In this document: piece after piece, positions 1-49,134 of the stretch
Numbering within the stretch: the first letter of the stretch is position 1
Layout: each line of letters opens with the position of its first letter
From: Spirochaetota bacterium
Lineage (GTDB): Bacteria > Spirochaetota > UBA4802 > JAFGDQ01
Direction of reading: 5' to 3'
Length of the DNA: 49,134 bases
Assembly: GCA_043803405.1 (NCBI GenBank)
Contig: JAZDKB010000032.1
Coordinates: forward strand, 1 to 49,134
The notes under the pieces: generated by a model
What the model was told of the DNA's origin: nothing
Databases searched by the model: none
The model's input: only the letters and a program-made list of their open reading frames with translations
Program-made: the position numbers and the translations under genes

Positions 1-108
1 TATCTGGCAATAACAAATATATCCAGAAAATGGACAAGGCCTATTGTCGAATGGGGGCTTGCATTGAATCAGTTTGCTATACATTTTGGAGATAGAGTGA
101 ATATCTAA
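1..108 (+). CDS. IS256-family transposase, C-terminal fragment (5' truncated by window)
   Basis: Frame 1 reads YLAITNISRKWTRPIVEWGLALNQFAIHFGDRVNI*, matching the typical IS256 C-terminus (YLA...KW..P...W..AL.QF.I.F.DR); followed directly by a terminal IR. Confidence 0.9.
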   Translation, partial: YLAITNISRKWTRPIVEWGLALNQFAIHFGDRVNI

Positions 109-139
109 TATCTGTTTACACAAAAAATATTACACTCTC
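1..139 (+). mobile_element. IS256-family element, right end (IRR 112-139)
   Basis: Reverse complement of 112-139 is GAGAGTGTAATATTTTTTGTGTAAACAG, 23/28 identical to the left IR at 48995-49022. Confidence 0.9.
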
Positions 140-140
140 G

Positions 141-537
141 AGGATGCTTCCGTTTTTTGTTGAAACATTAATGCTCTGTCGGAAAACCGATGTGTTCTAA
201 CGGAAAACACATCGGTTCTGGTTAAAACATTTATGCTCTGACAAAGAACACTATGGTTTTGCTGTAAAACATATATGTTTTATCAAAGAACATTATGGTT
301 TTAATGCAGAACATATTGGTCCTGGCCAAAACATATGTATTCTGACAAAGAACATAATGGTTCTGCAATAAAACAATTTGGATTTAGCGGTAATCCATAT
401 GTTTTGCATACAATACATGATCGTTTTGCCGGGAATCATGCTGGTTTTTTAATTAAGCATTTGCGTTTTAGTGGAGAACTGTTAGGTTTTAAAGTAAAGA
501 AGATCGGATTTATAGAGGTGCGAGTTGGGATTAGGTT
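141..537. repeat. Degenerate tandem array, 21-bp period, about 18 units, unit ARAAC-N6-GTTYT-N5
   Basis: The C of the AAC half-site recurs at 166,187,208,228,249,270,291,312,332,353,374,395,416,437,458,479; example unit AGAAC ATAATG GTTCT GCAAT (349-369). Confidence 0.9.
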
Positions 538-639
538 AAGTTTTATTTGTTACGTTTCGTTTATTCAAGGTACATAAATATAAATAGTATTTTAATTCCA
601 AATATCATAATTCGAATTAATAAAACCAGGAGCCATTCA

Positions 640-1419
640 ATGGAAATAAAAAAGTTATTACTTTGCTTGCTACTTTTTTTATTTGTTAGCTGTGTAACTA
701 TAGCTAAAATTCCTTATGAAAAAGATGCCTCAATAATCGGGATGACGGTTTGGCTTGATAAATTTCCTTTTAGCATGTATCCGACTTCAGTTTTTTTTGT
801 AAAAGTAAACGATAATGAAAACTTTTTAAATGGAAATGAAATTATAAAAACCAATTATTCATATGGTGAACGGGTCTATTTATTAAATCCGAAACCTGGA
901 AAATATTATGCAGTGGCAGCATATGAAAAAACAACGAATCAATCCGGTAAAGTGACCATGACTGATTACACGAATTACTATTTCCCTGTCAAATTAATTG
1001 AACTTACTGAAGCAAATATAAAAAATAATGAAGCAGTTTATCTTGGGCATTATACGGTAGATGTTCCATTTAGATGGTCATATAGTGGCATTAATAAACC
1101 GGATGAAGCTCAATTTTATTATTGTAAAAAATTACAACCAAATAAATTAGAATGGACAGCCGAAGGTTGTTGTTTGGAAGGATGTATGGCCTTTATTAGT
1201 AGAAAACGGGAAAGCGCCCTTGCTGTTAATATTAAAGAAATAAAAAAGGATCTTAAATCGGAAAGTATATTTTGGGAAAAGACCAGGCTTTGTTTTGCTG
1301 GAAATTCTAATACAAGTTATGACAAAGAGAGTATAGAAGCAAACAAAGGCTGGATTGAATTGATAGACAGGAAAATCCAGCAATTAAAATCAAAAGAAAA
1401 AAATATTGAATTAAAATAG
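640..1419 (+). CDS. Hypothetical lipoprotein
   Basis: ATG at 640 follows AGGAG; signal peptide MEIKKLLLCLLLFLFVSC ends in a lipobox Cys; upstream TTG at 547 is unlikely. Confidence 0.75.
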   Translation: MEIKKLLLCLLLFLFVSCVTIAKIPYEKDASIIGMTVWLDKFPFSMYPTSVFFVKVNDNENFLNGNEIIKTNYSYGERVYLLNPKPGKYYAVAAYEKTTNQSGKVTMTDYTNYYFPVKLIELTEANIKNNEAVYLGHYTVDVPFRWSYSGINKPDEAQFYYCKKLQPNKLEWTAEGCCLEGCMAFISRKRESALAVNIKEIKKDLKSESIFWEKTRLCFAGNSNTSYDKESIEANKGWIELIDRKIQQLKSKEKNIELK

Positions 1420-1495
1420 CAATTTATAGCTTTAAAAAACACTATCAACAGCTAATGAACATACAATTTTTTTAAATTATTTGATAAGGATATTT

Positions 1496-2437
1496 ATGAC
1501 AAAATTTAAAAAACACGATCACGCAAATAATATACAGGGACAGTTAATCGACATAATAGAAGAACTATGCAGCTTGGAATCGTATAACCTGGCGTATCAC
1601 CAGTCGCGACACGAGTCTCCCATGCCGTCAATAGAAGATCTTGAAGACATTGTAGACATTCTGCGTTCGGTTCTGTTCCCGGGATATTTCGGGGACTCCA
1701 ACGTAAAGCCGGAAACAATGCGCTATTATCTGGGCGCCGCAATAGACAAGATTTTTATCTCATTATCCGAGCAGATAAAAAGAGGGCTCTGTTTCATGTG
1801 CCAGAGGACTGAATCCGAATGCCAGGAATGCGATCAGAGATCGAGGGATATCACGGTTCAATTTTTAAACAGCCTGGGCAAAATACGCCATCTTCTTTCA
1901 ACAGATGTTCAGGCTGCGTTTGAAGGCGACCCTGCGACAGAAACGCCGGGTGAGATAATATTCTGCTATCCGAGCATCCGCGCCCTGATCAATTACAGGA
2001 TAGCGCACGAGCTGTTTAAGCACGAAGTCCCGTTCATACCGAGGATCATCTCGGAAATGGCTCATTCCGCGACCGGCATAGACATTCATCCAGGTGCAGA
2101 GATCGGCGAAAGCTTCTTTATAGATCACGGTACAGGCGTTGTTATAGGCGCTACCTGCATAATAGGCAAAAACGTAAGGCTGTACCAGGGCGTCACACTG
2201 GGCGCAAAGAGCTTCCGCCTTGACAAAGCAGGCAACCCTGTTAAAGGCATACCGCGCCACCCGATTGTTGAGGATGATGTAATAATCTATTCAGGAGCCA
2301 CGTTGCTTGGCAGAATAACGATCGGGAAAGGGGCGGTCATAGGCGGCAATGTGTGGGTGACCGACAGTGTGCCGCCTGCGGGCAGGGTGCTTCAGAGAAA
2401 CGCCGACTTTATGTACGAGGGCGGAGCAGGAATATAA
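1496..2437 (+). CDS. cysE: Serine O-acetyltransferase (CysE/EpsC-like)
   Basis: GDPA..., TGIDIHPGAEIG.SFFIDHGTGVVIG, LYQGVTLGA and RHP hexapeptide-repeat motifs. Confidence 0.92.
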   Translation: MTKFKKHDHANNIQGQLIDIIEELCSLESYNLAYHQSRHESPMPSIEDLEDIVDILRSVLFPGYFGDSNVKPETMRYYLGAAIDKIFISLSEQIKRGLCFMCQRTESECQECDQRSRDITVQFLNSLGKIRHLLSTDVQAAFEGDPATETPGEIIFCYPSIRALINYRIAHELFKHEVPFIPRIISEMAHSATGIDIHPGAEIGESFFIDHGTGVVIGATCIIGKNVRLYQGVTLGAKSFRLDKAGNPVKGIPRHPIVEDDVIIYSGATLLGRITIGKGAVIGGNVWVTDSVPPAGRVLQRNADFMYEGGAGI

Positions 2438-2502
2438 CCTCACCCTCCTAACCCCGTGCGAAGCCTCCTTTAGGACTCTCCCAAAGAGAGAGGGAGGAAT
2501 TC
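2436..2502. repeat. REP-like palindromic element (CCTCACCC...CTCTCCCAAAG..GAGGGAGGAATTC)
   Basis: Shares TCTCCCAAAG..AGRGAGGAATTC-like sequence with the reverse complement of 15518-15543. Confidence 0.55.
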
Positions 2503-2519
2503 CCGTTTCAGTAGGAAGT

Positions 2520-2572
2520 AAAGTAGCAAGCAGGGACGTGTTTCTCACCCGCACCTGCAAGTTACTTTTTTC
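2520..2572. terminator. Stem-loop between convergent cysE and the DUF6873-like gene
   Basis: AAAGTAGC..GCAGG pairs with CCTGC..GTTACTTT, followed by a T-run. Confidence 0.5.
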
Positions 2573-2595
2573 TTTAAAATAATCAGGCAAGCGTT

Positions 2596-3288
2596 TCATT
2601 CTATGAAGAGCAGGCTCCCGCAGTCAAACAGAGGCCCGTTGTACAGCTCAACAATATCGTATTTAAGCGAACGCAAAAATTCTGAAACCTGCTTCCCATA
2701 CGGGTAATGGCTCAGGCTGCCTGAGATAAATACAGTATCCCCAAGCACGCCGCACGCGCCGCCGAAAAAGCCGTGGCCGAATCCCGGGAGCAAAATGCCG
2801 TCCGGCTTTACGTAAAGCGCGTTAAGCTCCCTGCCGAGAAGAGTCCTGTATATGCCGGTGTCCGACGTAATAAAGCCGCTGTCCTTAAGCGGAAAAAGAT
2901 TGCACCGCGTGTAACCCTGCTGCACAGAAAGCTTTTCCAGACCGCTGCACGCGTCCAGTATAGCAGTATCAGTAATGCCTGTCCTGTGTATCAGGAAGCT
3001 TTCTGTAACCGCGGCATTGTACGCAGCGCTCGCGGGATACGCGCTCCCGACAGGACTAACTCCCAGCCTATATGCGACCTTCTTCCTGTCCAGCATTCTC
3101 AGGTATTCCTCAGGTACATTGGGCGCGGCAATAATGATGCTCTTCGTTTTGCAGAAAAAAATATCCGGGTGCCCGGATATTGCTTCGTAGGTAATGCCGC
3201 TTATGCCTAGCTCCACTAAGTCCGCAAAGCGCGACAGCGTCTCCTTTGCTTCATCAGGCAGGCGTTTATCACATACACACAGAAGCAT
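2596..3288 (-). CDS. DUF6873-like (GME/amidinotransferase-fold) protein
   Basis: DKR.P, YEAISGHPDIF, QGYTRC, GFFGGACG and LFDCGSL motifs; overlaps the upstream radical SAM gene. Confidence 0.7.
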   Translation of the reverse strand: MLLCVCDKRLPDEAKETLSRFADLVELGISGITYEAISGHPDIFFCKTKSIIIAAPNVPEEYLRMLDRKKVAYRLGVSPVGSAYPASAAYNAAVTESFLIHRTGITDTAILDACSGLEKLSVQQGYTRCNLFPLKDSGFITSDTGIYRTLLGRELNALYVKPDGILLPGFGHGFFGGACGVLGDTVFISGSLSHYPYGKQVSEFLRSLKYDIVELYNGPLFDCGSLLFIE

Positions 3289-4276
3289 AATTCCTGCCTT
3301 TTACCGACCGCTCATTTATAAAAATGACCTTCCTGAATTTTTCCATAAGCATTTTTTTATTGCCCGCGCCGTAGCCGACAGCGTAATTATATTCCGCAGG
3401 ATTAACGTAAACAGCGAGCTCATCATGCTCAGGCACACGAAGCAATCGCCCCAGCAGATTTTTCCAGATTCTCGTGAGCACAAGTTCCCTGAACGACCGG
3501 TGAAACGGTCCGGCAACAAGCGCGTCGCCCGAGAGCAGCCCCTCGCTCGGGTGCAGCCCCATCCGTATAACATTGATCCCGCGCTCTTCAAAAATCTGTA
3601 AGATAATTACAGCCTGCTCTACAGCTTCATCAAGCGTAAGCGGCGCGTATTTCTTTTCCAGATACATTCTTTCCAGTGCGGTTCCCTTAATTACGAGAGC
3701 CGGATACAAGCGCGCTGTGTCCGCTCCCAGAGAAGCAAGAGCGCGCGCTGTTGCTTCTGCTTTCGCAGGAGTGTCGCCGGGGAGCCCTGTCATCATCTGC
3801 AGGCCAAGCGATATCTCCGCTCTTTTTATTATCGCTGATGCCCTCACAACATCTTCCGCAGTATGCCCCCTAGCCGACAGTCTCAGTACTTCGTCGTCCA
3901 TTGACTGCGCACCCAGCTCTATCGCAGTCACGCCGTACTGCTTCAAAAGAGCAACCGCATCTTCGCTTATGTAATCGGGACGCGTCGACAGCCTGATCCC
4001 GCTGACTCTTCCGTTTTTAACATACCTGTAAGCAATATCCAGATATCTTCTTTGCTCTTCAACAGGAATGCCTGTAAAGCTCCCGCCGAAAAAAGCGATC
4101 TCAATTTTGCTGCCTTTTCGCATAGTAGAAAGATGCTTCTCGATTATGTCAACGACCTGTTCCGAATTCGGATCAGCCTGCGCGCCGGATATATTTTTCT
4201 GGTTACAGAAAACGCATTGATGCGGGCACCCCATGTCAGGAAAAAAGATCGGGATATTGTAATGTCTGCTTTGCAT
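3269..4276 (-). CDS. Elp3-like radical SAM protein (no GNAT domain)
   Basis: YNIPIFFPDMGCPHQCVFCNQ (CxxxCxxC), FFGGSFTG, RLSTRPD, ELGAQS, GPFH; likely start MQSRH at 4276. Confidence 0.88.
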   Translation of the reverse strand: MQSRHYNIPIFFPDMGCPHQCVFCNQKNISGAQADPNSEQVVDIIEKHLSTMRKGSKIEIAFFGGSFTGIPVEEQRRYLDIAYRYVKNGRVSGIRLSTRPDYISEDAVALLKQYGVTAIELGAQSMDDEVLRLSARGHTAEDVVRASAIIKRAEISLGLQMMTGLPGDTPAKAEATARALASLGADTARLYPALVIKGTALERMYLEKKYAPLTLDEAVEQAVIILQIFEERGINVIRMGLHPSEGLLSGDALVAGPFHRSFRELVLTRIWKNLLGRLLRVPEHDELAVYVNPAEYNYAVGYGAGNKKMLMEKFRKVIFINERSVKGRNYASVCM

Positions 4277-4454
4277 GATTATTTTAAAATTCTTGAAATC
4301 ACTGTTTACTGAGCATAAAAGATACTGGACATTGCTGTCAATAATATCCTGATATAATATAAAGTGCAATTACACATTTGACTTTGATATTTAAAAGCGT
4401 AAAAACAATAAAATACATACAAAAATAATTCCTAAACCTTAAAACGTGATTATT

Positions 4455-4556
4455 AAGGAATGTAGCTGACTCAAAAGAATGCCACAGAGGCACAGAGTTT
4501 AATAATTATTTAAGCCTCTGTGCCTTTGTGGTAAAATTTTTAGTTCGGAACATCCT
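4455..4556. repeat. Long palindromic REP/MITE-like element
   Basis: GCCACAGAGGCACAGAG (4481-4497) pairs with CTCTGTGCCTTTGTGGT (4516-4532); weaker outer arms. Confidence 0.7.
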
Positions 4557-4653
4557 CATGCCTTCTAAATATTCACATTTAACGTTTAGAAATATCCTTA
4601 CATTCACACTTTTTAAAAATGACGGTGTAATAGTATTATGAGATAAAAAGTAA

Positions 4654-4679
4654 TTGATATTATATTAAGAAATAATATC
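4654..4679 (+). promoter_or_regulatory. Putative TA operator palindrome overlapping a -35-like TTGATA
   Basis: Perfect inverted repeat GATATTAT-N8-ATAATATC about 40 bp upstream of brnT. Confidence 0.5.
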
Positions 4680-4719
4680 TTATTTATAGCAAATTAATTC
4701 CTGTGTTTTAGAGGATCAA

Positions 4720-4998
4720 GTGGAAATTATATTTGAATGGGATGAAGACAAAGCAACGATGAATCTAATAAAACACAAAGTAAGTTTTAATGAAGGTAAA
4801 ACTATTTTCAATGACCCATTTTTAATTACGTTCCCGGATAATACCGGTTATGAATTTGAAGAACGATTTATTAATATAGGACTTTCGGCAAAGGGCAAAG
4901 TTCTGGTTTTAATTCATACCGAAAGACAAGGAAGAATACGTATAATAAGCTGCAGAAAAGTTACAGCACATGAAAGGAAATACTATGAAGAAGAATAA
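4720..4998 (+). CDS. brnT: BrnT family ribonuclease toxin (DUF497)
   Basis: FEWDEDK...NLIKHKVSF, EERF..IG, RIRIISCRK.T..ERK.Y. Confidence 0.92.
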   Translation: MEIIFEWDEDKATMNLIKHKVSFNEGKTIFNDPFLITFPDNTGYEFEERFINIGLSAKGKVLVLIHTERQGRIRIISCRKVTAHERKYYEEE

Positions 4999-5281
4999 AT
5001 CCTCTGATTCATTAAAAATAGAAGAGATGAAACCCGAATATAACTTCTCCAAAATGAAAGGTGCTGTGCGGGGCAAATATTATAAATCATACAGAGATGG
5101 ACATAAGGTTGTGATCCGTAAAACAGACGGGACTGAATCTGTTCAATATTTTAAACTTGAGGACGGTTCAGTTATGCTTGAGCCGGACGTAAGAGATTAT
5201 TTCCCTGATTCAGAATCTGTTAACAAAGCTCTCAGGTCGCTGATTGAAATAATACCGCAAAAAAGAAATCACAGAAAATAA
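4985..5281 (+). CDS. Cognate antitoxin, BrnA-like
   Basis: Overlaps the brnT end; EMKPEYNFS..GAVRGKYY and LEPDV...FPDSESVNKALRSLI motifs typical of BrnT partners. Confidence 0.78.
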   Translation: MKKNKSSDSLKIEEMKPEYNFSKMKGAVRGKYYKSYRDGHKVVIRKTDGTESVQYFKLEDGSVMLEPDVRDYFPDSESVNKALRSLIEIIPQKRNHRK

Positions 5282-5411
5282 AATTTCCCAGTGCTTTCGC
5301 ACCGGTTTCCGCCTTCGGCGTAAATAGGGTATTTTTTTTTAGGACGTTGAAGTAAATTTTTTACCTTAGACGCTTTATTTCAGCCTGACTATAAAGGAAC
5401 AATAAACAGAT

Positions 5412-5603
5412 ATGGACGGAAATAGCAGAAAAGATATTAAGCCAGGAATTAAAGTAGCAATAGTTTTAAAACAGGACCAGAGAACCGGCAAACTGACCGA
5501 AGGAATTGTAAAGGACATCTTAACAAACAGCCCTAATCATCCTCACGGTATAAAGGTGAGATTATCCGGCGGCGAAGTAGGCAGGGTTAAAAAAATATAT
5601 TAA
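5412..5603 (+). CDS. ywbE: YwbE family protein (DUF2196)
   Basis: IVLKQDQRTGKLTEGIVKDILTNSPNHPHGIKVRL..G.VGRV. Confidence 0.92.
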   Translation: MDGNSRKDIKPGIKVAIVLKQDQRTGKLTEGIVKDILTNSPNHPHGIKVRLSGGEVGRVKKIY

Positions 5604-5633
5604 AAAGCCCTGCCTTCCAAAGACAGGGCTTTT
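5603..5633. terminator. Bidirectional intrinsic terminator
   Basis: AAAAGCCCTG...CAGGGCTTTT between convergent genes. Confidence 0.8.
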
Positions 5634-5638
5634 ATGTG

Positions 5639-6568
5639 TTAAGCCTGATTTATGGCTGAAAGCATCCACTTCTTAGCACGCGAAGGCCGGGTGAAAGTCC
5701 AGTATTCCTCAAATTTAACAGGCTCTGTTTTGCTTCCGCTTATAACATTGCCGCTTTTATCATCAACTGTGTAATCCAGAATGTTCGCATATATTAGAGT
5801 GGTGATATAATCCTGTCCGTTATCCTGCCACGCTTCGGTTAAATCAACAGTACGCACTGCAATGTTTTCCAGACGGTTGACCCTGTTCCCGCCAAGCATC
5901 TCATCAATATCACCCTGAAACTGTTCTTTCATTTCATCGGAAAGGATCTGATTAACGGTCGATAGATCGCGGTTCATCCAGGCGGCCTGAATTTTAAAAA
6001 ACATGTCCATTACATTATCTTTAAAACGGACCTCGTCAAAGGACGGATCGCTCATCTTTATATCGGAAAGATCGGATTCGCGGGTTTGCGGCGCATCCTG
6101 ACTCGCTCCGAATAATCCGCCTCCGGCTAATGGGGATCCACCGGAGCCTTCCTTGCGTCTTTTATACATTCTGTACAGCAATAATCCTAGGCCGCCAATG
6201 ACCAGTATTTCGATCAGTCCAATGCCACCACCGCCGCCGCCTTCGCCACCCCAGCCTGTACCGCCATAGCCAAGCCCGCGGAACAGCATGCTTCCGAGAA
6301 AACCGCCCGCCATGCCCATGCCAAGGCTTCTTAAAAATCCACCGCCGGCAGGCTGAGAGTAAGGCGTAGATGGCTGCGTAGCATTGCGTGCAGGCTGCGT
6401 GCTGCGGCTCATCGAAGAGCTCGGGCTTGAAAAAGAGCGCGAACCTCTGCTGCCGAAGGAGCGGCCGCCCCCTGCCCTTGCATAAGCGAACTGCTCGGTA
6501 ACAATCATAGTAATAAAAACTAGCGCAGCAATCGCAGCGCTTACCTTAAATATTTTCTTTAACATCAA
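5639..6568 (-). CDS. Tim44 domain-containing protein
   Basis: Signal peptide, ARAGGGRSFGSRGSRS, Gly-rich linker, FFKIQAAW..RDL, FEEYWTFTR, W.LSAINQ. Confidence 0.88.
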   Translation of the reverse strand: MMLKKIFKVSAAIAALVFITMIVTEQFAYARAGGGRSFGSRGSRSFSSPSSSMSRSTQPARNATQPSTPYSQPAGGGFLRSLGMGMAGGFLGSMLFRGLGYGGTGWGGEGGGGGGIGLIEILVIGGLGLLLYRMYKRRKEGSGGSPLAGGGLFGASQDAPQTRESDLSDIKMSDPSFDEVRFKDNVMDMFFKIQAAWMNRDLSTVNQILSDEMKEQFQGDIDEMLGGNRVNRLENIAVRTVDLTEAWQDNGQDYITTLIYANILDYTVDDKSGNVISGSKTEPVKFEEYWTFTRPSRAKKWMLSAINQA

Positions 6569-6709
6569 TATTTTCCTCTTTAAAATAAATTTTCTATTGC
6601 ATAATACTGCAATTTAAGCCTTTTTATTAAATATATTTTAAGTTAGCAAGTCAATTATCCGACTTAACCGAATTTTTATAAGATTACATGTTAACATAAA
6701 ATTATGACT

Positions 6710-8461
6710 TTATGCCTCTTTATTCCTTTTTAATCTTACGCTTAACAGGCTAAAAAGAGATATCGCGACAACAAGCAAAATAAAGCCCGTAATATATTCT
6801 TTGAAAATAATTTTACCTATGGCAAAAAGCGACGAATAAATAAGCGCAATCCCGATCATCCAGTCAATTAATAGATATGATATTGAACCCGACTTTTCAG
6901 TTATTAAAGCAGCGGATTTAACATTTTCCCATCCTGCACCACCAGGGTGAACCCTTTTGTAAAATTTTATAAGATGATCCATCTCCGCAGGTTTTGTAAT
7001 AAAAGTCGCTGTTATCCATGCTATAGTAGTGAATACAACAATTATAAACAGACTATCAGGGAAATCTATATGAAATATAAATTTTATGATAGTATACGCA
7101 ACAAAAGGAGCTATCATAGCAACGATCTCGGACCATGCGTTTATTCTCCACCAGTACCATCTTAAAATAAGCACAAGGCCAAGTCCTGCGCCGCATTCAA
7201 TAATAAAAGCCCAGGCGCCCGAAATGGAATTTATAACAAGAACAAGCATGCTGGAGACGGCCACAAGCACGAGTGTAATGATCCTGGAAACAACAACATA
7301 ATGTTTTTCCTCGGCGCCGGGTTTTATAAATCTCCTGTAAAGATCGTTAAGAATATACGAGCTGCCCCAGTTCAAATGTGTCGAAATAGTCGACATGTAC
7401 GCAGCAAGGAAAGCAGCGATCAGAAGGCCGAGAATTCCCGCAGGAAGAAAGTCCTTCATTGCCATAACATAGCCGGATTTTTTCGCGTCCGGAGGCAGGT
7501 CAGGGTACAGGACGAGCGAACACAACGCAACAATGATCCACGGCCACGGCCGCAGGGCATAGTGCGCGATCGTAAACCACAAAGTTGCGAGAAGCGAATG
7601 CCGCTCGTCTTTCGAGGACATCATTCTCTGCGCAACATAGCCCCCGCCGCCTGGTTCAGCGCCCGGGTACCACGAAGCCCACCACTGAACAAATATATGA
7701 GCAAGAAACGCGCTGAACGAGAGCGCCATAATGCCGCCTGCAATGTGCCCTGCGCCGAAATTTAGTTCCGGAAAAAAACTGAAAACATGCTCCGGCAGTT
7801 TGCTTTTGAGTCCTTCTATGCCCCCTATTTGCGGAAGATTAATTATTATTACAGCCAGTACAATACATCCGGCCATAGCCATTATAAACTGAAAGAAATC
7901 GGTTATTACAACGCCCCATAACCCGGATAAAGCTGAATACAGGCCGGTTATCAGCATACATAAAATCACAAATAAAATTACATACCCTTCGCTTAAACCG
8001 AATATCGTTTTTAATATTTCTGCGAGCGCCACGTTGACCCAGCCCATTATTACGCAGTTCATAAACAGACCGAGATATACCGCCTTGAAGCCCCGCAGGA
8101 AAGCGGCAGGTTTCCCGGAGTAGCGGATCTCGATAAATTCCACGTCGGTCATTATGTCCGCCCTTCGCCAGAGCTTCGCGAAAAAGAATACTGTCAGCAC
8201 ACTGCCTGCAACCATGTTCCACCACAGCCAGTTGCCTGCAATGCCTCTCTGCGCTACAAGCTCGGTTACAGCAAGCGGGGTATCCGCGGAAAAAGTGGTA
8301 GCCACCATTGCGGTGCCCGCAAGCCACCACGGCAGCTTTCTGCCGGAAAGAAAAAATTCGCTGGTGTTTTTGCCTGCCCGTTTTGAAAAATACACAGCAA
8401 TTGCGAAACTCGCAACAAAATATAAAAGTATAATAATAACATCAATAGTATTAAGCGGCAT
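6710..8461 (-). CDS. Sodium:solute symporter family protein
   Basis: FFLSGRKLPWW, MVATTFSADTPL, GGGGYVAQRM; many TM helices; ATG at 8461 follows GGAGG. Confidence 0.9.
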   Translation of the reverse strand: MPLNTIDVIIILLYFVASFAIAVYFSKRAGKNTSEFFLSGRKLPWWLAGTAMVATTFSADTPLAVTELVAQRGIAGNWLWWNMVAGSVLTVFFFAKLWRRADIMTDVEFIEIRYSGKPAAFLRGFKAVYLGLFMNCVIMGWVNVALAEILKTIFGLSEGYVILFVILCMLITGLYSALSGLWGVVITDFFQFIMAMAGCIVLAVIIINLPQIGGIEGLKSKLPEHVFSFFPELNFGAGHIAGGIMALSFSAFLAHIFVQWWASWYPGAEPGGGGYVAQRMMSSKDERHSLLATLWFTIAHYALRPWPWIIVALCSLVLYPDLPPDAKKSGYVMAMKDFLPAGILGLLIAAFLAAYMSTISTHLNWGSSYILNDLYRRFIKPGAEEKHYVVVSRIITLVLVAVSSMLVLVINSISGAWAFIIECGAGLGLVLILRWYWWRINAWSEIVAMIAPFVAYTIIKFIFHIDFPDSLFIIVVFTTIAWITATFITKPAEMDHLIKFYKRVHPGGAGWENVKSAALITEKSGSISYLLIDWMIGIALIYSSLFAIGKIIFKEYITGFILLVVAISLFSLLSVRLKRNKEA

Positions 8462-8735
8462 AGATTTAGTTATCCTCCAAAAATTAGCATCTGAACGAAC
8501 TTCGCTACGACAGATTGTATGTGTTCTCTCCGGCTCCGAATAAAGGCTTATCGTGCCTGCGCCTGTATTCGCTGCCACTCTTTGACAATTTGCCTCAAGA
8601 ATCCTGATATTAAATGGATATATCAAGAAATAATTTACCGTACTTAGATGATTTTTAGCTACTCTGCGTTTATAGTGGAATCAATCGGAAATTAAATCTT
8701 GAAAATTATTTAATTTAATGCTATAATCACATACA

Positions 8736-10100
8736 ATGGAAAAAATAAATATATTGCTTCTTAATGATACGCCGGATTCGGAAAATGCTGTATCCGGATT
8801 TCTTGATGCCGATATTTTTAATGTTAGTCGGATTGATAACATGAATGCTGGAACAGGACTGTCCGGTTTTACCCCGCAATTAATAATTTATAAAACCCCC
8901 AAAGATATCCGTAAAGCCGGTATCGACGATGACCTGAAAAAATTCAATCCGGATGACTCAATTCCGGTTCTTTTTATAACAGATCCCGAAACATCTGAAT
9001 CTTATCTGCTCAATCTATGCTCCGGCATATATCATCATGTGAATCTTCCGTTAAATAAAGAATTCCTGTATTCAAAACTATTCGGCATTCTGAATAAACA
9101 TATAAAGACAAATGAAGGCTTGTGCAACCTGGAAATTGAATATAACCGTATAAGTAAAAACTTAAACATCACCAATTATGAACTTTCGGCTTTTATTGTC
9201 TCAGCAATGGAGAATTCAGTTTTGTGTAATAAATCTTCAAATAACGACTTAAAATCGAAAGGTACATTTAAACAAAACGAAGAAAGCTGTGCGGGAAAAG
9301 ATAAATATTTAGTTGAGCGCGAATTATCCCTGGCTATTGAACGCAATGAATTTGTACTTCATTATCAGCCTATAATGTCGCTGAAAGATAATATCCTTTC
9401 CGGATTCGAAGCCCTTGTACGATGGAATCATCCTGAGAAGGGACTCATCTTCCCGGATGATTTTATTCCTGTTCTGGAGAATTCCCCTTTGATTATACCG
9501 GCCGGTTTTATTATAATTGAAAATGCAGCAAAACAATTAAAAGAATGGCAGAAAAAATTCGATGCCCGCATAAGGATGAGCATTAATCTGTCACCGAGGC
9601 AGTTTGTTCACGAGCCTTTATGTGAAAGGATTTTTAAAATTATAGACTCTTATGCGTTACACCACGAAGATATCACTTTTGAAGTTACGGAAACGGCCTT
9701 TACCGAAGATATGGAAACTGCAAATATTACTCTGCTCAAATTAAGGTCACAAAAGTTTAAAATAAATCTTGATGATTTCGGCACAGGTTACTCCTCAATG
9801 ATGTACCTTGTTCATTTTCCTGTTGACTCGATCAAAATAGACAAATCGTTCGTAAAGTGGATGAATGTTGATGAAACAAGCGAGCAGATTGTGAAATCTG
9901 TAATTTTCCTTGCTCATAACCTTAATATGAAAATCATTGCTGAGGGCGTAGAAACGTCCGAACATCTTGCAAAACTTACGGAATACGGCGCCGACTTTTT
10001 GCAGGGATACTATTATGCGAAGCCTTTAGCTCCTGAAAAAGCAGAGGAGTATATTGAAAAATTTTATAAAAAAGTCTCTTCTCATCAATCATCGATTTAA
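8736..10100 (+). CDS. EAL-domain c-di-GMP phosphodiesterase with degenerate receiver-like N-terminus
   Basis: LHYQPI, FEALVRW, EVTE, DDFGTGYSS, KIDKSF, AEGVE, QGY. Confidence 0.9.
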   Translation: MEKINILLLNDTPDSENAVSGFLDADIFNVSRIDNMNAGTGLSGFTPQLIIYKTPKDIRKAGIDDDLKKFNPDDSIPVLFITDPETSESYLLNLCSGIYHHVNLPLNKEFLYSKLFGILNKHIKTNEGLCNLEIEYNRISKNLNITNYELSAFIVSAMENSVLCNKSSNNDLKSKGTFKQNEESCAGKDKYLVERELSLAIERNEFVLHYQPIMSLKDNILSGFEALVRWNHPEKGLIFPDDFIPVLENSPLIIPAGFIIIENAAKQLKEWQKKFDARIRMSINLSPRQFVHEPLCERIFKIIDSYALHHEDITFEVTETAFTEDMETANITLLKLRSQKFKINLDDFGTGYSSMMYLVHFPVDSIKIDKSFVKWMNVDETSEQIVKSVIFLAHNLNMKIIAEGVETSEHLAKLTEYGADFLQGYYYAKPLAPEKAEEYIEKFYKKVSSHQSSI

Positions 10101-10185
10101 ATCTTTCATAGAATTAAAAAAATGCCGATTATTACTAATAATACAAATAAATTAACCTTTGAGCGGATTGATTTTTTATATAACT

Positions 10186-11109
10186 ATGATTAAAAAACCG
10201 ACTAAACTAATACCTAAATACAGAAAGCTTATTGAAGGACTCAGAAATTCGGAAAACAGATACCAGGCTCTTTTCGAACAATCAAGGGATGCTATTATAA
10301 TTACTTCCCCGGAAGGGAAATTCATTGATATTAATCAATCCGCACTTGATCTTTTCGGCTATGACAGAGATGAATTAATGGGAAATAGTGTTTACCTTAT
10401 TTATGCAAACTATAATGACAGAAAGTATTTTATAAAAGAAATTTTAAAACAGGAATATGTAAGAAACTTTGAAGTAAAATTAAAGAAAAAAAGCGGAGTT
10501 GAAATGGATTGTTTATTTACATTTTCAATAAGACGTTCCGCAAATAATAAGATTCTTGAATATCAGGGCATAATCCGCGACATAACAGCCACAAAGCAAA
10601 TGGAAAAGAAACTGCTCGAGATGTCCATTATAGACGATCTTACAGGGCTTTATAACAGGCGCGGACTTTTTATTATGGCAGATCAGCATCTTAAAGTCGC
10701 AAAAAGGATGAAGAATGAGATATACTGCATTTTTGTTGATATAGATTCCATGAAGTTAATTAACGACACTTTCGGGCACCCGGCCGGCGATAGCGCACTT
10801 AAAGCTGCTGCCAATTTTTTACGAGGCACATTCAGGGAGTCGGACATTATTTCACGCTACGGCGGGGACGAGTTTCTGGTTTTAACATTACATGACGCTG
10901 AAAACAAGGAAAACATCCTGGCACGGTTTAACCAGACTCTCAAATTCAGTACACTTGACCGCGATAGACAGTATAACTTTTCATTAAGCGCAGGCATATC
11001 AACATATAAACCGGGAACAGATAATACACTGGAAGAGATCATCTCGGAAGCTGATATATTGATGTATAAAAACAAAAAAGATAAAAAAAATAACCCTCTG
11101 ACTATTTAA
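10186..11109 (+). CDS. PAS-GGDEF diguanylate cyclase
   Basis: PAS domain, DDLTGLYNRR, RESD I-site, RYGGDEF. Confidence 0.92.
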   Translation: MIKKPTKLIPKYRKLIEGLRNSENRYQALFEQSRDAIIITSPEGKFIDINQSALDLFGYDRDELMGNSVYLIYANYNDRKYFIKEILKQEYVRNFEVKLKKKSGVEMDCLFTFSIRRSANNKILEYQGIIRDITATKQMEKKLLEMSIIDDLTGLYNRRGLFIMADQHLKVAKRMKNEIYCIFVDIDSMKLINDTFGHPAGDSALKAAANFLRGTFRESDIISRYGGDEFLVLTLHDAENKENILARFNQTLKFSTLDRDRQYNFSLSAGISTYKPGTDNTLEEIISEADILMYKNKKDKKNNPLTI

Positions 11110-11255
11110 TTTTCTTCTCAAATCAAATTAGCTTGCTTAAAAAATATCCCGGCATAATAATATCCGTTTAGCTCATTCCGGAATGCCAAGTGAAATAGAC
11201 TCTAAGAGTGCATCCAAAACCTATATAACACTATTTTGTTTTTCGAGACAGTAAT

Positions 11256-13952
11256 ATGAAAAAAAAGTTGTTTGTAATAGACGGCCATGCGCTGTGTTAC
11301 AGGGCGTATTACGCTTTTATCAATAATCCGTTAAAAAACTCGAAAGGGCAGAATACTTCTGCGATATTCGGTTTTGCCCGGATGTTGTTTAAGCTTCTGA
11401 ACGATCAACACCCCGACTATCTTATTGCTGCGTTCGATCCGCCGAAGAAATCCTTCAGGTTCAAGCTGTACCCTGAGTACAAGGCAAAGCGGCAAAAGAT
11501 GCCCGAAGACCTCCGGCCGCAGATCGAGGAGATAAAGCACATGCTAAGTGTGCTGGGCGTGCTAAGCATTGAGCACGCAGATTACGAAGCGGACGACGTG
11601 CTCGGCACGATCGCTGCGAAGTATGCGTCGAATGAAATGGATGTTGTGCTTGTTACAGGCGACAAGGACGCGTATCAGCTTGTGAACGAAAACGTAAAGA
11701 TATACGCCAACAAAAAAGGCATTGCGGATTTCGAACTTATGGACAGGGAGAAAGTAATCGATAAGCTTGGGCTGACGCCAGAGCAGGTTATAGATTACAT
11801 GGCTCTCATGGGTGACGCTTCGGACAACATCCCCGGGGTAAGCGGCGTGGGCGAAAAAACCGCGCTTAAATTAATAAGCGAATATGCTACGCTCGACAAC
11901 CTGTACGCGCACGTAAACAACATCAAAGGCAAGGTTAAAGAATACCTGTCGGATAAAAAAGACATGGCCTATTTAAGCAAAGACCTTGTCACAATACGCA
12001 CAAATGTCCCTATTGAAATAAATCTTAAAGAGGCAAAAATACCAGAGCTGAAATCCGAAAGCGCGAAAAAATATTTTACTGAAATGGAAATGGCATCTCT
12101 TGTAGATGATTTTGCCGGAGAAAAAACAAAAAGCAATAACAGGAAAGAAGAGAAAAAAAATTATCTTACAATTAAAAACACAAAAGATATTAAAGAAGTA
12201 ATCGGCCGGATTTACGAACACGGCGAAGTCTGCGTCGATACTGAAACAACTTCGCTTAATCCTATGGACGCAGAGCTTGTCGGGGTCTCATTATCCGTTA
12301 AAGAAAACGAAGGCTGGTACATCCCTGTTTACAGCCAAAGCCTGTTCGACAGCGAAGACATTGACGGTGCCGTACTTCTAAAAACGCTTAAGCCGATGTT
12401 CGAGGATGCTAAAATAAAAAAGATCGGGCAGAACATCAAGTACGACCTTCTTGTGCTGAAGAACGCAGGCATTGAAATGAAAAATATTTTTTTCGACACA
12501 ATGATTGCAGCTTACCTGATCGATCCCGAAAGCCGCGTCAGCATGGACGACCTTGCGGAAAGATATTTGAGCTACAAGACCATACACTACGAGGAGCTGG
12601 TCGGCAAAGGCAAAAACGCCCTTTCAATTGCCGAGGTGCCTGTTGAAAAGGTCGCTGAATACGCTATCGAGGACGCGGACATCACCTACCGTCTTTATAA
12701 ACTTCTTAAAAGAAAATTGGAAGAGAATGAACTGGAAAAACTTTTTTATGATATTGAAATGCCGCTTGTGTCCGTCCTTGCCATTATGGAGTGGAACGGC
12801 GTAAAGATAGACACAGCCAGGTTCGCGGAGCTGAACAGCGAAAACCAGAAGATGCTGGACAGTGTAGAAAAAAAGATATACGGTCTTGCAGGACAAAAGT
12901 TCAACATAAATTCAACGCGCGAGCTAGCTGCAATTCTTTTCGACAAGCTCGGCCTTAAGCCTGTGCGCAAAATAAAGACCGGATTCTCAACCGACATTCG
13001 GGTGCTGGAAGAACTGAAAGGCAGGCACGAGATCATTGAGCATTTGATATCGTACAGGACGCTTGCAAAGCTGAAGAACACTTACATCGAAAAGCTGCCG
13101 CAGATCATCTCTCCGAAAACCGGGCGTATACACACATCGTATAACCAGACCATTACTGCAACAGGACGCCTCTCATCATCCAATCCGAATCTACAGAATA
13201 TTCCCATAAGAGACGAGTTCGGGAAAAAGATACGCAGCGCGTTTGTTGCCCCCAATGGCCACGTACTCATCTCTGCAGACTATTCGCAAATTGAGCTGCG
13301 GCTTGCCGCGCATTTTTCCTGCGACAAAAACATGACAGAGGCTTTTAAAAACAACATCGATATTCATAGCCTCACTGCTTCGTCCGTTTTCAATGTATCG
13401 ATCGATTCTGTTACACCGGATATGCGTCGGCAGGCAAAGATCATCAACTTTGCAACGATTTACGGCGTGTCGCCGTTCGGACTTTCGCAGCAGGCGGATA
13501 TCGACGTTCACCAGGCTGCGGATTTTATTAAGAAATATTTTGAAACCTATCCCGGATTTAAAAAATATATTGATGATACTGTCGCTTTTGCGAAAGAACA
13601 CGGCTTTGTAAAAACACTTCTGGGCCGCAAACGCTATGTGCCGGATATTATATCCGAAAATAATTTCCGCAAGGAAGGCGCTGTACGCATAGCGATCAAC
13701 ATGCCAATTCAGGGTACTGCTGCGGACATGATAAAGATCGCCATGATAAACATTCAGAAAACCATTGACGACAAAGGCTACAAGGCAAAAATGATTTTAC
13801 AGGTTCATGACGAACTTGTGCTCGAAACGCCCACAGACGAAAAAGAGCTCATTGCAGAGCTCATCAGAAAAGAAATGGAAGGCGCAGTAAAACTGAGTGT
13901 GCCTGCAACAGTAGACATAGCAGCAGGCAAAAACTGGGATGAAGCGCATTAG
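11256..13952 (+). CDS. polA: DNA polymerase I
   Basis: 5'-3' exonuclease (IDGHA..YRAYYA, EADD), 3'-5' exonuclease DTET, TGRLSSSNPNLQNIP, DYSQIELR, QVHDELV. Confidence 0.98.
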   Translation: MKKKLFVIDGHALCYRAYYAFINNPLKNSKGQNTSAIFGFARMLFKLLNDQHPDYLIAAFDPPKKSFRFKLYPEYKAKRQKMPEDLRPQIEEIKHMLSVLGVLSIEHADYEADDVLGTIAAKYASNEMDVVLVTGDKDAYQLVNENVKIYANKKGIADFELMDREKVIDKLGLTPEQVIDYMALMGDASDNIPGVSGVGEKTALKLISEYATLDNLYAHVNNIKGKVKEYLSDKKDMAYLSKDLVTIRTNVPIEINLKEAKIPELKSESAKKYFTEMEMASLVDDFAGEKTKSNNRKEEKKNYLTIKNTKDIKEVIGRIYEHGEVCVDTETTSLNPMDAELVGVSLSVKENEGWYIPVYSQSLFDSEDIDGAVLLKTLKPMFEDAKIKKIGQNIKYDLLVLKNAGIEMKNIFFDTMIAAYLIDPESRVSMDDLAERYLSYKTIHYEELVGKGKNALSIAEVPVEKVAEYAIEDADITYRLYKLLKRKLEENELEKLFYDIEMPLVSVLAIMEWNGVKIDTARFAELNSENQKMLDSVEKKIYGLAGQKFNINSTRELAAILFDKLGLKPVRKIKTGFSTDIRVLEELKGRHEIIEHLISYRTLAKLKNTYIEKLPQIISPKTGRIHTSYNQTITATGRLSSSNPNLQNIPIRDEFGKKIRSAFVAPNGHVLISADYSQIELRLAAHFSCDKNMTEAFKNNIDIHSLTASSVFNVSIDSVTPDMRRQAKIINFATIYGVSPFGLSQQADIDVHQAADFIKKYFETYPGFKKYIDDTVAFAKEHGFVKTLLGRKRYVPDIISENNFRKEGAVRIAINMPIQGTAADMIKIAMINIQKTIDDKGYKAKMILQVHDELVLETPTDEKELIAELIRKEMEGAVKLSVPATVDIAAGKNWDEAH

Positions 13953-14000
13953 GATGGCAAATGGCAGGGAGCAGCCGGAAATGCAAAAACGGAAAAATTT

Positions 14001-14462
14001 TTAATGTATCCAGCTCTCAATAAACTTAACAAATCTTTTTAAGCCATTAATATGAGTGCCGATATATAAGGCGGCATAAGCCGTAATAACGGAACCAAGC
14101 ACCATAAAGAGCGGAACTTCAAGCACGCTGCCGAAATGCGTCTTAAGCCATATTAATGAATCGCTGTATGATACAAGAAATATACTGGCAAAGATAACAC
14201 TGCCGGTAGAAATCCATTTTGCGGAGGAGATATTTTTCCCATAAAACATATCGGACTTTGATATTGCAAGCATAACCGATTCAGTTATATCTTTAGACAT
14301 AACAAACGGAGAGGTTGTACGTGCTAATACGAAAGCCTTTTGCATCTCCCTGACCTCTTTTCTGCATTTGGAGCAAAAAGCGATATGCATCCTTATTAAA
14401 AAAGCAGGATACCTGCTGTCGTCCTGGTTTATAAAATCAGCAATGGCTTTTTCACATTTCAT
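14001..14462 (-). CDS. Putative membrane anti-sigma factor (zinc-binding HxxxCxxC)
   Basis: MKC...HIAFCSKC plus two TM segments; overlaps the ECF sigma gene. Confidence 0.7.
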   Translation of the reverse strand: MKCEKAIADFINQDDSRYPAFLIRMHIAFCSKCRKEVREMQKAFVLARTTSPFVMSKDITESVMLAISKSDMFYGKNISSAKWISTGSVIFASIFLVSYSDSLIWLKTHFGSVLEVPLFMVLGSVITAYAALYIGTHINGLKRFVKFIESWIH

Positions 14463-15012
14463 TGTAATCCTCCGCAATGCTTCCCCGAAGCTTATCCCTT
14501 AAGATTTGTTTCGCGCGAAGCACGTTCGATTTTATTGTATTTACAGGATAACCTGTAATTTCCTCAATTTCAGCGTATTTGAATCCCATAAAAAAATAAA
14601 GATCAACGCATACCCTGTACTGATCGGGCAAAGCATCCACTGCGCTGCGCAGCTTGTCTCTCAGTTCTCCCTTAACAAGGCTTTGCTCGGGTGTTTGCTC
14701 GCCGGAAACAGAATCTTCAAATACTACTGATTCTATCTTTTTCGCCTTTATTAAATTAATACCGTAGTTGTACGCAATCCTTATTAACCATGCGCGGAAA
14801 GTCGCCTTCCCGTTAAATGATTTCAGTTCGTTATAAACTTTAAAAAAAACATCCTGCACAAAATCATTTGAATCATCGGCGTTTCTGAAAAACCTCATTC
14901 CAATACTGTAAATATATGACTGATACCGTTTAACTACAATCCCAAAGCTCTCAGTATCGCCCTTTAATACCCGCCGTACAACCCATTCATCTGAGTATAT
15001 ATCATTCAGCAT
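14452..15012 (-). CDS. ECF RNA polymerase sigma-70 factor
   Basis: DFVQDVF, F.GKATFRAWLIRIAYN (region 2); LPDQYR...Y.EI...G.PVNTIKS..RAK (region 4). Confidence 0.93.
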   Translation of the reverse strand: MLNDIYSDEWVVRRVLKGDTESFGIVVKRYQSYIYSIGMRFFRNADDSNDFVQDVFFKVYNELKSFNGKATFRAWLIRIAYNYGINLIKAKKIESVVFEDSVSGEQTPEQSLVKGELRDKLRSAVDALPDQYRVCVDLYFFMGFKYAEIEEITGYPVNTIKSNVLRAKQILRDKLRGSIAEDYNEM

Positions 15013-15103
15013 TTCTTTTATTTATGGCACAGATCAAAACTTATTTATTATAAAGTTTTTTTTGAATAAGTATAATAATTATACTTATCTCTCATCTGTA
15101 CAG

Positions 15104-15442
15104 CTATTTTTTATGCCAAATAATGCGAATAATATAATAACATATCAAACTGATACCGCACGACAGCGGTATAATGCCGCTAAGTAAACTGTAAGCGAAT
15201 CCTTCTTTAACAAGAAAAAATATCGTTAAGCAAAGACCTATGCCGAAAAGAAGGAGGCCTGTAAAAATACTGAAAATGCCAAGATCAAAATTGATCCTTT
15301 TTGTTATCCCCTTCTCAATCATAAGCATCTTTTCTTTATGATTATAAAATAAATAAAAGAAAATAACAATAGCCCCCATAACAATGCCGACAATAGGTAT
15401 CACTGTCACTATTATCTGGGCAGAAGTTGACGGTGTTTGCAT
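15104..15442 (-). CDS. Small membrane protein (DUF6249-like) upstream of ECF sigma
   Basis: TM helix, HKEKMLMIEKG motif, two further TM helices. Confidence 0.65.
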   Translation of the reverse strand: MQTPSTSAQIIVTVIPIVGIVMGAIVIFFYLFYNHKEKMLMIEKGITKRINFDLGIFSIFTGLLLFGIGLCLTIFFLVKEGFAYSLLSGIIPLSCGISLICYYIIRIIWHKK

Positions 15443-15462
15443 TTAGCGCTCCTATAATAGAT

Positions 15463-15564
15463 CGCCCTCACCTAAGCTCACCCCCCAACCCCTCTTATAA
15501 AAAAAAGGAGAGGGAGAGAATTCCTCCTTCTCCTTTGGGAGAAAAGAGTCAGGGTGATCAGGTT
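15463..15564. repeat. REP-like element(s): CTCACCCCCCAACCCCTCT...GGAGAGGG plus an inverted copy related to 2436-2502
   Basis: Hairpin CCCTCT/AGAGGG and sequence shared with the element after cysE. Confidence 0.55.
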
Positions 15565-15578
15565 TTAGAGATGACCTT

Positions 15579-17342
15579 TTAATTACCTTCTCTTTTATCC
15601 GGGAAATGCAGTTTTTCTTTCCACTGGGAAATATGCGAATCGCAATATTTCTCAAATTTATTCAACCTTTCATTTAAATATATCTGCATATCACGGTTCA
15701 TTTGTCTGTATTTTTTTCCGGTTGTAACTTGCATCTCGGATTTATATTTTTCCATCTTTGAAGCAATCAATGTATTGCCTTTATGTAATATTTCAGCTAT
15801 TTCTTCTCTTAAATTGCTCATACGCTCTTCGAGCATTGCTGAAAATTCTTCGGCTTTGATAATTTCGTGCGTTATCCTGAAAAAATGGTAACCTTTAACT
15901 GCAAGATTAACAGCTTGCGAAAACATCACTCTTCTATGAATAAGCACTTTAATTAAAAATTTAAAATAAATTAAGCCGTAGCTGGAAAAACCCTGTTTAA
16001 TGAGAGATAGAACCAGGGCTTTAAAATCGTCCCAGTACAATTTTCTTGTAGAAACTTGTATTTGCGGCAATCGATTAAGGAGAGTATAACATCTTTCAAA
16101 ATAATTACGCGGATTATATATTTCGGATATTATATGTTTATATCCTTTAAAAAGCTTTTCCTTAGGCATTTTTGGAATAAAGTTTAGCTCAAAATCGTGT
16201 GTGTTATTGCCTTTCAGTTCGCCTGTGAGACGCCCTTCAGACATAAGCCTTCTGTAGAGCTGAGTGTTCGGAAGCGCTGTGAGCAAACCGATCATTGCAG
16301 TCGGAATGGCTGCTTTCTGTATAAAGTCAATCTGCATTTCAAAAATATTTTCCGGATCGGAGTCGAATCCTACAATGAATCCGCCGTATACTTCAATCCC
16401 CCTCTTCTGAATCTTTATCACGTTTTCAAGAATATCTTCTCTAAGGTTCTGCTTTTTCTGGGTTAACGCCAGCGTAGCGGCATCCGGAGATTCAATACCG
16501 ACGAACACTGCAAAAAAAGCAGCCTCTGCCATTAAATCGAGCAGTTCGTCATCATGCGAAAGATTTATACTTGCTTCAGTAAATAAGTAGAAAGGAAAAT
16601 TTCTTTCCTTTTGCCATACAATAATTGCCCTTAAAAGGTCCTTCACCTTTGTTTTATTACCGATAAAATTATCGTCTACAATAAATAAAGATCCCCGAAA
16701 TCCCGTATTGTATACTGCTTCCATTTCGCTTATAAATTGCTCTGTCTCTTTTGAACGCTGGGTTCTGCCAAGCATCTCGATAATATCGCAGAATTCGCAG
16801 TTAAACGGGCATCCGCGCGAATACTGAAGCGCTAAAAAAGCGTAATCATTTACATTCGGGATAATATCCAGTCTTGGAGCCGGCGTTTTTGTTATATCCG
16901 GTTTAATATCTGTAGTGTAAATTTTTTTCGGCGAACCGTTCTCGAAATCCTTTATAAATTCAGGCAAAGTTACTTCCGCTTCGTTCAGTATAAAATAATC
17001 GACTCCTTCAATTTCCTTGTAGGAAGACGAAGGATAAGGCCCGCCAGCTGCAACCGGGGTTTTGCATTTTTTGCAAAGCTTTATTACATCAGCAAACGAA
17101 TTTTTCTGAACAATCATGGCAGATACGAAAACAATATCGGCATCTTTAACAGCCTGCTCGGTAAGCTCGCTTACGTTCATATCTACCAGCTTAAGATTAT
17201 AATTGTCAGGCAACAGAGCTGCCACTGTCATAAGCCCCAGGGGAGGCATGGTCGACTTTTTATTTATGAATGGCATTGCGTATTTAAAGCTCCAGTAAGT
17301 TGTAGGTATTTCCGGATATACTAGTAGCACATTATGTTTCAT
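15579..17342 (-). CDS. B12-binding radical SAM protein with DUF4070-like C-terminus
   Basis: PPLGLMTVAA, SAMIVQ, GGPY, SRGCPFNCEFC, VDDNFIGN, GFIVGFDSD. Confidence 0.9.
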   Translation of the reverse strand: MKHNVLLVYPEIPTTYWSFKYAMPFINKKSTMPPLGLMTVAALLPDNYNLKLVDMNVSELTEQAVKDADIVFVSAMIVQKNSFADVIKLCKKCKTPVAAGGPYPSSSYKEIEGVDYFILNEAEVTLPEFIKDFENGSPKKIYTTDIKPDITKTPAPRLDIIPNVNDYAFLALQYSRGCPFNCEFCDIIEMLGRTQRSKETEQFISEMEAVYNTGFRGSLFIVDDNFIGNKTKVKDLLRAIIVWQKERNFPFYLFTEASINLSHDDELLDLMAEAAFFAVFVGIESPDAATLALTQKKQNLREDILENVIKIQKRGIEVYGGFIVGFDSDPENIFEMQIDFIQKAAIPTAMIGLLTALPNTQLYRRLMSEGRLTGELKGNNTHDFELNFIPKMPKEKLFKGYKHIISEIYNPRNYFERCYTLLNRLPQIQVSTRKLYWDDFKALVLSLIKQGFSSYGLIYFKFLIKVLIHRRVMFSQAVNLAVKGYHFFRITHEIIKAEEFSAMLEERMSNLREEIAEILHKGNTLIASKMEKYKSEMQVTTGKKYRQMNRDMQIYLNERLNKFEKYCDSHISQWKEKLHFPDKREGN

Positions 17343-17463
17343 GATTTTTTGCCTTCGTTGTGATTGATTAACAATAAGAAATTGATAGCAGGTGATCTAT
17401 ACACAAAAAGACAATAATAGGGTGATTAAGTTGCAAAAAAATATATCTTGAAGATAAACAACA

Positions 17464-17501
17464 AAGGCACAGAAACGCTGCAAAAACCGCATCTGTGCCT
17501 T
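17464..17501 (-). terminator. Stem-loop downstream of ilvC
   Basis: AAGGCACAGA...TCTGTGCCTT 10-bp arms. Confidence 0.55.
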
Positions 17502-17540
17502 ATAATACTTTTTAAAAATATCTATTAAAACTATAGAAGA

Positions 17541-18536
17541 TTACTTCGCGTCAATCCATTTCATCATTTTGCGAAGTTCAGCCCCGACTTTCTCTATCTG
17601 GTGATTCTTTCCTTCTTCTTTCATCTTATTGAAATTGGGTCTGCCCTTCTCGTTTTCTTCGATCCACTGTTTCGCAAAAGAACCGTTCTGAACATTCGTT
17701 AAAAGCTTCTTCATTGCCTTTCTGGATTTCTTGTTAATTACCTGTTTGCCTGCAATATAATCCCCGTACTCGGCAGTATCGGATACTGAATAGCGCATAT
17801 AGTTTGCGCCGCCCTGGTAAAAGAGATCCACGATAAGCTTCAGTTCGTGCATGCACTCGAAATATGCGATCTCCGGCTGATATCCTGCCTCAACAAGCGT
17901 CTCAAACCCCGCTTTTACAAGCTCGGTCACTCCGCCGCAAAGAACTGCCTGCTCGCCGAAAAGATCGGTTTCCGTTTCTTCTTTAAATGTTGTCTCTATA
18001 ACGCCTGCTCTCGTAGCGCCTATTCCCTTCGCATAAGCAAGAGCTGTTTCCTTTGCTTTTCCGGAAGCATTGTTTTGTATAGCGATTAAGCAAGGCACGC
18101 CCGCTTTCTTCTGATATTCGCTTCTAACTAAGTGGCCGGGTCCTTTAGGCGCAACCATGATAACATCGACATTTTTCGGCGGTACAATCTGTCCGAAATG
18201 TATATTGAATCCGTGAGAGAATAAAAGTGTTTTACCTGCTTTTAAATTCGGCTCTATGTCACTTTTGTATATCTTAGCCTGAAGATGATCCTGCAATAGT
18301 ATCTGGATGATGTCCGCTTTTTGCGCTGCCTCGGCTGCCGGCATCGGCTTGAATTTATGCTTCTGAGCGAGCTTGTAATTGTCGGTTCCCGGAAGCTCGG
18401 AAACAATAACCTTGAGCCCGCTGTCGCGCAGGTTTTGCGCCTGTGCATGACCCTGGCTGCCGTATCCGATTACGGCTATAGTCTTATTCTTTATGATGCC
18501 CATATTGGCATCCTTATCATAATACATCTTTGCCAT
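17541..18536 (-). CDS. ilvC: Ketol-acid reductoisomerase
   Basis: [51 protein letters not shown]. Confidence 0.98.
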
Positions 18537-18756
18537 TTGTTTATCTCCTTAATAATATATTTTTAGCTGTTTAACATTATTCAAAAATTATTTTTCCTGT
18601 ATTTGAAACATCAATACTATTAATAAATAATGCTTTTATTGAAAAAGCAATGTCTATAAAAGAATTACAGAAAGTCAAGTTGTTTAAGATTTTTTCACAA
18701 GATGTTTTTTATCTTTTACTTGACTGGGTCTTTTTTATTGCATTTAATATCTTTAA

Positions 18757-19121
18757 ATGAAAACAAAAGATATATTAAAATTATATAACGCTATTGTTAA
18801 AAATATAAGCGGCGACTGGCTGTTGATCGGCGGTGCGCTCCTTAATGTAATGGGGATAAGCAACCGGGAAAGCGCGTATTTTCAGACCTTCAAAAAAATT
18901 ATAAAGACACATTTTATCTAAGGCATTTTGACAGCTTTAAGGCCTTATTGCTTGCGCTAAAAACGCATTACCCGTCGAAATTTAAAGAGATCGAAGATAC
19001 ATCAGAAATCAATTTTACCGAATCTTTTGATCTGAATAATATACTTGGCAGGCATATAAAACTAAGGAATATCAGCTTATATAATATAAACAAATATTTT
19101 CGCCGGAATTTTAAAACTTAA
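18757..19121 (+). pseudogene. Decayed or deleted two-gene remnant: nucleotidyltransferase-like 5' part joined out of frame to the 3' part of a second gene
   Basis: ORF 18757-18921 MKTKDILKLYNAIVKNISGDWLLIGGALLNVMGISNRE... lacks the DxD expected after GG...R; a second frame without an obvious start, open 18846-19121, reads ...RHFDSFKALLLALKTHYPSKF...GRHIKLRNISL. Confidence 0.55.
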
Positions 19122-19153
19122 TAATAAGATTACAGATTACAATTTTCTGTTTC

Positions 19154-19627
19154 TCATCCTTTAAGCATTGATATTCTTCCGCTTCTTATCAGTTCCTTTA
19201 TTCCATAAGGCCTCAACAATTCGATTAAATTATCAATAGTCTCAGGATCGGAGTCAACAGATAATGTCATGCTTTTCTGGCTCATATCCACGATTTCAGC
19301 CTTGAACATCTGCGCAAGCTGAAATACTTCCGCCCTCTTGGAAGGCGCAATATTTACCTTGATAAGCACAAGTTCGCGCTGTATGGATTTAAAGTCCGCA
19401 TGATCCGTTATTTTTATTACATCGATCAGCTTGTTAAGCTGTTTCTTTACCTGCTCAATTATTTTGTCATCTCCCTTAACTACTATGGTAATTATAGAAA
19501 CATTGTGCTGTTCGGTTTCGTTTACAGTCAGTGAATCTATGTTATAGCCTCTTGCCGAGAAAAGGCCTGCCACCCTGGCCAGAACCCCGGCCTTGTTTTC
19601 AACGCTTACTGATATTACGTGTCTCAT
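19154..19627 (-). CDS. ilvN: Acetolactate synthase small (regulatory) subunit
   Basis: ENKAGVLARVAGLFSARGYNIDSL, EQVKKQLNKLIDV. Confidence 0.96.
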   Translation of the reverse strand: MRHVISVSVENKAGVLARVAGLFSARGYNIDSLTVNETEQHNVSIITIVVKGDDKIIEQVKKQLNKLIDVIKITDHADFKSIQRELVLIKVNIAPSKRAEVFQLAQMFKAEIVDMSQKSMTLSVDSDPETIDNLIELLRPYGIKELIRSGRISMLKG

Positions 19628-21303
19628 GCCAGTTCCCTCATAATCGTATCTTTTACCGACTTGCCCGACGGCACCATTGGATAAACATTCTCCTCTTTTT
19701 CCACATGGAAGTCCAGGACGATCGGCTTATCGTTTATTGATAAAGCCTTCTTAATTGCAATCTCGACATCCTCTTTCTTTTCGATAGTGATCCCGACAGC
19801 TCCGTATGCTTCGGCAAGCTTTTTAAAATCCGGGCTGAATGCGAGCGAAGTATGAGAATACCGCTTCTCAAAGAAAAGCTGCTGCCATTGTCTTACCATT
19901 CCAAGATAACCATTGTTCAGAATAGCTACAATGATCGGCAGTTTGTGCTCAACAGCAACGATCATTTCCTGAATGTTCATTTGAATGGAACCATCGCCAG
20001 CTATATCTATAACGCGCTTATCCGGCTTTGCAAGCTGCGCGCCTATTGCAGCCGGAAACCCGAAACCCATTGTGCCCAGGCCGCCGGAAGAAATAAAAGT
20101 CCTGGGTTCAGTATACTTATAAAACTGGGCAGCCCACATCTGGTTCTGCCCAACCTCAGTGCATATAATTGCTTTACCCTTAGTGAGTTCATAAATCTTT
20201 TCAATTACATATTGCGGTTTAATAGCATCCGTGTTATTATTATAAGTTAAAGGATAATCCTCTTTCATTTTGTTCAAGTGATCGATCCATTCGGCTATAT
20301 CCGGAGCTTTAACGATTTTTGTCATTTCCGTTAATACATTTTTACAATCGCCGACAATCGGAATATCCACTTCTACATTTTTACTTACGGATGCTGGATC
20401 GATATCAATATGAATAACCTTTGCCTTAGGAATAAACTTGGAAATATCGCCGGTTACGCGGTCATCGAATCTCGCTCCTACTGCAATAAGCAAATCGGAT
20501 TCATTAACAGCATGATTCGCATAATACGTGCCGTGCATACCCAGCATTCCGAGAGACAGCGGATCCGTTCCCGGAAAAGATCCAAGCCCCAGCAGCGTCA
20601 TTGTAATAGGAATACCGGTTTTTTTTACGAATGCGCGCAATTCCTTTGAAGCGTTCGACAGAATAACACCGCCGCCTGCATAAACAACAGGGTTTTTGGA
20701 AGAAGCAATAAGTTCACACGCCTTTTTTATTTGGCCCGGATGACCTTCATAAACCGGCTTGTAACCGCGGATCTGGACTTTTTCCGGATAGTGGAAAGTA
20801 GTTTCTCCTTTGGAAATATCAACAGGCACATCAATAAGTACAGGTCCGGGGCGTCCTGTAGACGCTATATAAAAAGCTTCCTTTATCGTCTTAGCAAGCT
20901 CATCTATATCCTGTATCAAATAATTATGCTTTGTAATCGGCCTTGTAATTCCGGTAATGTCAGCTTCCTGAAACGCGTCATTTCCTATCATACTTCTTGA
21001 AACCTGTCCGGTGAATATGACAAGAGGAATGGAATCCATATTTGCCGTTGCAATGCCAGTCACAAGATTTGTTGCACCAGGTCCGGATGTAGCAAGCACT
21101 ACGCCGGGTTTTCCCGATGCCCTGGCATATCCGTCTGCAGCATGAATGGCACCCTGCTCATGCCTGGCAAGTATAAACTTAAAAGGAGCATTATAGAGGC
21201 TGTGAAAAATCGGGATTACAACCCCACCGGGATACCCGAACATCACCTCAATACCCTCTTTGGTTAAACTTTCTATTATTATATCTGCGCCCGAAAGTTT
21301 CAA
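19624..21303 (-). CDS. ilvB: Acetolactate synthase large subunit, biosynthetic type
   Basis: FGYPGG, RHEQGA.HAADGYAR, TSGPGATN, GARFDDRVTG, GDGS..MN TPP motif; TTG start after GAGGAG. Confidence 0.97.
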   Translation of the reverse strand: MKLSGADIIIESLTKEGIEVMFGYPGGVVIPIFHSLYNAPFKFILARHEQGAIHAADGYARASGKPGVVLATSGPGATNLVTGIATANMDSIPLVIFTGQVSRSMIGNDAFQEADITGITRPITKHNYLIQDIDELAKTIKEAFYIASTGRPGPVLIDVPVDISKGETTFHYPEKVQIRGYKPVYEGHPGQIKKACELIASSKNPVVYAGGGVILSNASKELRAFVKKTGIPITMTLLGLGSFPGTDPLSLGMLGMHGTYYANHAVNESDLLIAVGARFDDRVTGDISKFIPKAKVIHIDIDPASVSKNVEVDIPIVGDCKNVLTEMTKIVKAPDIAEWIDHLNKMKEDYPLTYNNNTDAIKPQYVIEKIYELTKGKAIICTEVGQNQMWAAQFYKYTEPRTFISSGGLGTMGFGFPAAIGAQLAKPDKRVIDIAGDGSIQMNIQEMIVAVEHKLPIIVAILNNGYLGMVRQWQQLFFEKRYSHTSLAFSPDFKKLAEAYGAVGITIEKKEDVEIAIKKALSINDKPIVLDFHVEKEENVYPMVPSGKSVKDTIMRELA

Positions 21304-21543
21304 TTTTATACTCCTCTAATTTTTTATTTATGGCTTGCTAAACATACGCATTTTTTGTACTTTAAAATATATTATAAATCAGTAAAGTTTTTAATCTAAT
21401 AATTAAGTCTTTTAAATGTCAATCAAATATAACTGAAAGCTTTTAAAAAACAATTAGCTTTAATTTATCTTCGTGTAATTACCATGTCAGTAAAAATATA
21501 TTACTGCAAAAAATATTATAAGCTTCATTGCGGAAAAACATAA

Positions 21544-22539
21544 ATGAATTCTAATTATAAATCCTTAAAAAAGAAATTATTAATATCTTTTTCGATTCTT
21601 TTATTTTTAACAGCATCTGCATTCTTTTTATCGTGTACCAGCAAAGTAAAGCATGAACTGATTAAGGAGCGCTCATATAGCCCGGATGATTATTTAATAA
21701 TATGGGCGCATTCTGATATTCAGCCCAGAAACATCAAAGAGAGAATATATTATGAAAGCGCTATAGCGGACATTAATAGCAATTTTTCAAAAGTTGATAT
21801 TGCCCTTGTAGCAGGCGACATAGTGCACTGGTCAAATTCCGATGATGATTACAAGTGGTATCTGGAATCAAAAAAAAAGACATCAATAAAATACTGGTAC
21901 GAAATTGCAGGCAACCATGATCATAAGAGCAAAACAAATAACTATGAAAAATACATACGAATGCCTTTGCACTATTCGGTTAAAATCGGAAATATAATCA
22001 TAATTTGTCTTTCAGACGAAACCAAAAGTGCAGAAACTAATATCTCGGATGATGCCTTTAACTTCTGGAAAGATATAGTCATAAATAATCAGGATAAAAT
22101 AATTGTTACAATGACGCATGGATACCTTAAACAAAGTGGACTTTTCGGCTCTTCAATATCCAGCAGAAATATTAAAGATTCGGAAAGATTTTCAGAAATC
22201 CTAAAAAAATATAAAGTTGATTTGTGGATATGCGGACACGCGCATTTGCCCCATAATTTCAGCGATTCAGTAAAAATTGTTGACGGGCTTAACGGTACGC
22301 TTTTTATCAATATATCCTCGATAAGAGGAGGCAGCATGGCATCCGCAGAATCGTATCTGCTTTTTATTAAAAAAAATACAAATGAATTGATCGCTAAATC
22401 CAGGGATCATAATGAAAAAAAATTCAATATGGATGATATATTATATAAACTAAGCCACAAGTTCGAGTGGGATAACAGCCCTCCAATTATGAAATTCATG
22501 AACAACAGTAAACAATTAACAATCAGGAGTTTGCGATGA
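21544..22539 (+). CDS. Metallophosphoesterase (calcineurin-like), probable lipoprotein
   Basis: HSDIQ, AGDIV, AGNHD, MTHG, GHAH; signal peptide ending FLSC. Confidence 0.85.
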   Translation: MNSNYKSLKKKLLISFSILLFLTASAFFLSCTSKVKHELIKERSYSPDDYLIIWAHSDIQPRNIKERIYYESAIADINSNFSKVDIALVAGDIVHWSNSDDDYKWYLESKKKTSIKYWYEIAGNHDHKSKTNNYEKYIRMPLHYSVKIGNIIIICLSDETKSAETNISDDAFNFWKDIVINNQDKIIVTMTHGYLKQSGLFGSSISSRNIKDSERFSEILKKYKVDLWICGHAHLPHNFSDSVKIVDGLNGTLFINISSIRGGSMASAESYLLFIKKNTNELIAKSRDHNEKKFNMDDILYKLSHKFEWDNSPPIMKFMNNSKQLTIRSLR

Positions 22540-23045
22540 GCCATTCATTAGTGTATTTCGGGCATGAAACCCTTCATAAACCTGCAAAAGAAGTCAAAAA
22601 TATAAACCAGGAAATAATTGATTTAATAGATATTATGTATGATATCATGTATAAAAACAGCGGAGTCGGGCTGGCTGGGCCACAAATCAATGAACCAAGC
22701 AAAATAATTACGCTTGATATTAAAAGTTTAAAATTCGGCCGGATGTCGATAATCAATCCGGAGATCGTTTTTAAATCCGATAAGCTTGTTCCTTATGAAG
22801 AAGGCTGCCTGTCATTCCCGGGACTGGTAGCGGAAATCATGCGTCCTGCTAAAATAACAGTAAAGGGCTTTACTTCCGATGAAAAGGAGATATTGCTGGA
22901 AGCAGAAGGGCTGCTGGCCAGAGTCCTTCAGCACGAAATCGACCATGTTAATGGTATTGTTTTTATCGATTATCTGGATGAGCATATAAAAAAACAATTA
23001 AGGCCTGAATTAAAAATCATAAAAAAATTAAATAAGTCAAATTAA
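22536..23045 (+). CDS. def: Peptide deformylase
   Basis: GVGLAGPQI, EGCLS, QHEIDH. Confidence 0.96.
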   Translation: MSHSLVYFGHETLHKPAKEVKNINQEIIDLIDIMYDIMYKNSGVGLAGPQINEPSKIITLDIKSLKFGRMSIINPEIVFKSDKLVPYEEGCLSFPGLVAEIMRPAKITVKGFTSDEKEILLEAEGLLARVLQHEIDHVNGIVFIDYLDEHIKKQLRPELKIIKKLNKSN

Positions 23046-23075
23046 TAAATTACAATTATATTTCATTTAATAACC

Positions 23076-23197
23076 TATGATTAAGCTAAAGGGATAATAT
23101 CTATTCCGGAAATACGTAAAAAACATCCTGTTTTACGCATTTCCGGCGACATCCTTGTCACCTACTCCGTAGATATTATCCCTTTAGCTTAATCATA
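23076..23197. mobile_element. MITE-like element, 122 bp, perfect 28-bp terminal inverted repeats
   Basis: TATGATTAAGCTAAAGGGATAATATCTA (23076-23103) and its exact reverse complement (23170-23197); internal 16-bp hairpin arms 23106-23121 and 23131-23146. Confidence 0.75.
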
Positions 23198-23241
23198 TTG
23201 CTAAACTTATTAAACTTTCATTATTTGTATAATATATTATT

Positions 23242-24174
23242 ATGAAAATCGGTTTTTTTGGAACACCTGAAATTGCTGCATATTATTTAAATATGCTTCA
23301 CGGGAAACATGAAATTGTGTTTGCAGTTACAGGCGAAGATAAGCCAAAAGGAAGACACGGTACACCGGTATTCAACGAAGTAAAAAATGCTGCGGTTGAA
23401 AACGACATACCTGTTCTTCAACCGGCCAAACTCCTGGATAATGACTTTTTAAAAAGCATCGGCAATTTGAAAGCCGACATATTTGTTGTTGTAGCTTATG
23501 GGAAGCTGATACCTCCGGAAATCTTTACCATGCCTTCTTTAAAAACAGTCAATGTACATCCGTCACTTTTGCCTAAATACAGAGGTGCAGCTCCCATTCA
23601 ATGGGCTCTGATAAACGGTGAATCCGAAACCGGTGTAACAATACAGTATATCAACGAAAAACTAGATGCAGGAGATATATTAACACAAAAAAGAATCCCT
23701 TTAAATACGGATATATCAGCCGATGATCTTACTAAAATAGTTTTGCCTGTTGGGCTCGAACTTCTTCTGGAAGCGCTTGCTCAGCTCCAATCAGGGAAAG
23801 CAATGCCGGTAAAACAAATTGAAGCCGAGGCAACATATTGCGGTAAAATCAACAAGGAAACAGCCCGAATAAACTGGTCAACAGGCGCAGAAAAAATACA
23901 TAATCTTGTCCGTGGGCTTAATCCGAAGCCCACTGCATGGACAATGTTCAGAGAAAAAAATATTAAAATTTATAAAACGAAAATAGCTCCAGATTACAAG
24001 GATGCTGGCTTAAAGCAGGGATATTTAAAAATAATAGGTAAAAAGCTTTTTGTCGGAACAGGAAATAATATACTTGAATTACTTGAAGTACAACCGGAAA
24101 CAAAAAAAGTAATGAATGCGGCTTCATTTATTAACGGATACAGATTATCGGATGAAGACCATTTTGGATCCTGA
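23242..24174 (+). CDS. fmt: Methionyl-tRNA formyltransferase
   Basis: FFGTPE, VVAYG, NVHPSLLPKYRGAAPIQ, LDAGDI. Confidence 0.97.
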   Translation: MKIGFFGTPEIAAYYLNMLHGKHEIVFAVTGEDKPKGRHGTPVFNEVKNAAVENDIPVLQPAKLLDNDFLKSIGNLKADIFVVVAYGKLIPPEIFTMPSLKTVNVHPSLLPKYRGAAPIQWALINGESETGVTIQYINEKLDAGDILTQKRIPLNTDISADDLTKIVLPVGLELLLEALAQLQSGKAMPVKQIEAEATYCGKINKETARINWSTGAEKIHNLVRGLNPKPTAWTMFREKNIKIYKTKIAPDYKDAGLKQGYLKIIGKKLFVGTGNNILELLEVQPETKKVMNAASFINGYRLSDEDHFGS

Positions 24175-24179
24175 TGATT

Positions 24180-24464
24180 TTATCTCTTTTTCTCTTTCAT
24201 TCTTTCTATCAGTAAATCAATTTCGTCCTGATCCAGCCACTCATCAACATGATTAGGCACAACATCGTAGGTAACCATATACATTTCCAGAGCCATTACA
24301 AGGTCTTCCTTTGACAGCACGCCCTGTGTAACAAGAATTTCTCCAATCAGCCTTTCCTTATTGTCTTTCTGAAGATCCAAAGCGGCTTGCCGCTGCTCTT
24401 TTGTTATTAGCCCGCTCTCAACAAGAAAATCGCCTATCTTTGTGTCTGCTTCCTTTTTGCACAT
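24180..24464 (-). CDS. Small stand-alone MshEN-like (type II secretion ATPase N-terminal) protein
   Basis: Tandem motifs KIGDFLVESGLITKEQRQAALDLQ and LIGEILVTQGVLSKEDLVMAL. Confidence 0.75.
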   Translation of the reverse strand: MCKKEADTKIGDFLVESGLITKEQRQAALDLQKDNKERLIGEILVTQGVLSKEDLVMALEMYMVTYDVVPNHVDEWLDQDEIDLLIERMKEKKR

Positions 24465-24662
24465 TTAACTATTCAACTCCATAAATTATAGTTTGTGGTT
24501 TTTTACAAACGCCTTTCATATTCCCGGTTAGAAAGCCAGCATCCAATTATTTATGACGGGTAATGTTTATGTTTTTTTGAAAGCAAAGCTAAGAATAAAT
24601 TTAATTATCTCCAAAATATCAAATTTTATTAATGCTGTCAATTCTTTATTAACCGCTCCGTT

Positions 24663-25655
24663 TCAGGCCTTAAAGCCGGCAATGGATGCGCTTGCATCCA
24701 TTGCCTCATTTATAAGCCACTTAAATCCATCCACCTTAACTGTAAGATTTCTTAAAGAATCAATACGCCCATTTATTATATCAATATTTTCTTTTGTAAT
24801 AATTCGTTTCATTGAAAAAATATCCGTACCCATTAGCATGTAGAGTCTGTTTAAAGGCTCGATTGCAAATTTGTTCATACTTTCAACATCCAGCGTTTCA
24901 GTCAGTAAATTTATTCCAGGAGAAAGCTCTTTGCGGAAAAGTATGTCTACGAGAAATGAATATATCTCATCTGTATTAAGAATTACTTTTGTTATTTTAT
25001 TCAGCCCTGAAATCATCTCATGTATAAACAATCCCTCGGATTTATCCTTATAGGGAATAACGGGAATCCTTTTATACATCTCGGAACTGAACGATCTGCG
25101 TAAAAAATAATTAAGGTCGAAATCCTTTAAGCCCATATTAATTAAAATTAACTGTATATTTACGCCGTTTAAAGAATCGAAAAACTGATCTATAGATTCC
25201 GCAATTACAGGACTATAATTAAACCTGTCTATTATTGTTTTTAAGATATTTATCCGTTCGTTATTATCTTCCAGAATTAAAAGTTTGCCATACATTTTGT
25301 TGCTATTCTTTTCCGTTATATCCAGATAATTTGCTACCCTGTCCGCATTATTCGATTCAAGTACTTCCGATATCCCAAGTTTAAAGAAATATTCCCTTAA
25401 ATTATTATTGATCCTTGCAGCCAGGGCAACTACTCTTACGGAATTTTTGCGCAATACATTTATCGTATTCTCCAGCCTTTGCATGGAATCTTCTATAAAT
25501 TCTATGACAGCTATTCCGCTGAAACCGATATTATTTATTTCATTAATGGATTGGTCGCTGAGAGGCTGACCATATTCAATGATAGGAAATCCTTTAGATT
25601 CCAGCTTCTCAAGATAAAATTTATTTGCAAAAGTAATAAGCAGTAGCTCTTTCAT
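24663..25655 (-). CDS. Hypothetical protein with degenerate receiver-like folds
   Basis: 330-aa ORF; LLILEDN and LILINM resemble REC beta1/beta3 with Asn at the phosphoacceptor position. Confidence 0.6.
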   Translation of the reverse strand: MKELLLITFANKFYLEKLESKGFPIIEYGQPLSDQSINEINNIGFSGIAVIEFIEDSMQRLENTINVLRKNSVRVVALAARINNNLREYFFKLGISEVLESNNADRVANYLDITEKNSNKMYGKLLILEDNNERINILKTIIDRFNYSPVIAESIDQFFDSLNGVNIQLILINMGLKDFDLNYFLRRSFSSEMYKRIPVIPYKDKSEGLFIHEMISGLNKITKVILNTDEIYSFLVDILFRKELSPGINLLTETLDVESMNKFAIEPLNRLYMLMGTDIFSMKRIITKENIDIINGRIDSLRNLTVKVDGFKWLINEAMDASASIAGFKA

Positions 25656-25937
25656 ATAATTAACTGTGATCTGTATTTATTCAAATAATAAATTAAAAAG
25701 TACGCAACTAAAATATTGATTGAAAAAATTAATTTAATTCAATTCATTTTAAAAATATTAAAAAATAAACGCGATTTTAAAATTCTATCAAATTTTAAAA
25801 ACAAAGGTTATTTTATAAGTTGTACATATATACACTAAAATATTGACTTTTTAAATTATTTAAGATAATTATTTTTAAGCAAATAATAATAAACGATTTT
25901 TTTACAGTTCGCAATATAATTTAAAGGTGATCTTAAA

Positions 25938-26864
25938 ATGAAAGATTTAATAATTATTGGTGCAGGACCTGCAGGGTTAAGCGCTGCAATTTACGGGATA
26001 AGAGCAGGGCTCGACCTCCTGGTACTGGAAAGATATTCTCCGGGCGGGCAGGTAATGAACACCTACGAAGTAGAAAATTACCCGGGATTTGTTGAGCCTG
26101 TCAAAGGCTGGGAGCTTATGTCCGCGATGGAAAGCCAGGCACGCAGGCTTGGTGCAGAGATTATATCCGGCGACGTGAAATCGGTAGTTAAAAACGAAAA
26201 AAGCAATTCTTTCAAAACAGAATTAACGAGTGGTGAAATCCTTGAAAGCAGATCTGTTATTCTTGCATGCGGAGCTCTTCATGAGAATCTGCATGTGCCG
26301 GGAGAAAAGGAATTTGCCGGCAAGGGAGTATCGTACTGCGCAACATGCGACGGCGCATTTTTTAAGGATAAAGTTACAGCCGTAGTAGGTGGAGGAAACA
26401 CTGCGCTGGAAGAAGCGCTATTTCTTACGCGCTTTGCCAGCAAAGTATATCTCATTCACAGAAGAAAAGAATTCAGAGCAGCAAAGATTTTACAGGACAG
26501 GGTTCTGGCAGATAAAAAAATTGATCCTATATATGACACTATAATTATTTCCATAAAAAGCAATGATAATAACAAGGTCACATCAGTAATATTAAAAAAT
26601 AAGCTTACTAACGAGGAAAAGAGTTTGGAGCTAGATGGTGTATTTATCTTCGCAGGCTACAAGCCCAACACCGGTTTTTTACCCAAGGACATGCTTAACA
26701 CTAACGGCGAAATATTTTCAGACAGGGATATGCATACAAAAATAAGCGGCCTGTTCGCTGCAGGAGATGCACGCGAAGGCTCTAAAAAACAGATTGTAAT
26801 GGCATGCGCTGATGGCGCAACAGCAGCAATGGAAGTATATGAATACCTGCAGAAATTAATTTAA
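25938..26864 (+). CDS. trxB: Thioredoxin-disulfide reductase
   Basis: IIGAGPAGL, ENYPGF, GVSYCATCDG, VGGGNTA, HRR, FAAGD. Confidence 0.97.
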   Translation: MKDLIIIGAGPAGLSAAIYGIRAGLDLLVLERYSPGGQVMNTYEVENYPGFVEPVKGWELMSAMESQARRLGAEIISGDVKSVVKNEKSNSFKTELTSGEILESRSVILACGALHENLHVPGEKEFAGKGVSYCATCDGAFFKDKVTAVVGGGNTALEEALFLTRFASKVYLIHRRKEFRAAKILQDRVLADKKIDPIYDTIIISIKSNDNNKVTSVILKNKLTNEEKSLELDGVFIFAGYKPNTGFLPKDMLNTNGEIFSDRDMHTKISGLFAAGDAREGSKKQIVMACADGATAAMEVYEYLQKLI

Positions 26865-26865
26865 A

Positions 26866-28419
26866 ATGCTAAAAAATTTAATCCTATTTATACTATTCGC
26901 CATTATCACTGGTGCATATGCAGATCCATCTATAAATGGCTTATCTGATTACGAATCTCTCTTTGATTTCACAGATAAAAAAATCATTCTTATCCAAAAA
27001 GGCGATAATCCTGAATATAAAAACTATATGTATAATGATTCCGCATGGGCGCGGGTTTCACTCCCGTCTGCATGGGACAGTCTTTTCCCTGGTTGGACAG
27101 GGATTTGCTGGTACAGGCTTCACGTCAAATTTCCACAGAACATTCCGGCATATACGCCAGGAGTATCTCTCGGCACAATAAGCGACGCAGACGAGACTTT
27201 CTTCAACGGGCAGCTTATTGGCAGATCCGGCAAGTTCCATCCAGTTCGCGAATCATCCTACGACAGGCAGAGACTTTACGAAATACCGGCTGCGCTTATA
27301 AAACCGGGAGCCGATAACGTGATCGCTGTCCGTGTCGCAGGCCTTTTCCCCGGCGAGAGCGGTGCTATAAAGGGAAAATTTGTAATTGCTCCGTTTCATA
27401 TTCTTCACAGGAATTTACTCATAAGGGAGTTTGCGGATGTGTTGTTTGTAGCAATATATATAGCAATCGCTGTTTATTTCAGTCTTGTTTTCTTACAAAG
27501 ATCGATCTCGAAAGAATATCTTTTTTTTACTCTGTTTACACTATGCTCATCAGTTTATATTTTTTTACGCTCCCAGATAAAATATTATCTGAGTCCGGAT
27601 TTTTTAATTTTAAAAAGAACAGAATATATTATACTCATTTTTCTTCTGCCTTTAATGATGGAATACATTACGTTTTACTTTAAACGAAGGCACACCATTT
27701 TTCATTATTTTTATTTTTTTATAAGTGCAGTTTCGCTTGCGCTTGTTTTATTTTTTAACCGGCCGCTTTACTGGAATAAAATTCTTATATATTTAATTGA
27801 ACCTGCATGGATAATCCCGATAGTTATTTGCCTGTATATTACCTTTAAAGAATTCAAAAAAGATGAGGATGCAAAATATATTTTCTTTTCTTTTATTGTT
27901 ATATGGATACTGTTTATTAATGATGTGCTTGTTGAAAGACAGGTTTATAATTCTGCCTATCTGTCAAAGTACGGCTTTATGATAATTATAATCGGCACTG
28001 CGATAATAATGAGGAGGCGGGTGCTGCGACTTTACGGCGATGCGGACAAATACAGAATGAGGCTGCTTAAAAAGCCTTCGGTAACTGACGAGACAAAACA
28101 GAAATTCGAAAAGGCAGTTGCGTATTTAAATGAAAATTACACTGCCGACATTGCACGCGAGAACTTCGCGGAATCGCTCGGGATCAACCACGACTATCTT
28201 GGCAAGCTCTTTATGCAACTTAAAGGCATAAAGATGGCTGATTATATAAACGAACTCCGTGTAAAAAAAGCTGCCGGGATGCTATCCGGAACAAACTCGA
28301 CTGTAACGGAAATCGCGTTCGGAGTAGGATTCGAAAGCCTGTCTACCTTTTACCGTGTATTTCAGAAAGTAATGAAGGAAACGCCAAATGAATTCAAAGA
28401 AAGAAATAAAAATTCTTAA
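26866..28419 (+). CDS. Membrane-anchored AraC-family regulator with extracytoplasmic sugar-binding-like domain and 7TM-DISM-like region
   Basis: Signal peptide, GICWYR, LGTISDADETFFNG, about 7 TM helices, C-terminal VTEIAFGVGFESLSTFYRVF...TP. Confidence 0.85.
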   Translation: MLKNLILFILFAIITGAYADPSINGLSDYESLFDFTDKKIILIQKGDNPEYKNYMYNDSAWARVSLPSAWDSLFPGWTGICWYRLHVKFPQNIPAYTPGVSLGTISDADETFFNGQLIGRSGKFHPVRESSYDRQRLYEIPAALIKPGADNVIAVRVAGLFPGESGAIKGKFVIAPFHILHRNLLIREFADVLFVAIYIAIAVYFSLVFLQRSISKEYLFFTLFTLCSSVYIFLRSQIKYYLSPDFLILKRTEYIILIFLLPLMMEYITFYFKRRHTIFHYFYFFISAVSLALVLFFNRPLYWNKILIYLIEPAWIIPIVICLYITFKEFKKDEDAKYIFFSFIVIWILFINDVLVERQVYNSAYLSKYGFMIIIIGTAIIMRRRVLRLYGDADKYRMRLLKKPSVTDETKQKFEKAVAYLNENYTADIARENFAESLGINHDYLGKLFMQLKGIKMADYINELRVKKAAGMLSGTNSTVTEIAFGVGFESLSTFYRVFQKVMKETPNEFKERNKNS

Positions 28420-28506
28420 AAATAAATTGAACAATTGCAATTATAAACTGAAGGTTATTTATTATTAAAACACAAAGACACCATATTTAAAGATGAATAC
28501 TAATCC

Positions 28507-28719
28507 TTAATTGAGCGACCTTCTGTCAGTTACTTCCTTTTTCAATCTGTTAAAAATTGTAGTCCTTCTGTCAGAAGATTTTTTCCTTCTATCACTGCCT
28601 TTGTAACTTCCTTCAGATGCGGACTTCCTTCTCTGTACTGAACGTCTTTCGCTCGAGCGTCTTTCAGTTACACCTTTATTCTCGCCCTTGCCGGATTGAG
28701 CTGACATATCATTTATCAT
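28507..28719 (-). CDS. Small basic protein with repeated [D/E/Q]RR motifs
   Basis: ERR..ERR..QRR...DRR....DRR...DRR; ATG at 28719 preceded by GGGGAG. Confidence 0.65.
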   Translation of the reverse strand: MINDMSAQSGKGENKGVTERRSSERRSVQRRKSASEGSYKGSDRRKKSSDRRTTIFNRLKKEVTDRRSLN

Positions 28720-28856
28720 TATACTCCCCCACATTTATATCCTGAAACCGCACTTATCACGTTCATTGGAGTATTCCTGTAATATAATTAAAAAGTCAAT
28801 TGAATTTCCAGTGATTTTTTCAGATTATTATCTAACCGATATAAATTTAACAATAA

Positions 28857-29654
28857 TTATACTTTTTTTCTTCCAAGCACTTTCATAAGCAAAGCAGGAT
28901 CGTCTGTCATAATACCGTCAACTCCCATGTTGATAAATCTTCTCATTGCATCCTCCTCATTTACAACCCACACATGAAACTCAATCCCTTTTTTATGCAA
29001 TTCATCAATAAATTTACCGGAAACAATCTTAAACTGTCCGTATGCTTCTGGAAGCTGGAGAGCGTTTCCCTTCAAAGGCAAATCCAGAAATAAAAACCCG
29101 CATTTATAAAGAAAAAATATCCACATCATTTCCCATAAGGAAAAAGCAGTAATAATCTGCGGACACATTCTGCGTATAGCATTTAAATTAACATAATGCT
29201 TAGAGCACGCAATAACTCTGTCATAAGCATTATATTTATCTATTATTTCAACAAAACGTTTTATTTGCGATGGATTTTTGTCTTTAATATCTATATCGAA
29301 TTTCAGGTCCGGGAACGCGGTTAATAACTCATCGATAGACATCATCTCTATACCCTGGCTGCGGTATGGAAATGTTTTCCCGTTATCATTTATAAAATGA
29401 TATGCTGCGTCAAAGCGTTTAAGCTCGTCCATCGTATACGAGGAAACAAGGCCGGTTCCGTTTGTTATTCTATCGATCGACTCATCATGTATAAGCGCGA
29501 ATTTCTCATCTTTGGTAAACCGAACATCTGTTTCAATATAATCAACGCCAAGTTCAGCTGCCCTTTTAAAAGCAGGCATTGTATTTTCCGGAAAATTCTT
29601 CGATGCTCCTCTGTGAGCAAATACCATTACATTGCTTGTATTTTCATTATCCAT
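28857..29654 (-). CDS. Glycerophosphodiester phosphodiesterase
   Basis: AHRGAS..FPENT, IETDV, IHD, RITNG, GVDGIMTDDP. Confidence 0.93.
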   Translation of the reverse strand: MDNENTSNVMVFAHRGASKNFPENTMPAFKRAAELGVDYIETDVRFTKDEKFALIHDESIDRITNGTGLVSSYTMDELKRFDAAYHFINDNGKTFPYRSQGIEMMSIDELLTAFPDLKFDIDIKDKNPSQIKRFVEIIDKYNAYDRVIACSKHYVNLNAIRRMCPQIITAFSLWEMMWIFFLYKCGFLFLDLPLKGNALQLPEAYGQFKIVSGKFIDELHKKGIEFHVWVVNEEDAMRRFINMGVDGIMTDDPALLMKVLGRKKV

Positions 29655-29896
29655 AAGTCACATTTAAAATATATATTTTTTGCTGCTATTATTCATAAAG
29701 ATCAGCTAAACACAAAAAGTAGTCAGCCATCTCATCAGTTTACCTGATACGTTACAAAAGTCAGAATAATAAACATAAGTGATTTTAAATAAATTTTATT
29801 TGCATTAATTTTTTTTTTTGTTATAATAATAGTCATATATTTTCTGCTTTAAGCTTTGTCAAGAATTACAAATTAAAATAATTTCAGGATACGAAT

Positions 29897-30445
29897 ATGG
29901 CAAAAGCAACTTCTCTAATAAAGGCATATCAGTCAGAATCAATACCAACTCACGGAGGATTTATAATTACATCTAATTTCGACCCTGATACAACTTATGC
30001 AATTTATGAAATTACCGCATTTTCAAGTGTGAAAGACATTTATCAGACAGGCAATGATTTCAATTTTAAAACCGACGGCGACAGAACACATATACTTGTT
30101 GAACCCCCGATTTATCACGGCAAATCCGAGGAGCCGACTTATAGAGAAGCTGGCAAATCGATTCCATACAGATTCTATGAACTGAATATAATTACTGGAA
30201 AAAAACAGGAAAAAATAATGATTCCCAAAAAACCGACAAGGCTTCATTCATACTTTACTGTTCAGAACGCTAAAGGAACTAATTTTTCTTATTTATTCTA
30301 TCCTACCGAAGATGTATATCTTGCTATAAGGAAATTCATTGCAGATACATTATACAATGACTGTAATGTTGAAAAAACAGACGCAGTCGAAGCGGCAAAA
30401 ATTGCGCTTGAAACAATTAAAAAATTTTCGATCTGGGACGGTTAA
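29897..30445 (+). CDS. Hypothetical protein
   Basis: 182-aa ORF with AGGA RBS; no recognised motif. Confidence 0.7.
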   Translation: MAKATSLIKAYQSESIPTHGGFIITSNFDPDTTYAIYEITAFSSVKDIYQTGNDFNFKTDGDRTHILVEPPIYHGKSEEPTYREAGKSIPYRFYELNIITGKKQEKIMIPKKPTRLHSYFTVQNAKGTNFSYLFYPTEDVYLAIRKFIADTLYNDCNVEKTDAVEAAKIALETIKKFSIWDG

Positions 30446-30567
30446 ACAATAATCAAAAAATAATAAAAAAATTATACTTTTATCTTACCCATTAATATTA
30501 CCGTAATAAAATTATATTGACTTTAAATCTTTATCCTGCCTAGTATTTTCTTATATAATTAAAAAAT

Positions 30568-31320
30568 ATGGAAATCCAGAAAGCCACAGGCATTATATTA
30601 TCCTCACGTGAGTTTGGAGAAGCCGATTACATCTGCACGATTTTTACAAAAGAATTCGGCAAGAGAGACTTTGTATTTAAAGGACTCCGTAAAAGCCGCA
30701 AACGCCCGCAATTAGTTTCAGAGCCGGGCACAACTGCAAAGATAATATATTATTTTCATGACGATAAGCTGTCATATATTGTCAACGAGTACCAAATACT
30801 AAACCATAATATAGATATACGCAACAATCTGAAAAATATTTACCTGCTTTATTATATGCTGGCTCTTGTTGAAAAAACTACCGGTTACAATGACAGGAAT
30901 GTTTCAATATTTAATCTGGCTGCGGCCGGCATAGAAAACATTTCGCTGAATGATTTTCCCGAGCACTTTTCAGTTTTTTTTACATTGCATCTTTTAAAAC
31001 TGCATGGCATTTTACCGGATTTTCAGAGATGCAAATTATGCGGTAACGCTGACAGCACCCTGTATATTGATACAACCGATTTTCATCCTGTGTGCGGGAA
31101 ATGCTTTGGAAGTTGCCAGGGCAGGACTATTCATCTGAAAAAGAATACAAAAGAATATTTGCTTAAATCGCTAGCCTGTAAATTCGCTTCAATAGACCAC
31201 TCTCTTTTTAAAAGTGAGCACATAATCGATCTATTGTTTGCCATCACTCTTTTTATCGAAAATTACTATCATGTTGAGATCAAACCGAAGCATCTTTTAA
31301 TAAATGAGCTGTCTTGTTAA
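30568..31320 (+). CDS. recO: DNA repair protein RecO
   Basis: GIILSSREFGEADYI..IFTKEFGK...KG.RKS OB-fold; CxxC...CxxC zinc finger. Confidence 0.9.
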   Translation: MEIQKATGIILSSREFGEADYICTIFTKEFGKRDFVFKGLRKSRKRPQLVSEPGTTAKIIYYFHDDKLSYIVNEYQILNHNIDIRNNLKNIYLLYYMLALVEKTTGYNDRNVSIFNLAAAGIENISLNDFPEHFSVFFTLHLLKLHGILPDFQRCKLCGNADSTLYIDTTDFHPVCGKCFGSCQGRTIHLKKNTKEYLLKSLACKFASIDHSLFKSEHIIDLLFAITLFIENYYHVEIKPKHLLINELSC

Positions 31321-31339
31321 AATTCTTTTTCTGCATAGA

Positions 31340-31443
31340 AGCACTACAACTGCTCCCGCACGCCAGAATATCCTTCTGCAATATCGGCAATCGCTCCCGC
31401 AACTTTAAACAAACTTCCCGCAAACCCTGCATACCCTTTAAAA
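31340..31443. repeat. Short degenerate tandem array, about 21-bp period (CTYCYGCA core)
   Basis: Cores ending in GCA at 31360, 31380, 31401, 31422. Confidence 0.55.
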
Positions 31444-31669
31444 GTTATGAATATCGGGATAAAAGTGCTAAACATGAGATTGAAAGCGAAATTATATCAT
31501 CAAAATTAAAAAAACGTATAATTTTATAAAGATAATAAATGACTATTATAAATATTTATTTTCAATAATTTTAGTTTTAATAATTTCTCTCTATTTAATT
31601 GACGATTATAATCAATTTTTGATAACTTATATAAAGAAAACATTATATTATTTTTAAGAGAAATACAAA

Positions 31670-33127
31670 ATGAAAATTAAGATAAAAGTTCTTTTCTCAT
31701 TATTCTTTTTTATATTAGTTTTTACATTTGGCTGCTGGTCAAGTAAAGAAACAAAAGAAGATCCGATTGCTGTTATTAATGTAGATATTAACGAGTTAAA
31801 TGGTTTTTCTAATCAATTCACGATGATTTCAGCACAGCCTGCTGCAAAACCCGAAGGCAATGGTGCTTCATCAACAACATACAGTTTTACTTTAACTTCT
31901 GCTGCCGGCACTTCTGGTTCATATATAGCTTCTTCAAATTCTGAACTAGCTTCAGCAGGAGATAAATCCTTAACAGCAAAAAACTCCATATATGGAGCAG
32001 GACAAATAGCATGCGATAATAAAATGCGGCAGATTGAAAATGAATTACTAGCAAGTCAAAAAACACAACTTACAAAAAGCACCCGTTCGGGCATCAATCT
32101 TTCTGCGCCCGCAACCCCGATTGTCGGGATACCATGGGAAAATGTAAAAGTCTATAATGGTACTAGTATGGTACTAATCGATACACACTGTCGATACATT
32201 ACAACTTATGCTTATATTTTTATTGATGATGACGATTGGCCGGCCTTTACTTCAGGTGGTACTTATGGTACAGCCTTTGATACCACTTACGAAAAAAACC
32301 ACACAAAATTCGGAACTGAAAATGATACTGACGGCAATGGAAAAGTCATAATCGTTTTTTCAGGAAAATTAACCGGAGGGCTCCTTGGTTATTTCTATTC
32401 CGGAGATAAATACGCATACAACGCATCTACTAACCCTGATTCAAATGAAGGAGATATTTTTTACATAACAACCGATGGTTATACCAGCTCAACTATTAAT
32501 GGAACGCTAGCACACGAATTTCAGCACATGATATACTTTGATCAGCATGTTAATAGAGGAGTAACAAGCACTTACACATGGCTTAATGAGGCATTATCAC
32601 AAGCTGCAGAATATTATAACACTTATACAGACAATCATCTCGGCCATATCCAAAATTTCTTAGCAAATGGCTGGGAAGGTTTATCACTTACACACTGGGC
32701 ATCATTAGGAAATTACGGCTATGGGGCTATATTTATTAGATATTTAATAGATCAATATGGAGATACGGCTATCTACAATATGTGCTCCACATCAAATGTA
32801 GGCATTCACGCTGTAGAAGCAGCGACCGGACAGGATTTTAATACTATCTTTAATAATTTTGCACAGGCATTAGTGTTATCAGATGTCGCAAGTAACACAA
32901 ATACGCTTTATCAGTTTAAGAATCCCCCTCTCGATCTTGAAGATGTACAGCCTACACCATTGAACGGACGTAGAGGTCTAACAACATCATATCTTTTAGT
33001 ACCTGGCAACAGTGCTAATTGGTGGCTATATCCTTATGAAATCTGGTTTGTTAACTGGACAGGGACATTTAAAAGTATGACTATAACAGGAAACAATATT
33101 GCATGTAATCCAATTGGTTATAACTAA
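31670..33127 (+). CDS. Zinc metallopeptidase lipoprotein (M30/hyicolysin-like)
   Basis: Lipobox TFGC; D.DGNGKVII, GYFYSGD, TLAHEFQHMI, WLNEALS. Confidence 0.8.
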   Translation: MKIKIKVLFSLFFFILVFTFGCWSSKETKEDPIAVINVDINELNGFSNQFTMISAQPAAKPEGNGASSTTYSFTLTSAAGTSGSYIASSNSELASAGDKSLTAKNSIYGAGQIACDNKMRQIENELLASQKTQLTKSTRSGINLSAPATPIVGIPWENVKVYNGTSMVLIDTHCRYITTYAYIFIDDDDWPAFTSGGTYGTAFDTTYEKNHTKFGTENDTDGNGKVIIVFSGKLTGGLLGYFYSGDKYAYNASTNPDSNEGDIFYITTDGYTSSTINGTLAHEFQHMIYFDQHVNRGVTSTYTWLNEALSQAAEYYNTYTDNHLGHIQNFLANGWEGLSLTHWASLGNYGYGAIFIRYLIDQYGDTAIYNMCSTSNVGIHAVEAATGQDFNTIFNNFAQALVLSDVASNTNTLYQFKNPPLDLEDVQPTPLNGRRGLTTSYLLVPGNSANWWLYPYEIWFVNWTGTFKSMTITGNNIACNPIGYN

Positions 33128-33198
33128 GCTATTCTAATAATTTAACGGAAATCAAATATAAATTTCAATTGTTATTATTTTTTTTAGGATAATAAATA

Positions 33199-34053
33199 AT
33201 GTCGTTTAAATATAAAGTCATTCTATTAATATCATCATTTATATTATTTACAATATGTTCTTCCTGCTCTACCGTTAGTATAGAAACAAATATTAAAGAA
33301 TCAAAAAAATATACAGAATACCCAAAGATTGAAGGCAACCGGATCGCGCCGGGACTTAAAGATAACAATAAAATTAAGCAGACAGAATCCGATTCCGATA
33401 AAAAAAAGGAAACAAGTAACTTAACAGGCTCAATAAAGACAAGCTTCGGAACATTTAATTATAAATGGAACATTGATACAAAAGGAATAGCCCACTTAAC
33501 TTCTCTTGAATCAGCCGGATCAGGAGAACTTCCTGCTAAAGAAAAAAAGATATTTATAAAGTTTATTAATGACCGAACAACAGAACTCTACCAGGAATGG
33601 TTCCCGCTTTTAAATGAAAAAAAACCTGTAACATTAAAATACACTGCAGAAGTTCCTTCTTCAAAACTTTTTTCAGCGTTCCCTGACGTAAATTTACAGA
33701 CAGAATCAATTGAATCGAATTCGGATCAAATAATTCAGCCGGTAAGCTGGGGAAAAATCTACCAACATAATAATACACTATATTTGCCTTCAAACATTAA
33801 AACTTCTACAGGCATGCTCAATATTGCTTGGGAGAAAAAAACAAATAAGTTTCCGGAACTAATAGCATTCGATAAAAATAAGAAAGAAAAAAATACTTTA
33901 AAAATATTCATTTTAAATAACGAAAAGAATAATACTTCGATGCTGTTTATTGAAAAAATGCTCCAATCTAAAAATGGCACTATCCCTTATCTTTCATATT
34001 TAATTACAGTGAAAACTGATGAACTGATAACAGGTTTTAAATCCATCCTTTAA
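33199..34053 (+). CDS. Hypothetical lipoprotein
   Basis: Signal peptide ending CSSC; 284-aa ORF. Confidence 0.65.
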   Translation: MSFKYKVILLISSFILFTICSSCSTVSIETNIKESKKYTEYPKIEGNRIAPGLKDNNKIKQTESDSDKKKETSNLTGSIKTSFGTFNYKWNIDTKGIAHLTSLESAGSGELPAKEKKIFIKFINDRTTELYQEWFPLLNEKKPVTLKYTAEVPSSKLFSAFPDVNLQTESIESNSDQIIQPVSWGKIYQHNNTLYLPSNIKTSTGMLNIAWEKKTNKFPELIAFDKNKKEKNTLKIFILNNEKNNTSMLFIEKMLQSKNGTIPYLSYLITVKTDELITGFKSIL

Positions 34054-34143
34054 TAATATTAAATTTAAAAAAAGCTTGATTTTACCATTATATTTTTGAG
34101 AAGCTGGAAATGTTTTTTTAAATAAATAATCGAAGGTATTTAT

Positions 34144-35439
34144 ATGATAGAAAGATACTCCAGAAAAGAAATTTCAAATATCTGGACACTTGAAAATAAA
34201 TTCAGAATCTGGCTGGATATTGAAATAGCAGCATGTGAAGCCCAGGCTGAACTCGGAATAATACCTCAAGAAGAATTAAAGTCTATAAAAGATAAAGCTT
34301 CTTTTGATGTCAAACGAATAGAAGAAATAGAAAACCAGGTTCATCATGATGTTATCGCTTTTTTGACGTCTGTATCCGAATTTGTCGGTCCAGCCAGTCG
34401 GTATATCCATTATGGGCTTACTTCAAGCGATATTGTGGACACTGCGCTTTCTATTCAATGCAGACAGGCTGGCAAAATTATTCTTAATGATATTGATCAG
34501 CTATTATCGGCATTAAAAGTACTTGCACTTAAGCACAAGAATACTCCTTGTATAGGACGTTCCCATGGTGTACATGCAGAACCTACAAGTTTTGGACTTA
34601 AAATTGCATTATATTTTAAGGAATTTGAGCGCAATAAAGAAAGGATGGAGAGAGCAATACTGAATATTTCATTCGGGAAGCTTTCGGGGGCTGTCGGAAA
34701 CTTTACGAATATTTCTCCTGAAGTAGAACAAAAAGTATGCGAAAAACTGGGACTTACTCCTGCGCCTATATCAACACAAATTTTACAGAGAGACAGACAT
34801 GCTGAATATATGTCCGCTATTGCTATCACTGCAGCCAGTCTCGATAAACTGGCAACAGAAATAAGGCATCTGCAGCGTACAGAAGTTCGTGAAGCTGAAG
34901 AGCCTTTTCAAAAAGGTCAAAAAGGATCTTCCGCTATGCCGCATAAACGAAATCCGATATTGTGCGAGCGCGTATCCGGCCTTTCACGTGTAATCAAGTC
35001 CAATATGATTGCCGCACTTGATGATGTAACACTGTGGCATGAACGGGATATTTCTCATTCATCAACAGAAAGAGTTATACTTCCTGATTCAACCATTACA
35101 CTGGATTATCTTCTGGATAGAATGATATTTATTATAAAAAACCTCCTTATTTATCCTGAAAATATGCTGCAGAATATTAATTTAACCGGTGGACTATTTT
35201 ATTCACAAACTCTTTTGCTTAATCTGGTGGAAAAAGGAATGACAAGGGAATCTGCTTACTCAATTGTTCAATCAATTACAATGCGTGTCTGGAAAAAAGA
35301 AGGCTCCTTAAAGGAATTGATTTTAAAAGATCAAAATATAATAAAATATTTAAACGAAAATAATATAAATGAGATATTCGATATTACGAAATATTTAAAA
35401 AATATTGATTTTATTTTTAAAAGAGCTGGGTTGGAATAA
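34144..35439 (+). CDS. purB: Adenylosuccinate lyase
   Basis: MIERYSR, HDVIAF, HYGLTSSD, GRSHGVHAEP, GSSAMPHKRNP. Confidence 0.98.
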   Translation: MIERYSRKEISNIWTLENKFRIWLDIEIAACEAQAELGIIPQEELKSIKDKASFDVKRIEEIENQVHHDVIAFLTSVSEFVGPASRYIHYGLTSSDIVDTALSIQCRQAGKIILNDIDQLLSALKVLALKHKNTPCIGRSHGVHAEPTSFGLKIALYFKEFERNKERMERAILNISFGKLSGAVGNFTNISPEVEQKVCEKLGLTPAPISTQILQRDRHAEYMSAIAITAASLDKLATEIRHLQRTEVREAEEPFQKGQKGSSAMPHKRNPILCERVSGLSRVIKSNMIAALDDVTLWHERDISHSSTERVILPDSTITLDYLLDRMIFIIKNLLIYPENMLQNINLTGGLFYSQTLLLNLVEKGMTRESAYSIVQSITMRVWKKEGSLKELILKDQNIIKYLNENNINEIFDITKYLKNIDFIFKRAGLE

Positions 35440-35471
35440 CATATTTTAATTTATAGAGGTTATTAATTAGA

Positions 35472-35531
35472 AAGCCCATAAAAACATATTCTTGAAAATT
35501 AATAAAAAATATTATATGTTTTTACGGGCTT
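35472..35531. terminator. Inverted repeat between convergent purB and atpC
   Basis: AAGCCCATAAAAACATAT / ATATGTTTTTACGGGCTT, one mismatch. Confidence 0.65.
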
Positions 35532-35536
35532 AATTA

Positions 35537-35938
35537 TTATTTTTTAGATACTTTTAGTTGTATTTTCAGCTTTTGAATCTCTTTGGCTATCTTTTCTCTT
35601 TCAACAGGGTCTTTTGGTTTTTCCTGTTCCTGTAATTTTTTAATCTCTTTTTCAATACCTTCTTTATATAAATCGCTTCTTTTGTATGCATGCATCGGAA
35701 ATATTGAGAGTTTATTGTTTATTATCTCAACAAATCCGCCTTCCACAACTAGATACTCTTTATGATTACCGTTGGTCAGCCTGACTTCTCCAAGTCCTAA
35801 TGCTGCTATCAGGGGTGCATGGTTATAAAGAAAGCCCATCTCCCCTTTTTGCGCACCAGGTACGATAGCTAAATCAACTTCACCATTATAAACCTGACCG
35901 TCAGGTGTGAGAACATTACAACTAATTTTCCTTTCCAT
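35537..35938 (-). CDS. atpC: ATP synthase F1 epsilon subunit
   Basis: VLTPDG, GEMGFLYNHAPLI, VEGGFVEI. Confidence 0.93.
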   Translation of the reverse strand: MERKISCNVLTPDGQVYNGEVDLAIVPGAQKGEMGFLYNHAPLIAALGLGEVRLTNGNHKEYLVVEGGFVEIINNKLSIFPMHAYKRSDLYKEGIEKEIKKLQEQEKPKDPVEREKIAKEIQKLKIQLKVSKK

Positions 35939-35941
35939 ATA

Positions 35942-37366
<1,425 letters not shown>

Positions 37367-37394
37367 CTATGGCTAAAGATAATCTCGTTTAATT

Positions 37395-38288
37395 CTAACC
37401 TAAAGCTGCAGCACCGCCGACGATTTCAGCAATTTCATTAGTAATCTTGGCTTGTCTTGCACGATTATATTTAATTGTTAAACTTCTAACCATGTCATTT
37501 GCTGCATCAGTTGCATTTTTCATTGCTATTCTTCTTGCATTCTGTTCAGCGAAGCCAGATTCCAGTATATTAAGATATAATTTAATTGTTATATATAACG
37601 GTAAAAACGATGCCAGCAATATATTCGGATCCGGTTCAAAGATGAATTTTGTCCTTAAACCACCTCTTTCTTCCACCGGTACTTCTTTCTGAATCTCTTC
37701 AATTGAAATGGGAAGTAACCTATATATACTAGGTTTATAAGTGACTGAAGATAATACTTTCGTATATGATATATATACTTCGCTTACTTCACCATATTTA
37801 TATAAATTTAGTAAATCTGAACCAAGACGAATTGCATCGTTAAACCTGATTTTATCTTCAAGATTTGCTTCTGATTTGTATAAAGGTAAATTTATAAATT
37901 TAAAATAATTTATTCCTTTTTTCCCTATCATCTGAAGCAAATATTTTTTGTCTCCTTCCGCTAATATCTTGTCTTTAAAAGCGAGTGTGTTATTAATTAC
38001 ATTCGTATTATAACCACCACAAAGCCCGCGATTTCCTGTAATTGTTAAGATCAGTTTATTTTGAACCAATTTTGTAGTTTTAAACATGCTGTCATCAGTA
38101 ATTGGTACACCGGAATCGAAAACATTAGATATTAAGTTTTCAAGTTTTTTTACGAACGGTTTAGTGTTAGCGAGACGTGTCTGCATCTTTTTCATTTTTG
38201 ATGTAGACACCATTTCCATGGTTTTAGTAATTTTCTTCGTACTGGAAACTGATTTTATTCTTTTTAGTATTTCTCTTTGAGTAGCCAA
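37395..38288 (-). CDS. atpG: ATP synthase F1 gamma subunit
   Basis: RIKSV..TKKITKTMEMV, RGLCGGYN, NRARQAKITNEIAEIVGG; TTG start. Confidence 0.97.
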   Translation of the reverse strand: MATQREILKRIKSVSSTKKITKTMEMVSTSKMKKMQTRLANTKPFVKKLENLISNVFDSGVPITDDSMFKTTKLVQNKLILTITGNRGLCGGYNTNVINNTLAFKDKILAEGDKKYLLQMIGKKGINYFKFINLPLYKSEANLEDKIRFNDAIRLGSDLLNLYKYGEVSEVYISYTKVLSSVTYKPSIYRLLPISIEEIQKEVPVEERGGLRTKFIFEPDPNILLASFLPLYITIKLYLNILESGFAEQNARRIAMKNATDAANDMVRSLTIKYNRARQAKITNEIAEIVGGAAALG

Positions 38289-38472
38289 GGTTCAAAACTC
38301 CTCTGTCACATTAAGCATAAATATTGAATCACGTGCCTTGTGCAATGAAATCTTTTTGCAAAAATAACTATTTTATATTACGTTTTAATTTAAATTTGTT
38401 TTATATGCTGCAATATCAATTGTGACAATTTTCAATTGCAACATATAAATTTTCCGATTATATTTGTTAAAA

Positions 38473-39981
38473 TTAAACCGGTTTATAATTTTCAACAAAC
38501 TGTTTCGTAATATTTTTTAACTCTTCTTCTCTTTTTAATTCCCCTGTTTTTATTATCTCATCTAGTAAATCAGAGTGGGAATCTCTTAACATTCTTAAAT
38601 ATCTTTCTTCGAAATCTTTAACTTTATCAAGATCGATTTTATCAAGATAACCCTGTGTACCGGCAAAAATAATAGCTGTTTGCTCTGCAACTGACATCGG
38701 AACGTATTGTTCTTGTTTTAATATCTCAACAAGTCTCCTTCCTCTCTCTAATTGTTGCTGTGATGAAGCATCAAGCTCTGTTCCAAGTTGTGCGAACGCT
38801 TCTAATTCTCTAAACTGTGCCAGATCAAGTCTTAATGATCCTGCATATTTACGCATGGCTTTAGTTTGTGCATTACCTCCAACTCGGGAAACTGAAATAC
38901 CTACATCTACGGCCGGTCTTATACCGGATGCAAACAGTCCAGGTTGCAGGTATATCTGTCCGTCAGTAATTGATATAACATTTGTTGGAATATATGCAGA
39001 AACTTCACCTTCCTGTGTCTCAATGATTGGTAGTGCTGTTAATGAGCCTCCTCCCAAATCCTCTGACAACTTGACTGATCTTTCAAGAAGCCTTGAGTGA
39101 CAATAAAAAATATCACCAGGGAAAGCTTCTCTTCCAGGCGGTCTCCGTAATAACAATGAAAGCTGTCTATATGCGTTCGCCTGTTTTGTGAGGTCATCAT
39201 ATATACAAAGTGTATCTTTGCCTTTATCGAACATATAATATTCGGCCATGGCACATCCGGCATAAGGAGCAATGTATTGAAGAGGTGCCGGATCCGATGC
39301 ACTTGCAGTAACGACAACTGTATATTCCATGGCTCCATATTCTTCAAGCTTCTGCACAACTGCCGCGACAGTTGAAGCTTTCTGACCTATTGCTATATAA
39401 AAGCACAAGACGCCTTTGCCTTTCTGATTTATTATTGTATCAACAGCTATAGCAGTTTTTCCGGTTTTACGGTCACCGATTATAAGCTCTCTTTGTCCTC
39501 TTCCGATTGGTATCATTGAATCGATAGCTTTTATACCTGTCTGAAGAGGTGCTCTAACCGGCTGCCTGTCAGCAATACCCGGAGCTAAAAATTCAACAGG
39601 ACGCATTTTCTTTGTATTAAGAGGTCCTTTATTGTCTAATGGTACGCCTAGTGGGGTCACTACCCTACCTAAAAGCTCATCGCCGACAGGTGTTGCGAGT
39701 ACCCGATTAAGCCTTTTAACAGTATCGCCTTCCTGAATAGTCAGATAGTCGCCAAGTATAACCGCTCCAATTGAGTCTTCTTCAAGATTAAAAACCAGAC
39801 CCTGAGCGCCGTTTTGGAATTCAAGCATTTCACCGGCCATAGCCTTAGAAAGACCATATAGTTTTGCAATACCGTCTCCAACCTGAAGAACAGTACCGGT
39901 TTCGCTTACATCCAACTCGGATTTATAGCCTTCTATCTCTTTTTTGATTATCGATTTTATTTCTTCCGCTTTAATCTTCAT
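38473..39981 (-). CDS. atpA: ATP synthase F1 alpha subunit
   Basis: [34 protein letters not shown]; likely start MKIKAEEI at 39981. Confidence 0.99.
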
Positions 39982-40546
39982 AAACCGTCGAGCCCCCGAC
40001 TTTTGTTTCAATAAGTTTCGCTCTCATAATATTCAAATCTTTAACAATAGAACCGTCTATTAACATATCATCAATTCTGATTATGATGCCGCCAAGAATA
40101 GATTTGTTTACTTCTTCTTCTACTATAATAGTCTTTTTAAGTTTTCGACTAATAGCTTCCTCTATTCTTTTTAACGTAGCGTTTTCCAATTTTACACTAG
40201 TTATTACCTTAATCTTTTGTCTATTATTTATCTGATCCATCAAATCGACAAAATTTTTATAGATATCCACAATATAAGACTGGCGGTCATTGTCTATTAG
40301 CACTTTTAAAAAAATGATTATATCCTGACTTACTTTATCCCGAAACAATTTATCAATCAATTGTTTCTTTTTATCTTTAGATATAATCGGTGCATTTAAA
40401 AAGAGCATAAAATCCTTTTCAGAAGATATGATTCCTACTATTGATTCCAGCTCTTCCCCAATGCGGGGCAGGATATTATTTTCAACACTAATATCCAATA
40501 AAGCGCCCGCATAAATTTTAGATACTTCTTTTCCTGCCACTGTCAA
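39971..40546 (-). CDS. atpH: ATP synthase F1 delta subunit
   Basis: [26 protein letters not shown]. Confidence 0.93.
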
Positions 40547-40594
40547 TACCTTGCTTTATTATTTAAGGATAATAACCCACAACTTCTATTGTTA

Positions 40595-41104
40595 CTATTG
40601 AATACTATCAACTTTATTGAGAGCATTTTTCACAATAGCTTCCTGGTCTTCCGGTTTTAAGTTCTTGACTATTATTTTAGATGCAATATCCGTAGCTATA
40701 TTAACAATCTCAAGTTTAAGCTCACTAACTGCTTTATCTTTGGCCATAACTACTTCTCTTTTTGCTCTGTCTGCAATATCTTTGGATTCCTGACTTGCCT
40801 TTGCAATAATTTCGGAACGAATTTTTTCTGCGCTTGTCTTTCCTTCCGCAATTATTTTTGCTGTTTCTTCTCTAGCATTTTCCATCATTTCGCTATGCTT
40901 TTTAAGAATAGCTTCTGCATCAGCACGTGATCTTTCAGCTTTTTCAATATCACCTTTAAGTTTTTGAGCTCTTGAATCAAGAGCATTAACAATAGGTTTC
41001 CAAGCTGATTTCCAAAGGATAAGCACCATTGTTAAAAAGGTTATAATAGTCCAAATTAATAACCCCGGTTCAACCTTTAATAAACCTTCTTTTAAAGCAT
41101 CCAT
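40595..41104 (-). CDS. atpF: ATP synthase Fo subunit b
   Basis: PGLLIWTIITF...LWKSAWKPI..ALD.R followed by coiled coil. Confidence 0.94.
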   Translation of the reverse strand: MDALKEGLLKVEPGLLIWTIITFLTMVLILWKSAWKPIVNALDSRAQKLKGDIEKAERSRADAEAILKKHSEMMENAREETAKIIAEGKTSAEKIRSEIIAKASQESKDIADRAKREVVMAKDKAVSELKLEIVNIATDIASKIIVKNLKPEDQEAIVKNALNKVDSIQ

Positions 41105-41131
41105 AAAAGAGTCCTGCTTTTAAATTTGTAA

Positions 41132-41362
41132 TTAAGCCTTCATTGCCAGCATGAACATAATAACAAGAGCAAAGAAAGTAAAACCTTCTATAAGAGCTGC
41201 AGCAATAATCATTGCAGTTCTTAAATCGCCTAGTAGCTCCGGCTGCCTTGACATACTCTCAAAGGCAATACCAGCAAGTCTAGCTATACCCATAGCAGCT
41301 CCGAATACTGTTACACCTGATCCAATACCTGCTCCTAAATAAGCTAAGCCTAAATTTTCCAT
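41132..41362 (-). CDS. atpE: ATP synthase Fo subunit c
   Basis: Gly-rich helix 1, RQPE loop, AAALIEG. Confidence 0.96.
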   Translation of the reverse strand: MENLGLAYLGAGIGSGVTVFGAAMGIARLAGIAFESMSRQPELLGDLRTAMIIAAALIEGFTFFALVIMFMLAMKA

Positions 41363-41477
41363 GCACTCCTCCTGTGAAATTATATAATTTATGTTTCATT
41401 TAATATCAATAATTTTGATATAATTATATTCCTTAATATTTTATAATTAAAAAATATCCAATATTTAATGCTCAACA

Positions 41478-42344
41478 TTAGTGAGCGTGTAAAGAAGATC
41501 CTATAAACATTGCCGAAAGAGATGCAAATATATATGCCTGGATAAAAGCCACCAGCAGTTCAAGGAAGTATATCATTAATGCTCCGACAACGGACCCGAT
41601 TCCTACAAAATAATTCTGAAACATCATTACTAAATATAAGAATACTATTACAACTACATGGCCTCCTGTCATGTTGGCAAAAAGACGTATTGTCAATGCA
41701 AAAGGCTTAATCATAAGACCCAGCAACTCTATAGGAAATAAAAGTATTATTCCGATTACGGCAGGCACTCCATGCGGGACAAGACCTTTAAAATAGCTGA
41801 ATGGACCCTGTTTTATAACTCCTACTCCAATCATGGCGGTTAAAGTAAGAATTGCCAATCCTGCTGTAACTGCTAGATTACCGGTAGGCGTCTGCAGTGT
41901 AGGTATAAGTCCCATATAATTGCAGATCAAAACAAAGAAAAACAAAGAACAGAAATACGGCATTGCTTTCTTCTCATAATGATGATCAAAATTAGGAGCT
42001 ACAATATCATCATGGACAAAACCGATCAAAGCTTCCCACATATTAACCCATTTGGAACTTGAAACGCTTTGTTTTTTAAGTGCTCTTGCTACAGGAATGA
42101 AAATAAGCATTAGCGCTATTGCCACGCCCCACATCAGTAATACAAATTTGGTTATTCTCATGTCGAACATACCAAATAGCTTTTCGTTTAAAAAATGTTC
42201 ATTTAATTCACTGATTGGCCAGAAGTGCGGGAGACTATCACCCAGATGGTGAACAACAATATCATTTATCGATTCCTTTTCGCCGCCGTGGCCGCCTTCT
42301 GCTGATGCGGCAAAGGAACTAAAGATTTGCAATAAACGAAACAT
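41478..42344 (-). CDS. atpB: ATP synthase Fo subunit a
   Basis: NYMGLIP, PTGN, KPFALTIRLFANMTGGH, LELLVAFIQAYIF. Confidence 0.97.
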   Translation of the reverse strand: MFRLLQIFSSFAASAEGGHGGEKESINDIVVHHLGDSLPHFWPISELNEHFLNEKLFGMFDMRITKFVLLMWGVAIALMLIFIPVARALKKQSVSSSKWVNMWEALIGFVHDDIVAPNFDHHYEKKAMPYFCSLFFFVLICNYMGLIPTLQTPTGNLAVTAGLAILTLTAMIGVGVIKQGPFSYFKGLVPHGVPAVIGIILLFPIELLGLMIKPFALTIRLFANMTGGHVVVIVFLYLVMMFQNYFVGIGSVVGALMIYFLELLVAFIQAYIFASLSAMFIGSSLHAH

Positions 42345-42372
42345 TGAAATAATCCTTTTTATTTATTTAATA

Positions 42373-42630
42373 CTACAACCACTTAGTTTTTTTTTCTTCC
42401 TCAGCGTCATCTTGTTTCAGGATTTTATCCATCTGCCTGAGACCAGTTAATAAATTATACAAACTTGCTCCCATGCCCAAAATAGCGCCTACAGCAACAA
42501 ACAACGGACTTGTTTCAAAATAAACATCTATCTTATAACCACCGTAAACAAAAAGCACCATAAAAACTGCTATCTGGATGCCAAGCGTTGTATACGCGGC
42601 TATTGTTTTTCCTGTGTTCTTATTAGTCAA
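42373..42630 (-). CDS. AtpZ/AtpI family protein
   Basis: LGIQIA...GGYKID.YFETSP.F..VG..LG; first gene of the atp operon; start uncertain (TTG 42630). Confidence 0.8.
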   Translation of the reverse strand: MTNKNTGKTIAAYTTLGIQIAVFMVLFVYGGYKIDVYFETSPLFVAVGAILGMGASLYNLLTGLRQMDKILKQDDAEEEKKTKWL

Positions 42631-43010
42631 ATTATACTTTAATATTAAATAATCAAAACAGTCTAAAAGCTGCACTCAATTATTTACTATCGAAAACAAT
42701 AATTAAAAAGTATTAGAATATTGTCAATAAAAAATACTATAAAAAATAAAATTTTTAAAAAAAATCAAAAATTTTCATTTGTTAAACTATCTTTTACCGG
42801 TAACTGATTTCATAAAAGTCAATAAAATTTTACTTTAAAATATTTGTAAAAATTTAGAGGAGCAAAAAGAATATAAATTTATCCTGTGAGATCAATAAAA
42901 TCATTAAGCTATTCCGAGCTTCGTTAAACAACAGTTTCTTTCTGATTTCTGAAATAAAAAATATTTTTTTTCAGGTGAAGCCAGCCGGGCTTTTTTATTG
43001 CTATAAATGT

Positions 43011-43037
43011 TAAGCGGTTTCGAACGAAAGCCGACAA
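43011..43037 (+). promoter_or_regulatory. Putative sigma-28 (FliA/WhiG) promoter
   Basis: TAAG-N15-GCCGACAA versus consensus TAAA-N15-GCCGATAA, 38 bp upstream of ATG 43076. Confidence 0.6.
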
Positions 43038-43075
43038 TAATAGAGAATCATTTATAGAACGCCGGGGAAGATATC

Positions 43076-43321
43076 ATGAAATTATCTGCCGAAGTTATCA
43101 AATCGGAAAAAGAATTTATTGCCAGGTGTCCCGAATTAGACATTAACTGTTATGGTACAGATAAAAACGAAGCTATAAGAAGATTAAAAAATGTGATACA
43201 GTTTTACATCAACTCGGCAAAAGAATTAGGCCTTCAAATTGACGGATTCATTGCGCTCTCCATAAACGGAGAAGCGTATGAAACATCAATTGATGCCGAA
43301 CAATCGCGAGTCGTTAATTAA
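43076..43321 (+). CDS. HicB-like small protein (orphan)
   Basis: FIARCPELDINCYGTDKNEA..RL..VIQFY, HicB N-terminal fold pattern; no adjacent hicA. Confidence 0.7.
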   Translation: MKLSAEVIKSEKEFIARCPELDINCYGTDKNEAIRRLKNVIQFYINSAKELGLQIDGFIALSINGEAYETSIDAEQSRVVN

Positions 43322-43400
43322 GGAACTCTGCATCTTTAAAATATTTATCGAAGATAAAAAATACGCGTATAACTGAAACTCGTAAACAGAACATCAATAC

Positions 43401-44804
43401 TTATTTTCCGCCTTCCAATTGCGACTCATCAAGTTTAAAAGCGTATTCCTGCAATACCTGGGCAGTCCAGTTTTTCTTTTTTTCCGTTCTCTTAGTAGTA
43501 ATTAAATTCCTTTCTATTCTTTCTTTCACTGCATTAAACGGCTCAGGCTGTTTTACTCTTTTATTCCCTGCATTAACCATTTTAAAATATTTATTTTCTT
43601 TATTTTTGTCGTATTCTTCTTTAATTTCATTGTAGGTTACTTTTTCTTCTGCTGAAAAAAGTTTATTTGAATATTCGCGTGCCAGAATGCTCTCGGATTT
43701 AACCTGCATTTCTTTAATATAGTCGGGATCTTTATCAATTCCTTTTTTTACTGCCTCACGCTTAAGGATTTCGCTCTGAAAGAACATCTTTGCCATACTT
43801 TTTCTCTGGTCATCGCTTAAATTGATTTTTTGTTTATTTATCTGATCTGGCCTGTTTTGTCTTATTTCAATACGCTTTGTCAGATCACCCGCTGTATAAT
43901 TTTTATCGCCGATTTTAAATAATACTTCTGTTTTAATTCTGCTCAATGCTTTATTGTCGAAAAATTTTACATCGGTTGCAGTCATTAATTTATCAATATA
44001 TTCTTTGGAATAATTTCTTAAAAGATTATTTTTTATTCCCATGGCCTGTCCCTTGTTTTCTATTATTTTTTCAATATTTTTTTCTGTTAATTCTTCGGTA
44101 TCTTCAACTTTAATTATGTAAATACCCCTCGGTGTCTTTACCGGTTCTTTTGTATATTCTCCCTTCTTTAAGGAAAAAGCGGCATCTGAAAATTCCTGAG
44201 GCATCATACTGCGCACAATAAATCCTATTTCGCCTCCTTTCTTCTTTGAAAAGTCATCTGAAAATTGCTTTGCCAGCTCTTCGAAGCTTTCTCCTTTATT
44301 CAGTTTTACTATTATCTCTTTGGCTTTGGCTACAGTTTCTGCAGTTCTTTTTTCCAGTTCCTGTTTGCTTAAATTAATTCTTTTATTTTTTTGTTTCGGG
44401 TCTATCTCAAAATCTTTAACACGCAGCATTATTTGCCTTACTTTAATAGCCGGTTCTTTAAAATGGGCTTTATCTTTTATTTCTTTATCATATAGTCTTT
44501 TTAGTAATACACTTTCGGTGTTAAGATCTTTTTTAATAAGAAACTCTTCATTTTTATCGTAACCTTCGGCTTTTGCTTTTGCAATGCTTATAAGTTCAAC
44601 GGCCATGTCTTCAACCTTTGCTTTTTGTCTGCTTTTGCTTTTAAGCAGGGAATCCTTCGGCAAATGCCTGGCTTCCAGCCATTTATAAAAATCACCCCGT
44701 GTAACAGAGCCTCCTTTATATGTAGCAAGAACGTCACTGTCCATTTTGCAGCCAAACAGACTTGCGATTATTACTATTAAACAAACGGCAGATATTTTTT
44801 TCAT
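43401..44804 (-). CDS. Parvulin-type peptidyl-prolyl isomerase lipoprotein (PrsA/SurA-like)
   Basis: Lipobox LFGC; GESFEELAKQFSDD.SKKKGGEIG, EFSDAAFSL, PVKTPRG.YIIK. Confidence 0.88.
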   Translation of the reverse strand: MKKISAVCLIVIIASLFGCKMDSDVLATYKGGSVTRGDFYKWLEARHLPKDSLLKSKSRQKAKVEDMAVELISIAKAKAEGYDKNEEFLIKKDLNTESVLLKRLYDKEIKDKAHFKEPAIKVRQIMLRVKDFEIDPKQKNKRINLSKQELEKRTAETVAKAKEIIVKLNKGESFEELAKQFSDDFSKKKGGEIGFIVRSMMPQEFSDAAFSLKKGEYTKEPVKTPRGIYIIKVEDTEELTEKNIEKIIENKGQAMGIKNNLLRNYSKEYIDKLMTATDVKFFDNKALSRIKTEVLFKIGDKNYTAGDLTKRIEIRQNRPDQINKQKINLSDDQRKSMAKMFFQSEILKREAVKKGIDKDPDYIKEMQVKSESILAREYSNKLFSAEEKVTYNEIKEEYDKNKENKYFKMVNAGNKRVKQPEPFNAVKERIERNLITTKRTEKKKNWTAQVLQEYAFKLDESQLEGGK

Positions 44805-44837
44805 ATTTGTCTCCTTTTAAAAATTTAAATATATATA

Positions 44838-44865
44838 TTGACAAAATCCATGTCGCACATAGTAT
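44838..44865 (+). promoter_or_regulatory. Putative sigma-70 promoter for the TPR gene
   Basis: TTGACA-N16-TAGTAT; an opposing TTGACA lies on the minus strand at 44938-44943. Confidence 0.45.
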
Positions 44866-45012
44866 GAATTTTAAATTAAATCTCAGCAAAAAGTCGGATA
44901 TCAATCCGGCGCACATATATAATTTAAATTTAATATATGTCAATAATTATTCATATTTTTTTAAACAATCGGGCCACATGCTTATCTCTTTTGTTTTAAC
45001 GGGTCAAAATTC

Positions 45013-45558
45013 ATGAGCGACAAAAAAAAATATTTAAACAGACTAACCAGCATTCTTACTATTGAAGAGCTATATAAATATAAAAAGAATAAAGACAACT
45101 TAATCGATATCGGCTATAAATATTTAGAGTTGGAAGAATTTAAAAAAGCGTTTAAGATTTTCAGCATGGTGATCCGGTTGAACGGCATTGATCCGGATAG
45201 TCTTAACGGGCTCGGCGTCGCGCTTTGCGAACTGGGCAAACTGAAATCCTCAAAGCTCGTTCTTGAAAAGACTGTGGAAATTTATCCTAACGATGCGATT
45301 ACATTAGCAAATATTGCCGGGGTTTACTGGGAAGAAGGGGATGTCGATAAATCAATTTATTATTACAGCAGGTCCCTTGACTGCGACAAATCCATAATTG
45401 AAACACATTTTAATCTGATTAATTTATTTTATGAATTAGGGCATCTGTTTAGCGCTTATGCCGGCTGCCTGGAACTTTTAAAGCTGGAACCCAATAACGA
45501 TCAGGCTAAAGAAATTAGAGACGATCTATTACTTGATATGGCTATGTTTGTTTATTAA
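45013..45558 (+). CDS. Tetratricopeptide repeat protein
   Basis: Repeats such as SLNGLGVALCELGK, TLANIAGVYWEEGD, THFNLINLFYELG. Confidence 0.85.
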   Translation: MSDKKKYLNRLTSILTIEELYKYKKNKDNLIDIGYKYLELEEFKKAFKIFSMVIRLNGIDPDSLNGLGVALCELGKLKSSKLVLEKTVEIYPNDAITLANIAGVYWEEGDVDKSIYYYSRSLDCDKSIIETHFNLINLFYELGHLFSAYAGCLELLKLEPNNDQAKEIRDDLLLDMAMFVY

Positions 45559-45640
45559 GATATTCAATTTAACTGACTTTTTTATTATGCATACAGGATA
45601 AATGTCAGCCTTGATGAGTAAGATATTATTTATACAGTAT

Positions 45641-46126
45641 TCAGTTTTTTGAAGAAAGTTCTTCCATATCAAACTTCCAGGACCCGTTTTCTTTCACAAA
45701 CAATAACTCCACTCCGTTTTCCGTTCGAACTACTGCCTTGCCTTCTTTATTATCAACTCCCGCAAGTTTTTGTTTCAACGTATCCTTTAACGCGTCCTTT
45801 TCGTTGTTCACTTCGGTTGAAATCTGAATGGACAGGAAATCGATAACCGACAGATTTTTTAATTTGCCCGGCTCAACATTAAATTTTTTTCCGAGCGCTT
45901 TTAATTGAGATTCTTCCATAGAAGAAAACAATTTTATAATAGCAGCGATCTTTGCTTTGCTTTTTTCGGAGATAATTTTTTCAACAGCGCCTGCATCCGA
46001 TTTCGAATAAGCGTTCTTTAAAAAATCGAATGCTTCTTCCGGCGATTGCGGTCCCTCGGTTTTACAGGATACAAAAAAAACGGCCGATGCTGTTAAACAA
46101 ATTATAAATATCTTTAGTAAATACAT
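45641..46126 (-). CDS. Hypothetical lipoprotein (NTF2/lumazine-binding-like)
   Basis: Lipobox FVSC; SPEEA at the N-terminus, FVKENGSWK at the C-terminus. Confidence 0.7.
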   Translation of the reverse strand: MYLLKIFIICLTASAVFFVSCKTEGPQSPEEAFDFLKNAYSKSDAGAVEKIISEKSKAKIAAIIKLFSSMEESQLKALGKKFNVEPGKLKNLSVIDFLSIQISTEVNNEKDALKDTLKQKLAGVDNKEGKAVVRTENGVELLFVKENGSWKFDMEELSSKN

Positions 46127-46983
46127 TTAAATCCTTTATCCTTTTTTTCAATTATCATATTGTCTATAAGCCTTGTACTTCCGAAAAATGCTGCAACTGC
46201 TATTACCGATTTTTCTGCAATTATGTCAACCGGCTGAAGTGTATTATAAGAAGTTATCGAGATATAATCAATCTTGTCCGGTTTGCTTTCGTCTATGATC
46301 CGGCGCATTTCTTTTAGAATTGCTGTTGCGGCAGTTTCTTCTGATTTGATCATGCTTTCTGCTGCCCGCAGGCTTCTGTGGATCGCAAGCGCCCTGTTCC
46401 GCTGATCCGCAGAGAGATGCTTGTTGCGCGAGCTCATGGCAAGCCCTTCCTTTTCTCTCATTGTCGGTGCGATTATAATTCTGATCGGGAAGTTGAGATC
46501 GTACACCATTTTGTCGATGCTTACTGCCTGCTGAATGTCTTTTTGACCGAACACGGATACATCGGGCTGTATTATATTAAAGAGTTTGCTTACAACAGTG
46601 AACACGCCTCTGAAGTGTCCTTCGCGGGAAGCTCCGCAAAGATTATCCGTAAGCGTGAGCACGTCTACATAAGTAAGCCTTTCCCTGTACATTTCTTCGT
46701 CATTCGGAAGGAAAACAAGGTCGACTCCGGCCTTTTTTGCCAGCTTCAGATCGCGCTCTGTTTCGCGCGGATAATTCTCGTAATCCTTTTTGTCGTTAAA
46801 CTGTATTTTGTTCACGAATATGCTCATTACCTGAAAGTCGGAGTGCTTTCTGGATATTTCGACAAGCGAGAGATGGCCTTCGTGCAAATAGCCCATTGTG
46901 GGCACAAAGCCTATCCGCTTTCCGGCTTTCCTTTGTTTCGAAATAATCTTTCTTACTTCTTTTATTGTGCTTACAGTTTTCAT
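46114..46983 (-). CDS. panC: Pantoate--beta-alanine ligase
   Basis: FVPTMGYLHEGH, SIFVN, YPR, HFRGV.TVV.KLF, FGQKD.QQ, GLAMSSRN, RLIDN. Confidence 0.98.
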   Translation of the reverse strand: MKTVSTIKEVRKIISKQRKAGKRIGFVPTMGYLHEGHLSLVEISRKHSDFQVMSIFVNKIQFNDKKDYENYPRETERDLKLAKKAGVDLVFLPNDEEMYRERLTYVDVLTLTDNLCGASREGHFRGVFTVVSKLFNIIQPDVSVFGQKDIQQAVSIDKMVYDLNFPIRIIIAPTMREKEGLAMSSRNKHLSADQRNRALAIHRSLRAAESMIKSEETAATAILKEMRRIIDESKPDKIDYISITSYNTLQPVDIIAEKSVIAVAAFFGSTRLIDNMIIEKKDKGFKCIY

Positions 46984-47070
46984 ATATTTGCTCTTTAATT
47001 TGCTTAAGGATTCCTGCTATAACCTGTTGTATTATAGAAATCCGCAACCATAATAATCAAGGATTTTTTA

Positions 47071-47973
47071 CTATTCAGGGGGATTAAGGTCGTCGGGCGG
47101 GGTTGAGAAATGAATAAGGTACACAGCTGCGGATGAAAACACGCCTCCGATAATTGTAGTTAGTTCGGGAGTTTCGTGAAGAAATATCCAGCTGAGTATT
47201 ACCGCGCTTAACGGTACCAGAAAAGTAAAAACGCTTGCTTTGTGCGAGCCTATGTGTTTCGCAGCAAAAAAATATACCGAGGTCGCAAAAACAGTTGAGA
47301 CGAGGGACAGGTAAATCATAAGCATCCAGAAAGAAAATTCGGCTGGAAATATTTTACTATTAATTCCATGGGGCAAAGTAAAGAATGCCTGGAGCAATAC
47401 TGCGAAGCCGTTCAGGTAAAAGCTGTATGTCCAGATGGAAACTCGTGACTGTGTTTTTTGGCTGTTGATGGTTACTCCTGCCCACAGGACACCCCCTGCT
47501 ATAAAAAAAAGATTCCCGGAAGTAAAAAGCTTATCTATGCTTAGGCTCCAGATTTTAATAATGATAAGCGTTCCGATTAAGCCGATAATGAGGCCCGCAG
47601 CATCGCGTTTGCCGAGCCGTTTGCCTGTAAACGCAATCATGAAACCGAACGTGACAACAGGCACAAGCGAGGTTACGAGCACTCCGCCCAGGCCAGCGGT
47701 TCCGAGCGACAGCCCGAGAAAAAATGCCTGGCTATATAAAGTATAAAAAAGGCTGCCGGTAAAAATCTTTAATGCCGTAGTTTTGTCAATTAGCAGCCTT
47801 TCTCTGTTCATGAGAACAGGAGGCAGAAAAAACAGGAAAGTGAGCAGAAACCTGACGAATGCGAGCTGCTGAAAGTGCAGGTTATGCGAAATCGCTTTTG
47901 CGCATACCCATGACCCTCCCCAGATTGTCATTGCGATTATCATTAAAAAAAGAAATTTAAAATTTCGGTTCAT
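47071..47973 (-). CDS. DMT/EamA family transporter
   Basis: IWGGSW, about 10 TM helices, duplicated EamA pattern, LVP..AVILSWIFLHE. Confidence 0.9.
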   Translation of the reverse strand: MNRNFKFLFLMIIAMTIWGGSWVCAKAISHNLHFQQLAFVRFLLTFLFFLPPVLMNRERLLIDKTTALKIFTGSLFYTLYSQAFFLGLSLGTAGLGGVLVTSLVPVVTFGFMIAFTGKRLGKRDAAGLIIGLIGTLIIIKIWSLSIDKLFTSGNLFFIAGGVLWAGVTINSQKTQSRVSIWTYSFYLNGFAVLLQAFFTLPHGINSKIFPAEFSFWMLMIYLSLVSTVFATSVYFFAAKHIGSHKASVFTFLVPLSAVILSWIFLHETPELTTIIGGVFSSAAVYLIHFSTPPDDLNPPE

Positions 47974-48168
47974 GAAGTTATTATATATTCAGAATAAATG
48001 CCTGTCCCGGCAGCAATGTACTTTGAAATATTGACAATTAACAATATCTTTGGCTATTATCTTGCATACAACATTTTTATTTTAAGGCATAATAAACCGG
48101 TGTTCGTGTCGAGGATGAAAGACAATTCCTGTAGATAAAAAATTTTACACATTTTTTTAATTATTTGC

Positions 48169-48198
48169 TTGCAAAGTTTTCTTAATACCTGTTATCCT
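48169..48198 (+). promoter_or_regulatory. Putative sigma-70 promoter with extended -10 for the 159-aa gene
   Basis: TTGCAA-N18-TATCCT with TGn immediately before the -10. Confidence 0.4.
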
Positions 48199-48315
48199 GA
48201 CGGATTTTGCAAATTTACGTCCATATCCCGCGATACTTGCCAGAAGGCAATGTTCGTTTACCAATGCTGCCGCAAAATCAAAATATTATAATAAACAATT
48301 TAAGAGGTAAATTTT

Positions 48316-48795
48316 ATGGCACAGAAAAATATGGTGTCTGTAAGTTTTTCGGAAACAGATATAAGGGACATAAATAACGCAATTGCGGTTCTGAAAAACA
48401 CTCTTCTGCCGAAGCTTAAAGAGCTTAAGCCGGAAGAAAAAAAGAACTACCCGCTTATGGGAGACAAATCAATAGCATTTGTCCAGAAGGCCCTTGAATA
48501 TTGCGGCTATAATGAGGAGCTTACCCCGAAATTTTTTGATGCAGATGAATTCACCAGGGATTTCAAGGCAGTTGAAGTAATGCGCAATTTCCGGGCTCCT
48601 TTGACACAGATATCCAATATGCTTATGGATACCATGTGTCTTGCAGGCACCGATTCATTCTCTGCTGCCCTTATGTTTTACAATTCGGTTAAAATAGCGC
48701 GAAAAGCGAATATCCCGAAATCCCAGACTATTCACGACGAGCTTGCTAAAAGGTTCCCGGGTAAAGGAGGCGATCCGGATTCGGAAGAGAAGTAA
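48316..48795 (+). CDS. Conserved-type all-helical hypothetical protein (MGDKS..FV.KA motif)
   Basis: GAGG RBS; L.PEEKK.YP.MGDKSIAFVQKALEY, DT...AG.D....AL.FY..VK, EL..RF pattern, which I recognise from memory as a widespread uncharacterised family. Confidence 0.8.
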   Translation: MAQKNMVSVSFSETDIRDINNAIAVLKNTLLPKLKELKPEEKKNYPLMGDKSIAFVQKALEYCGYNEELTPKFFDADEFTRDFKAVEVMRNFRAPLTQISNMLMDTMCLAGTDSFSAALMFYNSVKIARKANIPKSQTIHDELAKRFPGKGGDPDSEEK

Positions 48796-48854
48796 AAAAA
48801 ATTTTCTGATGTATGATAATTCTCTCAAATATACCATAAAAAACTCCTAGTATA

Positions 48855-48895
48855 GAGCAGGAGCGCCGGCTTTAAACAGCCGGCGTTTCTGTTTT
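48855..48895 (+). terminator. Intrinsic terminator after the 159-aa gene
   Basis: CGCCGGCT-TTAAAC-AGCCGGCG followed by TTTCTGTTTT. Confidence 0.75.
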
Positions 48896-48994
48896 AAAAG
48901 GCCATGTTCCCTGATTATGCCTGAAAATTTCCATCCAGAACAGGAAAGTTGCTATTCCGAACTGCAAATTTCCCATACAGCCTCTCGACATTGG
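48895..48994. repeat. Start of a degenerate 21-bp-period array cut by IS256
   Basis: Units begin at 48895, 48916, 48937 (AGAAC AGGAAA GTTGC TATTC), 48958 (CGAAC TGCAAA TTTCC CATAC) and 48979 (partial). Confidence 0.55.
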
Positions 48995-49134
48995 GAGAGT
49001 GTAAAAAAGATTGTGTAAACAGCCATAGAATAAATAATTGAAGACAGAGGAGAAGAAAATGGCTGAAGGAAAAGAAATAGTAGAAGAACTGTTAAAGCAG
49101 ATAGATTTTAAGAATTTAACAGTAAATCAGATAA
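48995..49134 (+). mobile_element. IS256-family element, left end (IRL 48995-49022)
   Basis: GAGAGTGTAAAAAAGATTGTGTAAACAG, complementary to 112-139; transposase start follows. Confidence 0.88.
49059..49134 (+). CDS. IS256-family transposase, N-terminal fragment (truncated by window)
   Basis: GAGGAG RBS then MAEGKEIVEELLKQIDFKNLTVNQI..., inside the IRL. Confidence 0.8.
   Translation, partial: MAEGKEIVEELLKQIDFKNLTVNQI

Follow-up and report, generated by a model that had tools for sequence, protein, structure and literature searches.

What, if anything, reads a non-coding tandem array whose unit is as long as two helical turns of DNA? This question is raised by 17 dyad-symmetric units of the type ARAAC-N6-GTTYT-N5, with a period of 21 bp and no strand assigned, at positions 162..511 of the window, as we call the entire analysed stretch of 49,134 nucleotides, which is a contig of a Spirochaetota genome designated G000 in the following. 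A first-pass annotation had stated that the array matches no named element. No name indeed applies to it, but repeats of comparable design are in print together with the idea of a polymerising protein: Subirana and Messeguer described constant-length bacterial repeats of 20-21 nt which are non-coding, species-specific, and fixed in period but variable in sequence (PMC8161180, PMC6749651), and the accessible text of one of these papers relates the length to two helical turns, proposes a protein that polymerises on the repeats, and treats the function of repeats with a fixed 21-nt length and free sequence as an open question (PMC8161180). The arrays of G000 share the fixed period, the presence of many families per genome, and the non-coding nature; they also have features for which the accessible text of PMC8161180 holds no counterpart, as the string 'palindrom' does not occur in it and neither empty sites nor partner genes nor targeting by an IS are mentioned. 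Fixed-length 21-nt repeats are already known; partner genes of the arrays were not found in print, and a literature search returned no description of a gene-plus-array module; the lists of repeats published by Elhai (2008) and Subirana (2020) may include arrays of this kind. G000 provides named candidates for the reader, namely small helical genes linked to arrays, one of them with a confidently predicted symmetric dimer, and these genes make the puzzle of fixed-length bacterial repeats testable by a binding assay.

Boundaries and structure of the array

The window begins with the right end of an IS256 element (1..139, forward strand), which consists of the last transposase codons and the terminal inverted repeat and lies outside the array. 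Ends identical to this one are present on seven other contig ends, and a full copy on contig C36 has a length of 1316 bp and encodes a transposase of 406 aa (NF033543, E=1.8e-124). The IS256 end is followed by the 8-bp target-site duplication GAGGATGC (140..147, forward strand), which also precedes the left end of the element on contig C3, about 30 bases past the stop codon of miaB (TIGR01574 above cut-off). By this shared duplication, which ties the contig to the end of C3, where miaB ends, the sequence upstream of the IS256 copy could be traced. Behind miaB, the insertion split a terminator-like hairpin, of which positions 145..158 (forward strand) represent the 3' arm and the T-run; in the rebuilt pre-insertion site, a stem of 6 bp plus 5 bp (-9.0 kcal/mol) precedes the T-run, and we infer that this hairpin is a transcription terminator. 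About 18 units had been counted in the first-pass annotation, the first one at 141. This unit is composed of the IS256 duplication (140-147) and the hairpin arm with its T-run and agrees with the other units at 11 of 20 bases; therefore, the array proper begins at 162 and comprises the 17 units up to 511.

The units start at 162, 183, 204, 224, 245, 266, 287, 308, 328, 349, 370, 391, 412, 433, 454, 475, and 496, those at 204 and 308 being the two 20-bp units noticed before. Over positions 141-537, lag 21 gives an autocorrelation of 0.463 (z=8.2) and lag 42 one of 0.485 (z=9.2), values reached by none of 1000 dinucleotide shuffles (0/1000), and in agreement with this, Tandem Repeats Finder (TRF) returned periods of 21 and 42 within 180-365. 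The exact pattern ARAAC-N6-GTTYT is present in 7 of the 17 units and its match weakens beyond 370, which bears out the described decay of conservation towards 537. Super-periods of 42 and 62-63 reflect block duplication. The dyad symmetry is a property of the consensus and absent from single units. The intervening bases, which had been taken to be variable, differ between units, but the 6-nt spacers are constrained and AT-rich in most of them.

The array does not encode a protein. Stop codons occur in every one of the six registers of the re-phased units (11, 1, 4, 4, 8, and 3 per 112 codons), and no register is more open than expected from a column-shuffle null (P=0.6), in agreement with the earlier argument against a heptad-repeat protein. 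Nor is the array a CRISPR locus. CRISPR loci are built from identical repeats that alternate with unique spacers, each some 30 nt long or longer, whereas the array consists of degenerate 5-bp half-sites with gaps of 5-6 nt, and a search of positions 1-2600 against Rfam gave three chance-level matches, all far under the gathering scores.

Genomic neighbourhood and orphan status

The array lies between miaB and a gene for a 259-aa protein with a lipoprotein-like N-terminus (640..1419, forward strand), and a serine acetyltransferase gene is a further neighbour. The 259-aa protein has no match in Pfam or NCBIfam and homologues in 26 of 121 relatives of the class. None of the 11 fetched loci of these homologues has an upstream array (z of at least 6); the gene was rejected as array partner and is regarded as a bystander. 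Behind miaB, no array was found in relatives (0/5), and the motif itself was found neither in the 121 class relatives nor in the rest of G000. Because of these results the array is classified as an orphan. It has no sibling in G000 either (best profile correlation 0.41-0.44), a DNA search of 60 relatives with positions 139-1500 did not find an orthologous locus, and a motif scan of viral contigs gave no match.

Plasmid iterons and parC-type centromeres are single loci beside rep or par genes, and such genes are not among the neighbours of the array. The centromere-like role that had been considered is unlikely in the form of a single centromere, as G000 contains 36 non-coding arrays of unrelated sequence. 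At 4720-5281 of the window, a gene for a BrnT-family toxin and the 103-aa ORF behind it are likely a type II toxin-antitoxin pair.

Period-21 arrays in G000 and other genomes

A scan of G000 gave 60 matches at period 21, 36 of them non-coding, compared to 0-6 non-coding matches at each of the other periods from 15 to 30. Three arrays judged coding by eye were dropped, leaving 33, and the inclusion of two weaker arrays located at IS sites brought the number to 35, which fall into about 25 sequence families. Dyad symmetry is present in 17 of the 33 non-coding arrays and in 4 of 24 coding ones, and many arrays are GC-rich.

While the motif of the 162..511 array was not found in the 121 class relatives, its exact three-unit pattern was found at 74 loci of GTDB genomes (72 without the duplicates L052 and L067) that belong to several phyla distant from the source. 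Seven of these 72 look-alike arrays are situated upstream of a gene for a helical protein of about 209 aa with an fn3 domain and one downstream of a gene for a 156-aa helical protein of the A2 family (see below); at the other 64 loci, no partner was present in such a position within 2.5 kb. The free positions of the 162..511 array are no nearer to the fn3-linked arrays than to the others (p=0.46). A few look-alikes sit within long ORFs. Stretches of 16-19 nt common to the array and four Bacteroidota arrays were disregarded, because the search pattern itself determines 10 of their bases. Closer to the source, two arrays of the related genome G001 resemble families of G000 (r=0.77 and 0.78).

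One Spirochaetaceae metagenome-assembled genome (L007-L076, JAITHR01) provides many look-alikes, nearly all with the spacer ATCAAT, and these are a recent expansion of the motif family. Many look-alike loci are from Nostocales. Elhai is said to have characterised cyanobacterial small dispersed repeats such as SDR5 as very short mobile modules. SDR5, described as inserting precisely into HIP1 sites (PMC4390886), may be comparable to the look-alike arrays as a mobile repeat module.

Small helical genes beside the arrays

Five small genes of a helical type flank arrays in G000, and three further partner genes were identified by homology, including P0021 in the window and a fragment on contig C18. 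Outside G000, an array adjoins partner homologues at 14 of 17 loci (A2 family 9/11, C2 family 4/5, C9 1/1), a link being defined as a period-21/42 array within 600-700 bp of the gene; the array rate at random intergenic positions of G000 is 2-3%. The linked arrays are 85-440 bp away from their genes, downstream of A2 genes and on either side of C2 genes. Those adjacent to A2 genes are unrelated in sequence to one another, and a sequence-specific reader would therefore have to co-evolve with them.

The A2 family comprises 4423 clusters at 50% identity, has no name in Pfam or NCBIfam, and is not basic overall (median pI 5.9). Neither A2 members nor the other partners gave a Pfam match above cut-off, no transposase family match was obtained for the partner proteins, no DNA-binding fold was recognised in them, and the partner families do not align with one another by profile (hhalign probability under 1%). 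With the queries used, no partner gene of the helical-plus-fn3 type was detected in G000, and the reader of the 162..511 array may be gone from this genome.

P0021 (48316..48795, forward strand) encodes a protein of 159 aa without a Pfam or NCBIfam family. Downstream of it a second period-21 array of a different sequence family starts (48870..48994, no strand assigned), which is cut by the left end of a second IS256 copy (48995..49134, forward strand) and continues at the end of contig C27, the duplication GACATTGG being common to both. Positions 48316-48994 and the C27 end are one intact gene-plus-array module split by IS256. The modelled protein is all-helical (pLDDT 88.9) with one helix of 55 residues. 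As a homodimer it is predicted with a score of 0.80, the best of three controls reaching 0.00; the mark for this score was attained by 20 of 30 solved pairs and by 1 of 23 single chains. The dimer runs have 93% or more of contacts in common, with a pLDDT of at least 88, and the predicted dimer is symmetric. Across 210 sequences, K58 and R146 are conserved at 90% or more, K47 at 88%, and Y122 at 97%. Both modelled partners, P0021 and the N-terminal half of the fn3-type protein, are predicted to share the order helix, loop, helix run of about 50 residues, and short helix. A Foldseek search with the P0021 model gave no match at E<=0.001, its best VIA match had a Z of 5.5 over 45 residues (rmsd 3.1), none of its neighbours in the ESM Atlas is named, and the fold matches of the fn3-type model are due to the fn3 domain; these searches do not demonstrate a new fold.

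The C9 partner of 243 aa looks like a doubled module, judging from 29% identity between its halves (E=0.002). It is flanked by arrays on both sides (L095:2808-3536, corresponding to C9:161307-162038 of G000), the downstream one alternating two 21-mers (period 42). A further module consists of the array at C33:40917-41239 of G000 upstream of the C2-type helical gene C30:236-718 (L102, L180), which was split by IS256 with the duplication AGAAAATG.

A putative lattice of protein binding sites

Palindromic half-sites may be read in the transcript or in the DNA duplex. The proposal that a transcript of the array is cut into small hairpins is not borne out by the sequence, since pairing within the units of the 162..511 array (0.608) equals that across units (0.599). 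The same holds for 57 other arrays, with 0.659 within units versus 0.661 after permutation, and the R/Y pairs between the arms (A-T 234, G-T 164, A-C 148, G-C 98) are distributed as under independence. The lack of covariation between the arms favours a two-fold symmetric reader of duplex DNA over selected hairpins.

We give an even chance to the reading that the 162..511 array is an orphan lattice in which a helical protein dimer binds duplex DNA, with two turns per unit. Dimers of a small all-helical protein would line up on the array two helical turns apart, each dimer reading one 21-bp unit, and the size of the dimer could set the period while the sequence drifts. Orphan copies would be dispersed and mostly neutral where they sit; the 162..511 array would have no role specific to miaB or to the 259-aa gene and is itself probably a bystander. 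If this reading is correct, proteins that coat DNA would gain a widespread new class, and insertion sequences a novel type of landing site. Cooperative binding or polymerisation of a dimeric protein had been suggested in the first-pass annotation on account of the phasing of the half-sites, and the position of arrays beside small helical genes, one of them for a predicted symmetric dimer, lends indirect support to the idea of such putative binding. A tested model for the proposed mechanism is provided by KfrA of plasmid RA3, described as an alpha-helical dimer which binds a repetitive site beside its own gene (PMC7783346), with the difference that the dimer is a predicted one in our case. The KfrA operator consists of five 9-bp repeats at one plasmid promoter, whereas the arrays are 21-bp chromosomal lattices in dozens of places, and none of 59 A2 members gave a KfrA family match, although a remote kinship is conceivable.

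Dispersal of the arrays and insertion of IS256

Orphan siblings of gene-linked arrays are 68-78% identical to them, and in BLAST comparisons of 12 pairs including the flanks the matches lie within or at the arrays only; common flanks, a leader, a tail, or terminal inverted repeats were found in none of these pairs. BrickBuilt of Porphyromonas gingivalis, a MITE described as a dispersed intergenic tandem array with a unit of 23 nt, has a conserved leader and tail and inverted-repeat ends (PMC4596501), in contrast to the sibling arrays, which have no shared flanks.

Six junctions were compared with relatives, few or none of which were comparable for C9:120k, C6, and C35. The selA-selB gap holds no array in G002 (21 bp), G004 (2 bp), or G005 and G006 (233-264 bp); with an array, it measures 255 bp in G000 and 442 bp in G001, and the two arrays are unrelated (profile correlation 0.21). 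Two species belonging to the same genus thus carry 21-bp arrays of unrelated sequence in this gap (L139:1428-1682, L152). Two further junctions are devoid of an array in all comparable relatives (4/4 and 2/2). G002, the assembly of which is 93% complete, has no match to three partner queries and no array in 800 kb sampled of about 3.3 Mb, with 7.2 expected at the density of G000; G001, which has partners, contains two arrays in 666 kb, a difference from G002 that is not significant (p=0.21).

IS256 ends could be paired by their duplications at 9-10 sites, counted as 10. Four of these are located within 300 bp of an array at a z of at least 6 and five at a z of at least 5; excluding the site in this window, the numbers are 3/9 (p about 1e-3) and 4/9 (p about 1e-4) against an intergenic null of 2-3%. 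Likewise, 6 of 16 IS-bearing contig ends, two of which are the two sides of one site, score at a z of at least 5, compared to 2 of 92 other ends, both coding. This bias may reflect either targeting or tolerated insertion. New here are the presence of IS256 at or in arrays at 4-5 of 10 sites and the selA-selB junction, which is empty in two relatives and occupied by unrelated arrays in two species.

The C2 end and the C4 start of G000 carry two IS256 left ends with a tandem duplication of the first 20-30 bases, for which no exactly matching target duplication was found. GC-rich hairpin repeats (CCCCCT...AGGGGG type) are present at the same junctions as 21-bp arrays and also at several ends of contigs (L143:2025-2478, L156, L157).

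A dispersal of this kind is reminiscent of REP/BIME-like selfish repeats; an HUH transposase would then mobilise the arrays in the form of single-stranded hairpins, with the helical genes as passengers. REP, REPIN, and BIME elements with RAYT are described as palindromic intergenic repeats, gene-linked as well as dispersed, and IS-associated (PMC3116915, PMC1525189), the IS256-family element ISRm5 being located at REPs in 5 of 7 sites (PMC1525189); the overall layout of gene-linked copies, orphan siblings, and IS targeting is alike. A near-perfect array of another family adjoins C7:56247-56567, the one strong Y1 transposase gene (Y1_Tnp) in G000, no such gene being present beside 162..511, and the whole 162..511 array folds better than shuffled sequences (z=-3.9 and -6.0). 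Better folding, however, is a property of any dyad-symmetric repeat. Moreover, the genes linked to our arrays are helical and have no transposase match, the 21-bp lattice is free of gaps, the arms show no hairpin covariation within units, and siblings resemble each other inside the array without common ends. We therefore regard this explanation as unlikely. The array behind the Y1 gene, which is of the IS200 type, follows it directly and is probably young (L107, C7:56247-56951).

An extension of the lattice reading to all arrays would be that small helical dimers, which would make up a large superfamily including A2, act as a molecular ruler, coating DNA in 21-bp steps, and need no transposase of their own either to read arrays or to seed new ones at gene ends, which would make the array a self-spreading lattice of fixed pitch and changing sequence and a landing pad for IS256. 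This view is doubtful at present.

RNA ligands, DNA curvature, and slippage as alternatives

The RNA of the arrays, whole or in 21-nt pieces, might be the ligand of the partner protein, in analogy to the RNA-repeat logic of type III antitoxin arrays. A similar logic is that of VIPR, described as a 5-nt GGY/NN repeat with a RAMP protein and an RNA guide (bioRxiv 10.64898/2026.04.26.720920), which resembles the arrays in that a short tandem repeat, with positions that are fixed and others that vary, accompanies a single gene; the GGY/NN unit is absent here, and the partner models are helical or helical plus fn3 rather than of the RAMP fold. The distance of 85-440 bp between gene and array and the transcription of other fixed-length repeats (PMC8161180) are in line with an RNA ligand, as is an excess of G-T over A-C pairs (11 versus 3) on the gene strand of the fn3-linked arrays, although a single array supplies 7 of the 11. 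The arms do not covary, however, arrays lie upstream of their partner in some cases and downstream in other cases, even inside the C2 family, and RNA does not account for a period of two DNA turns, which makes this alternative quite unlikely.

Another alternative is intrinsically curved DNA that has no dedicated partner and either influences the promoter of the gene downstream or binds a general nucleoid protein. The AA/TT dinucleotides of the 162..511 array are phased at 10.5 bp with an amplitude of 9.1 versus 2.4 +/- 1.3, reached by 0 of 500 shuffles, and at 10.4-10.5 bp the array ranks among the top 0.04% of windows of the genome; it is therefore predicted to be curved, and the top 5% includes 12 of the 33 non-coding G000 arrays. 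The bending suggested in the first-pass annotation is thus predicted for this locus, but every repeat of period 21 contributes power at 10.5 bp, GC-rich arrays are numerous, and the 10.5-bp excess is weak across the array families (p=0.24). An effect on the downstream gene is difficult to reconcile with the 0/11 homologue loci with an array, no sigma-70-like promoter was found in positions 100-700, and the link between genes and arrays would be left unexplained, so that curvature by itself is a rather improbable explanation. A neutral slippage minisatellite or a ruined heptad-repeat reading frame, suggested by the register with a single stop in 112 codons, the few look-alikes inside long ORFs, and the super-periods of 42 and 62-63, is largely disfavoured and very improbable, since this register does not exceed the null in openness (P=0.6), slippage gives no ground for the excess of period 21 (36 arrays) over each of the other periods between 15 and 30 (no more than 6), and both the dyad symmetry and the gene link are left unexplained.

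Follow-up and report, generated by a model that had tools for sequence, protein, structure and literature searches.

The window is the whole of contig C32 (49,134 nt), which breaks off at either end within a copy of the same insertion sequence. Towards the right-hand end there is a gene for a 159-aa protein, followed by a terminator and by a 21-bp array that runs up to the insertion sequence. At the left-hand end, a second array of another unit class adjoins another copy of the same element. The features are as follows, with the positions of the window.

1–139, plus strand: right end of one copy of the IS256-family element (a different copy is at 48995–49134), with the target duplication GAGGATGC leading to the end of contig C3
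141–537, no strand assigned: 21/42-bp orphan array whose units belong to a different class, with AAAACAT..ATGTTTT and AGAAC-N6-GGTTCT palindromes
48031–48060, plus strand: best sigma-70-like promoter candidate 5′ of the gene (TTGACA-18-TATTAT, 11/12 match, consensus scan)
48316–48795, plus strand: gene of the 159-aa all-helical protein (open reading frame, motifs MGDKSxAFVxKALEY and AGSxxxxAAL)
48833–48864, minus strand: terminator-like hairpin, back to back with the terminator of the gene (consensus scan)
48860–48898, plus strand: intrinsic terminator of the 159-aa gene (12-pair stem at 48860–48889, dG −22.1 kcal/mol, then a TGTTTT T-tract)
48896–48994, no strand assigned: gene-proximal 21-bp array of 4–5 units, the best copies with a GCAAATTTCC-type core
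48987–48994, no strand assigned: 8-bp target-site duplication GACATTGG, with its second copy at the end of contig C27
48995–49134, plus strand: left end of an IS256-family copy, with its terminal inverted repeat and the first part of the transposase gene, inside which the contig ends

An AGAGG Shine-Dalgarno sequence is present 8 nt 5′ of the ATG of the 159-aa gene. The upstream neighbour (47071–47973) is on the minus strand and the gene therefore stands alone, as an earlier, sequence-only reading of this DNA had described it. The strong terminator that was noticed behind the gene in the same reading is also there; it is absent from the list given by the consensus scan, and its fold was computed separately. 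The minus-strand hairpin does appear in that list, at 48864–48843. The promoter-like site of that reading is kept only as a candidate at another position: the consensus scan has no match at 48169, and the best match on the plus strand is the one at 48031–48060.

The split array and the insertion sequence

Directly behind the terminator, the 21-bp-spaced units that had been read by eye are borne out by the identity of the segment 48896–48994 to itself at a lag of 21 (0.462 versus 0.252 ± 0.049 in mononucleotide shuffles, with none of 2,000 shuffles reaching 0.462). The remaining lags in the range 8–59 give identities of up to 0.379 in this segment. With Tandem Repeats Finder at a minimum score of 30, no repeat is reported there.

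The element that cuts the array starts at 48995. A full copy of it on contig C36 is about 1,316 bp long and encodes a 413-aa Transposase_mut protein (PF00872, E 1e-118), on account of which the element belongs to the IS256 family, the family that had been named in the sequence-only reading. The hallmarks of the family are present (a Mutator-type transposase, a length of about 1.3 kb, and an 8-bp target duplication). The 8-bp target duplications pair ends of insertion sequences across contigs, and at least five insertions are paired in this way.

Through the duplication GACATTGG, the array of the window is matched to the end of C27, where a distal part of about 260 bp (12–13 units) follows in the 21-bp phase, with the cores GGCAAATTGCC / GGGAAATTGCC / CCCAAATTTGG in 21-bp register. 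The array thus does not stop at the element, since the end of C27 carries it on. In total, the whole array that is split by the insertion sequence has about 17 units; once joined, its lag-21 identity is 0.456 versus 0.250 ± 0.024 in the null. Past the array part of C27 comes the start of an amidohydrolase-like gene (named by reading its translated start). The array of the window was split later, by an IS256-family insertion.

Such insertions are frequent in arrays of this genome. A periodicity excess of 0.15 or more is observed in 5 of 16 flanks of the insertion sequence, with a sixth at 0.13, and 0.33% of 3,000 random 300-bp windows have such a periodicity excess. Five of about nine insertions are in, or at the edge of, 21/42/63-bp arrays. 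The IS256-family copies in this genome hit such arrays about a hundred times above chance.

The left-hand array (141–537) has periods of 21 and 42 in Tandem Repeats Finder and a lag-21 identity of 0.463. The likeness that had been noticed between it and the array behind the gene holds for the period and for the palindromic style and fails for the unit itself, with only six 8-mers in common. The left-hand array had also been suggested to be part of a paralogous module, the gene of which would lie beyond the start of the window. The target duplication GAGGATGC links that start to the end of C3. By reading of its sequence, the terminal gene of C3 is a 442-aa radical-SAM methylthiotransferase-like open reading frame; with the family HMM, no homologue of the 159-aa protein is found at this end of C3. 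The suggestion is therefore abandoned, and the array at 141–537 is an orphan array and not a paralogous module.

The protein family and the arrays behind its genes

In the source databases the protein is annotated as "hypothetical". A word-indexed search gives 27 relatives, and a family profile built from 22 of them and run on 1.84 billion cluster representatives gives 3,788 representatives at E ≤ 1e-3 (2,104 at E ≤ 1e-10), nearly all of about 160 aa. In a set limited to a single genome for each species, 582 matches to the pattern were obtained, and 513 of them are confirmed as members of the family. The best 80 of these 513 were taken for a survey of loci and occur in Spirochaetota, Bacteroidota, several Pseudomonadota, Verrucomicrobiota, Myxococcota, KSB1, Caldithrix, and one Bacillota MAG. 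Cultured carriers are Tannerella forsythia, Pedobacter, and Solitalea. Among viral contigs (2.9 million), none of 51 pattern hits is confirmed, and tblastn against 72,556 plasmids gives no match to the family. Besides this genome itself, 3 of 30 relatives carry the family, a patchy distribution with varying genomic contexts. In the comparison of synteny with genomes of the same genus, conservation of the probe is limited to its panC part and, for that reason, there is no usable empty site.

The 159-aa protein has no family match in Pfam, NCBIfam, or PHROGs. In the Pfam search on 22 members there is no match to a DNA-binding domain (ribbon-helix-helix or HTH); weak DUF6874 matches occur in 5 of 22 members (best E 0.02). 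PADLOC gives a sub-threshold match to PtuA alone (E 0.014, 12.5 bits), and no match to PDB sequences has an E below 0.04. Six longer members contain no Pfam domain above cut-off, with one sub-threshold Suf match (16.6 bits vs. 24.7), and no fused forms are found among proteins of 365–2000 aa (weak evidence). The AlphaFold2 model is all-helical and includes a 55-residue helix (pLDDT 87, pTM 0.67). With this model, Foldseek gives nothing usable against the PDB (best E 0.46) or the BFVD (best E 0.35); in the wide fold search with VIA, the best match (Z 5.5) is within the noise range for helical models, as are two small terminases (Z 5.0 and 4.5). In the Atlas, there are hypothetical clusters only and no named one.

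The residues most strongly conserved among 139 members are N5, F55, V56, K58, P71, D82, D105, G111, S112, E113, Y122, K126, R146, and F147. The median net charge of these members is −2, slightly acidic on average, with a C-terminal tail that is usually basic, and there is no conserved histidine pair. The literature that was searched holds no description of the family or of 21-bp arrays of this type.

The linkage between gene and array was measured independently of annotation, in the 72 of the 80 loci with enough downstream sequence. In 60 of 72 homologous loci, the downstream identity is highest at a lag of 21 or 42 bp, versus 7 of 75 upstream controls. At lag 21, the mean best-window identity is 0.582 downstream versus 0.385 upstream; at the other lags, it is about 0.35 on both sides. 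Over the 80 loci, Tandem Repeats Finder gives 77 rows with period 21, 29 with period 42, nine with period 63, and four with period 84, and these repeats are almost all 30–600 bp downstream of the gene. Of the 12 loci (out of 72) with no peak at 21 or 42 bp, four peak at 41 or 43. In three loci (L014, L025, and L033), the array is upstream of the gene instead.

All four homologues of this genome (on C32, C47, and C6, and a truncated copy on C18) have a downstream array, and so do the copies in the relatives (four of four). In three other genomes, six of eight further paralogue loci have an array, one of them at period 22; the two that have none are the most divergent copy (L084) and a partial match (L086). 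The gap between gene and array has a median of 98 bp, and a hairpin with a T-tract is present between the two in 25 of 45 loci in a first count and in 22 of 41 in the enrichment test. When the 786 open reading frames of the 80 loci are clustered, no true neighbour occurs in more than three loci, and the clusters next after the family are antisense shadows of the family itself. The linkage persists across phyla at 35–50% protein identity, while all other neighbours change.

The sequence-only reading had taken protein and array to form a module and had put forward, as a check, a comparison of 21-bp periodicity behind homologues and in controls; the enrichment is found, and the module is supported by it. 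The statement, in the same reading, of a widespread and uncharacterised family with repeats downstream is borne out by the 3,788 representatives, by the lack of a family or fold match, and by the 60 of 72 loci. The gene of the 159-aa protein and the non-coding 21-bp array are one conserved two-part module.

Unit classes and structure of the arrays

Paralogues within one genome have different unit classes. In this genome, the class of the window (GGCAAATTGCC core) recurs at the junction of C4 and C1, where it is also split by an insertion sequence, and at 56.4 kb of C1; the class of the C47 paralogue recurs at 125.7 kb of C15 and that of the C6 paralogue at 60.5 kb of C47. The Tannerella genome has three classes, and each recurs, with no homologue beside it, at one to three other loci; the sibling arrays there include mini-arrays of two units, which lie in unrelated intergenic sites. 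One Tannerella orphan array has about 200 bp of distal flank in common with a gene-linked array and for this reason looks like a segmental duplication rather than a transposition. Several 21/42/63-bp arrays of this genome belong to classes without an adjoining homologue, and arrays therefore do not need an adjoining protein of the 159-aa family.

The similarity of units does not track that of proteins (Spearman 0.05, p 0.17, 741 pairs), and the co-variation of unit consensus with protein clade that the sequence-only reading had proposed to test is not found. Units are common only to near-identical proteins (>80% identity). L017 and L067, whose proteins are 41% identical, have units that agree at 20 of 21 positions and run in opposite orientations. 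An autoregulatory operator was considered and rejected: the array motif in the promoter of its own gene has a mean z of 0.39 and ranks first in 2 of 37 loci, in a test that is confounded by composition.

Arrays are about 4–21 units long. The period is kept at 21 bp, often with a 42-bp super-period, and the letters of the unit vary from array to array; in L009, L017, L048, L067, L081, and L083, the units are about 90% identical or more at all 21 positions. The coding of heptad peptides (21 bp being seven codons) was rejected, with stops in all six frames in 8 of 48 arrays, no consistent frame, and near-identical units in both orientations. In Rfam at gathering thresholds, no family covers the arrays of 19 loci other than the window; the matches outside the arrays are a cobalamin riboswitch, an FMN riboswitch, and a group II intron. 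A scan of the genome with a regular expression for motif clusters was uninformative.

The reverse-complement symmetry of the units is on average 12.5 of 21 positions versus 10.5 in shuffles. Palindromy is significant (p ≤ 0.05) in 12 of 48 arrays and not significant in the other 36. With 45 unit matrices rotated and oriented together, a common motif of 8.55 bits is obtained (nulls, 4.3–4.7), A-C-C-T-C-A-A-A-G-.-T-.-C-A-A-.-.-T-T-G. In this motif, an 11-bp odd palindrome (ACCT-n3-AGGT) alternates with a 10-bp even palindrome (GCAAwwTTGC), and the two dyads are therefore 10.5 bp apart. The orientation of the motif relative to the gene is 25:20. In the 21 arrays with the highest symmetry, the dyad-related positions comprise 1,781 Watson–Crick combinations, 186 G-T, 178 A-C, and 659 others. 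Since G-T and A-C are about equally frequent, neither the strand asymmetry nor the G-U tolerance of selected RNA hairpins is present. Terminators specific to the array were also looked for and rejected as not enriched: minus-strand terminators in the gap occur in 12 of 41 loci and those beyond the array in 11 and 10 of 41, close to the 7 of 41 in the control. The indirect evidence on the array leans toward DNA rather than RNA.

Proposed role and known systems

Phased sites in double-stranded DNA, to be bound by a protein of two-fold symmetry, fit the arrays best, given the fixed 21-bp period, the two-dyad lattice, the absence of a set orientation, and the absence of a coding or RNA-pairing signature. 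The reading that we prefer, tentatively and with a little less than even confidence, is that the protein binds DNA and that the phased sites of the array are its cognate sites. The product of the adjacent gene would be the sole conserved candidate for a binder of the array. Because 21 bp is two turns of B-DNA, all sites are on one face of the helix. Symmetric dimers are predicted to be seated on the array every two helical turns and, since the sites all face one side, a protein with two-fold symmetry could cover the array in one unbroken nucleoprotein strip. The protein may nucleate on the array beside its own gene and occupy the sibling arrays in trans. Candidate roles of coated arrays are the marking or bridging of the chromosome, insulation, and that of a selfish linked pair.

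Several observations count against DNA binding. On the side of the protein, there is no recognisable DNA-binding domain or fold, the family is slightly acidic, and D82, D105, and E113 are among the best-conserved residues. On the side of the arrays, the units are uncoupled from the protein sequences (Spearman 0.05), 36 of 48 arrays have no significant palindromy, the motif is not a general feature of the promoter of its own gene, and orphan arrays exist. The 12 of 72 loci with no 21/42-bp peak and the three loci with an upstream array point the same way.

Plasmid centromere modules with iterated sites include ParR-parC (R1/pSK41), SopB-sopC (F), and the omega sites of pSM19035. The present module resembles ParR-parC and SopB-sopC in having a gene for a small protein beside tandem short sites that are often palindromic and are phased with the helix. 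A feature proper to the centromere modules is that the protein forms a continuous complex on the sites, which here is a prediction. Unlike ParR-parC and SopB-sopC, the module has no partner NTPase (ParM, ParA, or SopA), with no neighbour cluster in more than three of the 80 loci, and it is found on none of the 72,556 plasmids or 2.9 million viral contigs. In the Pfam search, its protein gives no ribbon-helix-helix or HTH signature, the fold searches (Foldseek, best E 0.46; VIA, best Z 5.5, within noise) being uninformative on this point. It is, in contrast to centromere modules, chromosomal, with several paralogues per genome and sibling arrays elsewhere. The iterons of theta-replicating plasmids are direct repeats of 17–22 bp, about two helical turns apart, beside the gene of their binder. 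Here too repeats at about two-turn spacing stand next to a protein gene, the binding being predicted, but there is neither a Rep-type winged-helix protein nor a plasmid context, and the arrays are longer (about 4–21 units). By analogy, the module would work most like centromere or iteron modules, yet it lacks their partner NTPase and their carriage on plasmids, and it matches no known fold.

That the arrays have nothing to do with the protein is improbable. They would then be a general class of satellite or curved DNA in bacteria, to which host factors bind, if anything does, with the gene merely co-inherited, possibly through insulation, through termination, or because arrays are born easily behind the gene. 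The several 21/42/63-bp arrays of this genome with no homologue nearby, the consensus unit with its A/T-rich centres at 10.5-bp intervals (a feature of curved DNA), and the uncoupling of unit and protein sequences agree with such independence. However, the linkage survives across phyla at 35–50% identity while the neighbours change, each paralogue in one genome keeps a different class, and a purely structural element would need no shared base-specific motif.

REP/BIME repeats with RAYT genes (REPIN-RAYT) combine a HUH/Y1 transposase-like protein with two-sided repeats at hundreds of loci. As in REPIN-RAYT systems, a separate class of palindromic repeat goes with each paralogue, the class is dispersed in the chromosome, and insertion sequences land in the repeats, for which REP/BIME elements are a precedent. 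The module could accordingly be imagined as one in which the arrays spread by themselves and the protein copies, moves, or maintains its own class, and we consider this unlikely. It would explain one array beside the gene together with scattered siblings, including the two-unit mini-arrays at unrelated intergenic sites, and it agrees with the patchy occurrence among relatives (3 of 30) in varying contexts; the conserved Y122, D82, D105, E113, K58, and R146 could form an active site. Against it, the family has no HUH/Y1 or other transposase or nuclease signature in Pfam and no conserved histidine pair, the fold searches being uninformative on this point. The arrays are head-to-tail and on one side of the gene only (60 of 72 downstream, 7 of 75 upstream), whereas REPs are two-sided, and sibling arrays are at one to three other loci per class in this genome and in Tannerella (two to four loci per class in all), far fewer than the hundreds of REPs. 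One of the orphans, with its common flank of about 200 bp, has the look of a segmental duplication, and no target duplications were seen at the mini-arrays in an unsystematic look.

A last alternative places the function in RNA: the array would give rise to a transcript that the protein binds or is guided by, as in TIGR-Tas. A TIGR array (for tandem interspaced guide RNA) is made of two alternating repeats of 8–12 nt with variable spacers of about 9 nt, in a unit of about 36 nt, and its transcript is cut into guide RNAs of unit length. TasA is a small all-helical protein (a solo Nop-domain protein) beside 5–15 tandem short units; the super-unit is two-halved (36 = 2 × 18) and bound by a symmetric dimer, and the sequence conservation is too low for repeat finders (PMC12045711). 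TIGR-Tas is also treated in a second source (10.64898/2026.09.09.750476). The likeness is in the general layout, with a compact all-helical protein, tandem super-units of two halves (42 = 2 × 21), pseudo-two-fold symmetry, and arrays that repeat finders detect poorly. The AT skew leans weakly to the gene strand (positive in 30 and negative in 13 of 45 arrays, Wilcoxon p 0.12), and the minus-strand terminator-like hairpin between gene and array in the window would also suit an array transcript.

We nevertheless give this RNA alternative a small probability. The period is 21/42 here and 18/36 in TIGR arrays, and the well-kept arrays have no variable spacers, since in many arrays (L009, L017, L048, and L081 among them) the units are near-identical at all 21 positions. 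At the dyad positions no constraint at the RNA level is seen, G-U not exceeding A-C, and the orientation is not fixed. In 22 of 41 loci there is a terminator between gene and array, and minus-strand or array-distal terminators (10–12 of 41) are not clearly more frequent than in the control (7 of 41). A look-up of sequencing runs for 48169–48994 gives none. No Rfam family matches, and the Nop domain has no match at E ≤ 1 in the Pfam search on 22 members; no Tas or Nop chain is among the fold matches listed, though there may be a distant relation. Unlike most TIGR loci, the family resides in chromosomes and is not found on viral contigs. A 2026 survey of periodic intergenic arrays gives, in the part at hand, periods of 5, 18, and 60–79 nt with a few others, and 21 is not among these (10.64898/2026.10.21.760802).

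One may go further, with marked doubt, and see in the module a new chromosomal protein-plus-array system. In it, a stand-alone helical protein would write or occupy a private class of 21-bp satellite at several places, with one array welded to its gene, the classes of paralogues would be orthogonal, and the insertion of IS256 elements would be steered. In bacteria, such a system would correspond to sequence-specific satellite chromatin, or else be a self-propagating array. Loci with an array and a protein (CRISPR, TIGR, centromeres) have repeatedly proved to be systems with a logic of their own, and the present module fails the defining tests of each. Thousands of sequence clusters across Bacteroidota, Spirochaetota, Pseudomonadota, Verrucomicrobiota, and other phyla follow the simple rule that a 21-bp array comes behind the gene.

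The module offers a pair that is directly testable, one small protein and one short DNA, and the targeting by IS256-family elements offers a second handle. For annotation, it accounts for a class of intergenic repeats that breaks assemblies: in this genome and in that of Tannerella, contigs end inside arrays or in insertion sequences lodged there.

IS256-family insertions and the arrays that they adjoin

In about five of its nine insertions in the window's own genome (G000), the IS256-family element lies inside a 21/42/63-bp array or borders one, and a periodicity excess of at least 0.15 occurs in 5 of 16 flanks of the element, versus 0.33% of random windows. These figures suggest that this element has a target preference for such arrays. 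The copies, flanks, and two of the arrays are:

Window 1-139 and 48995-49134; G000 contigs C2, C3, C4, C1, C27, C30, and C33: IS256-family copies or flanks
Window 141-537: orphan 21/42-bp array, ~18 units, AAAACAT..ATGTTTT palindromes
G000 C2:40033-40437 and C4:119-159: 63-bp (3 x 21) array, 5.3 copies, directly adjoining an IS copy; at two insertions, a second copy of the element's terminal repeat, 20-29 bp long, ahead of the element

The left array of the window is flanked by the IS end and by a lipoprotein-like gene that starts at 641. It originally stood, prior to the insertion, behind a gene of contig C3 that, from its sequence, we take to be radical-SAM methylthiotransferase-like; no cognate protein was found for this array.

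Further array classes and sibling arrays

G000 C33:40972-41191, C6:47198-47351, and C26:10203-10359: three arrays of unit ATTTGTGAAGTTATAATCATA
G000 C10:140958-141700, C44:26741-26842, and C20:103590-103701: three loci of a 21-bp repeat, GCCGTAGGGACGGGTCACC
Tannerella genome G001, L070:3771-3980 (gene-linked) and L093:607-785 (orphan): arrays of one class

The ATTTGTGAAGTTATAATCATA arrays have a lag-21 identity of 0.71-0.79, with no homologue of the 159-aa protein near any of the three. At one of its three loci, the GCCGTAGGGACGGGTCACC repeat follows a 163-aa ORF, a putative DUF559-type endonuclease judging by its sequence. In the Tannerella pair, ~200 bp beyond the distal array end are common to both loci (86-93% identity), which points to segmental duplication as the probable origin of at least some sibling arrays.

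Hairpins and assembly breaks

Window 48833-48898: a pair of terminator-like hairpins, one per strand and placed back to back, separating the 159-aa gene from its array

The minus-strand hairpin would halt transcription arriving from the array side, though the gene that follows downstream is co-directional.

Contigs C194 and C178 of the Tannerella genome (L095 and L098) both terminate inside one array class, their array ends being 100% identical over 74 bp; such arrays therefore interrupt short-read assemblies.
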